Assembly: GCA_010405405.1 (NCBI GenBank)
Contig: MU004241.1
Coordinates: 1,089,359 to 1,153,358 of the forward strand
Source of the DNA: Microthyrium microscopicum
Lineage: Eukaryota
Length of the DNA stretch: 64,000 nucleotides
Direction: 5' to 3'
Positions within the stretch are counted from its first letter, which is position 1. Every line of letters begins with the position of its first letter. Both the position numbers and the translations under genes were made by a program. A model generated the notes under the pieces. The model saw only the letters and a list, made by a program, of their open reading frames with translations. It was not told the DNA's origin and ran no database searches. Of the stretch, positions 1 through 64,000 are shown piece by piece.

Positions 1-1359
1 CATACCCGATTTGTCATCGTTTAGAAATGCATCAAAACGAGAGACCATTTTCCGAACTTGCTCCTGCGCTTCTTTATCGCCAAAGCCTGCGCCTGGACCT
101 TTACCTTTATTTTTCCCAGACAGTTCTTTATCAAACTCGTTAAAATCGATATCCATCCATTTCTCGTCATCTTCCTTTTGACTCCACTGCGCAATCTCTT
201 CGTCTGTGGGGAGGACCTCTTCACCAGCGTCGATATCTTCGAGTATGATCTGCATCTCCCTCACGGCCTTTTTGTTCTGATTTTGGGGATCCCGTATGAG
301 CATCTCGAAGCCACAACTAAGCTTCATACCAATCTCTGCTTTCGCGAGTGCTTTTGGCGAATCAATGTCGCCAAAACAGCTCTGCCACGACTTTGGTGGC
401 AGAAATTCTTGGCCTTTGAGTTGTGCAAACCCTACTTTGGTGAATTTGACAGTAGTATCAACAAAGTCTTCAGGCGGAAAGCGTAGATCTTCGGGTTTAG
501 GTGTGCTGAGTGGCTTGAGAGCAATGGGGTCTCTGATGTAAAACGCTTCGATCGCTGGACTAACATACGTAGGGTCGTGATGAAGAATGTGAGCAATTTT
601 TCGTGGTATGCGTACCGCAGCATGATGGAATTGTTCTGATATTGCTTTCGGGTAGTTTCGTATGCGGTAGAATGCTTCTTCTTCGATGAGTGGCGATCGC
701 ACAAGATGTTGCTGATTCCTTTCAATATAAGATATGGCTTCTTTTAGTGAAGGAGACCTTGTTTCTAGTTCTGGTGCTGCTTTCAGTGGAATGATTCGTA
801 GTCCTCCTGCATGTATCCATACCTATACAAATCAGTAACAGTGAATCTCATTCTGAGACCTTTGCGTACCCGATTTTGGGTTATCTCTGGGCTGATCCAT
901 TTTGGCAGCATCATTGCAGCTTCAATGAGAAGAAACTCGCCATCTGTGTCGTATACTCGAACCCATATATCTGGATTCTTGAGACTTAGTTCCCTTAGCA
1001 AGTAGACGATGAGCCACTCGTCCGCCACTGAGTCGCCGTAATTTGTACTGCCCCTAAGGGACCAAGTAGCTAGAGCTATTAGCTAAAGACTTGAGAGAGT
1101 TGTATATAAACTCACATATTTCCAGTTCCAAATCAAGCTTGAACTCTTCTCGTTGCCATATATAATCATCCAGCAGATCGTTGACCAGCCGATTGGCTTC
1201 CTTCAAGATTTCTTTCAGTCTCGATACTACTTTTGCTTGTGATAGTGTGGAGTCGATGATATGAATAGCGTATTCGACTGTGTCTTCTGGAAGCCGCTTG
1301 GGAAACCCATCGAAGCCCTCGCCAAACCACTTGAAGCCATCATCTACGCTTGGCTCCAT
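1..1359 (-). CDS. SGT1/ecdysoneless (Ecd) family protein, 3' end beyond window start
   Basis: Spliced reading with introns 1115-1070 and 869-823: MEPSVDDG...LPEDTVEY...YIWQRE...LRGSTNYGDSVADEWLIVYLLRELS...DTDGEFLLIEAA...NRVWIHAGGLRIIP...GMKLSCGFEML...WMDIDF. These are characteristic Ecd/SGT1 motifs; the frame stays open to position 1. Confidence 0.88.
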
Positions 1360-1664
1360 CTCTCTTGGTAGCTTCGACTCTCGATGCTATGTTCGTCTGT
1401 CCAATTTCAACAGTTTTCAGATCAACTTGCTCCAGCAACGCTGTAAAGCCTGTCTGAAGGCAACAACCCGTGAGCAACAAATACACACGAATTGCGACTG
1501 GATAATCTGAGAGAGCGATTGGAATTCCCGCGATTTTCTGTATTTTTTTCTTCTGCGAATACCTAATATATTGAGAAGGGGCAGCAGGATGACATTTTGG
1601 GTGGTCTCGAAATTTAGACGCGGCAAGCGCGGAGCAGGGATCAGTTACCACCTCTAAGCGCCCA

Positions 1665-1709
1665 TGTTTACTTCACGACACCCTGATTTTAGTAAACACC
1701 AAGTCGCGT
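1665..1709. promoter_or_regulatory. Putative cell-cycle elements upstream of pcp1: two forkhead-type GTAAACA sites and one MCB-like ACGCGA
   Basis: TGTTTAC at 1665-1671, GTAAACA at 1692-1698 and TCGCGT at 1704-1709, lying 110-150 bp before the pcp1 ATG. Motif match only. Confidence 0.35.
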
Positions 1710-1815
1710 TTCTCCAAGTTTACCGTCAAACCTGCCTTTCCTCTCCCATTCTTCATGCATTGAGCCGGGTATATCTACAACACTTTCAAAACTTACTTCC
1801 CCTCTCCACTCCACC

Positions 1816-4800
1816 ATGGCGCCTCCCTATCTCGACACGCCTCATACGGAGCGCGCCGACCGAACCCATGCCATCGACATTGAATTCTCCGAAATGCCTT
1901 CTTTCGCGCCTCCTCCTGGCGCCGACGATTTACTGAACGCTGTACGAAATCGGCGCAATAGAAATACGCTCACCACGCCCTCTGCTCGCAATGCGCTGGC
2001 CCAAAAGCGTAACCCAACGGCGAAACCAGAGTTCACCCCTTTACTACACAGCGCCGTGCGCAATCGACAAGGTCGTCGCGCGCATGGCCTTACTACGCCT
2101 GCGGCCTTGAGACCAGGCTTTCATATGTCAAGCCCAGCGTTACCTGAGGTCAGCCAATTGGACGATGATCCCACTGGCACTACAGAAGAGACACCAATTC
2201 CAATACCGGATAGCAGTAGTGCTTTAATGAGCACACCTATGCCCACACTGCCAAAGCGCGGTGAACTAGGGCTGAACGGAGATGGCGGGAACGTTTTGAC
2301 GCTCAAAGAACAAGAAGCCGTATGTATAGCCAAGTATGACTGTGTGGATGAGAACTAATGAGGCGTAGAAACTGGAAAAGATTGACAAAGAAAACTTTGG
2401 CTTAAAGCTGAAGATCCACTATCTCGAGCAAAATCTTCAAAAGAGCGGCACCGAATTTAGTCAACAAACAATCCGCGAGAACAGCGAGCTCAAAGCTGGC
2501 AAACACGTCCTTGAACGCGATCTCAAACGATACCGAAAACAACTGGCCAATGCAGAACTCGAACTCGAACAATACCGCATACAACTGCAAGAGTACATGG
2601 AGAAAGTCAAGCGGCGACATATGGACGAAGCCATGCGAGATGAACTTGAGAGAATACAGGCGCTTGCGGATCGTCGTGAGGAGGAACTCAAAGCACTGCA
2701 GCAAAAATTGGAAGAAGGGCCGCAGGAAACTTCCCCAGACAGTGAAGAGTTGGACAAATTACGCGATCAGATAGACGATCTGGAAGCCGAAGTGAAGGAC
2801 GCCAAAAACATAATCGACGCGAAAGAGGACCAGATCGAAGACCTTCAAGCCAAAGTATCATCGGGTGGCGGAGAGCTAGAAGACGAGCTCAATCAAAAGG
2901 AGGAACAAATCGAGTCTCAAGCAGAAGAGCTGGAACAGCTTAGACAAGAACTTCGAGAACTCAAAGAAGAACGAGACAACGTCGATGACGATCGCAGCGT
3001 TCTGCAAGCCACAAACCGTGAACACGAAGCACAACTTCGTGAGGCTGAAGAGCGGGCTGAGGCTGCGGAGCACAAGATACAAGAGCAATTGTCCTACTTT
3101 GAAACACGCCTAAAAGGAGTGATCCGGGAAAAGGATGCAGAGTTGGAAAAGTTACAGAAAAAGCTACAGGCCACAGAAGAATATAAAGTGGCAGAAATCG
3201 AGTCCCTGGAATCTCGGCTAAAGATTGCAGAGTCCCAAGGCGACAATCGGTCGCAACTCGCCCAACAAGCTGCAGAGGAGGCCAACAAGAAGCTCCGTCA
3301 AGTAACACAGGAAAAGGATGCTGAGATTGAAGGCCTCCAGGCACAGATCGAGGATCTGAATGTCGTCAAAGACGAGGTTGAGCTCGCACAGCGACAATAC
3401 GAAGATGCATGCGAGGAGTCGAAGAGACTAGAGAATGAGCTCGATAAGGAACGTCGCGCATCCGCCGAAGTCAGAGACGAGCTCATCGACAAAGATAATC
3501 AAATTCGAGCCCTCAGGCAATCCGCCCAAGATCGCGATCTCACCATGGGGCAAGTTGAGAGACTGCAACTCACACTAAGCGAGCGGTCGTCCAAGATTGC
3601 CGAACTGCAGCGCAGTCTTGATTCGCAGCGCCATGCACTTGATGGGATGAGAGATCTGCAGACGAAACTGGCCCAGCTTCAACGCAAGGACGCGACCGTG
3701 AAAGAGGAGCTTGCCGAAAAACAATCGGCTATCAATGAGCGCGATCGCCAACTTATGACCTTACGACAGACCCTCAATGACCGCAATAATGAATTGGAAA
3801 TCTTACGACAAACAAATGAGGAGCCTGACTCTCAACTCGAAGGCCTACAATCTATTGTTCGTCATCGGGATACCGATTTGGAAGATCTTCGGATGAAGGT
3901 TAACCGACAAGATGCTAGTCTCGAAGCTCTCAAACGCGTTGCTGATGAGCGGCTCAAATCTCTCAATGAGCTACAAGCCGAGCTCACTGAGACCAAGCAA
4001 AATATGGAGGATGAAATTCAAGTCCTGGAATCGAGTCTGGATGAAGCTGAAGAACGGATGGCTCAGATGGTACAAGAGATGAAAGTTCAAGAAACTCAAT
4101 CCACCAAAGCCGATCACCTCGATCGAAAGGTTCGATCATTCGAGCGTGAAAAGGCCAGTCTTCAGTCTACGATTGATGAGCTGCAACGCGACCAATTAGT
4201 TGCTGACTCTGAACGACTTTCATTACATGCCACAATCGACAAGCTGCGAGCAGACATTCGCAAAGCTCAAGATGCTGCATCAGCAGCGGCAAATGTATCT
4301 CTTCTCCCCAAAGGTACATCCTCTGAACTCAAAACTCTCCGTCTGGAACAGCGAGATCTCAAACTTCGACTCAAAGAGGCCGAATCAGCACTTGAAAACG
4401 CCGAGCTCGACCACTGCCATTTACAAGATGATCTCAGCCGCAAACATGCATCAGAGATCCGCCGTCTGCAACGGTCTCTCAAGACCAAAGAGGACGAGAT
4501 TCGAGACCTGGAATTTGACGCACAAAAACACATCCAAGCAGGCTCCAAAGCACAGCGAGCACGCGAGGAAGCTGGTCGACTATCATCGCAAGTGGCAGTG
4601 CTAGAAAAGAAGCATATGTCAGAGATCAAGGGCCTGGTCAAACAAATACAAGTGCTTCGGACTCGTGTTGATCGTGAGAAGATGTTCCGTGATGATCTTG
4701 CATTTCAGAAAAAATGGTTCCTGCTAATGGTGGAGATGTATGATGCTTGGTAAGTCTCTATGCAGCCGAAAATATTGAATGTGATCCACTAACTTTCCAT

Positions 4801-5025
4801 AGTAACGCCACAAATATCAAGATGATTGAAGAGATGGGCATTTCGCCAGATCGGTCAATTCGTAATCGCCGACCTACTCTCAAGACGGCTGCTCTGTCGA
4901 TTATTTTCTGCCTAAGAACAAGCAAGGCTTGCGACCGATGGGCGGAGAGTAAAAAGACACAACAGTCACTTACTCGCAAGATGGAAGCCATGAGAGGGAA
5001 TGGGAAGCGGATAGCTGTGCGATAG
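1816..5025 (+). CDS. pcp1: Spindle pole body pericentrin/Spc110-like protein (SPM + CM1 + long coiled coil + PACT)
   Basis: Exons 1816-2319, 2369-4749, 4803-5025. SPM-like EFTPLL; CM1 motif LTLKEQEA|KLEKIDKENFGLKLKIHYLE across intron 1; about 700 aa of coiled coil; C-terminal PACT-like REKMFRDDLAFQKKWF...RPTLKTAALSIIFCLR. Confidence 0.88.
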
Positions 5026-5265
5026 AAAGTGGATTGTTTGAATAGTTGGGTTGCATAGCACTGGCGTAGCGAATGTTTTGACGTTTGAATGAAATAGATT
5101 GGCAAGTCGAAAGACTACAATCGAAATCGCATATTTCTATGATGCATGACTACTGAACTATCGCCATAAAATACAGGAATCGTAATATAACCATCGTAAT
5201 ATGATCCAAGTGCGCCGCATTACCCAAAAGCAGCCATTTTCATGATTCATTACCAAGCCGTTCCC

Positions 5266-5868
5266 TTAAAACACCTTCTCCGGCACCGAGGCCTGATTCT
5301 GCGCTACACCTCTCTGACCATCACGTTCCATATGGGAAGAGTACCGCGGCGGGAGATCCTCTTCGTCCTCCGAGTCCGACACATCAACCTGTCGCAACAG
5401 CACGGGGTCCGACCTCGTCGCCTGATGATGTTGGTCATACACAGGCTCCTGTGTCATGTCCCTCGACTTGCCATCTTTCTTCTTCTCCTGATGTGACTGG
5501 ACGGCATCGACAATGCCTCCAATGATCAGGCCAATGGGTCCCCGTCGACGACTATAACCACCATTGTTATATCTCCCATTCATGTAGCCAGCGTTGTTAT
5601 ATCCGACAGCTTGGCCCATATTGTTATTGCTATATGCACCATTGGTGAAGCCAACGTTGTTATATCCCATAGGCTGGACCATTGGCGCGTTATATGCGGC
5701 AACGGGCAATCCGCGACGGCAGGATTTGCAGACATGTCGGCGTTTGTGAGGACAGTTGGCGACGGGGACGACGTTCATGGGGGTTTGTTGGTTGAGCATT
5801 TGGGGACCGCCCATCATTCGAGGGCCCATCATTGGTGGGTAAGCGGAGTATCTGTCGCGGCGACACAT
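5266..5868 (-). CDS. Small hypothetical protein with a G/Y/N-rich low-complexity region and a PPxY motif
   Basis: Intronless 200-aa ORF with ATG after a CA-rich leader; repeated GYNN/YNNG units; RRRGPIGLIIGG; acidic patch followed by LPPRY. Confidence 0.65.
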   Translation of the reverse strand: MCRRDRYSAYPPMMGPRMMGGPQMLNQQTPMNVVPVANCPHKRRHVCKSCRRGLPVAAYNAPMVQPMGYNNVGFTNGAYSNNNMGQAVGYNNAGYMNGRYNNGGYSRRRGPIGLIIGGIVDAVQSHQEKKKDGKSRDMTQEPVYDQHHQATRSDPVLLRQVDVSDSEDEEDLPPRYSSHMERDGQRGVAQNQASVPEKVF

Positions 5869-7488
5869 ATGAATTGTTGATGGTCTAGGAGTGTAGAGTG
5901 TTAGAGGAATTGGAATTGAATTGTAATAGTATTTTGAAATGTAGTAGAATTGAATGTGGTAGATGGTTGTGTGATTGTATGATTGAGATTACGGACAATG
6001 GGACGAATACTTATACTTATCTTTACAATTGTGCTGCCTTGGGATCGGCATTTGGATCGCGCATTATGTTTCCCAGAAGAGATGCAATGGGCGAGGTGTT
6101 GCGACGCTAGGAGATTGGTTGCTGCGCCTCAAGAAGGAGCAGCGCTTTTATCTGTCCGGGTCTAGGCTAAATGGGGCTAGGCTGGCGAGAGAGATGCCCC
6201 GCTGCCCTGGTCGTTTGCTGTCAAAATGCGAGGAATGCGGCCGACACATCATTTAGCGGCAGTGAGCATCAAGTTGGACCTGAAATACTAAAGTCTATCT
6301 ACGCTATTGTGCTGCTTGAGATAGCGCTAAGAGTCAATTGACTTTTGAACGAAGCCACCGCCAAGTGGACGCGATGAGAAGGCACAACCCCGTTGTCGAC
6401 GATGTTAAGAACATTTTATACGTCCGTCAAGTTTGGTTTGGTTTGGGATGAACTTTCAATTGCTGATCTTGGGGCGGACACTGCGGGGTCCTAACGTGGG
6501 ACAATGAATCTACCAGTACGTAGGCACAGTAGGAGGAGGAGGGCGAGGCTGAGCAAGGCTGGACATAACACTTTCTAATTTGTCAATTGAACCAGTATTC
6601 TGCCATACGATACAGCACCTAAAAGGTAGTGAAAGTCTCAGAAGCTGCACTGATATCCATTGATTATAAACGCATGAAGCTCGATTATCTCAAGCACTTG
6701 ATAGAAAGCAAATTGCAACTAGACAGATAGCCGGAAGCTTAAGAAGAACAAGGAAACTGCAGTACTTAAAGTCTGCAGATGAAAAGCAAACGCGACCTAA
6801 ATCTTGGGAGCTGCAGTTTGTCTTCTGATCCGGTTCATTATCAGATATAGCAGTCGCGATGGCTGGACAAGGCTTCAAAAACGGTCACAAGATCGTTGTG
6901 AACTGGTACACGAATGCGTGGATGCAATATTTGATGAAGGAAACGAGATGGAGAGAAGTCAATCTTCACGATGCACCGAAAAATAAGCACGCCGCAAGCT
7001 CCTGGACCTCAATCTTGAACTTTCTTCGCATTACTTGAGTCCGTTGTATCTCATAAGTTGTCTCTGATAGTGGCCCCAAAAGCAGCTTGGTTCTAAGAAT
7101 AATGCGCCTTCCTAACTGACGAGATCATCTGGTACATTAATGGCAACTTGCGGTTTCACTAAGGTTGGCTACCATCTCATTATCCACGTTTTTCTCCTTT
7201 AAGATACCAAAACTCGGAACTTGCATGTTTCAGATGGGAATGTTACTTCCCTCAGTCTGATATCAGAGGAAGTGACCAAACCAAGTCCCTCGGCTTCAGT
7301 GACTGACTCTAACTCTCCCATCACTTGACAAGCACTCTACAACTCTTACACATTTGACACTCAATCTCAACCTAATTTGATCTTTCTATTTGAAAATAAA
7401 ACCATCGGATCTACCTCTCCTCTCGATCTACCCATCCATATCTTAAATTCCAGCCGGCCTCAACTCGCTTAAAACACTGGCCGACATC

Positions 7489-9471
7489 ATGGAAACCAAA
7501 CCACTCAAAACCTCACCTGATGCAGGAACATCTCGATTTCAGATTGTCTTATGCTTTCTCGGTCTTCTGGTGATGAACCTAGTTGTGGCTCTTGACTCTA
7601 CCGCTCTAGCTGTAGCGTTTCCGGTCATTGCCAAGGACATCAACGCCTCGTTCAACTCTATATACTACACTGGCACAATTTTCTTGCTCACCTCTTGTGT
7701 CTTCCAGCCCGTATTTGCATCTCTTGCTGCACTTGGCCGCAAGTTCGCAATTCTTCTTGCCTTGAGCACGTTTATGCTTGGGATAATTCTCTGTGCTGTG
7801 GCAAAGACAGTATGGCTTCTTATTCTAGGCCGAGCTATACAAGGCGCTGGAGCTGGTGGCACCATTGCGATGACCTATGTTCTGATGGCAGACATGTTCA
7901 CAATCCGAGAGCGAGCCAAGTTTGTCAGCTTGATATCACTGATGTTCATGATTGGTACTGTTAGTGGCCCACTTGCTGGCGGTGGGTTTGCGGATACAAT
8001 CGGCTGGGTATGTTCGATCAACTCCCACAGCGATGCTTGACAAAAGCTAACGTCTGGCAGAGATGGATCTTCTGGTCGCAAATACCACTGACCGCGCTGG
8101 CGCTGATACTAATTCCAATCTTCACGAAGACCGTGGAACTACCGGGAACTAAACGCGAGATCTTGGCCAATATCGACTGGGTCGGGATGGTTGGATTCAC
8201 TTTGGGCGTCACAATGCTCATAATGATGCTGTCTGCAGTAAGTCCCACGTGCGTTCATGTGTGATTCCATGTGCTTAATCTTTTCTAGAGCGGTGTTTCT
8301 TGGCCATGGGGAGATTGGAAGACCATCACGGGTATTTCGACTGGCTTTGCGATGCTTGCATTCACATTCGGCTTCTCATATCGGTGGCATAAGACCACAA
8401 AGCCAATGATACCACTGCTAGTTGTCAAGAATGTCACAGCCTCCATCAACTTTGTCTCTCTGTTCTTTCAAGGCCTCCTTGTGAGTTTTCCCGGCGAATT
8501 CTCGACGGGACTAACATGTCGTAGCAAGGGGCTTTTGTTTACTACTTACCCCTATACTTCCAGACAGCTCGTCCCTACTCCCCACTCATGGCCGGCATTC
8601 TCTTCGTAAGTCTTATTGCCCGTACTGCATCATGCAAAATTTTAACGACTTCCAGCTTCCCCAAAGTGCCTCCACTACCGCCATCGCCATCGCCACCGGC
8701 ATCCTCATCGCCCGCACCCACTGCATTAAGCCATACTCCCTCCTCGGCTGGGCCATCATGACCATCGGAAATATACCCCTCGCCATGGGTCTACTCGATG
8801 ACACAATCCCCGTACGTGGCTGGATCCTCGGCAATATCCCACACGCCCTTGCCGCCGGCCTACTCATCGTGTCCAGCACCATCGCCACACAAGCCTCCGC
8901 CGAAGCACGCTCCGATTGTTCTCCTGCCGACAAGATGCGTGTGCGCGCCATGGCTGCCGCTTTAAACCCGTTCTTCCGCGCTCTCGGCCAGGCGGTCGGC
9001 GTGGTAGTGGGCGAAACGACAGTAGAGAATCGGCTGCGCAAGATCCTGGGCAATGATGCAGAAGATGTGCTTCAGGTGATCGCAAGCCTACGAGAGCCAG
9101 GAAGCGCAGAGCAGAAGAAGAAATTGGTGTTGGCCATTATCAGCAGTTTGAATACGCTGTGGATTGTGTTGACTGTCATGAGTGCCCTGAACTTGGTGCT
9201 AATGCTGTTTACCAAAGATTGTGAGTTCCGGGTGCCGCCAGGACCCTCAAAGGATGGTGAGAAGGAAGCGGATAAGGACAAGGTGGATGAGCCACTGGAG
9301 GATGTTGTGTCGTCGGCGTCGTTTGAACGTGATGTGAGACGGTTGTCGTTGCTATCGCATGTTCATGGTGCTCAGGTTTCCACGAGCCCGGTTCCTCCTG
9401 TCCCTGCTCCATGGCAACGGGAGGGTCGACAGCGGGATGGACGGTATATTGGCCAGCCGAATTTGCTTTGA
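7489..9471 (+). CDS. Major facilitator superfamily transporter (DHA2/14-TM-like)
   Basis: Spliced; introns at about 8008-8060, 8238-8288, 8481-8524 and 8606-8655. Motifs ALDSTALAVAFP, LGRK, GRAIQGAGAGG, IRERAK, GPLAGG, W|RWIFW, IDWVG; many hydrophobic helices. Confidence 0.9.
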
Positions 9472-9808
9472 TGATTGGGCGATGGACACAGTGCGAGTTG
9501 TTGGGAGACCTCTGGCTACTATATTGGGCATGATATGGAAAGGGGTGCGGGTAGTCTGATGGAGCGCTAAAAAATTGACCCTCTACCCTTTTCGGTCTTG
9601 TTATTTCAGATTAGATGTAGATTAATCGTTTTTCTTGTTGTTCATGCCTCTGTTCTTGTAGGATGCGTAGCTGTTGAATAGCCAAGGTAGCCTTCAATAG
9701 TGATGTCACGCACAGTAGACAATAAGCAATTTGGGAAGATTATTTGATGTTTCTGACTAGGATATATCCTACGCAAATATACATAGTCGGTGAGGATGTA
9801 TGACGGCA

Positions 9809-11809
9809 CTATATCGTCAAAGAGGCGACTCCGCTCTCTCTTCCTTCCTCTGTCGCGGTGCTTTCCGAAAACCCACGAACTCCAAACATAACACTATCCG
9901 AGTTCGCATCGTAGTGAAGATTCCCTTGAGGCGGAACCCATGCTGTTGGCTTTCGTGGCTGCTGGTCCTGGCCTTCAGGAACACCGACTTCCTCTCGCAT
10001 CGTCAGTCCAGTTGAAAATCGGATGTTTGGAAGATCATATGCCGTCCCCTGATACAACCACCGTAGCGCATGATCAAAACCAGTGTCTTCCAGCGCTGTT
10101 ACTCGGTGCGTCAGCAAATCCTCGCGTAAGTTCACCGCGCCTCGTGCTTTCTTCAGTATCGCGCGTGTTGTCGCTTCTGCCAACTTTGTATTCACCAACA
10201 CCAACGCGCCGCTGCGCCAGCCGCCAGCTGCTACCGAAAGTGCAAAGTACGGCGCCAGGTCATCGTGAACGTCATCAGGAAGGTCGACGTCGTCGCAGTG
10301 GTACCAATCGGAGCCACGCTCTTCGACCCAGTCGCTGAATTCACCCCATTCCATATGAGTCCAATCAAAGTCCTTGTCATTGGCTCGGTTACTAATCCAC
10401 TCCGACCAAGCGCGTTGGTCAGGGTCAAACCAAATGCTGCGGCCAGAATAGTAGCCATGTGGCAGAAGGCTGCTGTCTTGAGTTGGACTCCTTCTACTAA
10501 CAGCTCCCCAGACACCTCGCGCAGTATATACGTGACGAGCACGACCTAGGCCTAGAGCGCCACAGCTACTTGGGTCTGCGCCGTAGGAAGTGATTCTGCC
10601 GTCAGAGTGGAGCGCGTGGTAGTGGTAGTCGCCAAATGCTATTTGTATGACTCCAGTGTTTTGTAAAGCAGGAATGTGGATTGGTTTCTTGTCTGGGTTG
10701 GCTCCCGTAGAGCAGATGGCGAGATAGTCGTGGTTCATGGTGAGAACTGCCCCATCTTCTTGAAATATAGCGAAGGAACGGAACGTGCCTTGCACATCTG
10801 TGACGCTCGAGACTCCGGGTATTCGGAATGTGGTGTAGCTCCCGAGTTTGTGGCCAAATGCTTTGCCTTTGTCGGTGCAGAATACCACATAACCCTCGAG
10901 GACAATGTGACTGATGACTTCGCCAACATCAGCATCGTCTTCTGCAGCGCTCTTTGCCTTTTCTGGCTCCACTATTGAGCGGTTTGACTTTTTGCTTATC
11001 CGTGGAGTGATGTAATCACTGAGCGGGACAATCTCAGTCTCTATAGTTTTCCAACGTTCTGTTTCTGCGCCGTCTCGTCCTAAAGGTGCGAAATATGGCC
11101 AGACAATGATTCCTTTGCCCCTAATGTACACAGAAGAGTGGTCCCAACCAGCCACAACTCGCGATACCCCAGTGGCAGTTCCTGTTTTCTGAGCAGAATC
11201 GATGTATGGTTCTAGAAATGGAAGTTGATATGCTGGTGACTTGCTGGCAAAGCATAACCAAGCCGTGCCGTCGTCTGCCAGGCCAAGAATATGTCTGCGA
11301 CCAGCTGAGAACTGTCTAATGGCGGCGGTCTCTTTTTTCAGATCCTCGGGGAACAACAGCTTCCTGAAAGAGCCGGTTTCAGGATCAAATTCAAGATAGT
11401 TCATACCGTCAACACGACCTTTTAAGTAAAGATCGCCATGTTGGTCCAGGAAGATTGTAGACCAGCCAGCACATTGCAAGTCGGAGATGATTCCGGGCTT
11501 GTCAGATCGGTCTTCCCAGTCTTGAACATATGTAGGATTACCAGAATTCGTGGCTTGACCCCACATGTATATACGTGTTTGTGTGAGGAGTCTTCGATAC
11601 AAGTTTCGCCAGAGGACTCCATCATTGGGCATAACAGGACGGTTTCTCACGCGAAATGCTGCTCTAGTAGCATATTTCCAGTAGCCAGAGTCGGCATATA
11701 AGTTCTGACGAAAGCCTCGACATGTGCTTGTCAAGGCAACAAAGTCTGGAGCGGCTAGGTAGGGGAGAATCTCCTCAAAGATGTCAAATGGGAGATCTGT
11801 TATAGCCAT
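9809..11809 (-). CDS. F-box protein with RCC1/BLIP-II repeats (Saf1/Pof9-like SCF adaptor)
   Basis: N-terminal F-box (MAITDLPFDIFEEILPYL...LTSTCR) and RCC1-type repeats (CAGWS, FSAGRRHILGL, VAGWDHS, IAFGDYHYHAL, GALGLG, VAAGGWRSGAL). The ORF is open to 11881, but the Met at 11809 fits the F-box start. Confidence 0.85.
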   Translation of the reverse strand: MAITDLPFDIFEEILPYLAAPDFVALTSTCRGFRQNLYADSGYWKYATRAAFRVRNRPVMPNDGVLWRNLYRRLLTQTRIYMWGQATNSGNPTYVQDWEDRSDKPGIISDLQCAGWSTIFLDQHGDLYLKGRVDGMNYLEFDPETGSFRKLLFPEDLKKETAAIRQFSAGRRHILGLADDGTAWLCFASKSPAYQLPFLEPYIDSAQKTGTATGVSRVVAGWDHSSVYIRGKGIIVWPYFAPLGRDGAETERWKTIETEIVPLSDYITPRISKKSNRSIVEPEKAKSAAEDDADVGEVISHIVLEGYVVFCTDKGKAFGHKLGSYTTFRIPGVSSVTDVQGTFRSFAIFQEDGAVLTMNHDYLAICSTGANPDKKPIHIPALQNTGVIQIAFGDYHYHALHSDGRITSYGADPSSCGALGLGRARHVYTARGVWGAVSRRSPTQDSSLLPHGYYSGRSIWFDPDQRAWSEWISNRANDKDFDWTHMEWGEFSDWVEERGSDWYHCDDVDLPDDVHDDLAPYFALSVAAGGWRSGALVLVNTKLAEATTRAILKKARGAVNLREDLLTHRVTALEDTGFDHALRWLYQGTAYDLPNIRFSTGLTMREEVGVPEGQDQQPRKPTAWVPPQGNLHYDANSDSVMFGVRGFSESTATEEGRESGVASLTI

Positions 11810-12560
11810 TGTGTTTGATAGATTTGAGTAGGTAGGATAATCTTGTTGTAAGAATGTAGCACCTGTTGAAGTTGCATACAATTTCAGCCTTGAACGGTCG
11901 TCACTCCTCTCTGATCCTCATCTGTAAGTGGCGATGCCTAAAGTGGCTAGTGCGAAATGACGTAGCTGCCTCGCGTGGCACTCTAAGGGTCCTCACCACA
12001 TGTGAAGGAAGGAGTCAAACTACGACGAAGTGTGACTACCTGAGAGTAACAAGCGATACGAAGAAGAATAAGTGAGAAATGCATGCTAAAATTGATCGCG
12101 ACATAGTGGATCTATGGATCTGAAGCTCTTGCCGCCTAGTCGAGCGCATTATGGGGATTGATTGCAGGGACCATTCAGCCAATCATTGTCTTTGTCTGAT
12201 CTTGATCAAGACCGTTGGCGACTCGACTGACACTGATCAAAGAAGTCATGTAATGGTATGTCTGTAATCTGTATGAACTTCAGCTACGAAACAGTTACTA
12301 GATTGCGAAGTTCTTTTTAACAATCCTTTCTTACCAAAATCTTATCTAATTGAGTCGCGGAAGTTGTATCGTGGTGGAGCTTTTTGTCTTTCAAAGCATT
12401 GAGTGCCGCGTACTTAACCAGCGGCTTCGGAGCAAAACAAAGCGGATTTCTACGAGCTATGACACAGAAAGCGACAGGCCAGAGCAACGAATAATGCGAG
12501 GTTGGGATATTTTGGCAGCTTAGCCCAACGCTGGCAGCAGTTAACTGAAGTGGTGGGCGA

Positions 12561-12606
12561 ACGCGAGAAATCGCGTCGCGTGTTGAGGTCCAAGCTCCTA
12601 ACGCGT
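12561..12606. promoter_or_regulatory. MCB (MluI cell-cycle box) cluster in the RNR2 promoter
   Basis: ACGCGA 12561-12566, TCGCGT 12571-12576 and 12576-12581, ACGCGT 12601-12606, 130-180 bp upstream of the RNR2 ATG. RNR genes are classic MBF targets. Confidence 0.65.
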
Positions 12607-12737
12607 CTCTGCCTTAAAAAGCTCCCACTGCTCCAAAGCATTGAAAGTACACTCCTCCATCACCAACTCTACAACTCTCAATTCTTCCACCTCTACATCT
12701 TCCTTACACTCTTCTATATCCCGCAAACACATATCAA

Positions 12738-14172
12738 ATGGCTACTCAACTCACTCCCTCCAAAAAGGTACGCTTGTCCCGACTCTACACGCCACCGCCG
12801 GCTCCCTGCGGTTCACGCGATTTTTCTTGTACCAGCTAACATATGATACTTTACAGGCCGCTGTTGGCGTCGAAGCTCTTAAGATGAGCGACTCACCCGT
12901 GAAGCAACCCGTATTCCTCACTGAAAATAAGGAAAACCACAGCAGTGATGTCGCTGTCCGCGTGGCTGGCATCCCAGAGCTAGATTTTCCCGAGGAAGAA
13001 GACAAGCCCGTTGAATCAGCCGATGGCGAGACCAAAGGCAGCAAAGAGATCTTGCTTCGCGAGAACCCACACCGCTTCGTTTTATTCCCAGTACAACATC
13101 ACGAGGTAAGCTCACGACGCGTCTTGCAAGCACCAGACGCGTACTAATACACAACAGATATGGCGAATGTACAAGAAGGCAATGGCCTCCTTCTGGACTG
13201 CTGAGGAGATTGATCTCTCCAAAGACGTTACAGACTGGAACAACAAGCTCAATGATGACGAAAGATTCTTTGTCTCGCACATCCTCGCCTTCTTCGCTGC
13301 CTCCGATGGCATCGTCAACGAGAATCTCGTCGAGCGTTTCAGTGCCGAAGTACAAGTACCTGAAGCACGATGCTTCTATGGCTTCCAGATCATGATGGAG
13401 AATATCCATTCCGAGACCTACTCCCTCCTCATCGACACATACATCAGCGAGCCAAAGCAACGCAATTACCTCTTCAATGCCATTGACAACAGTAAGCCAT
13501 GTCCTCTGTTCTCCAGAAACAAACACTAACATGTTACCAGTCCCATGCATCCGCAAAAAGGCAGACTGGGCTCTTCGCTGGATCTCTGACAAGAACTCCA
13601 CCTTTGCCAGCCGTCTCGTTGCTTTCGCTGCTGTCGAAGGTATCTTCTTCAGCGGCTCCTTCGCCTCCATTTTCTGGCTCAAGAAGCGTGGTCTCATGCC
13701 TGGCCTAACCTTTTCCAACGAGCTCATCTCCCGTGACGAAGGTATGCACACCGACTTTGCCTGCCTCCTCTTCGGCATGCTTGAGGAGAAGCCTGATGCT
13801 GCCGCCGTCCGCGCCATCATCACTGAGGCCGTGCAAATCGAGCAAGAGTTCCTCACGGATGCTCTACCCGTCCGCCTCTTGGGAATGAACTCTGCCCTCA
13901 TGTGCCAATACATTGAGTTCGTCGCCGACCGTCTGCTCCTCGCCCTTGGCAACATCAAGGTTTACAACGCCACCAACCCATTCGACTTCATGGAGAACAT
14001 CTCACTTGCTGGCAAGACCAACTTCTTCGAGAAGCGTGTTGGTGACTACCAAAAAGCTGGTGTCATGGAGGCCACCAACAAGCGCGAGAAGGCTGCTGGT
14101 GAAGACGCCAACGCCGACTCGACGCCAAACGCAGGTATCAAGGGTGACTTTGATTTTGATGAGGACTTTTAG
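12738..14172 (+). CDS. RNR2: Ribonucleoside-diphosphate reductase small subunit (R2)
   Basis: Exons 12738-12767, 12857-13105, 13158-13491, 13541-14172. Motifs [67 protein letters not shown] and C-terminal FDEDF. Confidence 0.98.
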
Positions 14173-14892
14173 ATGAGATGAGATGTTGATGATGATGCCC
14201 TACAACCTTCCTCTCAAACCATATCTGTACACGTAATATATACCCTGAGGCTGTGGGGCGATGACTCGAGGAAGTATTTTTCACTCTTGGGTTAGGGGCG
14301 GTTGCATGATACCTGCTGCTTGTCAGCGGTCTTTTTTTGTTTGGTGGGCTCAGTCATGATGGCGTTTGGAATTGGCGTTGGGCATGTCGCTTGGGATGAT
14401 AAGAACGTCCTTGATGGCGTTTTGTACTGATTGATGGATATAATCCGAGCTGCATACAATTAAGACTTTACATTAACTACTTGTCTTTTGGTCTACTGTG
14501 AGATGAATACAGTGTTACTACGATATAGCTCTTATGCTTGATTGATGTAATAAGCTCTGAAAGAACTTCCGTCGACTTAGACTCTGGTCAATGCTGTATA
14601 CCAACACTCGATCTCGTACACAACTCAAAACTTACCAGTTATGCACAAATACAACTGATCGTTCGTACCATACGATTTCATCCACATTCATCGTTACAGC
14701 CTGAGTCGATAAGTTATCCAAAAGCTCACAGTCATGTCGTCATATATCGTCATACACCACGCGCAGTGCTCCTCGCCCCTGGACATGGAGTAGAGTACCA
14801 TTATTCTTACTACTAGTACCCTACATTAAAACAAACATCAACTTCATAAGTTTCAATCTCCATCTATCACAAACACCACATCTACCTCCAAA

Positions 14893-15556
14893 ATGCCAGA
14901 ACCAAACTCCCACGTCCAAGGCAAAGCTCTCGAAGCTCAATATGAACCCCATCCAGACCCACAAGCACTCACCGGCCACAAAGACGCCACCGGCAACATC
15001 TCAGACGTCGACTACGAGCCTTATCCAGAGCAGTCCGTCAAAATCTCCCCCGAAAAGCAGGACATCTTAAAGCGCATCACGAGTCTATACAGCGGCAGTG
15101 CAAGCGAAGAGGACATGCAAGTATACGCGCGCGAAAGCGTCTATGATGATCCATACAGTTACTGTGATACCAGATACAAAATTGCTGGACAGTGGTATGG
15201 TGCGTATCACAAACATCCTTCCTACGTGATGAGTAGTTAACGGGTAGGCGTTTCTAGGGATTCCAAAAATGTTTGCCAAATCAGAGACGTTGAAGACACA
15301 AGTCGTCAGTCCATCAGATACAGATCCCAAGCTACTGGTGTTCAAGTTACAGCAAAAGTATACTGTGCGGGCCGTCCAGCTGTCAAAGACGATAAATTCG
15401 TTGGTGAGCTTGTCGTTGGATGAGGAGGGAAAGGTCAAGTATCATAAGGATATGTGGAATGAGAAGGATTACAGTCATGGAGGATTGGGGAGATTTTTCA
15501 AGGAGCTTAATGGGGATCATTTGACGAAGATTACGCAGCCACCGACCGATCTTTAG
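14893..15556 (+). CDS. Conserved fungal hypothetical protein, probable NTF2/SnoaL-like fold
   Basis: Two ORF halves joined in frame by intron 15200-15257 (…KIAGQWYG|IPKMF…). Motifs VYDDPYSYC and KVKYHKDMWNEKD resemble NTF2-like proteins. Confidence 0.75.
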
Positions 15557-15803
15557 GGAGATGTTCAGTTCGGATGGGAAAATAGTTTGTATTTTTAGAG
15601 TATAGTAAAACGCCAATTTGGTTGGTATGTCCACCCCGTTCGCACTGAGCACAAGTCTATCGATAAATCAGATTTCGGGAGGCACATGCTTGCAAGTCCG
15701 TCCCTTTGTCAACGCCAATTCTGCCGTAACTTCATACAGATTATATCAAAACACACCGGTCATATATCTTCACACACGTAAATAGCAGGCCAGGTGATAA
15801 TGC

Positions 15804-16761
15804 CTATGCAAGCATACCCTTGCGCTTCATGGCAAACGCTAATGTCTCTGCGCTCAACTCATCGTCTTCCGGAATTTCGTCCAAAACAGGGATCATATCG
15901 GCGAACTTGTCCGCCGCGCGATAGGCGAGGATGGCAGGTACGCCGGCAGCGTCCATTTCTGCTTGCTCATAGTGTAGCTTGACAAAGCGCACAGAGGGAA
16001 AGGCGCGAGCGACGGAGTGTACGCAGTGTTCGATGAGTTGCGAGACTTCGGACTATGTGGTGGTTAGCTGGTGCTAGAGTATATACTTATCAATTCACAC
16101 TTACGAGGTCGTCGTAGATGAACACTATGACAGTAGCATCACGTCGAGCTGTCTCGATGGCGTCGAGGTAACCTTCCGCATCAACTGTTTGCATCGCACC
16201 GTAGCGAGGCGCACTTGTGCTCCGCCGGCCCATGTAAGTTGGGCGGTTGTGCGAATGCGATAGTTCCTGAAGTCTGCTCTGGCGCCAGCGCGAGAGGAAG
16301 TCATCTTCGCTATCCGAGTCCTCATCAGCTTCCATTAGCCAACTACCGTTGCGGGCATGGCCAGCTTTGTCGCGGCTCGAAACGTGCGACGGTACAGGAG
16401 CAGGTCTATATTGAGAGATGGCCTTTTGAGAACGTGGTGATATATTGCGGTGGGCTCGACGAGCTTGTTCAAAGGCTTGGGCATCAGCAATGACTCCTTT
16501 AGGTCCGGTGTTTGCTTCAGAGCGCGACGAGGGAACAAAGTAGCGGGTGCGCATTTTGCCGGATTTGCGTGGTTGAGTGGCTTCGTCGTCGTCTTCGTGG
16601 TCAGAGTCGGGATTGGTATGGGATCTTATGGTCTTTTCGTTGTGTCCAGGGGAAGAAGGGGGTGATGGTATATCTGAGCGGTCTTCTTGGTGGGGTTGTG
16701 AGGGAGAGTTGGATCCTGAGTTGAAGAGAGCGTCAAACTCGTCTTGGGCAGCAGATGTCAT
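15804..16761 (-). CDS. phnA: Phosducin-like protein (PhLP1; PhnA/BDM-1 type G-beta-gamma chaperone)
   Basis: Diagnostic NTGPKGVIADA motif, FLSRWRQSRLQEL, and a thioredoxin-like C-terminus (VIVFIYDD|SEVS…RFVKL…VPAILAYR). Intron 16104-16053. Confidence 0.92.
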
Positions 16762-18259
16762 GGTGGCAAGCCGAGGGCGGAAGAGGATGTTTTATGTATG
16801 AGTAGGCCCGGGGGAAAACGTGTTGTTGGGTGTTTGGTGGGTTGGTGCAAACTGCAGGGCTGAGAGTGGGATGTATCAGGGTTTGCGTGAGAATCAGCAC
16901 GAGTGAATCTGGTAGATAGACTAAAGTGGTCAACGCGCCGAGCATGGATCTTCGGATATGCAGGGGCGCAGCGGATAATATACGATGTTGATGTGATGAG
17001 TTCAGGTACCAGTACAGCGTGCTCGTATATATTGTCTTGTCGTTTGGTGGTTGGGTGTAGAGAGTAGAGAGAAGAAGGTTAAGAGGTGGTGGTGGTGGCA
17101 GTGGATGGCAGTTGCACCCAGTGACCCAAGCATTGGCTCTCAATTTAGACTCAGCCGGTTAAGTATTGTAGACTTTAGACAAAAGACAAAAGGTGATTGG
17201 ACTGGACCTGCGTCTCAGAATTGTTAGTTCCTGCAAGACTGAGTGTAAGTTGACTTTTCTGTTTCCAAACTACTCCTAAAGTCCTCCCGTTATTCCGATA
17301 ATCCCCTGCCATTTCACACGTGTGAGAGCATTGAGCATTTGCCTCAGATATTGATATCTACGGCCTGGTCTGTTCTTTCAGCATTGGGTCCGTTCATAGG
17401 TAGCAAGAGAGAGAGTCCAGACTCCACGACAGAACGACAGACAGAGACAAGGTCCGAGTCTTGACCGCTGTCTTTACTCTTTACGCCTTCTTACCTGGTA
17501 GAGTACATCTGGACATTGACTGAGAAAACTATCTTTGATCCTGCATAAATTGCTCAGAAACAATTGCAAGATTCAGTCGGTTGAGACAAACAACTCATCG
17601 CCACAAGTCCTGATTCAGTAAATATCTTCTCAACCACGTATACAACCACTCTCTATGAAATCATGTCCGTCTCAAAACCCAACATCAACGACACCATGGC
17701 TTCACAACAACGTCACTCGCCCCTCGGACCCAGACTCCATTTAGATATCAGAGGGGAAAACTTTAATTATTCTTGAAACAAGAGACTTGAAACAAACCCG
17801 CCCACTCCCGATGCCCCAAGTCATCCCTGTGCCTGCTTATCCGCTGCTTCCCCTCCACTTCTGGAATATCATGAAACACCAGAATCTGCACTCTTGCAAC
17901 GCCAACCACAAATCGCCCAGCCCGTTTGCCCATCGGACAAAGCGTTGTGATTCTCAGCGCCACAAGATACAGTTTCCTCCCAGCCTCAAAAATGAGATTT
18001 CACCCGATTCCCCGAGTGACCCACTAAATCCAAAGATAACCTACAGAATTTATCTAGAGACGAACTATCACAAATGTACCTGCATAAGCTGCAAAATAGC
18101 GCCCTCAACTCCCAATCGCGCTCGAATCCACATGCCAAAAAGTACTAACAACCAACTCCATTTCACTATTCCCTGCCAATCCCGTCCCTATATCCTGGTA
18201 AATATTAGCCCATCTTAACCGCGCCCGCGATCCGATGAACCATTGAGATCCACACCACC

Positions 18260-18860
18260 TTGCGATGCATCCAACGTCTGACCTTCAAGTCCACTTCTCC
18301 AAACCATCATCATCGCTGGGAATAAAAGCGCAAAATGACGATATGCCCGCTAATCAAACAACCCGTTCAACTAACTATAATCTAACTACTGCACGTCAGT
18401 TTGCGCATTTGTGTTGACTGATCCGGCCCCGAATATCATGGACCCCCAGAACATGACTCAAGCAGAAACCCCAGCCTTTCGTAATGAACGAAGATGCTTC
18501 GTGTTGTTTTTGCTGCGGGTGAGTCTACCGTTAGTTTTGACCCTGCAGAGTGCGTTGTTTTGTTTCATACTGGTACAGACAAGATTTCTGGCCGGATGGG
18601 GACTAGGGAGTGCAATGGAGGTGTTTGTTTTTGAACTTAGGAGTCTAGGAAGCTGTTATGTATACTTTTGGCATTGCGCACAACCTTGCGTATTAAAATC
18701 CTACGTAGAGATGTAGAGGGGGCTCTGCTGTTTGATCTATTGGCGTAAAATGTATCTGTCTACATTTGACGAGATATGTACATCGTTAAACTACGCTCAT
18801 TAGTAATAATTCCAAGCATCTTGCGAAGTTGCGATGGATCTAACGTCTGACTTTCACGTC
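18260..18860 (+). repeat. Direct repeat A (copies at about 18260-18291 and 18829-18860)
   Basis: ttgcgatgcatccaacgtctgaccttcaagtc vs ttgcgatggatctaacgtctgactttcacgtc (28/32 identical); weaker similarity continues about 25 bp further. Confidence 0.7.
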
Positions 18861-19908
18861 TATACCTTCTTCATTGCTGCAATATGCAACCGCACCTACG
18901 AATTTAGATATCAGAACTTCATCACTTCCTTCAGATTATCGCCTTCATGGAAAGCTTGACGGTCGCCAAATCCGAAATCTCGGTATTGAATCAAGAAATC
19001 GATAACGAGAAAGGTTTCTATCGAATTCGCGCCGGAAACAGAGTTCACTATGTCACAATTTTTGCCGGCGTGTTCGACGAAACCATCATGTGTCGACCAT
19101 TTCTTCTAGTTCCTGTCCTTCCAGACTTCCCTGATGACCAATGGACAACCATGGAAATCCGTCCGCAAAAGGACGGGACGGTAGAAACGACAATCTCCTC
19201 AGAGCCATTACCAACCATCGAAGACGACATCATCTGGCATGCCAATAAGGTCGAAATACTAGATCTCAAAGCGTCCAGGCGTCGCATAAAGCCAAGGATT
19301 TTGGAGGTCATGTACGAAGACACGCCCGCGATTGCAAAATTTGCTCGTTTTCCTTGGGAGATTGCATACGTTGAGAATGAAACGTTTGCCTATTCAGTAC
19401 TTCAGGAACACGCGCCCGAAGTAATTCCTAGATTCCTCGGGCACCTGACTGAGGGTGGCAGAGTCATGGGATTGTTACTGGAGAAGGTTGAGGGAGCTTG
19501 TGTGTCAATCGAAAACCTTTCTCAGTGTGAGAAGGCAGTGCAGGCAATTCATCAGGCTGGCTTGCTTCATGGAGATGTCAATCGGTACAACTTCATTGTC
19601 GATTCGAAGACGGCGGCCATAAAGGTTATTGACTTTGAGCATGCGGAAGCCTTTGAGCACGATTTGGCCAAAAAGGAGATGGATTCGTTGATATATGAAA
19701 TCCAGGAGGACTCTGGTCGCGGTGGGCCGCCCAGGCTGATTGCGATGTAAGGATCTCCCATGGCAAACATCTACACCAGGCTCAGGAATCATGTTTTTAG
19801 CGTAATGAAATCCTACGCGCAGATGCAGAGGAGGCTCTGCTGGTAATCTGTTGGTGTGAAATGTGTCGGTCTACTTATGACCAGATGGATATATCCTTGA
19901 ACTACGCT
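18688..19908 (+). repeat. Direct repeat B, about 110 bp (copies 18688-18797 and 19800-19908), flanking the kinase-like gene
   Basis: gcgtattaaaatcctacgtagagatgtagagggggctctgctg…aactacgct vs gcgtaatgaaatcctacgcgcagatgcagaggaggctctgctg…aactacgct; roughly 75-80% identical by manual alignment. Confidence 0.85.
18947..19750 (+). CDS. Protein-kinase-like (APH/RIO-like) fungal protein, a family often mislabelled 'alpha-galactosidase A'
   Basis: Intronless 267 aa. AIAKFARFPWE (catalytic Lys), ENET, PRFLGHLTE, LLEKVEG, HGDVNRYN (catalytic loop), IDFE, and C-terminal SGRGG. Confidence 0.85.
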   Translation: MESLTVAKSEISVLNQEIDNEKGFYRIRAGNRVHYVTIFAGVFDETIMCRPFLLVPVLPDFPDDQWTTMEIRPQKDGTVETTISSEPLPTIEDDIIWHANKVEILDLKASRRRIKPRILEVMYEDTPAIAKFARFPWEIAYVENETFAYSVLQEHAPEVIPRFLGHLTEGGRVMGLLLEKVEGACVSIENLSQCEKAVQAIHQAGLLHGDVNRYNFIVDSKTAAIKVIDFEHAEAFEHDLAKKEMDSLIYEIQEDSGRGGPPRLIAM

Positions 19909-21697
19909 GGTCAAGGTGACCCTTAGATCCATTCAAAGCACTCAAAAGTCGTGCCAGACGAGAGCCTACGTACGCGCCCATCATTGCCTTGGGTAACACG
20001 TCTGTGTACATCGTACATAGTAGACTTGAGTCGCGCAGAGATGTGGATCTTTAAGATATTCTGTCTGCTTGACTGTTCATGGACTACGAGAAGGATACTT
20101 ACTTGAGCTTGGATGGATGGCCATTCGAGATTTTGACTTACTGTAGTATATCCCTTTCCAAAATAAGGAATTTGAGCTGGTGGCTTAATGCAAGAACAAG
20201 GACAGACGAGACAAACCTTAGTATTACCAAAAATTCCGCTGTTGCTGTATATATGGTGCAAGTTAGAATATATCACCCGCTTCAATTCAACCAAGTCACG
20301 CATAATTCATTCGTCAGGAGATTTGTAAAAGATATAGAAAAGAGGCTTTCAGCATCTTACAACAAAATGAGTACTGACCACTAGTATTTCCTTTACATGC
20401 CAGCACCCAACTCATTCCAACCCAACCGTATGCCCCTAACGCAACGTCTCTCTTAAACGGCCCAAATGTCTTACAAGAATTAGCCCCGACCCGACATACT
20501 AGGGAAATAGACCGCTCAGCAGAACAACAACCCCAAAACCTCCCATAGAAATGCCTGCTCCTTGATAATAGAAAATAACATTGGTGTCGCTGGCCCGCCG
20601 TTCGGTGCCGATCGATGTTTGGAGGAGACTTCTTGTTGCGGCATTGACCGAGCGTGTGTGTTCTAATGTATACTGTAGATGAATATGGCGGATATCAGGT
20701 CGCGCCAACCTCTTGTTCCTTGATGGAGGATTCTTTGCAGCAGCGCGAAAGATGTTCGATGATAGATGAAAGTAAATCAATCGTATCAACACAGCTTGAG
20801 AGACAGTCGAATGCTCCATATACTGTAGTGCCTGTATAGATCCTCCAGTGGATCGACGAGTGGATCCAGAAGGACCAGAGCCCAGGAGAGCATACAAGAG
20901 CAACAACAGCAACAAGTAGCACTAAGAATGAACAACAACACATAAAAAGGTGGAAATGAATAAATAGACTCCCGCACGCCATGAAAATGGCACCATAAAA
21001 GCGCCTGAAAACCTTAAATAGGTCCATTGCCCAAGTTTCGCAACGAGCGTCATTGTGGATATTGCTTCTCGCCTCATGCGGGCGAAATCCTCACTTTTGT
21101 CTCCAGCAGAAACACACGTACAATTGTAAGAAAAGAACGCGAGCAGATGGGCAAGACAATTGACATTATTGAGGAAGAGAAGAAGAAGCAAAAAAAGGCT
21201 AGACTGTGCTTTGCTGCGCTGGCCCATCAGAACATGCATTAGCTTATACAAAGAACGTCCTGGTTCAGCAGTTTCGCCAAGAAACATCATATATTGACCA
21301 GGCCACCTTGACGACTTCTGCGGTTGTATTGCGGAGAATTGGTGAGAGTCGGCTTGGAGCATCGCCTTGTTTTTGGTATTTCAGAATCGGGATGGTCGGT
21401 ATGGGGGCGAGGCGCGTGTCAGTCAGGCCTTTGGTGTGGTCAAAAGAGAATTGGTTAAAAGAAATTATTTTTCCGAGAAGAAAAAGGGGATTCCCGGGTG
21501 GTATCTCGAATCACCAAATGGTGAGTTAATTTTGGCGAATGGTAACATGACAGGTGAGTCGTTAAAACGGGCTGTTTGGACTGAAAATTGTACGTTAAGC
21601 AAATATCCAGTCAGTTGCTCGTGTATGGCGTGCTAAAACGGTGCAGAATGTTGGGCTTGTCTTGGAAAACTCGCCTTTCTAGGCAGTTTCGGTGTGT

Positions 21698-23025
21698 CTA
21701 TGCCCAAACGCGTAACTGGAGGAGAATGATTAGTGGGGCTTTCTTGTATCACTTCGGCTGAGACGCAATCATACCATGGAATCCCAAGAACCTGTGCACA
21801 GGCTCAGAGCATCGTTACTAACGCCGAGACAACTAACTCTGTTATCGTGACCTTGAAGAGTTCCAACTCGTTCGCCACGAAGGACATCCCAAACCTGAAA
21901 ACGGGTTAGTAAAATTGTAGGGATGATACTGAGATGGACCTACTTTGCATTCAAAATCATCATAACCTGCAAATAGTAGTCTTCCAGAGACTGAAAAAGC
22001 CACTGAAGTGATTCCACAAACTGGTTCTCCAATCTAATAAATGGTTAGTTGGAACGTGAAATTGCTTGTACAGGGTAGTAGGTAGTGGACGTACGGTGTA
22101 AGCTTGTAACTCTCGATCTGCCCGAATGTCAAACAAACGGCAAGATGCATCATCTGAACCAGTTCCAAAGGCGTTGCCATTGGGAAAGAATTGAATGGCG
22201 TTAATGTCCGAGTCGTGGGCAGCAAATGTTTGTATGCATCGTTGTTGCCGAATGTCCCAAAGTTTGGCATATGTGTCGCAAGCGCCAGAAACAAATTGGT
22301 TGTTGTCTAGAGGATTTATAGATAGACTCATAACATCTCCCAAATGATCGGCAAATTCATGGATTCTAGCTCCGGTTTCCACGTCCCACAGTACACAGGT
22401 CATATCTCCGGAGGATGTAAGAATGCGTCGATCATTGATGAATCTGCAGCAACTGAGGTAGCCCGAATGGCCTGACAATTCCCGTGCAACGCGAGTAGGA
22501 CCTTCGCGAGCGGAAAGATTATAAATGGAGCAAATATTGTCCAAACCACCACAAGCAACATAATTGCCGCTAGGTGAATAGGCGCAAGTCATGACCCATG
22601 ATGATCTTAGAGGAATGGCGTGTACTTTGTTGGTGGTGTAAGCGTCCCAAATAATGAGTTTTCCATCCTGTGAAGCAGAAACGAGATGTCTTCGATCCGT
22701 CGACCAATGCATAGCATAAATCTTGGCAAGATGGCCTTTGAGGGTTCGTTTCGTCTTCATGCCGAGACGAGGAAGCTGTTCAACTCGGGCGCGAGCGACT
22801 TCGCGGACTGTAAATTCACAATGGTTAGTACTGAACATAACAATGACGAGACGAGTGTTCTCAATGGGCCCAAAGACTAGCGCGTGGTAGGCTGTGAAGG
22901 GAATCAAACTTACGAGTGGTATCAGCCAATTCATCCTTCTTCCTCTTTATCCGATCTTTAAGAGCTTCAGCATCTCTGCGAGCTATTTGAATGCGCTGTT
23001 GGATAGTTTCGGTATTCATCTCCAT
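21698..23025 (-). CDS. sfaD: Heterotrimeric G-protein beta subunit
   Basis: Exons 23025-22914, 22807-22095, 22033-21944, 21894-21775, 21715-21698. N-terminal coiled coil, [38 protein letters not shown], seven WD40 repeats, ending GSWDSM|LRVWA*. Confidence 0.98.
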
Positions 23026-25934
23026 GAGACTGGCCTAAGGCCCAGGAACAGGACCGTGATTAGAGCTGAGCGAACAAGCAGCCGACAAGAGCGTCGACGG
23101 CAAGGAGAAGTATTGACGGAGAAGCGCGCAAAGGAGCAGGCAGAAACGGAGAGATGAGAATGGTGGCCAAAGTGATGAGATGGTAGATGATGGATCAAGG
23201 TGGTAACATTAAGGGATGAGGTCGCGCGTCGGCGGAGGTAGACGATTGGCGGAGCAGGGAGCGGGCAAGTCTGGGGAACAATTGGATGGAGGAACCAAGC
23301 GTAGGCCGGAGAGCCGGAATGGAGGTGGAGTGGTTGAGGATTCAGGGCAGGGGCGTGTATGGCTCCCTACTGGGCAAAGGGAGGAAGCAAGGTGGAAGAT
23401 AGTAAAGGAAGTAAAAGGTCGAGATGAGGTTGGTGGTTGAAGACAAAAGATGGATTTACGATTTGAGATGGAGATGGAGAAGGAAAGCACTGAGCACTGA
23501 GCAGGTTGGCTGGCTGGGGCTGGCAGGAGCGATGTGGATTTGGTGGAGAAAGGAAAGGCAGAAAGGGCAAGAGCAGTTCAGTTGGCAGGAGCTCCAACCA
23601 GAGCAGGCAAGAGCAGGGAACAGGAAAAGGCAAGAGCGAGCAGTGAGCTCCCAGACTCCCACCCTCCAAAAGCAGGCGCGACCCAATTATTGGCCAGTTG
23701 CAACTGCCAGAAACAAGAAGCGAAGCGTGGTTAACTTCAACAATTATTACTCACTACCCATCAAATACATACATCTCCGACCTCCGAGGCTTTAACCAAG
23801 AGCTCATTAATATGGCATGTATCCCTTCGTCTCTTCTCTCAACCTCCTGTCAACAAAGTACCTTCAAATACCTGATCACTGTCACACTGCACAGTAAGAA
23901 TGAGTACCAAAGCAATCGTCAAGACTTGAACCTTGGCTGTCAACCCAGCGGAGCAACTTGCAAATTCATTGTGGACTGTGCATCGCCAGCCACGCAAATT
24001 CAGTTATATAGAACAAACAGCAGCTTCCGAAGCTCGCAGCAGCGTCTCAAATTCTCCAAGCACAACAAGTTTTAACTTCTGACAGCTCTCAAGATCATTG
24101 ATGTCAACGTTGAAGCATCGAGGAGCAGCTATGAGCCAAGGGCGGGCAGCGGCAATGCTAGCGCAGCCACAATTAGCCAACCAAAACCCCTGTTAATCGC
24201 GCTAGAACCAGCAACGACATTGAGGACCTTTGCTCGTTTCTAGCGTGTGCCTGGTTTCTGCCATCATTTTATCAACAACTGAAACTTCCAGACAGCGATT
24301 ACTAAATACCTTGATTCTGTCAACATTTCAAGGATAGTACAGCTTCAGAGACCCGCTTATCTTGCTTCCAGAAGCCTGTTTCTTCGTCTCCCATCTTCTG
24401 GAATTATGTCAAGCTCGTCAAGTCCTTTGCCTTCGCTAATTTGCACCGAGTCCACCAAGCTTGCTATTCGCTAAAACACCTTGTCGCTAACTCCTAGCCT
24501 AAGGACCTGTCAGGCTCGGTCTGCAGTTGTGTTCCCGTTTAGGCTGGCTGCTGGCTTGCTTCATGTTACCATCACTTCCAGCATTCCGATTATCATTCCC
24601 GTTCAGCCCAATCAAACAACTCTGACTTGTCATCATCTTGGTTTTTAATATCTTGACTGCCTTGTAATGCGCCATTCCAGACCGGCAGCGACGCAATTGG
24701 CCGATTTGCACATGTCAAACCGTGGGACCCGATCGCAAAGTCCCCTCCGTGTCGAGAACAGTTGATCTTCCCGTTTTTCTGATGCCGGCGTCAGGAACGA
24801 TCTTCCAATCTAATAAAGCTTGTTAACTTAGCCGCGCATGAAGTCAGCCCCGAGCCTCCCTTGATGTTTGCAATATGACACCTGCTGGATTTGTTTGTAG
24901 CTCCATGCCAGGCATATCAGGCTATAGAGCGTGCGATATTAATTCAGGGGACCCTGGATCGATGGCAGTACACACGGTAGTATTTCAGCAACCGACTGAA
25001 CACTCAGGAGAACAGAACAGCTGCGGTGTTCCCATTAGTTACGACGATTGCCACCTCTAGGGGCTTGTCGCGCTCTTGGAAGGACTGCGCAATACCAAGA
25101 TGTTGAACCCAAATGTCAACAGCAACGAGGTCCTTGTGAGATGAGGAGACAAAACAAGTGGTGCTCTGATCCGCTTTGCTGTCAACAATTCTCTCAATTC
25201 CAAGTACTCTGTCCTAACCAATGCGCTCAAAAACGCCATTGGTTCAATATGACAGAAAACCAACCTCTTCTTTTTGAACGGCTTTGCCCTTGATGAGAAA
25301 TGAACATTGATCTTATGGACTGGTCACATAAAACGATGAGAGACTATGCCGTTCATGCCAAGACGTCAATCGTTGATTCGTTATTGTCCGCTCCAATAAC
25401 TACAACGAAAATGGCTGTGGCAAACGGGTAGAGAGCATCTGCTATTGATCGTGGTTATGCGCCCTAAATTGAATCAACTACCACCCAGTGAGGATCGAAT
25501 ATGACAACCGGAATATGACATCAAAGCCGCTGCAGTACAACAAGCTACTGCCAGGCACAGGACTTCCACCAGACAGGAACCCTGTCATTCTGGTATCATT
25601 GCCTCGGATCCTCTTATATCCCCGCGAGCATTATAATCTGCCGAAAAATGTTTTGACTGAACCAGGGAATAGATGACATTTTTTGACAACGTCCTACCTG
25701 TCATTGGAACGATTTACTATTCCTTGTCGTTCCGATACCATGGGATCACTTTCCATTAGCGGCCCATCACTCGTTTCTGTCAATATTTGCGACTCGCATG
25801 CCACAAGCATTACAGAAGAGGAAGTACTCTAGAACATCGCCGCAAATCCGCTGACGATCATTCAATTTCGCTACGAAAACAATGCTAGGTATACCAAACG
25901 CCTATGAAAATGCTACAGACACTATCCAAAAATC

Positions 25935-27508
25935 TCAGGCAAGTGAGGCTACGTTGCCATTTGCTGTGCCGTTTTCTTCTCTCGACATGGCACCCAAAGT
26001 GATTGAGGCGAGTTGTCTCTTTCCAGTAACGATATCTTCGACTGTCTTGGTAACTAATGCACACCAAGGCTCTACTCGATCATTCCATTGGCTAGCCAGG
26101 AAAAGGACGGTTGCAAAAAAGGTAAAAACTGCAAAGACTTCGCGCGTCACAGTGAGTGGCGGGTATGCAGTTGGAATCTTCTGAACAGCTCCATCGGCAC
26201 CAATTGCGTTTGTGAACGATGAAGGTGCTGTAAAGCCAAAAAGTAACCAGCAGCCAAGCGTCCGAAGTACTGGTCCATGGATAAGATAAATGGGAAGACT
26301 AAGCTTTCCCAGCCAGAGAAACACTGGCTTGACAAAGAAGCGTTGAAGTGACGTTGAAAACAATATGCCCGCAAATAGTAGAAAAAGTCCAAGATAGTTA
26401 GTGAGATGGAAAACGGTGCCACCTCCGGGGTAAATCGTATCCTTGAATCCACCATCTTGAAAGACGAAGGAATACCAAGTCGCCCAGTCCATATGGATGT
26501 TGGGCACAGATATCATAAACCACCCGGCCACAAAGAGCGCAAGCGATACCACGTTTTGCACAACCGTGTGTGACGATGCAAACGCATAAACACCTGGCAC
26601 CGACGACAACTCTGCAAACAATATTCCTGAATACGTCGGTATCGCAACAAACTCTAATCATCTTCATTAGCTCTCCTCCCTCATCTCGACTGGCGAAATA
26701 CGTACCATCATGTGCTCTCCAACTCCACAACCACAACGCGCCCAAAATCAACCTCCTCATCCCCGGCGTCGCGCGCGCCGTCGCCATGACCACCAAATAA
26801 AGCGTCATACTTCCCCTTAAAAAACTCAACATACACCACTGATTCCCATCATAATAATTTGTCCCAGTCGTCCAGTTCGTGTACACACTCCATCCCAACT
26901 CCCTCACCGCCAGTCCCCACGTCGCGCTCGCACTAGGACTTGTGCTGCGCATCCAATCGTTCCCGCGCGCATGCGCCATGCCATACGCGCCCATCTGCGC
27001 CAGCACCCAGCTCCCAAACGTCGTGATCGTCGGCGGCAACATCAGCCGTAGACTTCGACGAAGTGCGGATGTTGAGACGGAAGTGAGCAGTTTGTCTGGC
27101 TCCCGGGCGTTGGCGAGGGCGATGGGTTTTATGGCGTTGACCCAGCCAGAGAGGATAAAGAAGGTCGCGAGCCACGGAAAGCCCTCAAACGGTGCGTGCA
27201 GAAATGGCCAATGGACCCAGTTTGTGCGCATGGCTTCGGGAGTCGCGGGAAAGATTATGGAGTCGTGAAGGGATATTACGAGGTGTGAGACTACGACCAT
27301 TATGGCGGCGATGCCTCGAACGCCCTGGGAGCTGGTTAGTTGTGCGGATCAAGATGGAGATGGGGGATCTTACGTCGATCCATCGTGTGTCGCCTTGTTG
27401 GATGTCTTTTTCGTTGGAGGAGAAGCTTTCGGTGAAGGAGGTGAGTTTGGTGTAGGAGTAAGGGAGTGGTGAACTGCTTATGCGCAGCAGTCGAGATATG
27501 CGGAACAT
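25935..27508 (-). CDS. Acyltransferase-3 family membrane O-acyl/acetyltransferase
   Basis: Introns 27373-27325 and 26705-26654 give one frame: RWID|GVRGIAAIMVVVSH, FFILSG, RRSLRL, QWCM, LGKLSLPIYLIHGP; multiple TM helices. Confidence 0.9.
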
Positions 27509-28744
27509 CTGTGAGGGCGGAGCAGCGTCAACGCACGCGAGTGATAGGATACGGCGAGATCAGTACGAATGCAAGGAAAATGAATGTTTAAAGATGAACA
27601 TGGAGAAAAAACACGTAAATCATCAAAAGTTTAAAGATATAGGCTATGGCTGTGGGATGTAGTCAACGCGACTTTGGAATCTGGAATCTGAGCTGAGAAG
27701 AACGTGGTCATGTTTGGAGTGGCGTCTGAATTCCTCTTTTTTTAGAGGCGTTTGGGGGAGGATCCACTCCAAGTATCCAGTAAGAGGACATGATTTCCTG
27801 CAAGTAAACGCGAAAGGCTAGATTCATTATTATTCAGGGGTCCCTCGTGTTGGAATTGGATTCTGGAATGCTGTCTAGGTAGACTCTAGAAATGTGAGAT
27901 ATCTTCAACATTTCGACATAATGGTGGTGACGTTGAACTTATCGCGGGTTACTGCTTATAGCAAGTTTCGGAGTTTTACTCTGTAGCAGAAGCGAAGTAC
28001 CACTTTATACTGGTAGCACATATAATATAAGGAGGCACAAAAGTCAAATCAGTTCTTGGCGGGTGGACTTGCACTGCCCAGATGCCAGATGGCAAACGTG
28101 GAGCTGAGAAGGATGAACTCAGGGGTGCATCATGCAAAGTCAGACCACCATCAAATCATTACAGGTATCCAGCCGACCTGACAATTCCCACCAACTCCAT
28201 ATTATAACCAACGAATAATAGGGGCTCTCGTGTTGATATCGGAATAGGTACTTCTACTTTGGCCCTACAACCTTTCATCAGGTATGGTTTAGTTGTTAAT
28301 AAGCGCTTGCTCATCCACTTCATCCTTAGCTTTATATTTTTATACTTTCCTTCCAAGTCTTCAACTGCCAATTTCAATGCTTACACCCATATCTCTCCCT
28401 TGTCTCTGAGCTGACACCGCCTTGTTTTCTTCTGTTTTCATGTACTCGAGTAATTCTGATTCATTATTATCTCCTTCGTTTCAAGAACAGCAAGCAGGGC
28501 CCGTCGACGTCAACAGGGCTGATGCTTCCGATGCTGTAAGACGACAATATCAGGAGCCCAACCGATCTGTACCTCCCGAGTCTCCGTCGCATCCGCGCGC
28601 CTTCGTTGTTTGATCTGGCTTACACCACATTCTTTCCTGTACCACCGATAGTACCACATATCGACGAACATCCTCAACACGACACCTGGAGGTCATCTCC
28701 ACCGCCAAACCCCGTCATCGAGACATTGACATCGCGACGCCATC

Positions 28745-29824
28745 ATGTCTTCGTCGCAATTGCCCGCATCGCTTCTCGCCATGGTACGCGGTCGGCGAGC
28801 AAATTTCATCATAATAGGAACTCTAGCCATCATATCTCTGCTCATCCTGAGTTACAACTACGATAGCCTTCCACGAACCAAACTATCCTTAGATTCCTTA
28901 CCCTCTTCATTGCGCAGCAAACCCAAAGGCCCACAATATGCCTACGCCACTTTCCTCTCGTCACGACCCGAAGGCAATATCACAGAAGATTCATATGTAC
29001 TCGCAACACGCGTCCTCGCATACCAGCTCCTCCACCACCCAGTAACGAAAACAACCAAGAACATTCCCTTTTTGGTCATCGTCCCTCCCCATGTACCCGA
29101 AAGTATACACGAACTACTCACAAAGGAAGGCGCGACGGTGATCCAAGTCCAAAATCTCGTGCCTGCCACGTGGGAGCCCTCTCCTGGGATGGCACGATGG
29201 ATTGACCAATTTACTAAATTGCGCCTGTTCGAGTTGACGGAATATGACCGCATTCTATACATGGACAACGACATGCTGATAACGCGCTCGCTCGACCCGA
29301 TCTGGGATGAGGAGGAAGTCACACTCGAACGCGTTACCAAGAATTCCACGGAGCATATTCAGCCTGACGAAGTGGCCATGCCAGCTCGTTACTCGATCGC
29401 TGGGGTCAGCGACCAGGAAGGCCCAGAGGGCGAACGGCCGGCAAAGATCTCGCAGCATTCGCGATTGAATGGCGGTTTCTTCATTTTCAGACCAGACGAA
29501 GCGCTATTCAACTACTATAAATCGGTACTTGAATTTGGACAGGCTGGTCGCTTTGATGCAGGCATGATGGAGATGGGATTGCTGAACTATGCGCATCGAT
29601 TCGAAGGTAACATGCCTTGGGTACCGCTGGAGCCTGGCAAATGGAGCAGTAATTGGCCGTCATATCGCGACTTTGAGCGCGGAGCGGCAAGTCTGCACGA
29701 CAAGTTTTGGGATCCTGCGAATATCAACTGGATAGACCGACGGCTCGTCGAGATGTGGTGGCGAGTTCAAGGGCAGATGGAAGGCTTTTGGCAAGCAAAG
29801 GACAACAGCATTCTAGGCTTCTAG
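28745..29824 (+). CDS. Glycosyltransferase family 8, type II membrane protein
   Basis: Intronless 359 aa. N-terminal TM anchor, YAYATFL, FTKLRLFELTEYDRILYMDND (DxD motif), LNGGFFIFRPD, LLNY, SLHDKFW. Confidence 0.9.
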   Translation: MSSSQLPASLLAMVRGRRANFIIIGTLAIISLLILSYNYDSLPRTKLSLDSLPSSLRSKPKGPQYAYATFLSSRPEGNITEDSYVLATRVLAYQLLHHPVTKTTKNIPFLVIVPPHVPESIHELLTKEGATVIQVQNLVPATWEPSPGMARWIDQFTKLRLFELTEYDRILYMDNDMLITRSLDPIWDEEEVTLERVTKNSTEHIQPDEVAMPARYSIAGVSDQEGPEGERPAKISQHSRLNGGFFIFRPDEALFNYYKSVLEFGQAGRFDAGMMEMGLLNYAHRFEGNMPWVPLEPGKWSSNWPSYRDFERGAASLHDKFWDPANINWIDRRLVEMWWRVQGQMEGFWQAKDNSILGF

Positions 29825-29994
29825 ATGTTGGGTGTTCCCTCTCTTTTGGATATTTTGAGCGCATGATTGGATATGGCGTTGCATCAGCATATATTGGGCG
29901 AGTAGGCGTTTATCTGGCATATCATAATACCCATTTTACTACTTTTCAAGAAGGTCTTATTCAATATCATTTTCAACCATCAACATAGCCAGCT

Positions 29995-30977
29995 TCAAGC
30001 CAGCGTCAATCTAAACTTGAGCAAGTCCTTCTCAACAATCTCCGTCTTGCGCTTCTCCAACTCCTCCACGTCCCACCGCGCATCCAAATACCGACCAGAC
30101 AAATACTCCCTCTTCTCCTTCGTCAACCAAACCGCAAAGCTACCCGCCAGCTCCACATGATCAATCAGTACTATCTCGATTAGCCACTTTCCCATTACAA
30201 TCCTCTTCGGGACTTACACTTCTCCCACCCCTTCCCCTCCGGCACATCCGCCAAATCCGTATCGACACCACCCGGCTGCAACGCATACGCAACGACACCC
30301 TTACTCTTATGCGCCTCATGCACATGCTCCATAAGTCTCGTTGCCGCAAACTTACTCAAACTATACGCTGCCGCCATCACACTTGGATCAATATAATGTG
30401 CCGCCGCACTACTAATCAGCACCACCGCCTTTGCTCCTCCTTCGGTCTGCTCAAGTAACGGTAGGAAGTGGTGGCATTGGACCCACGCGCCCATCACATT
30501 GACATCCATCACCCGCCGAAAGTCCTCGACACTCGCTTCCACCAAATCGCCTGGAAAATCGCGCAGCCCGGTCCGTGGATTGCGTACTAATTTCGTCGCT
30601 GTTCCCGCGTTGATTACTAGCACATCTAACCGTCCATCCAACACTGTTTTTGCGGTGGCTGCGAGGGAGGCGATGTCTGTGTCGGATGTCAAGTCTGCGA
30701 CTGCGACATCTATGCGCGTATTCGGATACTCTGCGCGGAGGGATGCGGCTTTGCTGTCTAATGTGCTTTGCGTTCGGCCGGCGAGGAGGATGTGCGAGGC
30801 GCCGGCTTTGGCGTACGCGGTGGCACAGCCTGCGCCGATTCCGCGGGAGCCGCCGGCGATGAGCACGGTGAAGGGCTTGGGAAGGGTGACGAGGGATGGG
30901 TCGGTGAGGGGATATGGATCGTGGTGGGCGGGACCGCACCAGTTCATTATGGAGGGTTGATTGGAGAGGGCGGACAT
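29995..30977 (-). CDS. Short-chain dehydrogenase/reductase
   Basis: AGGSRGIG, LDVLVINAG, VNVMG, ISS, YSLSK (YxxxK), LQPGGVDTD; intron 30217-30171 joins the C-terminal YLSGRYLDARWDVEEL. Confidence 0.93.
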
Positions 30978-31660
30978 GGTGAGGTTAGTGGTTTGTTTGT
31001 TTGTTTGTGTACGAGGGATAAGTTATGGTTGCTGTATGGAAAGACAGAGAAGTCCCGAGGTTTGGTGGTTATGGGTTGTTGATGAGATTTTTTCCATGGG
31101 CTTATGGGTTTGTCTTAACTTACTCTGGTTACACGTATAGTGTATATGATGAGGTGATAAAGTACTGTATCACCATTTGGACACCGGCGATCCTTGATAT
31201 GGTTCGGAGTTTAAAGCGGTGATGTAGTCAGCTACCATACGTTACTCGGATTTAGAGGCATATGTCCTTATATTATTAGTGTATAATTCAAGGCCGAACT
31301 ATAGTGTTCATGATGAGGTTGAGATGAAGGATGGTTTGATCACAAACCCTATCATTCAATGGGTATAAAACCTTTGTTCGTTCTGTCCACCGTAGGATGT
31401 GAGTTGTGGAATAGCATAACTCTTTGGGACACTTGCAGTCGAGAAACTGCAAATGTTTTGTAGCATTGATAGTTTGATCATTCTTTATTCGCCCTGTTTA
31501 TTGGCTGACTTCTGGGTATCATGAGCTTTGAAGCCTGAGTGAAAGGCTACAAATTTGAAAAATATTGTTCAAAACTAGGTTTCCAGTGATATCGAAACTG
31601 GTATCGGTCGATTTGGCCCAGTTTCATCCCAGCACAAGCTCTGTGAGCTTGCAACCGGTA

Positions 31661-31855
31661 GACAAAATAACTGGCGTGCTCCCATCGATTTCGATGGCTC
31701 CCACGGGACACGCTTTACTGTCGAGTGCTTTACTTCCCATAAAGGGCGTTCATACTAGCACAGTTTATTGAACGCAATGAAAAATATAGCATGTTTTGTT
31801 TAGTAGCGTTTATGGGAGCCATTGAAGTGGATGGGGCCACGCCAGTTATTTTGTC
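31661..31855. mobile_element. MITE-like element / long imperfect inverted repeat
   Basis: Left arm gacaaaataactggcgtgctcccatcgatttcgatggctccca; reverse complement of right arm gacaaaataactggcgtggccccatccacttcaatggctccca. First 18 bp are perfect, arms about 45-50 bp, non-coding spacer about 90 bp. No clean TSD. Confidence 0.6.
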
Positions 31856-32219
31856 GATCTGTTGGCTTGCTCAAAGATCAGCACATTGATCCCTGATGAT
31901 GTAGTAGTGCATTTTATCAAAGACTCATTATTAATCACCAAATTCTGTCCAGAAGTATGAATGGCCTTTTGAATTGTCACCAGTCGAAGCACCCTGTATC
32001 AATTCGGTAATTCAACCTTACAAGTACTTGAATATACACTGTAGAGTATCACGAAGTCGGAGTAGCTCCCCCGGTTAAGCGTCAACTTAGCTTAGGCCTC
32101 CATCATCACACTAGCGAAGCAGTATAAATACCACGGGGGCTGTGACACTGAGGAGGTTTCCATTTGGCGCCAATTGTTGATTTGCAGCAAGTTCAGGTTA
32201 TTCATCATTTTTGCTCAAG

Positions 32220-33706
32220 ATGTCTTTTGCGACGCTGCCAAAGGCGGCATCCGATGCCATCAAGCCATATAAGATTGCTATATCACCAACTAAGGTAGCA
32301 ACCATGGAACTCCTCGTCAAGTCATCACCGGTTGGACCGGAAACCTTCGAAAACAAGCAGATGGAAAGGAACTTTGGATTGACCAGAGACAAGTTTTCAG
32401 AGCTCAAAAGAAAGTGGGTGGAGGAATTTAAGTGGTAAGTGGACATCCTAGCGATTCAATCTTTATTCTAAGTTATGATCACAGGGAGGAACAAGAGAAG
32501 TATCTCAATGCTTACCCCCAATTCATGGCCAAGATCAAAGACGACGATGGAAGAGAGCATGATGTTCACTTCATGGCTCTATTCTCGCAGAAAGCGGATG
32601 CTGTTCCTATCTCCTTCCTCCATGGATGGCCAGGTACGATAGATCTAAGCACCTTGACCAGAAACTGACAAAAGGCAGGTAGTTTTCTTGAGTTCGTGGG
32701 CTTGTTTGAAGAATTCAAGAACAAATACGACAACGATCCATCCAAGCTGCCGTACCATCTCATTGCACCCTCACTTCCAGGTTTCACACTTTCATCAGGA
32801 CCACCAGTTGACCGTGATTGGACTGAGAAGGATAGTGCTCGTATCATCAATCGTTTGATGCATGAGATTGGCTTCGGCTCAGGCTACATATCTCAAGGTG
32901 GCGATATTGGAAGCTTCGTGAGCCAGGCGCTTGCCGAGTCTTACCCAGAGTGCAAGGCAATCCACCGTGTGTCATTGCCTTATCCCTGATAGCATGTCTG
33001 AACTAATTCGTCCAAGTGAACTTTCTACCTGGAGCCCCGAAGAAAGAAGTGTCCCTGGAAAATATCTCTGACGCTGAGAAGGAGGGAATGCAGCGGATAA
33101 AAGACTGGCAAAACACGGGCGCTGCCTATGCGAGAGAGCATGGTACTCGTCCTTCAACGATTGGGCTTGTACTCTCATCGAGTCCATTGGCTTTGTTGGC
33201 TTGGTAATTTACGACTATGACTGCCTACCATTAACTGTACTGACTTGTGTGTAGGATTGGCGAAAAGTTCCTTGAGTGGACTGACACTGATCCGGACGAC
33301 ATGGAGACTTTGAGATCGGTGTCGTTATATTGGCTGACGGATAGCTTTCCCCGATGCATATATACCTACCGAGACGCAACTGTACCCGTTTCCCTATCAG
33401 TTTTTGAAATCATATTCTAACATCTGGTTAGGCCCACGAACACAAATTCAACCAACCATTGGGATTTTCTTGGTTTCCAAAGGAGCTTATGCCAGTGCCT
33501 AGAGTGTGGATTGAGGCCAAGGCCAACCTTGTTTGGTTTAGAGCGCATGAACATGTAAGTTGGACCCACAAGACAATGACGTTCTTTGATATTGACTGGT
33601 GGGCCAGGGAGGCCATTTTGCTGCACTAGAGCATCCAAAGGAGTTGGCGCAGGATATCGAGGAATTTGTGGCTCAAGTATGGTCAACAGGGCGAAGTAAC
33701 TTGTGA
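32220..33706 (+). CDS. Epoxide hydrolase (microsomal EHN-type alpha/beta hydrolase)
   Basis: Multi-exon gene. HGWPG|SF oxyanion motif, APSLPGF, QGGDIGS nucleophile, HGTRPSTIG, SSPLALLAW|IGEKF, GGHFAALE; ends …GRSNL*. Confidence 0.93.
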
Positions 33707-34293
33707 AGGTTTAGAGGCAAGCATGTAGGGATCTTAAGGTAACAGAGATCCATGGTAACAGTATTTTAACAGAAGGCCTAGTTGTAAGATCTTTGAACGT
33801 GTACTCTCCCTGCTTGTTCCTTCTTGGGGACCATCTGCCTTCTTCCCCAATGTATCGGAACAGGCGGGAAGTAACTAGTTGACTTTAATTGGTTCAAGCT
33901 GTTTCAAGAGGAGATGGTGAGGATAGTGCAAGTACAGACAAGATGGCAGAAAGACAAGATGTGGTTAAGCGGCATATATAATGGCCTGATTAGGCAAGTA
34001 CACACGTGAGGTGTGTGGTGGAGCACATGGCGACGTCCTCCAATAATGAGGCAGGCAAGGACCCTGGCCTGGCAGACCAGTCCCAACTCCCAGGCCCCAG
34101 CATCAATCCATTCCACCCATTATTCTCTCTCTCATATCAATACTCCAACCGTGTTTGTCTACAAGCACTCCTCTGTCACACCAAACTCTCGCCCTAAATT
34201 TCCGTATACATTCATTGCACCATACACACCCAACGCTCCCCACATTGCGACATTCTCTCACTTGCGCGTTACTGCGCCTACCCGCAGCCCGTC

Positions 34294-35888
34294 ATGTTCC
34301 TCGGCGCAAAGAAGCCGCCCACCAAGACCGTCAAGGTTGCCGTTAAGAAGGACCAGAAAAATCCTCAGACGGACGCCAAGGGGCTCAAGAATAAATCTTC
34401 ACAGGCGCCTCTGCGTAAGACTGGAAGTGGCCAAAATCTTGCCGTCCGTCGCGTCGCTTCCCCAGCATCCTCGGTCGCGTCCGCTTCAAAGTCGCAGCAG
34501 TTCAATAATCTTGCTCCACCACAACGGAACTTGAAGCGCAAGCTGGGGTCGCCAGCTTTCCAGCAATTCAGCTCAGATTCGGATAGCAACGAAGAGGATG
34601 CTGAAGTGCTGTCTAACAAGCGGCCAAGGTCGAGCTCGGAGACGGCTGTCGATAATACCACAGACTACAAGCGCCAACCGTTCAAGGTCGAGGCCGTGGA
34701 AGACATCGACGACAAGAACGAACTTATTCTTCGATGTGCAGATGTGATTGACGAGTATTACAAGGACTACAAATCTGCATTTGACGATGTCACGGACACA
34801 CCAATGATAAAGCTGCAATTTCCCAGCAACTATCGTTCCGAAAGGTAAGCTGAGATCTTCCAGTATTGCCAATGTCATTCTAACCACGATGCAGATATAA
34901 ACTTCTTATTCCTAAAGAAAGTAGAAAATATGAGCCCATCAGTGATGTAGTGGCAACCATTGACATGATCTGTAAACATTACCTCCCGGAGGGATATGTA
35001 ACGAAGCAATTGGAAGGCTTGGCACCCGCTGGAAACACCGCCGATTTGAACTTTAAGCTCGTGTCGGCAGCCAGGCAGCGATCCGCTCAAAAATTCACTG
35101 AAGCTGTGGAACTTTTCAACCGAATATTAAAGGGTGCCATGGTAGATGGTGTTGTGGCAAGCACAATCACGGACCAGAAGTCTATCGATATCAAACTTGT
35201 CGAATGCATACTCAACCAGATCTATTGGCGTACTGTTCTTCCGGATCAGAAACTCCTGGCGAAGTACGAAAATGGCACCTCCGAGATCTACGGCGAAATC
35301 CTTCCTATATTCGGCCACGAAATTTTCAAACTGACCGGCCTCCGTTCCGACCATGTTTTCATTGATCTTGGTTCCGGCGTCGGTAACCTTGCTCTCCAAG
35401 CTGCTCTCGAGTTTGGCTGCGAAAGCTGGGGAATTGAGCAAATGAAAAATCCTGCCTCTCTGGCGCGCAAGCAAGTCAAAGAATTCAACGCGCGCTGCAA
35501 GCGCTGGAGCATCAAACCAGGCAAGGTGACCTTGCTCGAAGGCGACTTTCTAGCCAGCCCTGAGATTGACGCAGCCATCCCGCGTGCAGATGTAATCGTT
35601 ATCAACAACAAAGCATTTTTACCTGAGCTCAATGCCGCGATCGCGTTAAAATTGCTTGACGCTCCCGAAGGCTGTCGCATTGTGAGTCTTAAGAGTTTTG
35701 CACCCGATAATTGGGAGCTCAAGTCATTCCGTCTCCATGATACACGCAATGTGCTTCGATCGGTCAAGAAACAGTACTGGTCTCGCTGCGTCAGCTGGTC
35801 AGACGAAGGTGGTGATTATTACATAGCGACAAAGGATACATCCCAATTGCGTAAATTTGATGAGCAGGAGAATAGCAAGAGAAGATAA
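34294..35888 (+). CDS. DOT1: Histone H3-K79 methyltransferase
   Basis: Basic low-complexity N-terminus; intron 34845-34894; YENG…IYGE, FIDLGSGVGN, LQAALEFGCESWGIE, EGDFL, INNKAF, IVSLKSF, VSWS. Confidence 0.95.
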
Positions 35889-36149
35889 TTTCACAGTAAA
35901 CGCATTGCATAGGAACGGTTGGGAAACCGTTTTGGAAACTTGGATACCCACGAGACTAACTTGGCGGATTATTGCTGACCAGATTGAGTCATTTTTACTA
36001 GATCTAGCATCAGAGACTAGAGCACACGCAACAACGTTGATTACAACAGCAAATACCGAGTTTGGCTTCATTCTCAAGTGACGAGATATCTAACAAAACG
36101 ACTAGATTGCAGGTACTATATACAGCGCTCGATTGCACATTGCAAACAT

Positions 36150-37274
36150 TTATTCGGGTCCGATGTACACACGGCAGTTACCCATCAAGCGCTCTTCCTT
36201 ACCCTCATGTGTCATGGTCTTGAACTGGTCGAAGTCATAGTACGCCTCGACGTCCATTTTGTCAGTGGTCTTGATCTCACCGTAGTCAGTGCAAGCACCT
36301 GGAGAAGCAATGTGAACACCCCCGAAACTTCCACCATGCGAATGTTGAGGCTCAGGGCTTCGACGGGCCACTGCACCAGTTTGCTTGGCCTTTTGGATCT
36401 TGCCATCAATGTCGTAGTACATGACTGAATCGCAGGCAGTCTTGCCGTTGATGAGAAGCTTCAAGTTGGTGCCACCATCGTGCATGTGGCCTATCGAAAA
36501 TAATCAGCAATCTACACCTTGTGATCAAGCCCGGATGGATTCTTACCGATCGTGTACAGCAGCTTTCCGTTAACACCCGCACTCATTGGAATCATGCCCT
36601 TGTACACCTTCTTACCCGGCTCTGGCATCGGGTACGCAATCTGCAGCCACTTCATCGTCGCGCCCTTGTACTTCTTTCCCATCTCGCTGTCCTTGGGAAT
36701 CCACTCATACGTGATGGCCATCGACACATCCATTGGCGCCTTCGCCTCGCTCATCAAGTCAACGGTGTAGAACATGCTCTTGCCCGTAAACTCGAGCCCG
36801 TACTTGTGTTGGCTGTTGAGCCGGATTGTTGGACGCTCGTTGCCAGCTGCCCAGATGACACCTAGCGGTGTGTTGCCGAGCACGGTGTGATGTAGCCACG
36901 CACCTTCGGACGTGAGGGCTTCGGACCCGTTCGTGTATTTGAGTGTCGCACGCATTGCTGTCACCCAGCAGTCGGAGCAGGGTACTTGGGCCATCAGGCC
37001 GGCTTTCGCGATCATCTTTTCGCCCGGGATCGTGTATGGCCCGTACAGAATTTCGGTTCGGGTGGCGCCATCGATGATCCTGTCTTCATGTCAGTATTCG
37101 TCGCTGGAATCGTGTATAAATGAGAACGTACGGCGTCTCGTGCAATGGAGGAATGATACGTTCGCCTTGAGGCGCATTAGCATAAGAGCCATTGGCCTGA
37201 AGCTGGAAATCTAAAGGAGAGGCATTGGCGGCAAGCGCTAACGAAGCAACTGAAAAGAGTGTCGATGTCTTCAT
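36150..37274 (-). CDS. Secreted hypothetical protein with a His/Met pattern resembling copper type II (PHM/DBH-like) monooxygenases
   Basis: Signal peptide MKTSTLFSVASLALAANA; introns 37131-37080 and 36546-36491; YGPY, PCSDC, GAWLHH, GNER, G|HMHDGG, CDS, LMG. Confidence 0.8.
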
Positions 37275-38309
37275 AATGATGATTAGCAATGGTTACAAAC
37301 TGTGGCTCAGAGACAGTGTAGCAACAAGACAGCTTGAGGCAGGTACATATACCACACACACATATTGGTTTGTTGCGTCCATTGGGTAGTGTTATATTGA
37401 TTTTGATTAAAACAGGTCAGTAAGATATCTGCCACGCCATATGCGTGGCTATTACAACGCGTCAAGTATGGTTCATGTGCGCCTTCACAGGGCAGTTCCA
37501 TGTTCAATTCTGTTCCTGCATCGTAGAATTTATCCGATAGTGCATTAGTGTGCTGTGTGCAGTGGATCTCTACCGGGTTTCTGCCATAGATCGAGCAAGA
37601 TTTCCGATCAAATACAGTTAAGTTAATATGGCTAGGACCGCAGCCTTGGTCGTGACATGAAGCTGTTCGATCGGGCCTAGAAGAGCGAAATGACCGAGGT
37701 GTGGTTTTCTTTTCTACCTTCATGGAGCACGGAGATCTTTTGAGGCCCTGGGATTGGAGCTTACTCGATATTTTCGCTATGGTTGAAGTTGATAGACTCA
37801 TTCTCAACATATTGAAAAACAGGCTCGAGTTTCTTTTGTATCATTTTTACATATTTGACAATGATAAATGAATGGTAGGACAGTTTGTAGATATAGAACA
37901 TTAGCACACACGTTTTGGATCTGGAAACTGAAAATCGTACCTACGCCATAGATTAATATAAGTGTAACATGAAGGACAGGCCCCTTTACAGGTCAAAAGT
38001 CATATTTTCACAACCTAGAGTATTGCTCATATATTGATTTCGTCCAGAGACTAACTTCCTATATTGAATGAGGCTAGACCTGCTATGATCATATCTCCGA
38101 AAATTATCAAAACAACTCGAATTGATCTTCAGTCACTTCGTACTCGAGCTGACGTACCCGAAGTACTAACTCACAATGGCTTCTGATCATTCGTCACCTG
38201 TTTCGCATCATTCGATGGCCGATACAATCAGATACCTCTGCGAAAACGAACATGACGACGGTCAGATAGTCTTCTATGAAGATTGTTCAACATGGCAGCA
38301 TATACAATG

Positions 38310-38604
38310 TGACAGAAGGTTCGTTCCAAACCCTGGATCCGCGCTAGTCCTGATCTAGGATTAGGAAGCGAAAACACTAAAATTCGGCCTCTATTAGCTA
38401 TTATATTTTTTTGCCTTTTCTACTCCTTTCTATATATTACTTTTGCCTCTATTATAGCCTAAATTCTAGGCTTTAAGAAGATATGTTTTATATCTTTAAT
38501 AAGGTATAAATATCATAGTTATTATAGTAATTAATTAATTAGATTTTTTAATATTCTTTTTACTAATTTTATATTCTCTAAGCTATATGGATTATATTTT
38601 ATTA
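38310..38604 (+). repeat. 5' LTR (295 bp)
   Basis: Colinear with 45329-45623; the differences seen are C>T/G>A. Followed by attataaacc, consistent with a RIP-altered Copia primer-binding site (gttatgagcc). Confidence 0.93.
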
Positions 38605-39770
38605 ATTATAAACCTAGTATTCTAATATATTTTTATTATTTTATTATTTTATATATAAATTTTTTATAAACTATATTATTATAATCTTTTAAATTCTAGC
38701 TATTACTATATACTAATTTTAATATTAAAACTTAATATTTAGGTTATAGATTAACTTATAATATTGCTTCTAAAGTTATAATTATTACTAAAGCTAGAAC
38801 TACTATTTAAAGCTACTACTTTTTTAGAATAGAATTAAGAAGTACTTTACTTTATTTATTTCTTTTTATAGCAACTTATACCTCTCTTTATTACTTTATT
38901 ATTTATAATATTTATTTAAATTATTAGGAAGTAATAAGAGAACCTTACTATATTATTTAATAATAAGAAAGAGTAAGGAATTAGTAAATTAAATTAGGAA
39001 ATTACTTAAAGAAGTAATTCTATAAACCTTAGAGGTATAAATATCTTTTTATTTTCTTTTCTCTTTTTTTTCTTTTTCTCTTTTTTATTATATACTTTAA
39101 GCTTTATGCTTTTATTAATACTCTTCTTATTATATTTAGTATTTATATAATCTTTATTATTAAGCTCCTAGCATATTCTTAATCTTAATAGTTCTTTAAA
39201 AGCTATTACTTTTTTAAACTCTTAGTATATTAATAGTCTTAGTATTAATAATACTAGAATACGTTAATAGCCTTAATATTTATAGAGGTAAAGCATAAGT
39301 AATACTTCTTACTATTTTTAGTTATTATCTAGTTCTCTAGTCTTTAATAATTCTTTTATTACTATTACTTCCTTAACTTTAAGAACTTAACTACTAATAG
39401 TTCTTATCTTTAAAGACTTAACTTTTTTATTATCTTAGTACGCTAATAGCCTTAGTATTAATAGTACTAGATAATACCTTCTAACTCCTTAATAGTAACT
39501 ATATTATTATACTTACTACTTTCTTTCTTATAGACTTAAGCTACTAAGTAGGTCTCTTAAAAAAACTTATTATTAGTATTATATAAACTACTATTATTAT
39601 TCCTTAACTTTAAGGACTTAACTTTTTTATTACCTTAGCTATAATAGTACTAAAATTTATATTACTTTTAAGTATATTCTAAATTCTTATAGAATATTAT
39701 TAGTAATTCTACTATTATTAATCTAATCTTAGTACTTTAGTTTAGGCTTAGTATACTATAACTAGAAAGT

Positions 39771-39889
39771 ATATTTAGTAAAAATATATAAGTATCTAAT
39801 TATTCTATATTCTATTCCTAAGTAGAGCAAAAGAAATATTTAGTAAAGATATATAAGTATCTAATTATTCTATATTCTATTCCTAAGTA
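39771..39889 (+). repeat. Tandem duplication (65-bp period) in the retroelement leader
   Basis: atatttagtaaa(a/g)atatataagtatctaattattctatattctattcctaagta occurs at 39771 and 39836. Confidence 0.85.
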
Positions 39890-42800
39890 AAAAGATATAA
39901 TACTAAGCCTAAATTACTTAAAGAGGAAATCTAAGAAGCTTAAAGGATATAAATATCTTTCTTTCCTTACTTATTCTTCTTTTCTTCTTCTTTTTTCTTT
40001 ATACTAAAGTAGTATCTTCTAAATAAAGGTATAGAGATACTAAGGTAATATCTCTTAAATAGAGTAACGATTTGCTAAAAGTACCTATTATAAGCTTATG
40101 TATACTTTTTCTAAATAAACTTAATATAAATTGCTTAAATAAGTAATCTTTTAATCCCTAGGGGTATAAAATATTTTTTTTTTTTTCTTCTCTACTTCTT
40201 CTTTTTCTTCTTCTATATACTAAGATAGTTCCTCTAAATTAGAGGTATTTCTAAAATAGCCTACTAAGCTAAAAGAATAAGCTATAGTAACTTAATATAG
40301 TAATAGTGTTTCTATCTTCTAATTAGAGTAATATTAAAGATATTAGTCCTTATAGAAAGCTAGGTATTATTCTTAAGTATACTATATAAACTTTATAGAA
40401 AAATTATCTAAAATAGTAATTACTAAAGATCTTTCTATAGTAGTTATATTAAAGAATAGTAATAACTAATATACTTAGATTAACTCTATAAAATAGTAGG
40501 TATACGCTTTAGATATATAAGATTATATTAATTTAGAAGGAACTAGTTCTCTTCTAAAAGAACTAGTATACTTATCTAAAATATACCTAGTAGAACTTAT
40601 TATTTCTTAAGTATCTATAAAGAATAATAAGGATTAACTTACTTAAATAGTAAAGTTAATTCTTATTTAAGAATATAATATTTTATTATAAATATATAAT
40701 TTAGACTACTAAGAGTACTAAGATACTAAAAATGCTATAATTAAGATTAATAACTTTTTAAATAAGATAATATCTAAAAGTCTTTAGAACTATATTACTA
40801 ATATCTTTAAGGCTTAAAATATACTCTAAGTACTTTAGAAAGATATTTATTCTTTCTAAACTAGTATAATCTTAAAGCTAAATAAAGAATTTAATACTTT
40901 AAGGAAGAGGTATAAATAGTAAGAACTATAACTCTAGCTAACTTATTAAATATTTCTTTAAAGAGAAAGTTCTTTTTATAATAAGAATAGAATTTTTAAG
41001 AAATAGCTTATAAATACTTTTATAGACGCTACTTAAGTTTCCTACTTTAGTATTTAGATATAGTTTACTTATTATTATATAGAAGGTAAATAACTTATCC
41101 TTTTAGAGTATATTAAGAAGTATTAGACTATCTATAGTAAGGAAACTATACTAGTATTATAATCTAGTATTACTTTTACTACTACTCTTAATAAAAAGAC
41201 TTAAGAAGAGATATTTTAACCTAAGAAAACTTTTTTAATTATAAATACTTATTAACCTTTCTTAACGTTTAAATTATAGAGTTCTTAAAAGAATAAAAAG
41301 ATAACTCCTTCTTACTTTTATAGTAAAATAAAATTTTATAATAATTACTTCTATCTTTAACTTAATAAACGTCTAAATAAATAGTATCCTAACCTTAAAG
41401 TAAAAGCTAAAGTTAAGAAAAGCTTTAAGAATTTTATACTTAAAGCTAAAGTTAATTATATTCTTTAAAAAGAGTAAAAATAAGAGTATAATAATAATAA
41501 CTAACTACTTAAACTAATTAAATATATAGATATTAAAATAGTAGTTATAAAAGTTATAATATTTATAATAATTAAGATATTTTTTAATAAAAAGTTTATT
41601 CTAAATTCTAAAGTAGATATATATATTTATAATAATAGATTCTACTTTAAGATATATAAGAGTATTTCTAGTTTTTTAATCTATAGTAGAGTTTCTTTAT
41701 AGGTTATAGAATATAGTAATATAGATATTATTATTTTAAGCCCTAAAGAATATTAAATAGTTACTCTCTATAACGTTACTTATATATTTAGCTTCTATAA
41801 GAATTTAGCTTCTTATTATAGAATAAAAGCTATAGAATATTGCTAGAATAATAAAATAGGCTAGATTAAATACGTTAAAATAAGAAAGCTTCTAACTAAG
41901 ATTATCTCCTTTAATGTTTACTTCTTCTTTAAAAATAATTCTTACTATACCTTCTTTATAATATTATTACTTTCTCGCACTTCTATAGCTTCTATATCTA
42001 AATAGTACTAATGAATAAGTTATATTAATAAAGCTATAGTATTTTATATAAAATATATTACTAAAGGTATAAAAATTACTTTAAACGTTACTTCTTTTAG
42101 AAATACTAAAGATAATAACTATTTCTATAAAATCTATATTAAAATAAAGTAGAAGAAATAGATTTCTTATTAACTAATAAATTTAGGCTTAAAGCCCTTT
42201 AAGAAGCTTTATATTAATCTAATTTAGGTTAAGAAAGGCTATAATAATAATTACTAGATTATTTATATTTACTATACTATTATGAAGTTCTATCTACTAA
42301 AAACACTTCTTTAGAAGATATAAAAGAACTATATTTAATTTCTACACTACGTATTTACTATTATTAAGAATATAAGTTACAAAGTAAATAATATTAAATA
42401 TAAGGTCCTTTAAATCTATAGAGATTATAAAGCTATAATAAGTAAGAAGTAAGATAATAAGATCTAGCTAAATAGCATTATTAAAGAACTATCTATACCT
42501 TATACTGCTTTATAAAATAGTTCTATAGAAGTATTAAGACAAATCCTAATATCTATTATAAGAGTACTAAAATAATATAATAGCTTTCTAGATACGTTAT
42601 AGCCTAAACTTGCTTACTTAGTAGTCTATCTATTTAATAAAATTCTAAAGAAGTAGCTAAACTAGAGAATACCCTTTAAGATAGTATTTAAATAAGTACT
42701 AAATCTCTTATTAGTCTAAATTATTAGCTTAAAAACCTATATTTATAATCCTAACATTCTAAAGCTTAAAAAGCTTTAATCTCGCTTAATTAAAGGTTAG

Positions 42801-45328
42801 TTAATAAGTTATACTAGAAGTAATATCTTTAGAGTCTAGATTCCTTTAAATAACTATATTATTAAAGTACGAAATATTATAATTAATAAAACTATTAAAT
42901 TTAACGCTACTACGCTTACTATAATTAATAACTAATCTACTAATGCACCTCTAGACATACTACTCTCTTATCTTAAAATAAACGTTAGTAGTAGTATATT
43001 TAACCTATAAGAAGCTAAATAATAGCTTAATTAAAATTAAGGAGTATAGAATAATTAATAGTAAGAATAAGATAGCTATTAGACTTCTAAAAACAATTCT
43101 AATTAACCTATATTTAACGACTAGCTAATAACGCCTAATCCTATACTATTACTATTATCTTAGCCTTCTTTATAATATCTAATACTCTCTATAAGTCTAT
43201 TACTTACTTAAGATTATACTAAATTAAGAGAGGATACTTTAAAAAATCCTACTCTTATAATTTTACTAATACTACTATTAACTATTCTAATAGCTTATCT
43301 AAAATAGTAATATATTACTAAGTACGAATAAGAAATCTAAGCTTCCTAAAATATCTTTATACGTATTATAAGAAGTAGTTATATTCTATAATTCTTAAGG
43401 ATTACTAATCTAGTACTCTATAAACCTTACCCCCTTATCTTATTATATTATATATTTTTTATAGCTTTAGTTTAATGCTACTATAAAAGAAATATACTAG
43501 AATTACTAAAAACGTAGTTTAAAATAATAAAACGCTCTAATTAAGACTAATATCTTTTAGCTACTAGAATTAAAATTAAAATACTTTAGGAATAAGGTAT
43601 ATTTAAAAAGGTCTATACTCCTTAAACTAATAAGCTTATTCTACTCTTAAAGTAGGTATTCTTAGAGAAGTACAATTTAAATAGCTTTCTTCTTAAATAT
43701 AAGGCTAGAATCTATATAAAAGAAGATCTATAGTATTAAAATCTAGAACTAAAGATTTATACTATTACTAAAGCTTATTATATATTACGTATAATTTTTA
43801 TATTAATAGCTATATTTAATCTAGATCTTTACTAATTTAATGCTATAAATACTTTCCTAAATACTATTCTAGATAAAATAGTTTTAATTTAATGCCCTAA
43901 AGGCTTTAATATTCTTAGAAAGGTTTTACTACTTTACTACGTTTTCTATAAACTACTAAGATCTTTATTACTATAGTATTAAAATATAAGAGCTACCCTC
44001 TATATAATAAAGTTTAAGTTTATTCTAAAAGACTCTTATCTCTTTAAATATATTTAGTATTCTATCTTTTTCTTTTATTATATTAATAATTTTTTTCTTT
44101 TCTTACTAAAAGTATATTAAGTAAAAATAGATAAAATAAAATATAAACTTAGTATATACTATGCTATAAAGAATTTAGGTACTCTAAAAAACTTTCTTAA
44201 TATTTAAATACTTTAAAATTAAGCTAATTAAAAGCTCTAAATTTTATAAAACTAGTATATTAATAAAATTAGCGCTAAATTCTAGCTTAATATTATAAAG
44301 AAGACTAAATACATTATTCTTATTTTAAATCTTATTAAACTTATTCTAAATAAAGAATAAGTATTTAAAGATTAGATCTACGCCTTCTAAATACGTTATA
44401 GCTTTATAATCTATTTTATAATAGTATATAGGCTAAATATCTATTATATAGCCTCTTATTTAAGCTACTTTAACTAGAATCTTTCTAAGCTTTACTATTA
44501 TAAGATTAAGAGAACTATTCTATATCTTTAAGTAATAAAATACTTTATGCTTAAGTATTATAGAACTACTAAAGTACTTACTATTAGTAAAGAAGTATTT
44601 CTTATAGCCTATAATGCTATATTTATAAATAATTAAGAGACTTAAAGATTAACCTAGGGCTTTTTATTTAACCTATTTAGAGAACTTATTAGCTAGTAAT
44701 CTTTACGCTAGAAGATAGTCTTAATATCTATAATAAAAGTAGAACTTTTATTCTTTTTAAACGCCTTAAAAGAGCTAATCTTAATCTAACGTCTCTTCTT
44801 ATAACTTAAGTTTAATCCTAATATTAAAATACTAATATTAAATAATAATACCTAAATAGTAAGTATTATAATAAAGTAGGCTTAGCTTTTATCTTCTAGA
44901 TTAAAGTATATTAATATATATTAATTCTAGCTTTATTAAGAAGTTATAGAGAGCTATATCTCTATTAAATAGGTTTTTATAGGTAAGATACTAGTAGATA
45001 ATTTAATAAAAGCTTTCTCTTTATAAGAATATAAGAAGTTTAGAAAGATACTAAATTTAGTAAATATAGAGTACTTAATACTAGCTTAAGAAGATTCTTT
45101 CTAAAATGCTATAAATACTTTTACTACTATTATAAATTACTAAATCTTCTATATTTATATATAAGCTAAATTTCCTATACTAGAGCTACTTAATAGTACT
45201 CTTTATTTCCTATTTTAACTAGTTTTAATATTTTAGTAGCTTAGTCTTAGAAAACCTAAAAATTAATATTTCTTTATACTTAATACTAAGTATATCTTAA
45301 GATCTATAGGTTAGAAACTTAAGGAGTA

Positions 45329-45623
45329 TAATAGAAAGTTTATTCTAAACCCTAGATTTGTACTAGTCTTAATCTAGGATTAGGAAGTAAAAATACTAAA
45401 ATTTAGCTTCTATTAGCTATTATATCTTTTTACCTTTTCTACTTTTTTTTATATATTACTTTTACCTCTATTATAGCCTAAATTCTAGGCTCTAAGAAGA
45501 CACGTTTTATGTCTTTAATGGGGTATAAATACTATAGTTATTATAGTAGTTAGTTAATTAGATTCTTTAATGTTCCCTTTACCGATTCTGCATTCCTTAA
45601 GCTGCACGGACCGTATTCCGTCA
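45329..45623 (+). repeat. 3' LTR (295 bp)
   Basis: Starts taatagaaagtttattctaaacc (vs tgacagaaggttcgttccaaacc in the 5' LTR) and ends ccgtattccgtca; preceded by purine-rich aaggag (degraded PPT). Confidence 0.93.
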
Positions 45624-46263
45624 CAATGCTATTACCCAGGGTCCCAGATACACAAGTCCCTGATGTTTACTGATGCGTCGTTTGTGTTCCTAGATCGTTT
45701 GATACAATCGCTGCTATTCAACGACAGCATGAATTCCTCTTCTCTGTAGCAAGTCTTCAAACTACTTCCTATTGAGCAATGTTAAAGGAATGGCGTTGCG
45801 TCTTCCGGTACGACAAAGACCTTATCCTGGATGCTCAGTCAAACGACGCTGGATTATGTAGAATACGTTTGAACTCAAAGCCAAGCTTGATGGTTGAACT
45901 GAAGGACAAAATGAATGGCATACTCCCATCCATTACGATATCTCCCATAGACCTCTATGAAGGGTACCAAATATGTTCTTATCCTCGCCGCTACTTTGTA
46001 TAATTTTCTGAGAATCAGCAACAGACCTGGAAAGCCAACAACATTCTTTGTCTTACAACTTCTTGAAAGAAAACAGGGAGTTGCACGTAGACGGTCTGGA
46101 ATTCTGCATGGCAGCCTGTTGGGGGCCAAAATGCTGTGCCTCCCTTTGGCATTGTCTGACCGGACGTCCGCCAGTTGACTAACCCCGCCTTGATACCTTA
46201 TGCATTCACTTTGATATAACTTTATCATCCTCGAAGCGGATTCTGAGTTGAGAATTATTCAAT

Positions 46264-47602
46264 ATGAGTGGCTCCAAGGAGACTCCGCTAGACGATGCTT
46301 TTGAGCACATTGACAGGGCTTGGAACGACGACGACGAATTACTAGATGACCTCGACTACAGCGTTGTCAGCCTAACAAAGGATAATTCACCAGCAGACTC
46401 CGAAAGCAAGGGAGAGTCTGGAAAGGGAAAGAACAAAGTCGACGACGATATGCAGTCCATCAATTCCGAGTCAACAACCACTTCCGACCTTCTCGATGTT
46501 GATGTTGACCCAGCAGTGCTTCTATCAAGCGTTAGTGCACTGGTGTCAACACTAGAAGAGCTAGTTAGCAGTATAGGCAAGCTTCGCGAGAAGCATACCG
46601 CGCCAGGACTGGACGAACTAAGCAGTACAGCCCATGAGATATTTCTTCAGTTGTCAGAACTGGAACGCATTGCTTCATCCTACGCTTCGACAGACAACAA
46701 CCCTTTTCAGCCTAGTAACGAAAGAAGCATAGATCCTGCCGTTCTCAAATGGACTCACAATGTTCAACTGTGTCTATTAGAGTTACATGCCAAGGCAGAT
46801 ACCCTTGCCACAAGGTCGTCTATGTCATCGGATGCTGATTTCATGGACGACGCAATAACCATTCAGGAGACAGATGATGTGAGTTTAGCAGAGACTTTAG
46901 CCAGTATCAGAGCCGAAAGTATTATCGAATGGACTTCTTATGATGCTCGATTGAAAAGTTTCAAAGAACGGATGGAGAATATTTTGCCAATACTTCAAGC
47001 GTATGTTACATATCATTTTGCTCAAGATACACAGACTGATTTGGCGTAGTGATCTCAATTCATACCACACTTCCAGAATAGCTTTTGTCAACCAAGACAA
47101 TGAAGAGTGTAAGAAAGCAGACAAAATGCTACCAGTCTTGCGCAACCGCCTCTACAACCTAAAGGACACCCTCAACAACCTCCACAAAATCTTTCTAAGC
47201 AAAGGAACCAACGGTCAGATGGTCGTTGAAAGATTCGAAGTATTAGCATTCTCCGAGGTAGATATAGGCGATATTACCAAAGCGCTCTCCGTCTATCTCA
47301 GCAATCACGGCTCCGATTGGCTCAACAGCCTGCTCTCAGGAGGCCTCTCGTTTTCAGAGTTCAGGAGCCTTGATATATCATACGTCAACGAAGTCGAGCA
47401 AGACATGGTCGAGTGGGGAAACGAAATATGTCGTGAGGTAGCTTCAAAAGACACGCCTCGGCTCGATATCTCGAAAAAGTCTTTCATACCGTTGGTCACA
47501 AATCGCAAGCAAAACGCAAACAACATGTCTGAATTCGCTGAGATGCTACCGTATCGACTGGAGAGACTGGCAGAGCTCAAACAGCTATTGAAGGTGGACT
47601 GA
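46264..47602 (+). CDS. Hypothetical, predominantly helical protein
   Basis: Two long ORFs joined in frame by intron 47001-47049 (GTATGT…CTGAT…TAG); acidic N-terminus followed by amphipathic helices. Confidence 0.75.
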
Positions 47603-48595
47603 AAGCTCTCGAGGTCACCTCGCTTCGTTTGGGAGCCATCATGATAGATCAGATGTGTCATTCACATACGCTGTATGTAAAAGAAGATGTAGATCATAGT
47701 ATCAAGGTTGCATAATGTAAATTTCAGATCCAGTAAAGCTGTCAGGAATCACTGTCATAACATTTCGCCAGTCATGGCATGAAATTGTGTAACCACGCAA
47801 GATCGTGTTATGTGACAACGCTCCGTAGGGCGAGTACCAACAACGTTCCCCAACGACAAGTCAGTTGCTGCTTGGTGGTGGCTGAGTTGCATAGCCAATT
47901 CTCGCACGATCTCATCCGATTTAGCCCATCATGCACGTTCTTGCCCAGCTTTCAATTGATAGACCAATCGTATGTGCCTATATCACCACACTAGTACCTC
48001 CTACCTCAGCACTTGTTCCAAGCTCTTGGGCGAAGCTTACGGAGAAGACTGTTCACTTTTAGACCGATGTTAGTCAAACTACTTGAGTTCGCTTCTTCAC
48101 CAAGGCACCTCCGCTTGAATACGATGCCGCCTTTTGGTAATGCCACGTCTTTGAGCTAGCTTTGACACTTTGAGCAAGCCATTTTCAGTCTGCGGGCTAG
48201 GTCTCATTGAAATGGCAAATAGTTTTAAGGGCTTTACGGATTTACGTTATGGCAAAAGAAATACGAACTACTTGTCTTACGAGACATGTGCGATTTCTAC
48301 AGTGGTGTAGCTACTGTTCAGCCTTGCAGAGACAAAGAGGACATTTCCCCCAATATCTGGTCTATTTTGAGCATCCAAAATAGCTAGTTCATGGTTCAGA
48401 TCTATCAATCACTCATCTCTCCGTCCAAAAAGTGTAGTGTAAAACGATACGGTAAAGGACATGACAGTATGGTAGTAAGGAAATCATATAAAGCCCAAGA
48501 TTCAACAAGTCTATATCAAACCCATCAGCTTTCTCACACCATCTCGCAATAGCACAAGACTAACACCACGCAGCCTCATACAACCCACCAGCACC

Positions 48596-49137
48596 ATGAA
48601 GTTCACCAAATCCACCACCCTCCTCTCCACCATCAACCTAGCCACAGCCGCCCCATCTCCAATCCCCCAAATCCCCTCCAGCGGCTTCATAATCCTCCCA
48701 ACCGCCCCATCACAATACGACATCTCAACCGGCGCAATCCACTACGCCATCGACACCGGCAAACTCACCAACACCACCACGTTGCTTACCTTCGCCTACC
48801 CAGCAGCCTCAGCAGGTCAAACATGTACCTTCCACCTCTACCTCTCCGCGTCCTCCGTGCAAACCAGGTCCAAGAATCTCGACATCTTCTCCAGTCTGCA
48901 GCCAGCTACCAAAAGCACCACGTCCTGGGGACCGGGGAATCAGCGGAATGTTCAGTTGGCGAGGGTGGTGGTTAGCAGGCTAGGCGATGTTAGCTATTTG
49001 ACGGGGTGTACGCAGGTTGGGAAGGCGTCTGCTTGTCCGTTGGGGACGGTTAGGTATGAGGTTGTGGGATGGGGGATGCTATGGATGTTGAGTGGGTTCA
49101 GGCGGCGGGTGTTGGTAGTTATATCAGTTACGCATAG
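48596..49137 (+). CDS. Small secreted protein (But2-C-like), with an apparent 1-nt frameshift near 49070
   Basis: Signal peptide MKFTKSTTLLSTINLATAAP; TLLTFAYP…CTFHL, DIFSSLQPA, SWGPGNQRN, CP…YEVVG. The shifted frame gives a plausible end GDAMDVEWVQAAGVGSYISYA* at 49137; the unshifted ORF runs to 49195. Confidence 0.65.
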
Positions 49138-51402
49138 GAGTAGACAGGAGGGAAGGTGGGTGATGGGGAGTTGGTGGAGGATGAGGAGCGGGTGATGGTA
49201 ATGTAGGTATGTTTATACCTTTGGATATTCCTTGACAGGAATGAGATGAGAATTTACTTATTGCTCAGATCTTAATGTAGTCGACATGATCTTTCAAGGT
49301 GAAAGTATTCTCTGGGCATTTCATGGTGCGGAGAAGATGACTGCTATGGCTGTTTTTCGAAATGTGTGAAGCCCAGGAATGATGTGAATTCATTTTGTCG
49401 AGAATCAACAATGCTGAGCTTAACAGGTCGACAAGATAGAGGGCATGATCCAGTGAGATGTTATGTCTGCCGTATGGGACGCTGTACTACCAGATGCTTT
49501 GTATCCTATAACATGTGTAAAACTACACATCCTACATCGAATGCGATGAAAAATATGACATGTCTTGTTTAGAAGCTTTGCGGAGCCAATGGAGCCAAAT
49601 TAGCCAATATGAGTCGACATTGCAAATTGCTTTCCTTGCTCTTTATCCCCAGAAACACAGGGCTCATTATAGCCTAGCCCTTAGTTGGGTGAATTGGGAC
49701 AAAGCTGTGATGTGTTCTGTTCTTTCTGGCGCTGATGAGAAAAAGCAGATCGATCACACATAAGTTTATCACGAAAGGAAGAGTATGTTGCTGTTTATAT
49801 AAATGTCTCGCCTGGGAATGTTTACCAAACAGGGATATGGTGGTTTGGACTGTCTGTGTCGTGGGTGTCTACGGTACGGGGTACATCTTAGTGGGAATTA
49901 GGGAGCATGGAAAAGAGTTCAAGTTTGGTACACTTGTTGTTAAGACAATATCAGAAAGTGGGCCTGTGAAATTACACTACAGACACTGACAAAAGCCCAT
50001 CAAGTTTCAGACGTCGGCTGAAACTAGAGAGATGCGTCTCAAAGGTACCTGTGTACAGTTGCACGAAAACACCAAAATGTCCGGCACAAAGCTGGCAAGT
50101 TGAGAAAAACTCTTCATGGCATGAAAGTTCATGCGTCAATGATGCACATCTGGGCAAAACGCATTCAGTGGTGACGCAGTTGTATTGACGGGGGGACAAG
50201 CAATTATAGGATCATCGGCAACGATGTCATCCTTGCGGCCGATCTTTGATTCCTTGAAGCTGGGTTCTGGCGGACCCACACGTTGCCGAATCTAGAACCA
50301 ACGCGGCCTGACAACGCGAGCTAAACCTGAAGCAGCAAAGGCAAGCCACAACGTTTTGCCATGTTTGGTCTTGACATCGACGATCAATTGGTTCGTTGCT
50401 CGTCGACTAATTTTCACATGGCTAGTTTGGCAACCTGGGGCTACCTGGCCATGCAGCTGTTGCAGGGCAGACCAGCTGGGAATAAGGTCTTGGAAAGCAT
50501 GAATAGATGAAAGCGCAAGACGAACTGCAACCAGGTTACGACTTGAGAAGCTTCAAATGAAAGTCGAGGGCATGAAATTCAAGATGGAGGTTTGAAATGT
50601 TTGATGGAAATTTGGACAGATTGGCTGTGATGACAGTGGCTTGCCCTTTGCGCGTAGATCGATCGACAGGACTGAACAGGAGCTTTGGAGCGATGATGTC
50701 ACTGACCCCAGTGGCGCGTCGACCATTGAGAGGCGTTTACAGCATCAACACTCGAGACGAGAGTGGATCTCTGGTCCAGGAAGAGATTTGATGCATTCCC
50801 CATGAATTGAACCATCGACATTGATTTGAACATGTCGCAATTGACTCCGTAGAACCTGGTAAACAGTCAAGGACGTTCCTGCCTGGTCAGACTGCTGGTC
50901 AATCGTGCTTGCCCTTCATTTGGAAGACGGCAGGAGCACAGGAGCCAACAAGCAAGCGCAGGTCGTGATTATTTCCAAGGCAAGAGCAAGTGGCCGTCGC
51001 ATGTTTACTACTGGTTATTCTTGCTCCAAATTGCGCCTTCCCGTTGAAATCAGGATGGATACCTCATACCTGTTGCCGTACCTAATGCTCGCTGAAGTGG
51101 TGGTCCTAGCTCCTGCCAATGCCATTTCTGATCCTTGACTCAATTCTGTGCCCACCCATTGCCAAACTTGCCTCAGCCTGCCAACTGTTGCTACGCCAGA
51201 CTATTTCATTGATTTTTACCTCGCCCTCAATAAAAGCCTGCCTGTCTCCACCTCGCTGCTGCGACCTTTTACTTTCCCGTTTACACAATTTACCATCAAT
51301 CACACATCTAACAAACTCATCATCACCTTCAAACCCCATAGCTTTACCCATTCTTCACTGTCTACTGCCTCTTAACTCATCTCACGTGCTCTTGCTTTCA
51401 TC

Positions 51403-54318
51403 ATGTCTGTTAACCGTCCAACCGACGTTAAATTCAAGGAACAAGACGTAAACAACAAACTCCAAGCATATGGCATCTATTCTGCTTTTGCTAAAGGCAA
51501 AGCTCCATCAGTAAGTCTCGCGCCCTCGTGGTCATCGCATCCCGAGCGCGAACCCATATTATCTGGCGCATGTTGTTCTGACATCATCGACCCTACAGAA
51601 CAAACAAATAGATGTCGCTCTAAACAGCGCCCTTGCCTCAAAGGCACTCACTTCGCCTCCTGAGAAGCTCTCTGATGAGGGCAAGAAGTTGGTTGGTGAC
51701 GTTCGCGAGGTTATTGAGCAAGCCAAGCTTTTGCTTCTTTCCAAGAACTCGGGAAATCTTCTTCAAGAGTTCATTTGGGAGACCCAGCAAATCACCGCTG
51801 GTGATGCCGCTCTACCTGGTGCGCCTGTTGACAAGGACACTGCCAAACAACACGGCAATGAGGCGCTTGAAGGTCTTCGTACCCTTGGAACGCTAGTCAT
51901 TAGCAACGGCCAATTCCGTAAACTTCGTATGTTCTACCCATTGCCATACTCGCGCCATAGTCTAACTCTCAATAGTCAGCGATGCTGCAATCCTCATGCG
52001 CTCAATGGCTGGTGACGCCGCTACGAACGCCGCGCAAAAGGTCTCCCCTGATGAGGAGAAGCTAGCTCAAATTGATCAGCCAGCCGAAGATAATACATGG
52101 CACGAGGTTCCCGAATTCAACAAGGATCAACTCAAATCCAAGATTCCTTTTGGCAAGAAAGATGTCAAGGACGTTGCCAACGCTGGCACCGCTGCTGCCC
52201 ACCCCGACGGATCCACTGATCCTGCTGATACCGCTAATCTCGCCGCTCATGAGCAACAAACTGGAGAACAAACTGGCATCAATGCCGCTGGTGGTGCCGA
52301 TGCTGCCGGCTCTGCTCTCAACCAGAAACTAGACGAAAAAGCCCCTGAGGCTAAGGGCAAGGTTAAGAACAAGGCCAAGGAATATAATGCCCGCTCCCAG
52401 AATTACCTCAAGGGTAAGATGCCAAAGGAGCGACGAGAGCAAACCATCTGGCGGTTGAAGAAGATGGTAAGAAATCCAACCTGATGATTGGAATTTGTGC
52501 TAACATTTTATCAGATTGTTGAAGTTCAAGGCCATGCTGATTGTATGCGAATCCATCCCCACTAAAAACCAAGGCTTACCAGAATAGATCAACGCGCGAT
52601 CGAAACACTCTTGAACCTTGCAGAGACGTATACCGGTCATACAAAGTCTCTAGCAACACAAGGTCAAGGAACCATCAAAGGTGCCCACACTGACGATAGC
52701 TTGAAAACTGCGGAAGCTAACTTGAAGGTACTATCTAGAATTCCATGCTAAAAGTCTGCCTGCGCTGACAAATCTTAAGACACTCCTCGAGCGCTTTGCC
52801 AATGGCACTAGCTCAGACGATTTCTTCGATTCGCTCAACCAGATTTACCGCGATGCGGATTCTGACCCAGAACTCAAAGGCTGGTTTAAGGACGTTGATG
52901 CGTATATCCGCCGCTGCTTGCTCGAGACTGGTTACATCATCCAAGATCAGAGCAATGATGACTTCAACGCTCTATACGACAAAGGCCAGTATCTGCTCCG
53001 CAACAAATACAAGACCCACACCGATCGAATTTTCGACGAGATCAAGTACTTTGGCAACCAATTCGATGCTGATGCGCAAAACACGGCATTCGGAAATGCT
53101 GTACAGAAGCTCTTCCTTGATCTTGGCAATGACGAGACTGGACGATCCACCTTCAAGCCACATCTTCTTAAGGATGTGACAGAAACAATCTTGCCTCTGG
53201 CTCTTGCAAGTGCCCACTATATTCCAATTCCTCGTTTGGAGTACTCCGATCCAATGGTTGATCTCATTGTTGAGAACTTGATCATCGAATCTGATAACCT
53301 GACCCCCAATGTCTTTGAACTCGGCTCAGACAACCACTTCAAGTGGGGACGTACTTCTGCAAATAAGAGCAGCAACAAGAACAAGGTCATGCTTGCAGTT
53401 TCAGGGGTTCAAATGGATCTCCGCGATGTCAGCTTCTATGTCAACAAGAAGGAAGGTTTCCCAAGCATCAAGGACCAAGGTCTATGCGACATCTTCATGG
53501 GCGGAGATGGTTTCAGCTTCAAGATTGGCATGGAAACCGCTGACAAGACTGACCGAGGTCACTTTTTCAAGGTTAACACTGTCAACGTCGGTGTCAAGAA
53601 CTTCAACATCAAGCTCAAGCAATCCAAGCACAAGTTCTTGTTCGCACTTGTCAAGCCACTCATCCTACGCGCCATGCGACCTGCGCTCCAGAAGGTTCTT
53701 GAGCAAGTCATCAAACAAAAGTTCCACGAACTTGACGGCATTGCTTATGAGATCCACCAAGAAGCTCAAAAGGCTAAGCGTGATGCCAAGGCCAATCCCG
53801 ACCCAGAGAACCTCAAGAACATGTATCAGCAATATTTCTCCGCCGCCCAGCGCCGTATGACCCAGGCCAAGCAAAAGAAGGAGAAGGTCCAAGCGTCCAT
53901 GGAGAAGAAGAAGTTCAACGCCGCCATGACCCAGCATGACTCCATCTTCCCCGACATTACTCTCACGTCTGGCATCTCCACCAAGGCAACCGAGTACAAG
54001 GAACTTGCCGCCAAGGGTGACCGCTGGGAGAGCCCCGTCTTCTCGATTGGCAGCGCCAGTGAGAGCACCAACATCCCCGCCGCACCTCAAGTCACCCGCA
54101 AGAGCATGGGTAAGAGCACCGGTGCCATCGGCGCTACTGGCACTCACAACGGTCCTTTGCAGGACTCCACTTATAACGCTGTATCTAACGGATTTGCCAA
54201 CGGTGCCAACTCCAACGGTGTCAATCACCCTGCTCTTGGAAGCAACGCTGTTGCTGGTCCCGGCGCTCCTGGCTTCGGTGCTCAGGTTGACCGCGCATTC
54301 GACCCTACTAGAGTCTAA
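51403..54318 (+). CDS. HAM1/DUF5923-DUF4449 family protein (BPI-like lipid-binding fold; S. pombe SPAC32A11.02c-like)
   Basis: Multi-exon gene (about 5 introns). MSVNRPTDVKFKEQDVNNKLQAYGIYSAFAKGKAPS|NKQIDVAL, LSDEGKKLV, KMPKERREQTIWRLKKM, YIPIPRLEYSDPMVDLIVENL, WESPVF. Confidence 0.85.
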
Positions 54319-55953
54319 GTTGGCTCTTTGTTTTGAAATGAGTAAAGCAACAGTTGGCAGTTGAACGGCCCTTTGGTATTGTTTGCTGCGGCATTCTAAT
54401 GACCATTAAAAACTTATATCCAGGATTCCCCCTTGTTTGTTCTTTTTCCTATTGCTTTTTGTTCCGATTGTTTTCATGATACCACTTATTCCTTGTTCGT
54501 TTGCTTGTGTTTTTGGCTTGGCGACTTATTGGTCGTGTATGTATCATTACAATGGGGATGTTGAAGGTCGTAATGAGGAGGAACGAAAATTGCTTCGAGT
54601 AGTGTACATCTAAAACAACATGAATCGCTATTGTTTTTGTCAAGACTCTCCTCCATGCGTGATTCCATCTTAATAATGTAGCATCTCTGCCAATGAGTAT
54701 AGCTCCACTGCTTTATATGTTTATGTTCTCGTTCAATTCAGTAGTTGAAATAATGGCGTGCACTAATCAATTCTAATATTTGTGAACAGCTCTGGTAGGA
54801 GGCACATGCTTCATAGCTTACCTTATTAAATAACTTTTCTGATCATTTATACACTCAATAGCAATCAACCACTTGACATAAGAACGTAGCAATATGGAGT
54901 CAGTGAGACTAAAGGATGCAGACCTGTCGTCTTTCTATCGTGCAGCTGCACGCATGCATCAGGCTGAGGCGACAAGGCTGCATCCCGAAACTTCGCCCCA
55001 GACCATTTGAGAAGCAACTTTTTGAATTATTGCAGCGAATTATTGCAGCCTAGATCATGCATCCAAGTCTACTAAAAGACATAATCGACCCAAGTGCAGT
55101 GTTTCGTTCCAAGCACATCACATCGTCGCCCCAGTGTCCCCAACAAACCAGTCAGCTCACCAATTCTTGCAGCCAAACAAGACGAAACATCTAGCAAAGA
55201 ACGATCTATCCCTAGAGTCGAGTTCTGTCTGCCGTTCTATGCCTAGACCGTAGTTCTGGTAGCGATGAAAGCAAGGCTTGAGTGAGTCACCGAAGTCCGT
55301 TGCCACACCGAGGATATAGCCAAGAACGACCGCCGGTTTCGTGTGTAGTGCACAGGCAGACGCGAAGAGAGCGCCTAGTCACATGCAGGCGATGAGTCAG
55401 TTGATAGCATCGGTATGAGGCCGTCGGATGCCTGAGGAATATTCAAAGTTGAGGCTCTGCTGTATCCCAGGTAATGGGGCTGATGTACAAAGTATGCTTT
55501 TGCCAAATAAGCTCTCGGTAAGCGCTGTAACATGAGAGAGACTGGGTTAAGTGAGAAGCATATGATGCAAGCAGAAGAGCATGAATGAGAGTAAATTGTG
55601 ATTCAAAAAGTGGTATTAATAAAGCTTCGTCAACACATCTATATAATCCTACAGAGCCATTGCCAACTTCAATGACAAAACCGTAAAAGGAACATGATAC
55701 TCGTAAACAGCGCCAGGGTATTCCATCCTATATAAAAACCATCGCTAACGATACGAATAGATAAAGAAAGTAGTTTCTGAGGTCCCCAGGGTTATTTTTG
55801 GGTTAATTGGAAATAAATTTTTGGATCTGGTCCAACCAAACAATTTGGTAATTCCGATTAGAGAAGACAGTATTCTCGTCCAGTAATTGGGAGAGATGGG
55901 AGTGCAAGATTTCTGAGCACAGAGAGGTGAAGTTGAGCAACTCGGACTGGTAT

Positions 55954-57524
55954 TCAATCATCGCTCATTCTAGTATCAACGGCGCATCTGTAAACTATTA
56001 GTTTGAGGGCCTGTAATGACTCGCTAGGGGACCTTACGCGCCAGAAACTAGATGACTTCCAAGGTCTGATTCCAGTCGACTTATTCTGGTCGCAAGTCGA
56101 TTGTAGTCTTCTTGCAGTTGCTGGTTTTGCTTTAGTAGCCAGTTGTTGCTTTCTTGAAGTCGTTTCATGGCAGACTTGACTTCGAGATCGCCATCAATGT
56201 GATCTACAATCCCATTTCCGTTGGTGATTTGAGTTCGCCGTCGCTTCAAGTTTGGCTGCGCTATTGGCGAGTCGACGTTAGGATCAAGATTCTCGTTGAT
56301 CTCTTCGGCAACTTCTTGCGTTGCCAATAGAGCGCTTTGAAGCAAAGGATCGGTGGATTCCATGGTATCTCTGTCGCGTTTGCCTATGGAGAGTGTATCC
56401 GTACCGTCCGTTGCTCGGCGATGAACTCGACGGATGTGCTCGTCGCGATTTTCCTTACGCGTGAAGCCTTGGCCTTGGTTGCGTTTGCAATTAGGGAAAG
56501 GGCAGTAAAGAGGTTCTTTGGTTCCACCATGCATCTTATGCACTTCACGTTGATGTCGTAGTAGTCCTCCAGAGTATGTAAACCCTTGAAGCTTTTCACA
56601 ACCGGGCTCGGCGCATTTGTATGGCCGTTCGTGCTTATCCATATGTTTGCTAGAAGATGGTCAGTAAGGGATGCATTTCATCTAGAATGATATAGCTTAC
56701 CTCCATTCACATTTGCGATCAAAGGTCAAGCCGGCGCATGTGTTCTGAAACCGACATGTTATCTTCCCTAAATCATTCCGAGGCGGCTCCTCCGGGCGCT
56801 TATGTGTATGTCCGCGTCGCGGTGTAAATGGATCCTGCGACTCCCCATCGAGAGCATCCTCCAGTCTTGAATCCGAGTCGACAGACGCTCCAAGTCCAAC
56901 TACAGCGGCAGCAGCCGAGGCAGCGAGAGCGTCTTCATTCATGTCGGAATGGTTGTGGTAAGGACTTGAAGGGTAGAACGCGCCACCTGGCGGTTCACCT
57001 GAAATTGGAGCCTGCACGGCGAAGGATTGCTGGGGCACACGGTATGAACCTGTACCAAGTGATGGTGAGAACCCAGAAGACGATGAGTGATCCCAGCTGT
57101 TGTAGCCTTGGGAGGACGCGGTATAGGACGGATTGCCGTACACAAATGCTGATTACGTGTCAGCGACGGACAGGGGAAGGTGAGCCAACAGCAAAGCTGA
57201 GAACCGAGCAGGTAGCATGGAGGTATGATATATTTACTTACAGTACTGATTCGTATGCGAGTATGGATGGGTGCTAGGCAGCTCTTGATATGTTGCCTGA
57301 AGATGAGAGGAGACCTGAGGTGGCAACAATGAATGCGAGCGGGAGCTGGCGGCTGCAGCGTTTTGCAGGCTTGGCAGGTCAAGCTCAAATCGAGCATCCA
57401 TAGTTCCGTTTCCGAATGACAGGGGCGCCGGTTGGCCGATCTTGCCGACCACGCTCCGAGTCTGCCGAGTTTCAACTCCATATCCATCTAGCGATTGACT
57501 CTTTTCCATTTTCAGTATCTTCAT
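55954..57524 (-). CDS. C2H2 zinc-finger transcription factor with a C-terminal coiled coil
   Basis: Introns 57241-57149 and 56700-56650, plus a probable last intron 56037-55988 (stop at 56034 if retained). Three fingers: CRFQNTC…CEWSKHMDKH, RPYKCAEPGC…LLRHQREVH, CPFPNC…EHIRRVH. Start uncertain (57524, 57509 or 57401). Confidence 0.9.
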
Positions 57525-58458
57525 CTTCTTTTTGTCGGTAGATTTTCGGTGCAACAATGTGGTGCTATGCGGACCTGCTGTTGACTTTTTTTTCTCGCTC
57601 GACTCAGGTCAACTAAGGAGTCCTTTGGCGGCTTCGTGCTGCCACAAATTCGACAAATAGTGGAGTGTTAAAGAGCAAGACTACGAGCTCCAAATTATCC
57701 AGAGGATTCCTTAGGCAATGTGGCATATATTCTAACACGCGGAAGGAGTTGTGCTGATATCCTGGGCATTCACTTCTGCTGCAATCCATGGGGACTTGCT
57801 GTTGTTGGACTGGCTTGTCTCTATGCTCTTTCTCTAGTGAGTATCTGCATTCGCCATTCTTGCCATACTCTCTTCTCCTTTAATCATAGAGACAGGAGAA
57901 TGGTAAGGTTTTGGTGAAGCTTTAGAGTAAGCATATTGGCAAGCATTCTCTTGCCTGATTCTTGCGTTGATTGAGGTGATTTACCTGCTGAGGCGGTAGC
58001 CTTCGAAGGATAGCTTGGTCCCCATTGTGGACAGGACACTTAGGTTGAAACTGGGTGTAGAAGGAAAGTAGTGATGATTTCACGATTCCAATTGTAGTGA
58101 TAATCCGCTTCTAGTAGCAGGGTAGGAGCATTTGAAACTGGCTCCTTCCTAGGTGACTTGAGATTCGGTGCTCCTTACTGCATCTCATCACGACTACTAC
58201 TGGAAAGGGGAAGTGGGACAGCGCTTAGCTGCAGCATTGATGAGTCGTGTGGTCTCTTCCTTTCGTTTCGAGACGCTCCCCTCGCTTTTATATCGATATG
58301 AGTGTCTTCAGGCACGCGGACAGATGGAGACTAGAATGTAGGAGAGTCGACCGCTATCAAAAAGTAGATGGAGAAAGAAGATCAGAGCAACATGCGCAAA
58401 GCAACTACCGCCTCAGCTAAATTTGTCCCCAACGGCCAAAACTACCGAGCTCCTGAAC

Positions 58459-59180
58459 ATGATGCGGTTTGAGTGTCTCGACGGCGGCAAGGCGCTCGCC
58501 GAGTTCTGGGTAATCTAAACTTTACATCGTGTCTCTCTTGATTGTTACCTAGTTAGGTGGCTAACTTGGGCAAGGCAATCTTTCCCAAGATCCCACCGTC
58601 CGTCGCAGCTCGCTTGACGGCTGCCGAGTTCACCTCCCTTGGTTTCGCTCTCCAGGAGGGAGGTAGGTCCATTCCATGGCACCAACTTCGTCTAGTTGTT
58701 GGTGTATGGATAGGCCAGGGCTCACCTGAATATGATACTACCGAAACACGTAAACAGCGACTGGAAAGCGTCTTTGCGACAGTCGATATCACTGTCGCAG
58801 ACGGCAAGCTGTCAGAGGTCAAAGATAGCTCAGACATATTGGTCCAGTGCCTTCGGGAGATATACCGTGCGCTCAAAGTTCACGAGAGAAGCGCCAAAAT
58901 GGCGATGGACCGCGTAAAGGGCATGGCGGGAGACATCGCAGTTGGCGAGACATTGGAAGAGAGTTTCGCTGCCATGGGCCTTAGTCCTGACAGCGACTCC
59001 ACTATGGCATGGGCGTCTCAAAGCCTAAACCTCCTCGTAGGCAACAATGAAGCTTGTCAAGGGGAGTGGCAACAACTCTACCTCTTTGACAAAAGTGACT
59101 ACCATGGTCAACGAGTTGTTGGATTCACTGCTGTGGGAAGGGAGCCGAAGCTCGTGAAGACGAAGGCAATGACTACCTAA
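58459..59180 (+). CDS. Hypothetical protein (5' end uncertain)
   Basis: 207-codon open frame 58557-59180, preceded by a plausible intron 58510-58556 and an in-frame exon (MMRFECLDGGKALAEFW). No family recognised. Confidence 0.5.
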
Positions 59181-59335
59181 CCTAGGTCTGAGTATCGAGG
59201 TAAACGTTCCTTCTGACATGATCTATTGGGTGAGATCTTATGTCCCAACAGGGAAGCTTGCATGTTGGATTGATGTCCTTATATTCCTTAAGATCTAATT
59301 CGGCTGCGCCTCCTACTTTCAGCACTTTTAAACGG

Positions 59336-59861
59336 CTAGAAGGCATTCTTTCCATCGAATTTTCGTTTCTTGATATCGGAAACATCTACATCATGAAGTG
59401 TCCGAATCTGTCAGGACAAGTCAGTAAACCAACAAATAACTCGTAAACTCAACACATACATTGACGCCTCGTAGTCCGACTAATCCTGGAAACTGAGCAA
59501 TGGCAAAAACGCTGGTTCCGCATCTCGGACAGAAGCAATGTGCGTTCATCTTGCTGTTGAATCGGTATTGCTATAACTATTGTTAGTATCCATATGAGGT
59601 GGGTGAGATATTCTTTAGCCCTACTGTGAGGCTATCGTCGTTTCCAGTTTCATAAATGAAATCTTCCGGACGAATGTATATGAGAGCATAGCCGTTGATC
59701 GAGCAAATTGAGCAGTTACATTCTGTAGCTACATTCTCTCTCAGGTCGCCATGCGTGACTTTGTACTGGATGGCTTTGCAGTGACAAGAGCCAGCGTAGG
59801 TTACGCGCTCTCCATGCTGTTTCGGTGGAAATTCGCTATTTTTCTGCGGCTCAGTAGTCAT
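59336..59861 (-). CDS. GFA/CENP-V (Mss4-like) zinc-binding protein
   Basis: GSCHCKAIQY, CNCSICSING; introns 59624-59571 and 59459-59408; HCFCPRCGTS, GVN|IRTL…FDGK*. Confidence 0.9.
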
Positions 59862-60476
59862 TCTGTATTCAAGAATTGGTGTTTAAGCTCTCGGAAAAAT
59901 TAAGACCAGCCTTAGAATTGTGTTCAAGGCTTAAAGAGATTACGTGGACAAAGTCAGCTTTCAAAGAAGTGATTATCGCGGGGCATCTTGTTACTTCTGT
60001 GATCATTCGGTACAACTCGAAGAACAAGCCCCTTGTCTATTCACAGAAATCAAATCATCATATTATCTCAAATGTCGTAGCTTCCAAAGCGGTGGAGGCG
60101 GTGGGGGAGCCTTGCCTGGTCCTACTCTATGCGCCCATGCTCTTCAGCTCAATTGATGCATCAATCTTTTTGATTTATTCAGGACAAAATGAGACTTCCA
60201 CAAGTAGAAGTTGTGCGTTCAATTATTCAAGTCACACGAAGCACGCAACCTGCAAAATTGAACTGCTTTCTGGAGTCGCAAGTATCGTGAAATTTTGATA
60301 TCTTTATCTCCACACTGCAGTCTTCGTACAGTTCCAACGACGTTAGTCCAATACTCAATCCAGACGCCAAACAGATGCATTCAAAAACCCAAAATCCAAG
60401 TTACTCATCCTGAGCATGTGGCACCATAACCTCGAATGATCCTGTATGTAAAACTTGCGAAACATTTCTTTTACCT

Positions 60477-62292
60477 TCAATGCTTGCCAACAAGACCCTT
60501 TCGTTCTTCAGAGTCCTCGTCATCGCTCCACTTGTCATCGTCCTCTCCTACTGCAAAGATGGTCTCTCCGTCAAGTGAAGCTCTGGGCAGACTTGCTGGT
60601 CTTTGCGGCTTAGGCGCTGGGAGAGGTGAGACTGACCGATGATGCTGAGTCGCAGCAGCGTGTGGAATTAGATTGCCGTCATGAGTGCCAGTGCTGGATG
60701 GTCCACTATCTGGCGGAGTAATCTTGGAATTGCCTTGTTCGAGATCGGAATCGTCGAGTGAGTCACGCATACTACGGATCTCAAAGCCATCGTCATCTTG
60801 AGAAATCTAAAGTCCTGTTAGTTACTAAACCACTTTATCGTAACAATCATGCTTACCTCATCACTCATCGCGAATCGCCGGTTGTTTGGTGTTGGTCGCC
60901 ATAGATATGCAATAAACGCCACGTCGGTAAGGTAAACAAGATTCAGCCAGCCATCAAGGACAAACCAGCGGGTTCGCCAGTGAGTTGGGGCAAAGTCGTC
61001 GTTTCCAACGCTGACAAACGTAAATGAGTTGAAAAAGAAGAAACCAAATATGACGACAATCGTGGTCAAGATACACCACCAAAGCTTGCGGTACATGCCA
61101 GCTTTGACGTGTTGCTTTCTCTCCGTGAGATCCTTCATGGTCAAGTTGAGCGAGTTCAGGGTCCAAATGTAGAAAGCCGTCAGAGTGCTGGACAGAGGCA
61201 GGATAACAAGAAGAACGAGTATGCCGGCGTCTTCTGGGTGAATATTCATGCTGGCGATTGTGTAAATAACGCCGAAGGCGAAATGAGCGCCTGCAAGAAT
61301 CCGAACGTAGGTCATTGTTTTTCCAAGCGTTGGTTTAACGACACCGTAGCCCATGCATACAATCAGTAGGAGGAAGAATGAGAACGAGTTCCGAGCAGCA
61401 TTCAGAATGGCAACGATAATCATGAAAGCTTTTGTGCCAACGCTTGAGCCATGAACGTTCTCGTAATCATAGTAACCCCAGGTCAGAAGCATCTCCACGA
61501 CTAAGAATATGAGGATTGCGGTGATGTAATTTTGGACCGGGAGGATGTCGTGACGGTTTTGAACGTATAAGAAGCCCCAGAAAATGCCCATCACAGCGTA
61601 AACGAGTGTAATGCCTCCGTAGAATGGTAGTTTGGCAATCTGTGATGCGGCGAGTTCACCATAGGCATTGCGAAATTCAACAACAGCCTTGTATTCCACC
61701 CCTTCTGTACCAGGGTCGGTTGCGATGCAGTAGTAGCCCGTGTTCTTGACTTCGTATTTAATAGGTTTAGGATCGCTTAATGGAACGCCTTTGGTAGCAA
61801 TGGGATTCTTTGCCTTTTCGGTGGCGTTGGCAGCGAGCAGGTATTCTCCTATTTCTGTTTGATTGCATAGTTGCCGCGCAATGGTTTGTTCGTCGCATTT
61901 CCATAGGCGCTACAAATCGTGTCAGTTCTTGTCGTGATCAGCTAAAGCGTTGGGAGAATATTAGTACGTACCATTTCCGGATGATCTGGGTCAGTCTGGC
62001 CGATCAAGTTGAGGTCTTTCCACTCGTACATAAGTAAACTAGCCATCTTGTCGCTGCCTTCTTGTTTTTCGAAAGTGACAAGTATATATGGATCTACCTC
62101 TCCACCCCATGATTCTTTACTGTACATTCCGGAACATCGTTGCTGGTCTGCTTCTTTTGAGCTCTGCGGACACCTGTCAGTTCAATCTATCCTCGCCGCA
62201 ATCCCAAGAGCTGATCGTACCAGAGCTACTTCTGCAGCGCTTATGAGATTCGCCAGCGAGGCCAAAACTGTGAGTATCGACCATTTCTTCAT
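60477..62292 (-). CDS. PTM1: PTM1 / lung seven-transmembrane (GPR107/TMEM87/GOST) family membrane protein
   Basis: Signal peptide MKKWSILTVLASLANLISA; CSGMYSKESWGG, TGYYC, FRNAYGELAA, DILPVQNYI, CMGYGVVKP, WFVLDGW, LWRPT…RFAMSDE|ISQDDDGFEI; several introns. Confidence 0.92.
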
Positions 62293-62741
62293 TGTGTATG
62301 TGCTTGCCGTTCAACGGCGGAGGATGCGTAATGGTCCAGTCTCCGCAGTAGGGTGTAGGCTGCAGAATCCAGATAGAGCGTTGGGAGGGCGAGAGGCCGG
62401 TCCGTCGATTCTTGTAGGACAGAACTATGTGGGCGTCTGTCTTGTAGCGAAGGCGACTAAGGAAAAGGGTGATGAGGTTGGTAGTGTTAAGCTAGAAGTG
62501 AAACTGAACATTTACCAAGAGTTCACTCTGATGCCGAGTCGCATGCGCAAGCTTCAGCCAAGTGTAACCAAAATAGCCAAGCGTCGACCCGCCAAGTGTC
62601 CACTAAACCACGAAGAGCACTCTACACCCCTTACATAAGCGAGTCAATCTTCATCTTCAATACTTTATGTCCAATTTTCACTCGTCAGTACCAATCTTGC
62701 CACTTCTCGAATCAGGACTTGTTTCTCTGCGCAGTTTCGAA

Positions 62742-63851
62742 ATGACCACCAACGGTCTCTCTCGACCGTGTAAACGCTGCAACGCCCATGAGGCCGCGCT
62801 TGTTGTTCGCAACGAGCCGCTATGCAGGTCGTGTTTCACCATCTACATCAACACTAAAATAATCAAACGCATGGAAGCTTTTAGGACACGTAACTCCGCT
62901 GAAGGCCACCGACGAAAGTTACTTTTGCCAATATCCTTTGGTGTATCCTCTACATGCCTGCTGGACGTCCTTAGTCGACATATCAAGCAACAGCAAGATC
63001 GCAACGGACGACCGGGCTATAGTCTGATTCTCCTTCATGTAACAGGGGCCTCACTAAGCACGTCAGCTGGAGAAGAGGACAAAAATATTGAGAAGCTTAA
63101 AGAAGCTTATCCCCAGCATCCTTACTTCGAACTTGATCTATCCAGTGTCTATGACTCGGGACGGTCACTGGACCAAGGAAGTCAGGAAGAGGCGGCTTTC
63201 AAGTTGCAGAGACTTTTAGACAGTGCATCTTCTGCAACGTCAAGATCTGATATTGTATCTGTTCTTCTCACGAGAGCGATTGTCAAGTTCGCCATAGCCC
63301 ACGAGTGCGAAGGCATCCTTTGGGGTGACAGCACCACGAAACTAGCCGAAAAGATTCTTGCTGAATCTGCAAAAGGTCGTGGATTCTCACTTCCCTGGCA
63401 GGTCACAGACGGTGAGACCCCGTATGGCATCAATTTCTATTTTCCTGTTCGCGAGGTTCTGAAGAAGGAACTGTTAGATTTTGCCAAAATGACAGATTCA
63501 CGATTGGTTGACTTGATCTCGGACGAAGCCTTTACTCCTGCTCAAGCCCCAGTAAGCTCCAAAAACACAACCATTGATCTACTCATGAAGCAATACTTCG
63601 AGTCTGTCGAAGAGAGTTATCCAAGCATTGTTTCCAATGTGGTGCGCACGAGTACCAAGTTGCAGCCTTCCGTGGTTGGTCTAAGACGTTGCAAATTGTG
63701 CACTCATCCTGTCACCAAGGAGCAACTTGGTATAGAGAGCTGGGAAGGGACACAGGATTCGGAGAAAGATCCTTCAGGTGATAAACTAGAGCTGTGCTAT
63801 GGGTGCTCAAGGACGATACCGGAATCAGCCATCCCTCTTCTTCCAAGATAA
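62742..63851 (+). CDS. NCS2: Cytoplasmic tRNA 2-thiolation protein 2
   Basis: CKRC…LCRSCF, LLPISFGVSS (degenerate PP-loop), WGDSTTKLAEKILAESAKGRGFSLP, YPSIVSNVVRTSTKL, CKLC, LCYGC. The ORF is open from 62667. Confidence 0.93.
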   Translation: MTTNGLSRPCKRCNAHEAALVVRNEPLCRSCFTIYINTKIIKRMEAFRTRNSAEGHRRKLLLPISFGVSSTCLLDVLSRHIKQQQDRNGRPGYSLILLHVTGASLSTSAGEEDKNIEKLKEAYPQHPYFELDLSSVYDSGRSLDQGSQEEAAFKLQRLLDSASSATSRSDIVSVLLTRAIVKFAIAHECEGILWGDSTTKLAEKILAESAKGRGFSLPWQVTDGETPYGINFYFPVREVLKKELLDFAKMTDSRLVDLISDEAFTPAQAPVSSKNTTIDLLMKQYFESVEESYPSIVSNVVRTSTKLQPSVVGLRRCKLCTHPVTKEQLGIESWEGTQDSEKDPSGDKLELCYGCSRTIPESAIPLLPR

Positions 63852-64000
63852 TGATCTTAGCATGAGAACAAAGTAAAAGTATCAATCAAGATTTGTTGCA
63901 TGAACAAAGCAGGTATTTTGGTCATTTGTGCGATTGGCATTACATGAAATCGTTATTTATACAATTTTTGTCCCCCGAAGCGTCAGCCAACCTGTAACTT

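Follow-up and report, generated by a model that had tools for sequence, protein, structure and literature searches.

A PHD-finger gene split by a RIP-degraded LTR retrotransposon in Microthyrium microscopicum

Results

A delimited LTR retrotransposon

The window analysed here is a stretch of 64,000 nucleotides from contig MU004241.1 of Microthyrium microscopicum, and all positions refer to it. It contains a block of 7,314 bp with a GC content of 0.19-0.27 (about 20% overall), against 0.44-0.52 in the flanks. The block is framed by paired TG...CA repeats and a target-site duplication (TSD) of 5 bp, within the 4-6 bp range of LTR retrotransposons.

38310..45623, + strand: RIP-degraded LTR retrotransposon of 7,314 bp, putatively Ty1/copia-like (LTRs, TSD, composition)
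38310..38604, + strand: 5' LTR, a direct repeat of 295 bp with a TG... start and a RIP-mutated 3' end
45329..45623, + strand: 3' LTR, a direct repeat of 295 bp with a ...CA end and a RIP-mutated 5' end
38305..38309, no strand: left copy of the TSD, CAATG (sequence)
45624..45628, no strand: right copy of the TSD, CAATG (sequence)

The two LTRs align without gaps or indels and share 239 of 295 positions; the 56 differences are transitions throughout, none being a transversion. The element family is multi-copy in sequencing run X1, which is probably the source sample, and copy-to-copy differences are nearly all transitions there as well. The end of the 3' LTR is supported by X1, in which the flank of another copy begins after 45623. 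Contigs of this run match 36500-38338 and 45553-47500 with no differences, the left contig entering the element by 29 letters only. A purine-rich AAGGAG lies just before the 3' LTR (45300-45328 inspected), and no tRNA-complementary primer-binding site is recognisable after RIP in 38605-38640. Internal direct repeats fill 1.7 kb downstream of the 5' LTR.

Three weak Pfam matches bear on the superfamily of the element.

41625..41826, + strand: Pol_BBD (PF22936), E 0.1, 13.3 bits with a cut-off of 27; coordinates calculated from tile residues 205-272
42732..42899, + strand: SH3_retrovirus (PF25597), a domain that follows the integrase core, E 2.2e-5 (1.1e-4 in a second Pfam search), 24.7 bits with a cut-off of 27
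44118..44291, + strand: RVT_2 (PF07727), copia-type reverse transcriptase, E 0.018, 15.1 bits with a cut-off of 31.6

They are collinear in one frame, in the order Pol_BBD, SH3_retrovirus (integrase end) and RVT_2, and all three stay below the Pfam cut-offs. In our own reading of the translation, a YVDD-like motif, YYINN, starts at 44076. Pfam searches of the element returned no gypsy-type RVT_1 at E ≤ 10 and no match to gag, rve or RNase H. The original prediction had labelled the element Copia: the LTRs and TSD bear out an LTR element, and the three sub-threshold matches weakly suggest the Ty1/copia class.

The element is heavily mutated by RIP

Repeat-induced point mutation (RIP) has brought this multi-copy element to about 20% GC. 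RIP is recognised by TpA/ApT above 0.89, (CpA+TpG)/(ApC+GpT) below 1.03 and a positive composite index (CRI); across the element the three range over 1.41-1.78, 0.01-0.28 and 1.13-1.72, respectively. Together with the transition-only divergence, all three indices thus mark a RIP-affected repeat. Within the LTRs, the sites changed are 18 of 18 in the CpA context, 17 of 20 in CpG, 13 of 44 in CpT and 8 of 28 in CpC. Aligning 2,480 X1 contigs to the stretch gave 1,099 transition places against 22 transversion places.

Changes private to the 5' LTR are confined to LTR positions 98-294; those private to the 3' LTR occupy positions 2-136 as well as 205 and 269. Over roughly the outer 90 nt of each LTR mutation is almost absent (2 of 43 sites known to be susceptible are mutated), and the intensity of RIP drops steeply there.

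The element lies inside a PHD-finger gene

Two pieces of a coding sequence adjoin the element.

38176..38309, + strand: 5' part of a PHD-finger pseudogene, with ATG, 44 codons and the first 2 nt of the Cys6 codon (matches in Pfam, PDB, family profile and protein P0001)
45629..46003, + strand: 3' part of the pseudogene, with the rest of the PHD finger (homology to 45751), a homologue-less tail and TAA (P0001, family profile)

Excised and joined, they give a gene of about 169 codons whose product has a single PHD finger, of PHD_5 (MLL5/SET3) type. As originally predicted, the TSD (38305-38309 and 45624-45628) spells the Gln-Cys pair of WQHIQC, read as CAA, then TG completed by C. The insertion point falls inside this codon pair and cuts the finger between His5 and Cys6.

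We built a family profile from 45 homologous fungal PHD domains of 41 proteins, excluding the window's own sequence. The unrepaired join scores 66.7 bits over hmm positions 2-62 of 66; taken separately, the left piece scores 37.0 bits and the right piece 8.6. With tblastn, residues 1925-1963 of P0001 match 38185-38310 and residues 1961-2001 match 45629-45751; on the excised join, a single P0001 HSP spans the junction (summed E 1.9e-16). The profile and tblastn matches thereby cover the whole domain of bona fide PHD members. By itself, the left piece matches PHD_5 (PF20826; 19.6 bits, E 9.6e-4, cut-off 27) and PHD (PF00628; 15.9 bits, E 0.014, cut-off 24) in Pfam, both families being carried by P0002, P0003 and other relatives, and its best PDB match is the PHD of MLL5 (E 3.7e-4). 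Excision restores the PHD reading exactly as it had been written out, and the P0001 HSP across the junction, with the family profile, strongly supports the interpretation of a PHD-finger gene split by an LTR element.

The closest homologue is 51% identical over the domain; no close orthologue of the gene was found in the databases searched. Its 3' tail has no Pfam match and no homologue was found for it. In six frames of the 64-kb window, the family profile detects no second such PHD. The PHD family of the gene is large, with many domain architectures, and P0001 itself holds three near-identical tandem PHD units.

Lesions in the two gene halves

Comparison with the 45 domains gives the following list.

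38233..38235, + strand: TAC, Tyr at zinc ligand Cys1 (Cys in 45 of 45; TpG>TpA from TGC)
38266..38268, + strand: ATA, Ile where the family has Thr (Thr 43 of 45, Ile 2 of 45; CpA>TpA from ACA)
38275..38277, + strand: TAT, Tyr at zinc ligand Cys3 (Cys in 45 of 45; TpG>TpA from TGT)
45647..45658, + strand: zone of a -1 frame change with one base missing, in the variable loop from Cys6 to the invariant His
45668..45670, + strand: TAC, Tyr at a family-invariant His (His in 45 of 45; CpA>TpA from CAC)
45671..45673, + strand: in-frame TGA between the invariant His and Cys7 (column variable in the family: E, K, R, C, others)
45773..45775, + strand: second in-frame TGA, in a region without homology

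Both missing cysteines are thus one TpG>TpA step away, as had been proposed, and the Tyr at 38233-38235 aligns with Cys in MLL5 and ASH1L too. The two stops and the 1-nt frameshift were likewise found. For the first stop, an origin from CGA would take one C>T step. The match runs in frame 0 through YYPGSQ and in another frame from PDV onward, and the X1 contig covering 45553-47500 confirms this zone with no differences and no gaps. The proposal that ATA replaces ATG did not hold: the closest family has Thr and no Met in this column, Met occurring in the more distant PHDs of MLL5 and ASH1L. Judged by the two domains that carry Ile, this residue may be natural rather than damage. The His>Tyr change at 45668-45670 was absent from the earlier list and is, going by the alignment, an additional lesion.

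Sixteen columns are conserved in at least 43 of the 45 domains; the window's copy keeps 12 and has changed 4. All four changes are single C:G>T:A steps at CpA/TpG, with no transversion-type change at the 16; of the 38 CpA/TpG targets in the domain, 4 are changed and 34 remain. Six of the eight C4HC3 ligands are present, in a frame broken by TGA, the frameshift and the insertion. By its sequence, the locus is a relic of a PHD gene and no working member of the family.

A possible RIP signal beside the element

RIP damage at the zinc ligands was part of the original prediction, and the evidence on it is divided: the conserved codons point towards RIP, and the flank indices lie at background.

Relative to an ancestral state taken from protein relatives and not from an orthologous allele, the four conserved columns that differ have each undergone C:G>T:A at a dinucleotide preferred by RIP. 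The chance of this is 1.2e-4 with a uniform mutation spectrum and rises to 1.8e-2 with a strong AT bias; when any C:G>T:A is counted, it is 3.5e-4 to 5.3e-2 depending on the spectrum assumed. The dinucleotide context adds little once C:G>T:A is given, because about 77% of non-synonymous C:G>T:A changes at these codons fall in CpA/TpG by codon structure. Since the LTR pair has neither transversions nor indels, little time would have been available for ordinary drift after insertion. By our own arithmetic, such drift would yield at most about 0.55 hits in the 16 codons, with a probability of about 0.003 for at least 4. We infer that the C:G>T:A changes in the gene would represent a light spill-over of RIP, striking about one in ten of the CpA/TpG targets.

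The sliding RIP index over the flanks, proposed as a check, came out negative. TpA/ApT is 0.57 and CRI -0.71 on the left (38060-38309), 0.84 and -0.25 on the right (45624-45873), within a background CRI with a median of -0.62 and a 95th percentile of 0.10. The single-copy flank therefore lacks the positive indices by which leakage is recognised in PMC9453070. CpA+TpG counts in the 50-nt windows adjoining the element are 10 and 9 (background 7.3 ± 1.9). The GC-normalised odds of the gene lie at background: rho(TpA) is 0.80, a level reached by 24% of windows, and rho(CpA/TpG) equals the mean at 1.17; the left piece is even anti-RIP (0.56 and 1.41, respectively). The 1-nt frameshift is no product of RIP.

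The locus is present only in the source sample and a low-share sample; no contig skips the element there and no element-free allele was found, and an exact 29-mer is absent from the metagenome contigs.

Discussion

We propose, with a probability of roughly 55%, a combined history of insertion, RIP of the element, light spill-over and one unrelated deletion. A putatively Ty1/copia-like element integrated between WQHIQ and C in a small gene of the PHD_5 type, duplicating CAATG. The element, one of a multi-copy family, was brought to about 20% GC by RIP, which fades over the outer LTR ends. Close to the junctions, within about 150 nt, the gene halves would afterwards have gained a small number of C:G>T:A changes, namely Cys1>Tyr, Thr>Ile and Cys3>Tyr on the left and His>Tyr at the invariant column on the right, perhaps with both TGA stops. 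A single 1-nt deletion would have arisen independently. The zinc ligands would read as Tyr because TGY and CAY both contain a RIP-preferred dinucleotide and both yield Tyr when hit. Overrun of RIP into single-copy DNA is documented (PMC3105345, PMC9453070). Leakage is not needed for the loss of the gene, since the element physically splits it.

Ordinary decay of a pseudogene, by AT-biased point changes and an indel in a dead or unconstrained gene, is an unlikely alternative; the element would have landed in a pseudogene or merely added damage. Background composition of the flanks and the presence of a frameshift suit it. Among spontaneous changes C:G>T:A is the most frequent, and a transition that alters a Cys codon gives either Tyr or Arg. 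ATA makes up 8 of the 13 Ile codons of the whole gene, far tail included, against 20% in long ORFs (p 0.0014), which resembles unusual codon usage throughout more than junction-related damage; the lack of a close orthologue in the databases is as for a fast-evolving, dispensable gene. Against decay stand the four of four C:G>T:A changes at conserved columns (p 3.5e-4 to 5.3e-2), the lack of transversion-type changes at the 16 columns and a tail of 75 codons past the second TGA that is still open. Decay after the insertion would also have had too little time, with no transversions in the 295 nt of the LTR pair.

Slow deamination of methylated cytosines, in heterochromatin spreading into the flanks from the AT-rich RIPped element, would leave the same C:G>T:A-only pattern near the junctions. 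In Neurospora, RIPped DNA nucleates methylation. This route would work without premeiotic overrun and agrees with how little RIP is seen in the outer LTR ends; its slowness is at odds with an LTR pair that lacks ordinary divergence, and we regard it as improbable. Less credible still is RIP of the gene following its own duplication, as a paralogue or as tandem PHD units independent of the element: the tandem units of P0001 and the large, architecturally varied family speak for it, the single such PHD in the 64-kb window and the lack of RIP in flank composition against it.

Under the combined history, the locus is a clean, fully delimited case of fungal gene loss through transposon insertion followed by RIP. 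Three of the ten conserved Cys/His codons have become Tyr within 80 nt of the RIPped insertion. This leads to a tentative generalisation, which we hold at a little short of even odds: the genes of zinc-finger proteins may be inherently vulnerable to RIP, and light spill-over would knock out their metal ligands first. If the spill-over is real, a dose too light for RIP indices (about 4 of 38 targets) would still disable zinc ligands, and the locus would be a case caught in the act, of a kind that index-based genome scans would miss. Sliding indices are powerless against light spill-over and conserved-codon analysis has power; Cys/His>Tyr at conserved ligands could then serve as a more sensitive reporter of leakage. 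For annotation, the locus is a caution, its gene being hidden from ORF finders and visible only upon excision of the element. What has been lost is a single member of a large and variable family of hypothetical proteins with PHD fingers, and the loss probably matters little. The kind of event is already known, and nothing is altered in the knowledge of RIP or PHD fingers.

Comparison with known systems

The element resembles Ty1/copia LTR retrotransposons in its 5-bp TSD, its TG...CA LTRs and the same-frame order of its weak matches to Pol_BBD, SH3_retrovirus and RVT_2. Unlike typical members, it has no Pfam match above cut-off, no gag, rve or RNase H match and no recognisable primer-binding site.

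With the PHD fingers of MLL5, SET3 and ASH1L (PF20826, PF00628; PDB 4l58, 2lv9, 8vld, 5tdr), the window's copy has in common the pattern xCxC-x4-DDG-x4-CxxC-xxWQHxxC...CxxC. The fungal subfamily differs from them by one more invariant His, placed two residues ahead of Cys7, and by a PRxxDxxxAxERQ tail. In contrast to these working fingers, the window's copy reads Tyr at two ligands (Cys1 and Cys3) and is interrupted by a stop, a frameshift and the 7.3-kb element, because of which it is predicted to be unable to fold as a PHD finger.

Finally, a heavily RIPped transposon adjoining single-copy coding DNA with C:G>T:A changes and premature stops recalls the RIP leakage described for the AT-blocks of Leptosphaeria maculans (PMC3105345) and for Cladosporium fulvum (PMC9453070). 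In these studies, leakage is called from RIP indices in single-copy windows, whereas here the indices are negative and four conserved codons take their place. A further difference is that the gene here is physically split by the element.

A retrotransposon within a PHD-finger gene

In base composition the window is typical of fungal DNA, with a GC content of 44-56%; a single block at about 38.3-45.6 kb falls to 19-27%. Its boundaries are marked by the following features:

38310-38604 (+), 5' LTR, a 295-bp direct repeat starting with TG
45329-45623 (+), 3' LTR, a 295-bp direct repeat ending with CA
38305-38309 and 45624-45628, 5-bp target-site duplication CAATG, directly outside the LTRs

Taken together, the paired repeats, their TG/CA ends and the CAATG on both sides are structurally those of an LTR retrotransposon that duplicated 5 bp of its target site. 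The original prediction had placed this duplication within PHD coding sequence, and CAATG is indeed found there, at both outer LTR edges. Contigs of sequencing run X1 are identical to the window over 36500-38338 and 45553-47500 (0 differences); X1 is probably the sample behind the window assembly and hence not independent, and the left contig enters the element by 29 letters only. In X1 contigs, the unrelated flank of another element copy starts directly after 45623.

From the ATG at 38176, the left flank encodes 44 codons whose final residues are WQHIQ. This left piece (38176-38309) weakly matches Pfam PHD_5, below the cut-off (E 9.6e-4), and in the PDB the PHD fingers of MLL5, ASH1L, PHF20 and SET3 (best E 3.7e-4). 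When 1.84 billion representatives were searched exhaustively, three true relatives emerged, P0001 (E 1.9e-10), P0002 and P0003 (both E 1.2e-6). Residues 1925-1963 of P0001 correspond to 38185-38310 and residues 1961-2001 to 45629-45751: the matched stretches follow one another in the protein, with 7.3 kb between their counterparts in the DNA. When the left and right pieces are joined without repair, a single alignment with P0001 spans the junction (summed E 1.9e-16).

A profile search seeded with the three relatives gathered 45 proteins, many annotated PF20826/PF00628; the named ones are all fungal hypothetical proteins (Rhizodiscina, Aspergillus sclerotialis, A. lentulus, Verticillium). We built a family profile from 45 complete domains of 41 proteins, leaving out five of the 46 relatives (P0027, P0028, P0043, P0046 and P0047), because the pattern did not recover from them a full domain extending 20 residues beyond Cys8. 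The unrepaired join scores 66.7 bits, the left piece 37.0 and the right piece 8.6, and the profile found no second site in the window's six frames. The score of the join and this clean six-frame control rule out a chance resemblance. With an alignment that crosses the junction and a join that outscores either piece, the predicted splitting of a PHD-finger gene holds: it is as good as certain that the element inserted into a gene for a PHD_5-type finger.

Homology of the right piece (45629-46003) stops at about 45751, and the reading continues to a TAA at 46001-46003; Pfam and homologue searches found no relatives of this tail. A second PHD finger suspected there by eye (RCVF...DAG...RIRL) was supported by neither tblastn nor the family profile. 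The closest relative's domain is 51% identical and no close orthologue is on record: a homologue search with the left piece (44 aa) gave no candidate with three words in common, and a near-homologue search with the right piece (114 aa) scored nothing. P0004, a 704-aa protein with a repeated Cys-rich unit (E 2.3e-5 to the left piece), has no PHD pattern and was omitted from all alignments. P0001 itself, the closest relative, is 2,111 aa long and carries at its C-terminal end (about 1826-2111) three near-identical tandem units of 108 residues, each joining a PHD finger to a charged, helix-like tail; these could stem from a recent tandem duplication or from an assembly or gene-model artefact.

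The surroundings of the broken gene contain:

30198-30977 (-), short-chain dehydrogenase
34965-35885 (+), intact gene with a DOT1 histone H3K79 methyltransferase domain (Pfam DOT1, E 6e-59), 2.3 kb upstream of the PHD gene
53254-54315 (+), HAM1-like gene

The open frames beside the element, 36515-37015 (-) and 46264-47599 (+), have no Pfam match.

Six sequencing runs were listed: X1-X4, from one sample, contain the window sequence, and X5 and X6 come from one other sample (shares 0.09 and 0.07). No contig of X1, X5 or X6 passes from one flank to the other with 38310-45623 left out, leaving no element-free allele among them, and a 29-mer from the left flank had no exact match in metagenome contigs. 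Where X5 covers the flanks, which it does in part and without reaching the PHD codons, it shows 0 differences. X5 bears another organism label than X1, and its contigs lie at 36519-36865, 37420-37578, 46015-46243 and 46511-46736 at a depth of 2.5-5x, which suggests a low abundance of the window's organism, or of a very close strain, in that sample.

Class and RIP of the element

Searched whole, as 2,437-aa frames in all six frames with stops as X, the element has no Pfam match at E<=1. Smaller tiles of 300 aa and 120 aa, on the + strand only, gave three matches in a single frame, all sub-threshold:

about 41625-41826 (+), Pol_BBD, E 0.1
42732-42899 (+), SH3_retrovirus, E 2.2e-5, 24.7 bits (cut-off 27)
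44118-44291 (+), RVT_2, E 0.018, 15.1 bits (cut-off 31.6)

A YVDD-like YYINN can be read by eye in the translation at 44076. Taken at face value, the matches put an integrase end upstream of an RVT_2-type reverse transcriptase, as in Ty1/copia. The Copia label of the original prediction thus gains collinear matches in the right order, but all of them below Pfam cut-offs, and on this sequence evidence the class is likely but not proven. The 1.7 kb past the 5' LTR (38605-40300) form an unusually long leader for an LTR element, filled with several internal direct-repeat families (81 nt x3; 63, 54 and 49 nt x2 each) and without a protein match.

It is certain that the element underwent RIP. The two LTRs are identical at 239 of 295 positions, and all 56 differences are transitions, with 0 transversions and 0 gaps. 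If C or G is assumed to be ancestral, the changed sites are 18/18 at CpA, 17/20 at CpG, 13/44 at CpT and 8/28 at CpC. Inside the element, TpA/ApT is 1.41-1.78, (CpA+TpG)/(ApC+GpT) 0.01-0.28 and the composite RIP index (CRI) +1.13 to +1.72, against background medians of 0.67, 1.30 and -0.62, respectively. The element is multi-copy: 2,480 X1 contigs match the window with a likeness of at least 80%, almost all of them within the element, and their points of difference are 1,099 transitions and 22 transversions.

Within the LTRs, RIP is strongly polar, the element-facing part being mutated and the outer ~90 nt almost untouched. Changes private to the 5' LTR occur only at positions 98-294 (0 in positions 1-97), and those private to the 3' LTR at positions 2-136, plus 205 and 269 (2 in positions 205-295). 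Of 43 sites at the outer LTR ends that are known to be susceptible, 2 are mutated; RIP therefore ends short of the homology edge.

Lesions in the gene and their origin

At sixteen columns, 43 or more of the 45 domains agree; the window's sequence shares the family residue at 12 of these and differs at four. The lesions are:

38233-38235, Cys1, TAC (Tyr); family Cys 45/45
38266-38268, Thr column, ATA (Ile); family Thr 43/45, Ile 2/45
38275-38277, Cys3, TAT (Tyr); family Cys 45/45
45668-45670, His before Cys7, TAC (Tyr); family His 45/45
45671-45673 and 45773-45775, in-frame TGA stops
within 45647-45658, one missing base, in a loop of variable length

Both TGA stops and the 1-nt frameshift are present as predicted, and so is the replacement of conserved Cys by Tyr (TAC and TAT), each one TpG>TpA step away. 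By eye, the five omitted relatives also have Cys at both positions (5/5); Ile and Met occupy the Thr column in P0027 and P0047, respectively. The Met (ATG) once expected at the ATA codon is that of MLL5 and ASH1L, and does not apply to the gene's own family with its Thr. Among Ile codons of the pseudogene ATA accounts for 8 of 13 (5 of 7 in the far tail), whereas its share in the 14 long ORFs of the window is 20% (p 0.0014); this could mean that a young gene has peculiar codon usage, or that C>T / G>A changes are spread diffusely.

All four conserved-column changes are single C:G>T:A steps at CpA/TpG. Enumerating every non-synonymous single-base change of the 16 conserved codons, under spectra that are our own assumptions, the chance of this outcome is 1.2e-4 with a uniform, 3.9e-3 with an AT-biased and 1.8e-2 with a strongly AT-biased spectrum; for any C:G>T:A it is 3.5e-4 to 5.3e-2. 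The CpA/TpG context adds little once a change is C:G>T:A, since any codon for Cys, His, Gln or Trp contains one of these dinucleotides anyway.

The proposed RIP damage at the zinc ligands is supported by the type of change, but not by flank composition. Sliding windows of the RIP index show no signal: the 250-nt flank windows have a CRI of -0.71 (left) and -0.25 (right), 50-nt windows hold 10 and 9 CpA+TpG against a background of 7.3 +/- 1.9, and the gene's GC-normalised dinucleotide odds are at background. Only 4 of 38 CpA/TpG targets in the domain are changed, and the fading of RIP already inside the element also counts against spill-over. The 1-nt frameshift is not a RIP product, and ATA is over-used throughout the gene, far tail included, which gives a hint of atypical codon usage instead of local damage.

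These points leave some room for ordinary decay, partly older than the insertion, which ranks second and which we consider rather unlikely. With 0 transversions in 295 LTR positions, drift since the insertion should yield well under one hit in the 16 codons; by our arithmetic at most about 0.55 are expected, and four or more have a probability of about 0.003. The still open 75-codon tail counts in favour of RIP.

Light RIP spill-over ranks first among the explanations of the Tyr-for-Cys and Tyr-for-His changes, at a probability of roughly 55%. All the observations against RIP are compatible with a light, uniform rate of 5-10% across the LTR ends and the ~150 nt next to them, and such a rate would be compositionally indistinguishable from background. 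RIP leakage beside RIPped transposons is well described in earlier reports (PMC3105345, PMC9453070), and on this reading the locus is a fresh instance of an already known process.
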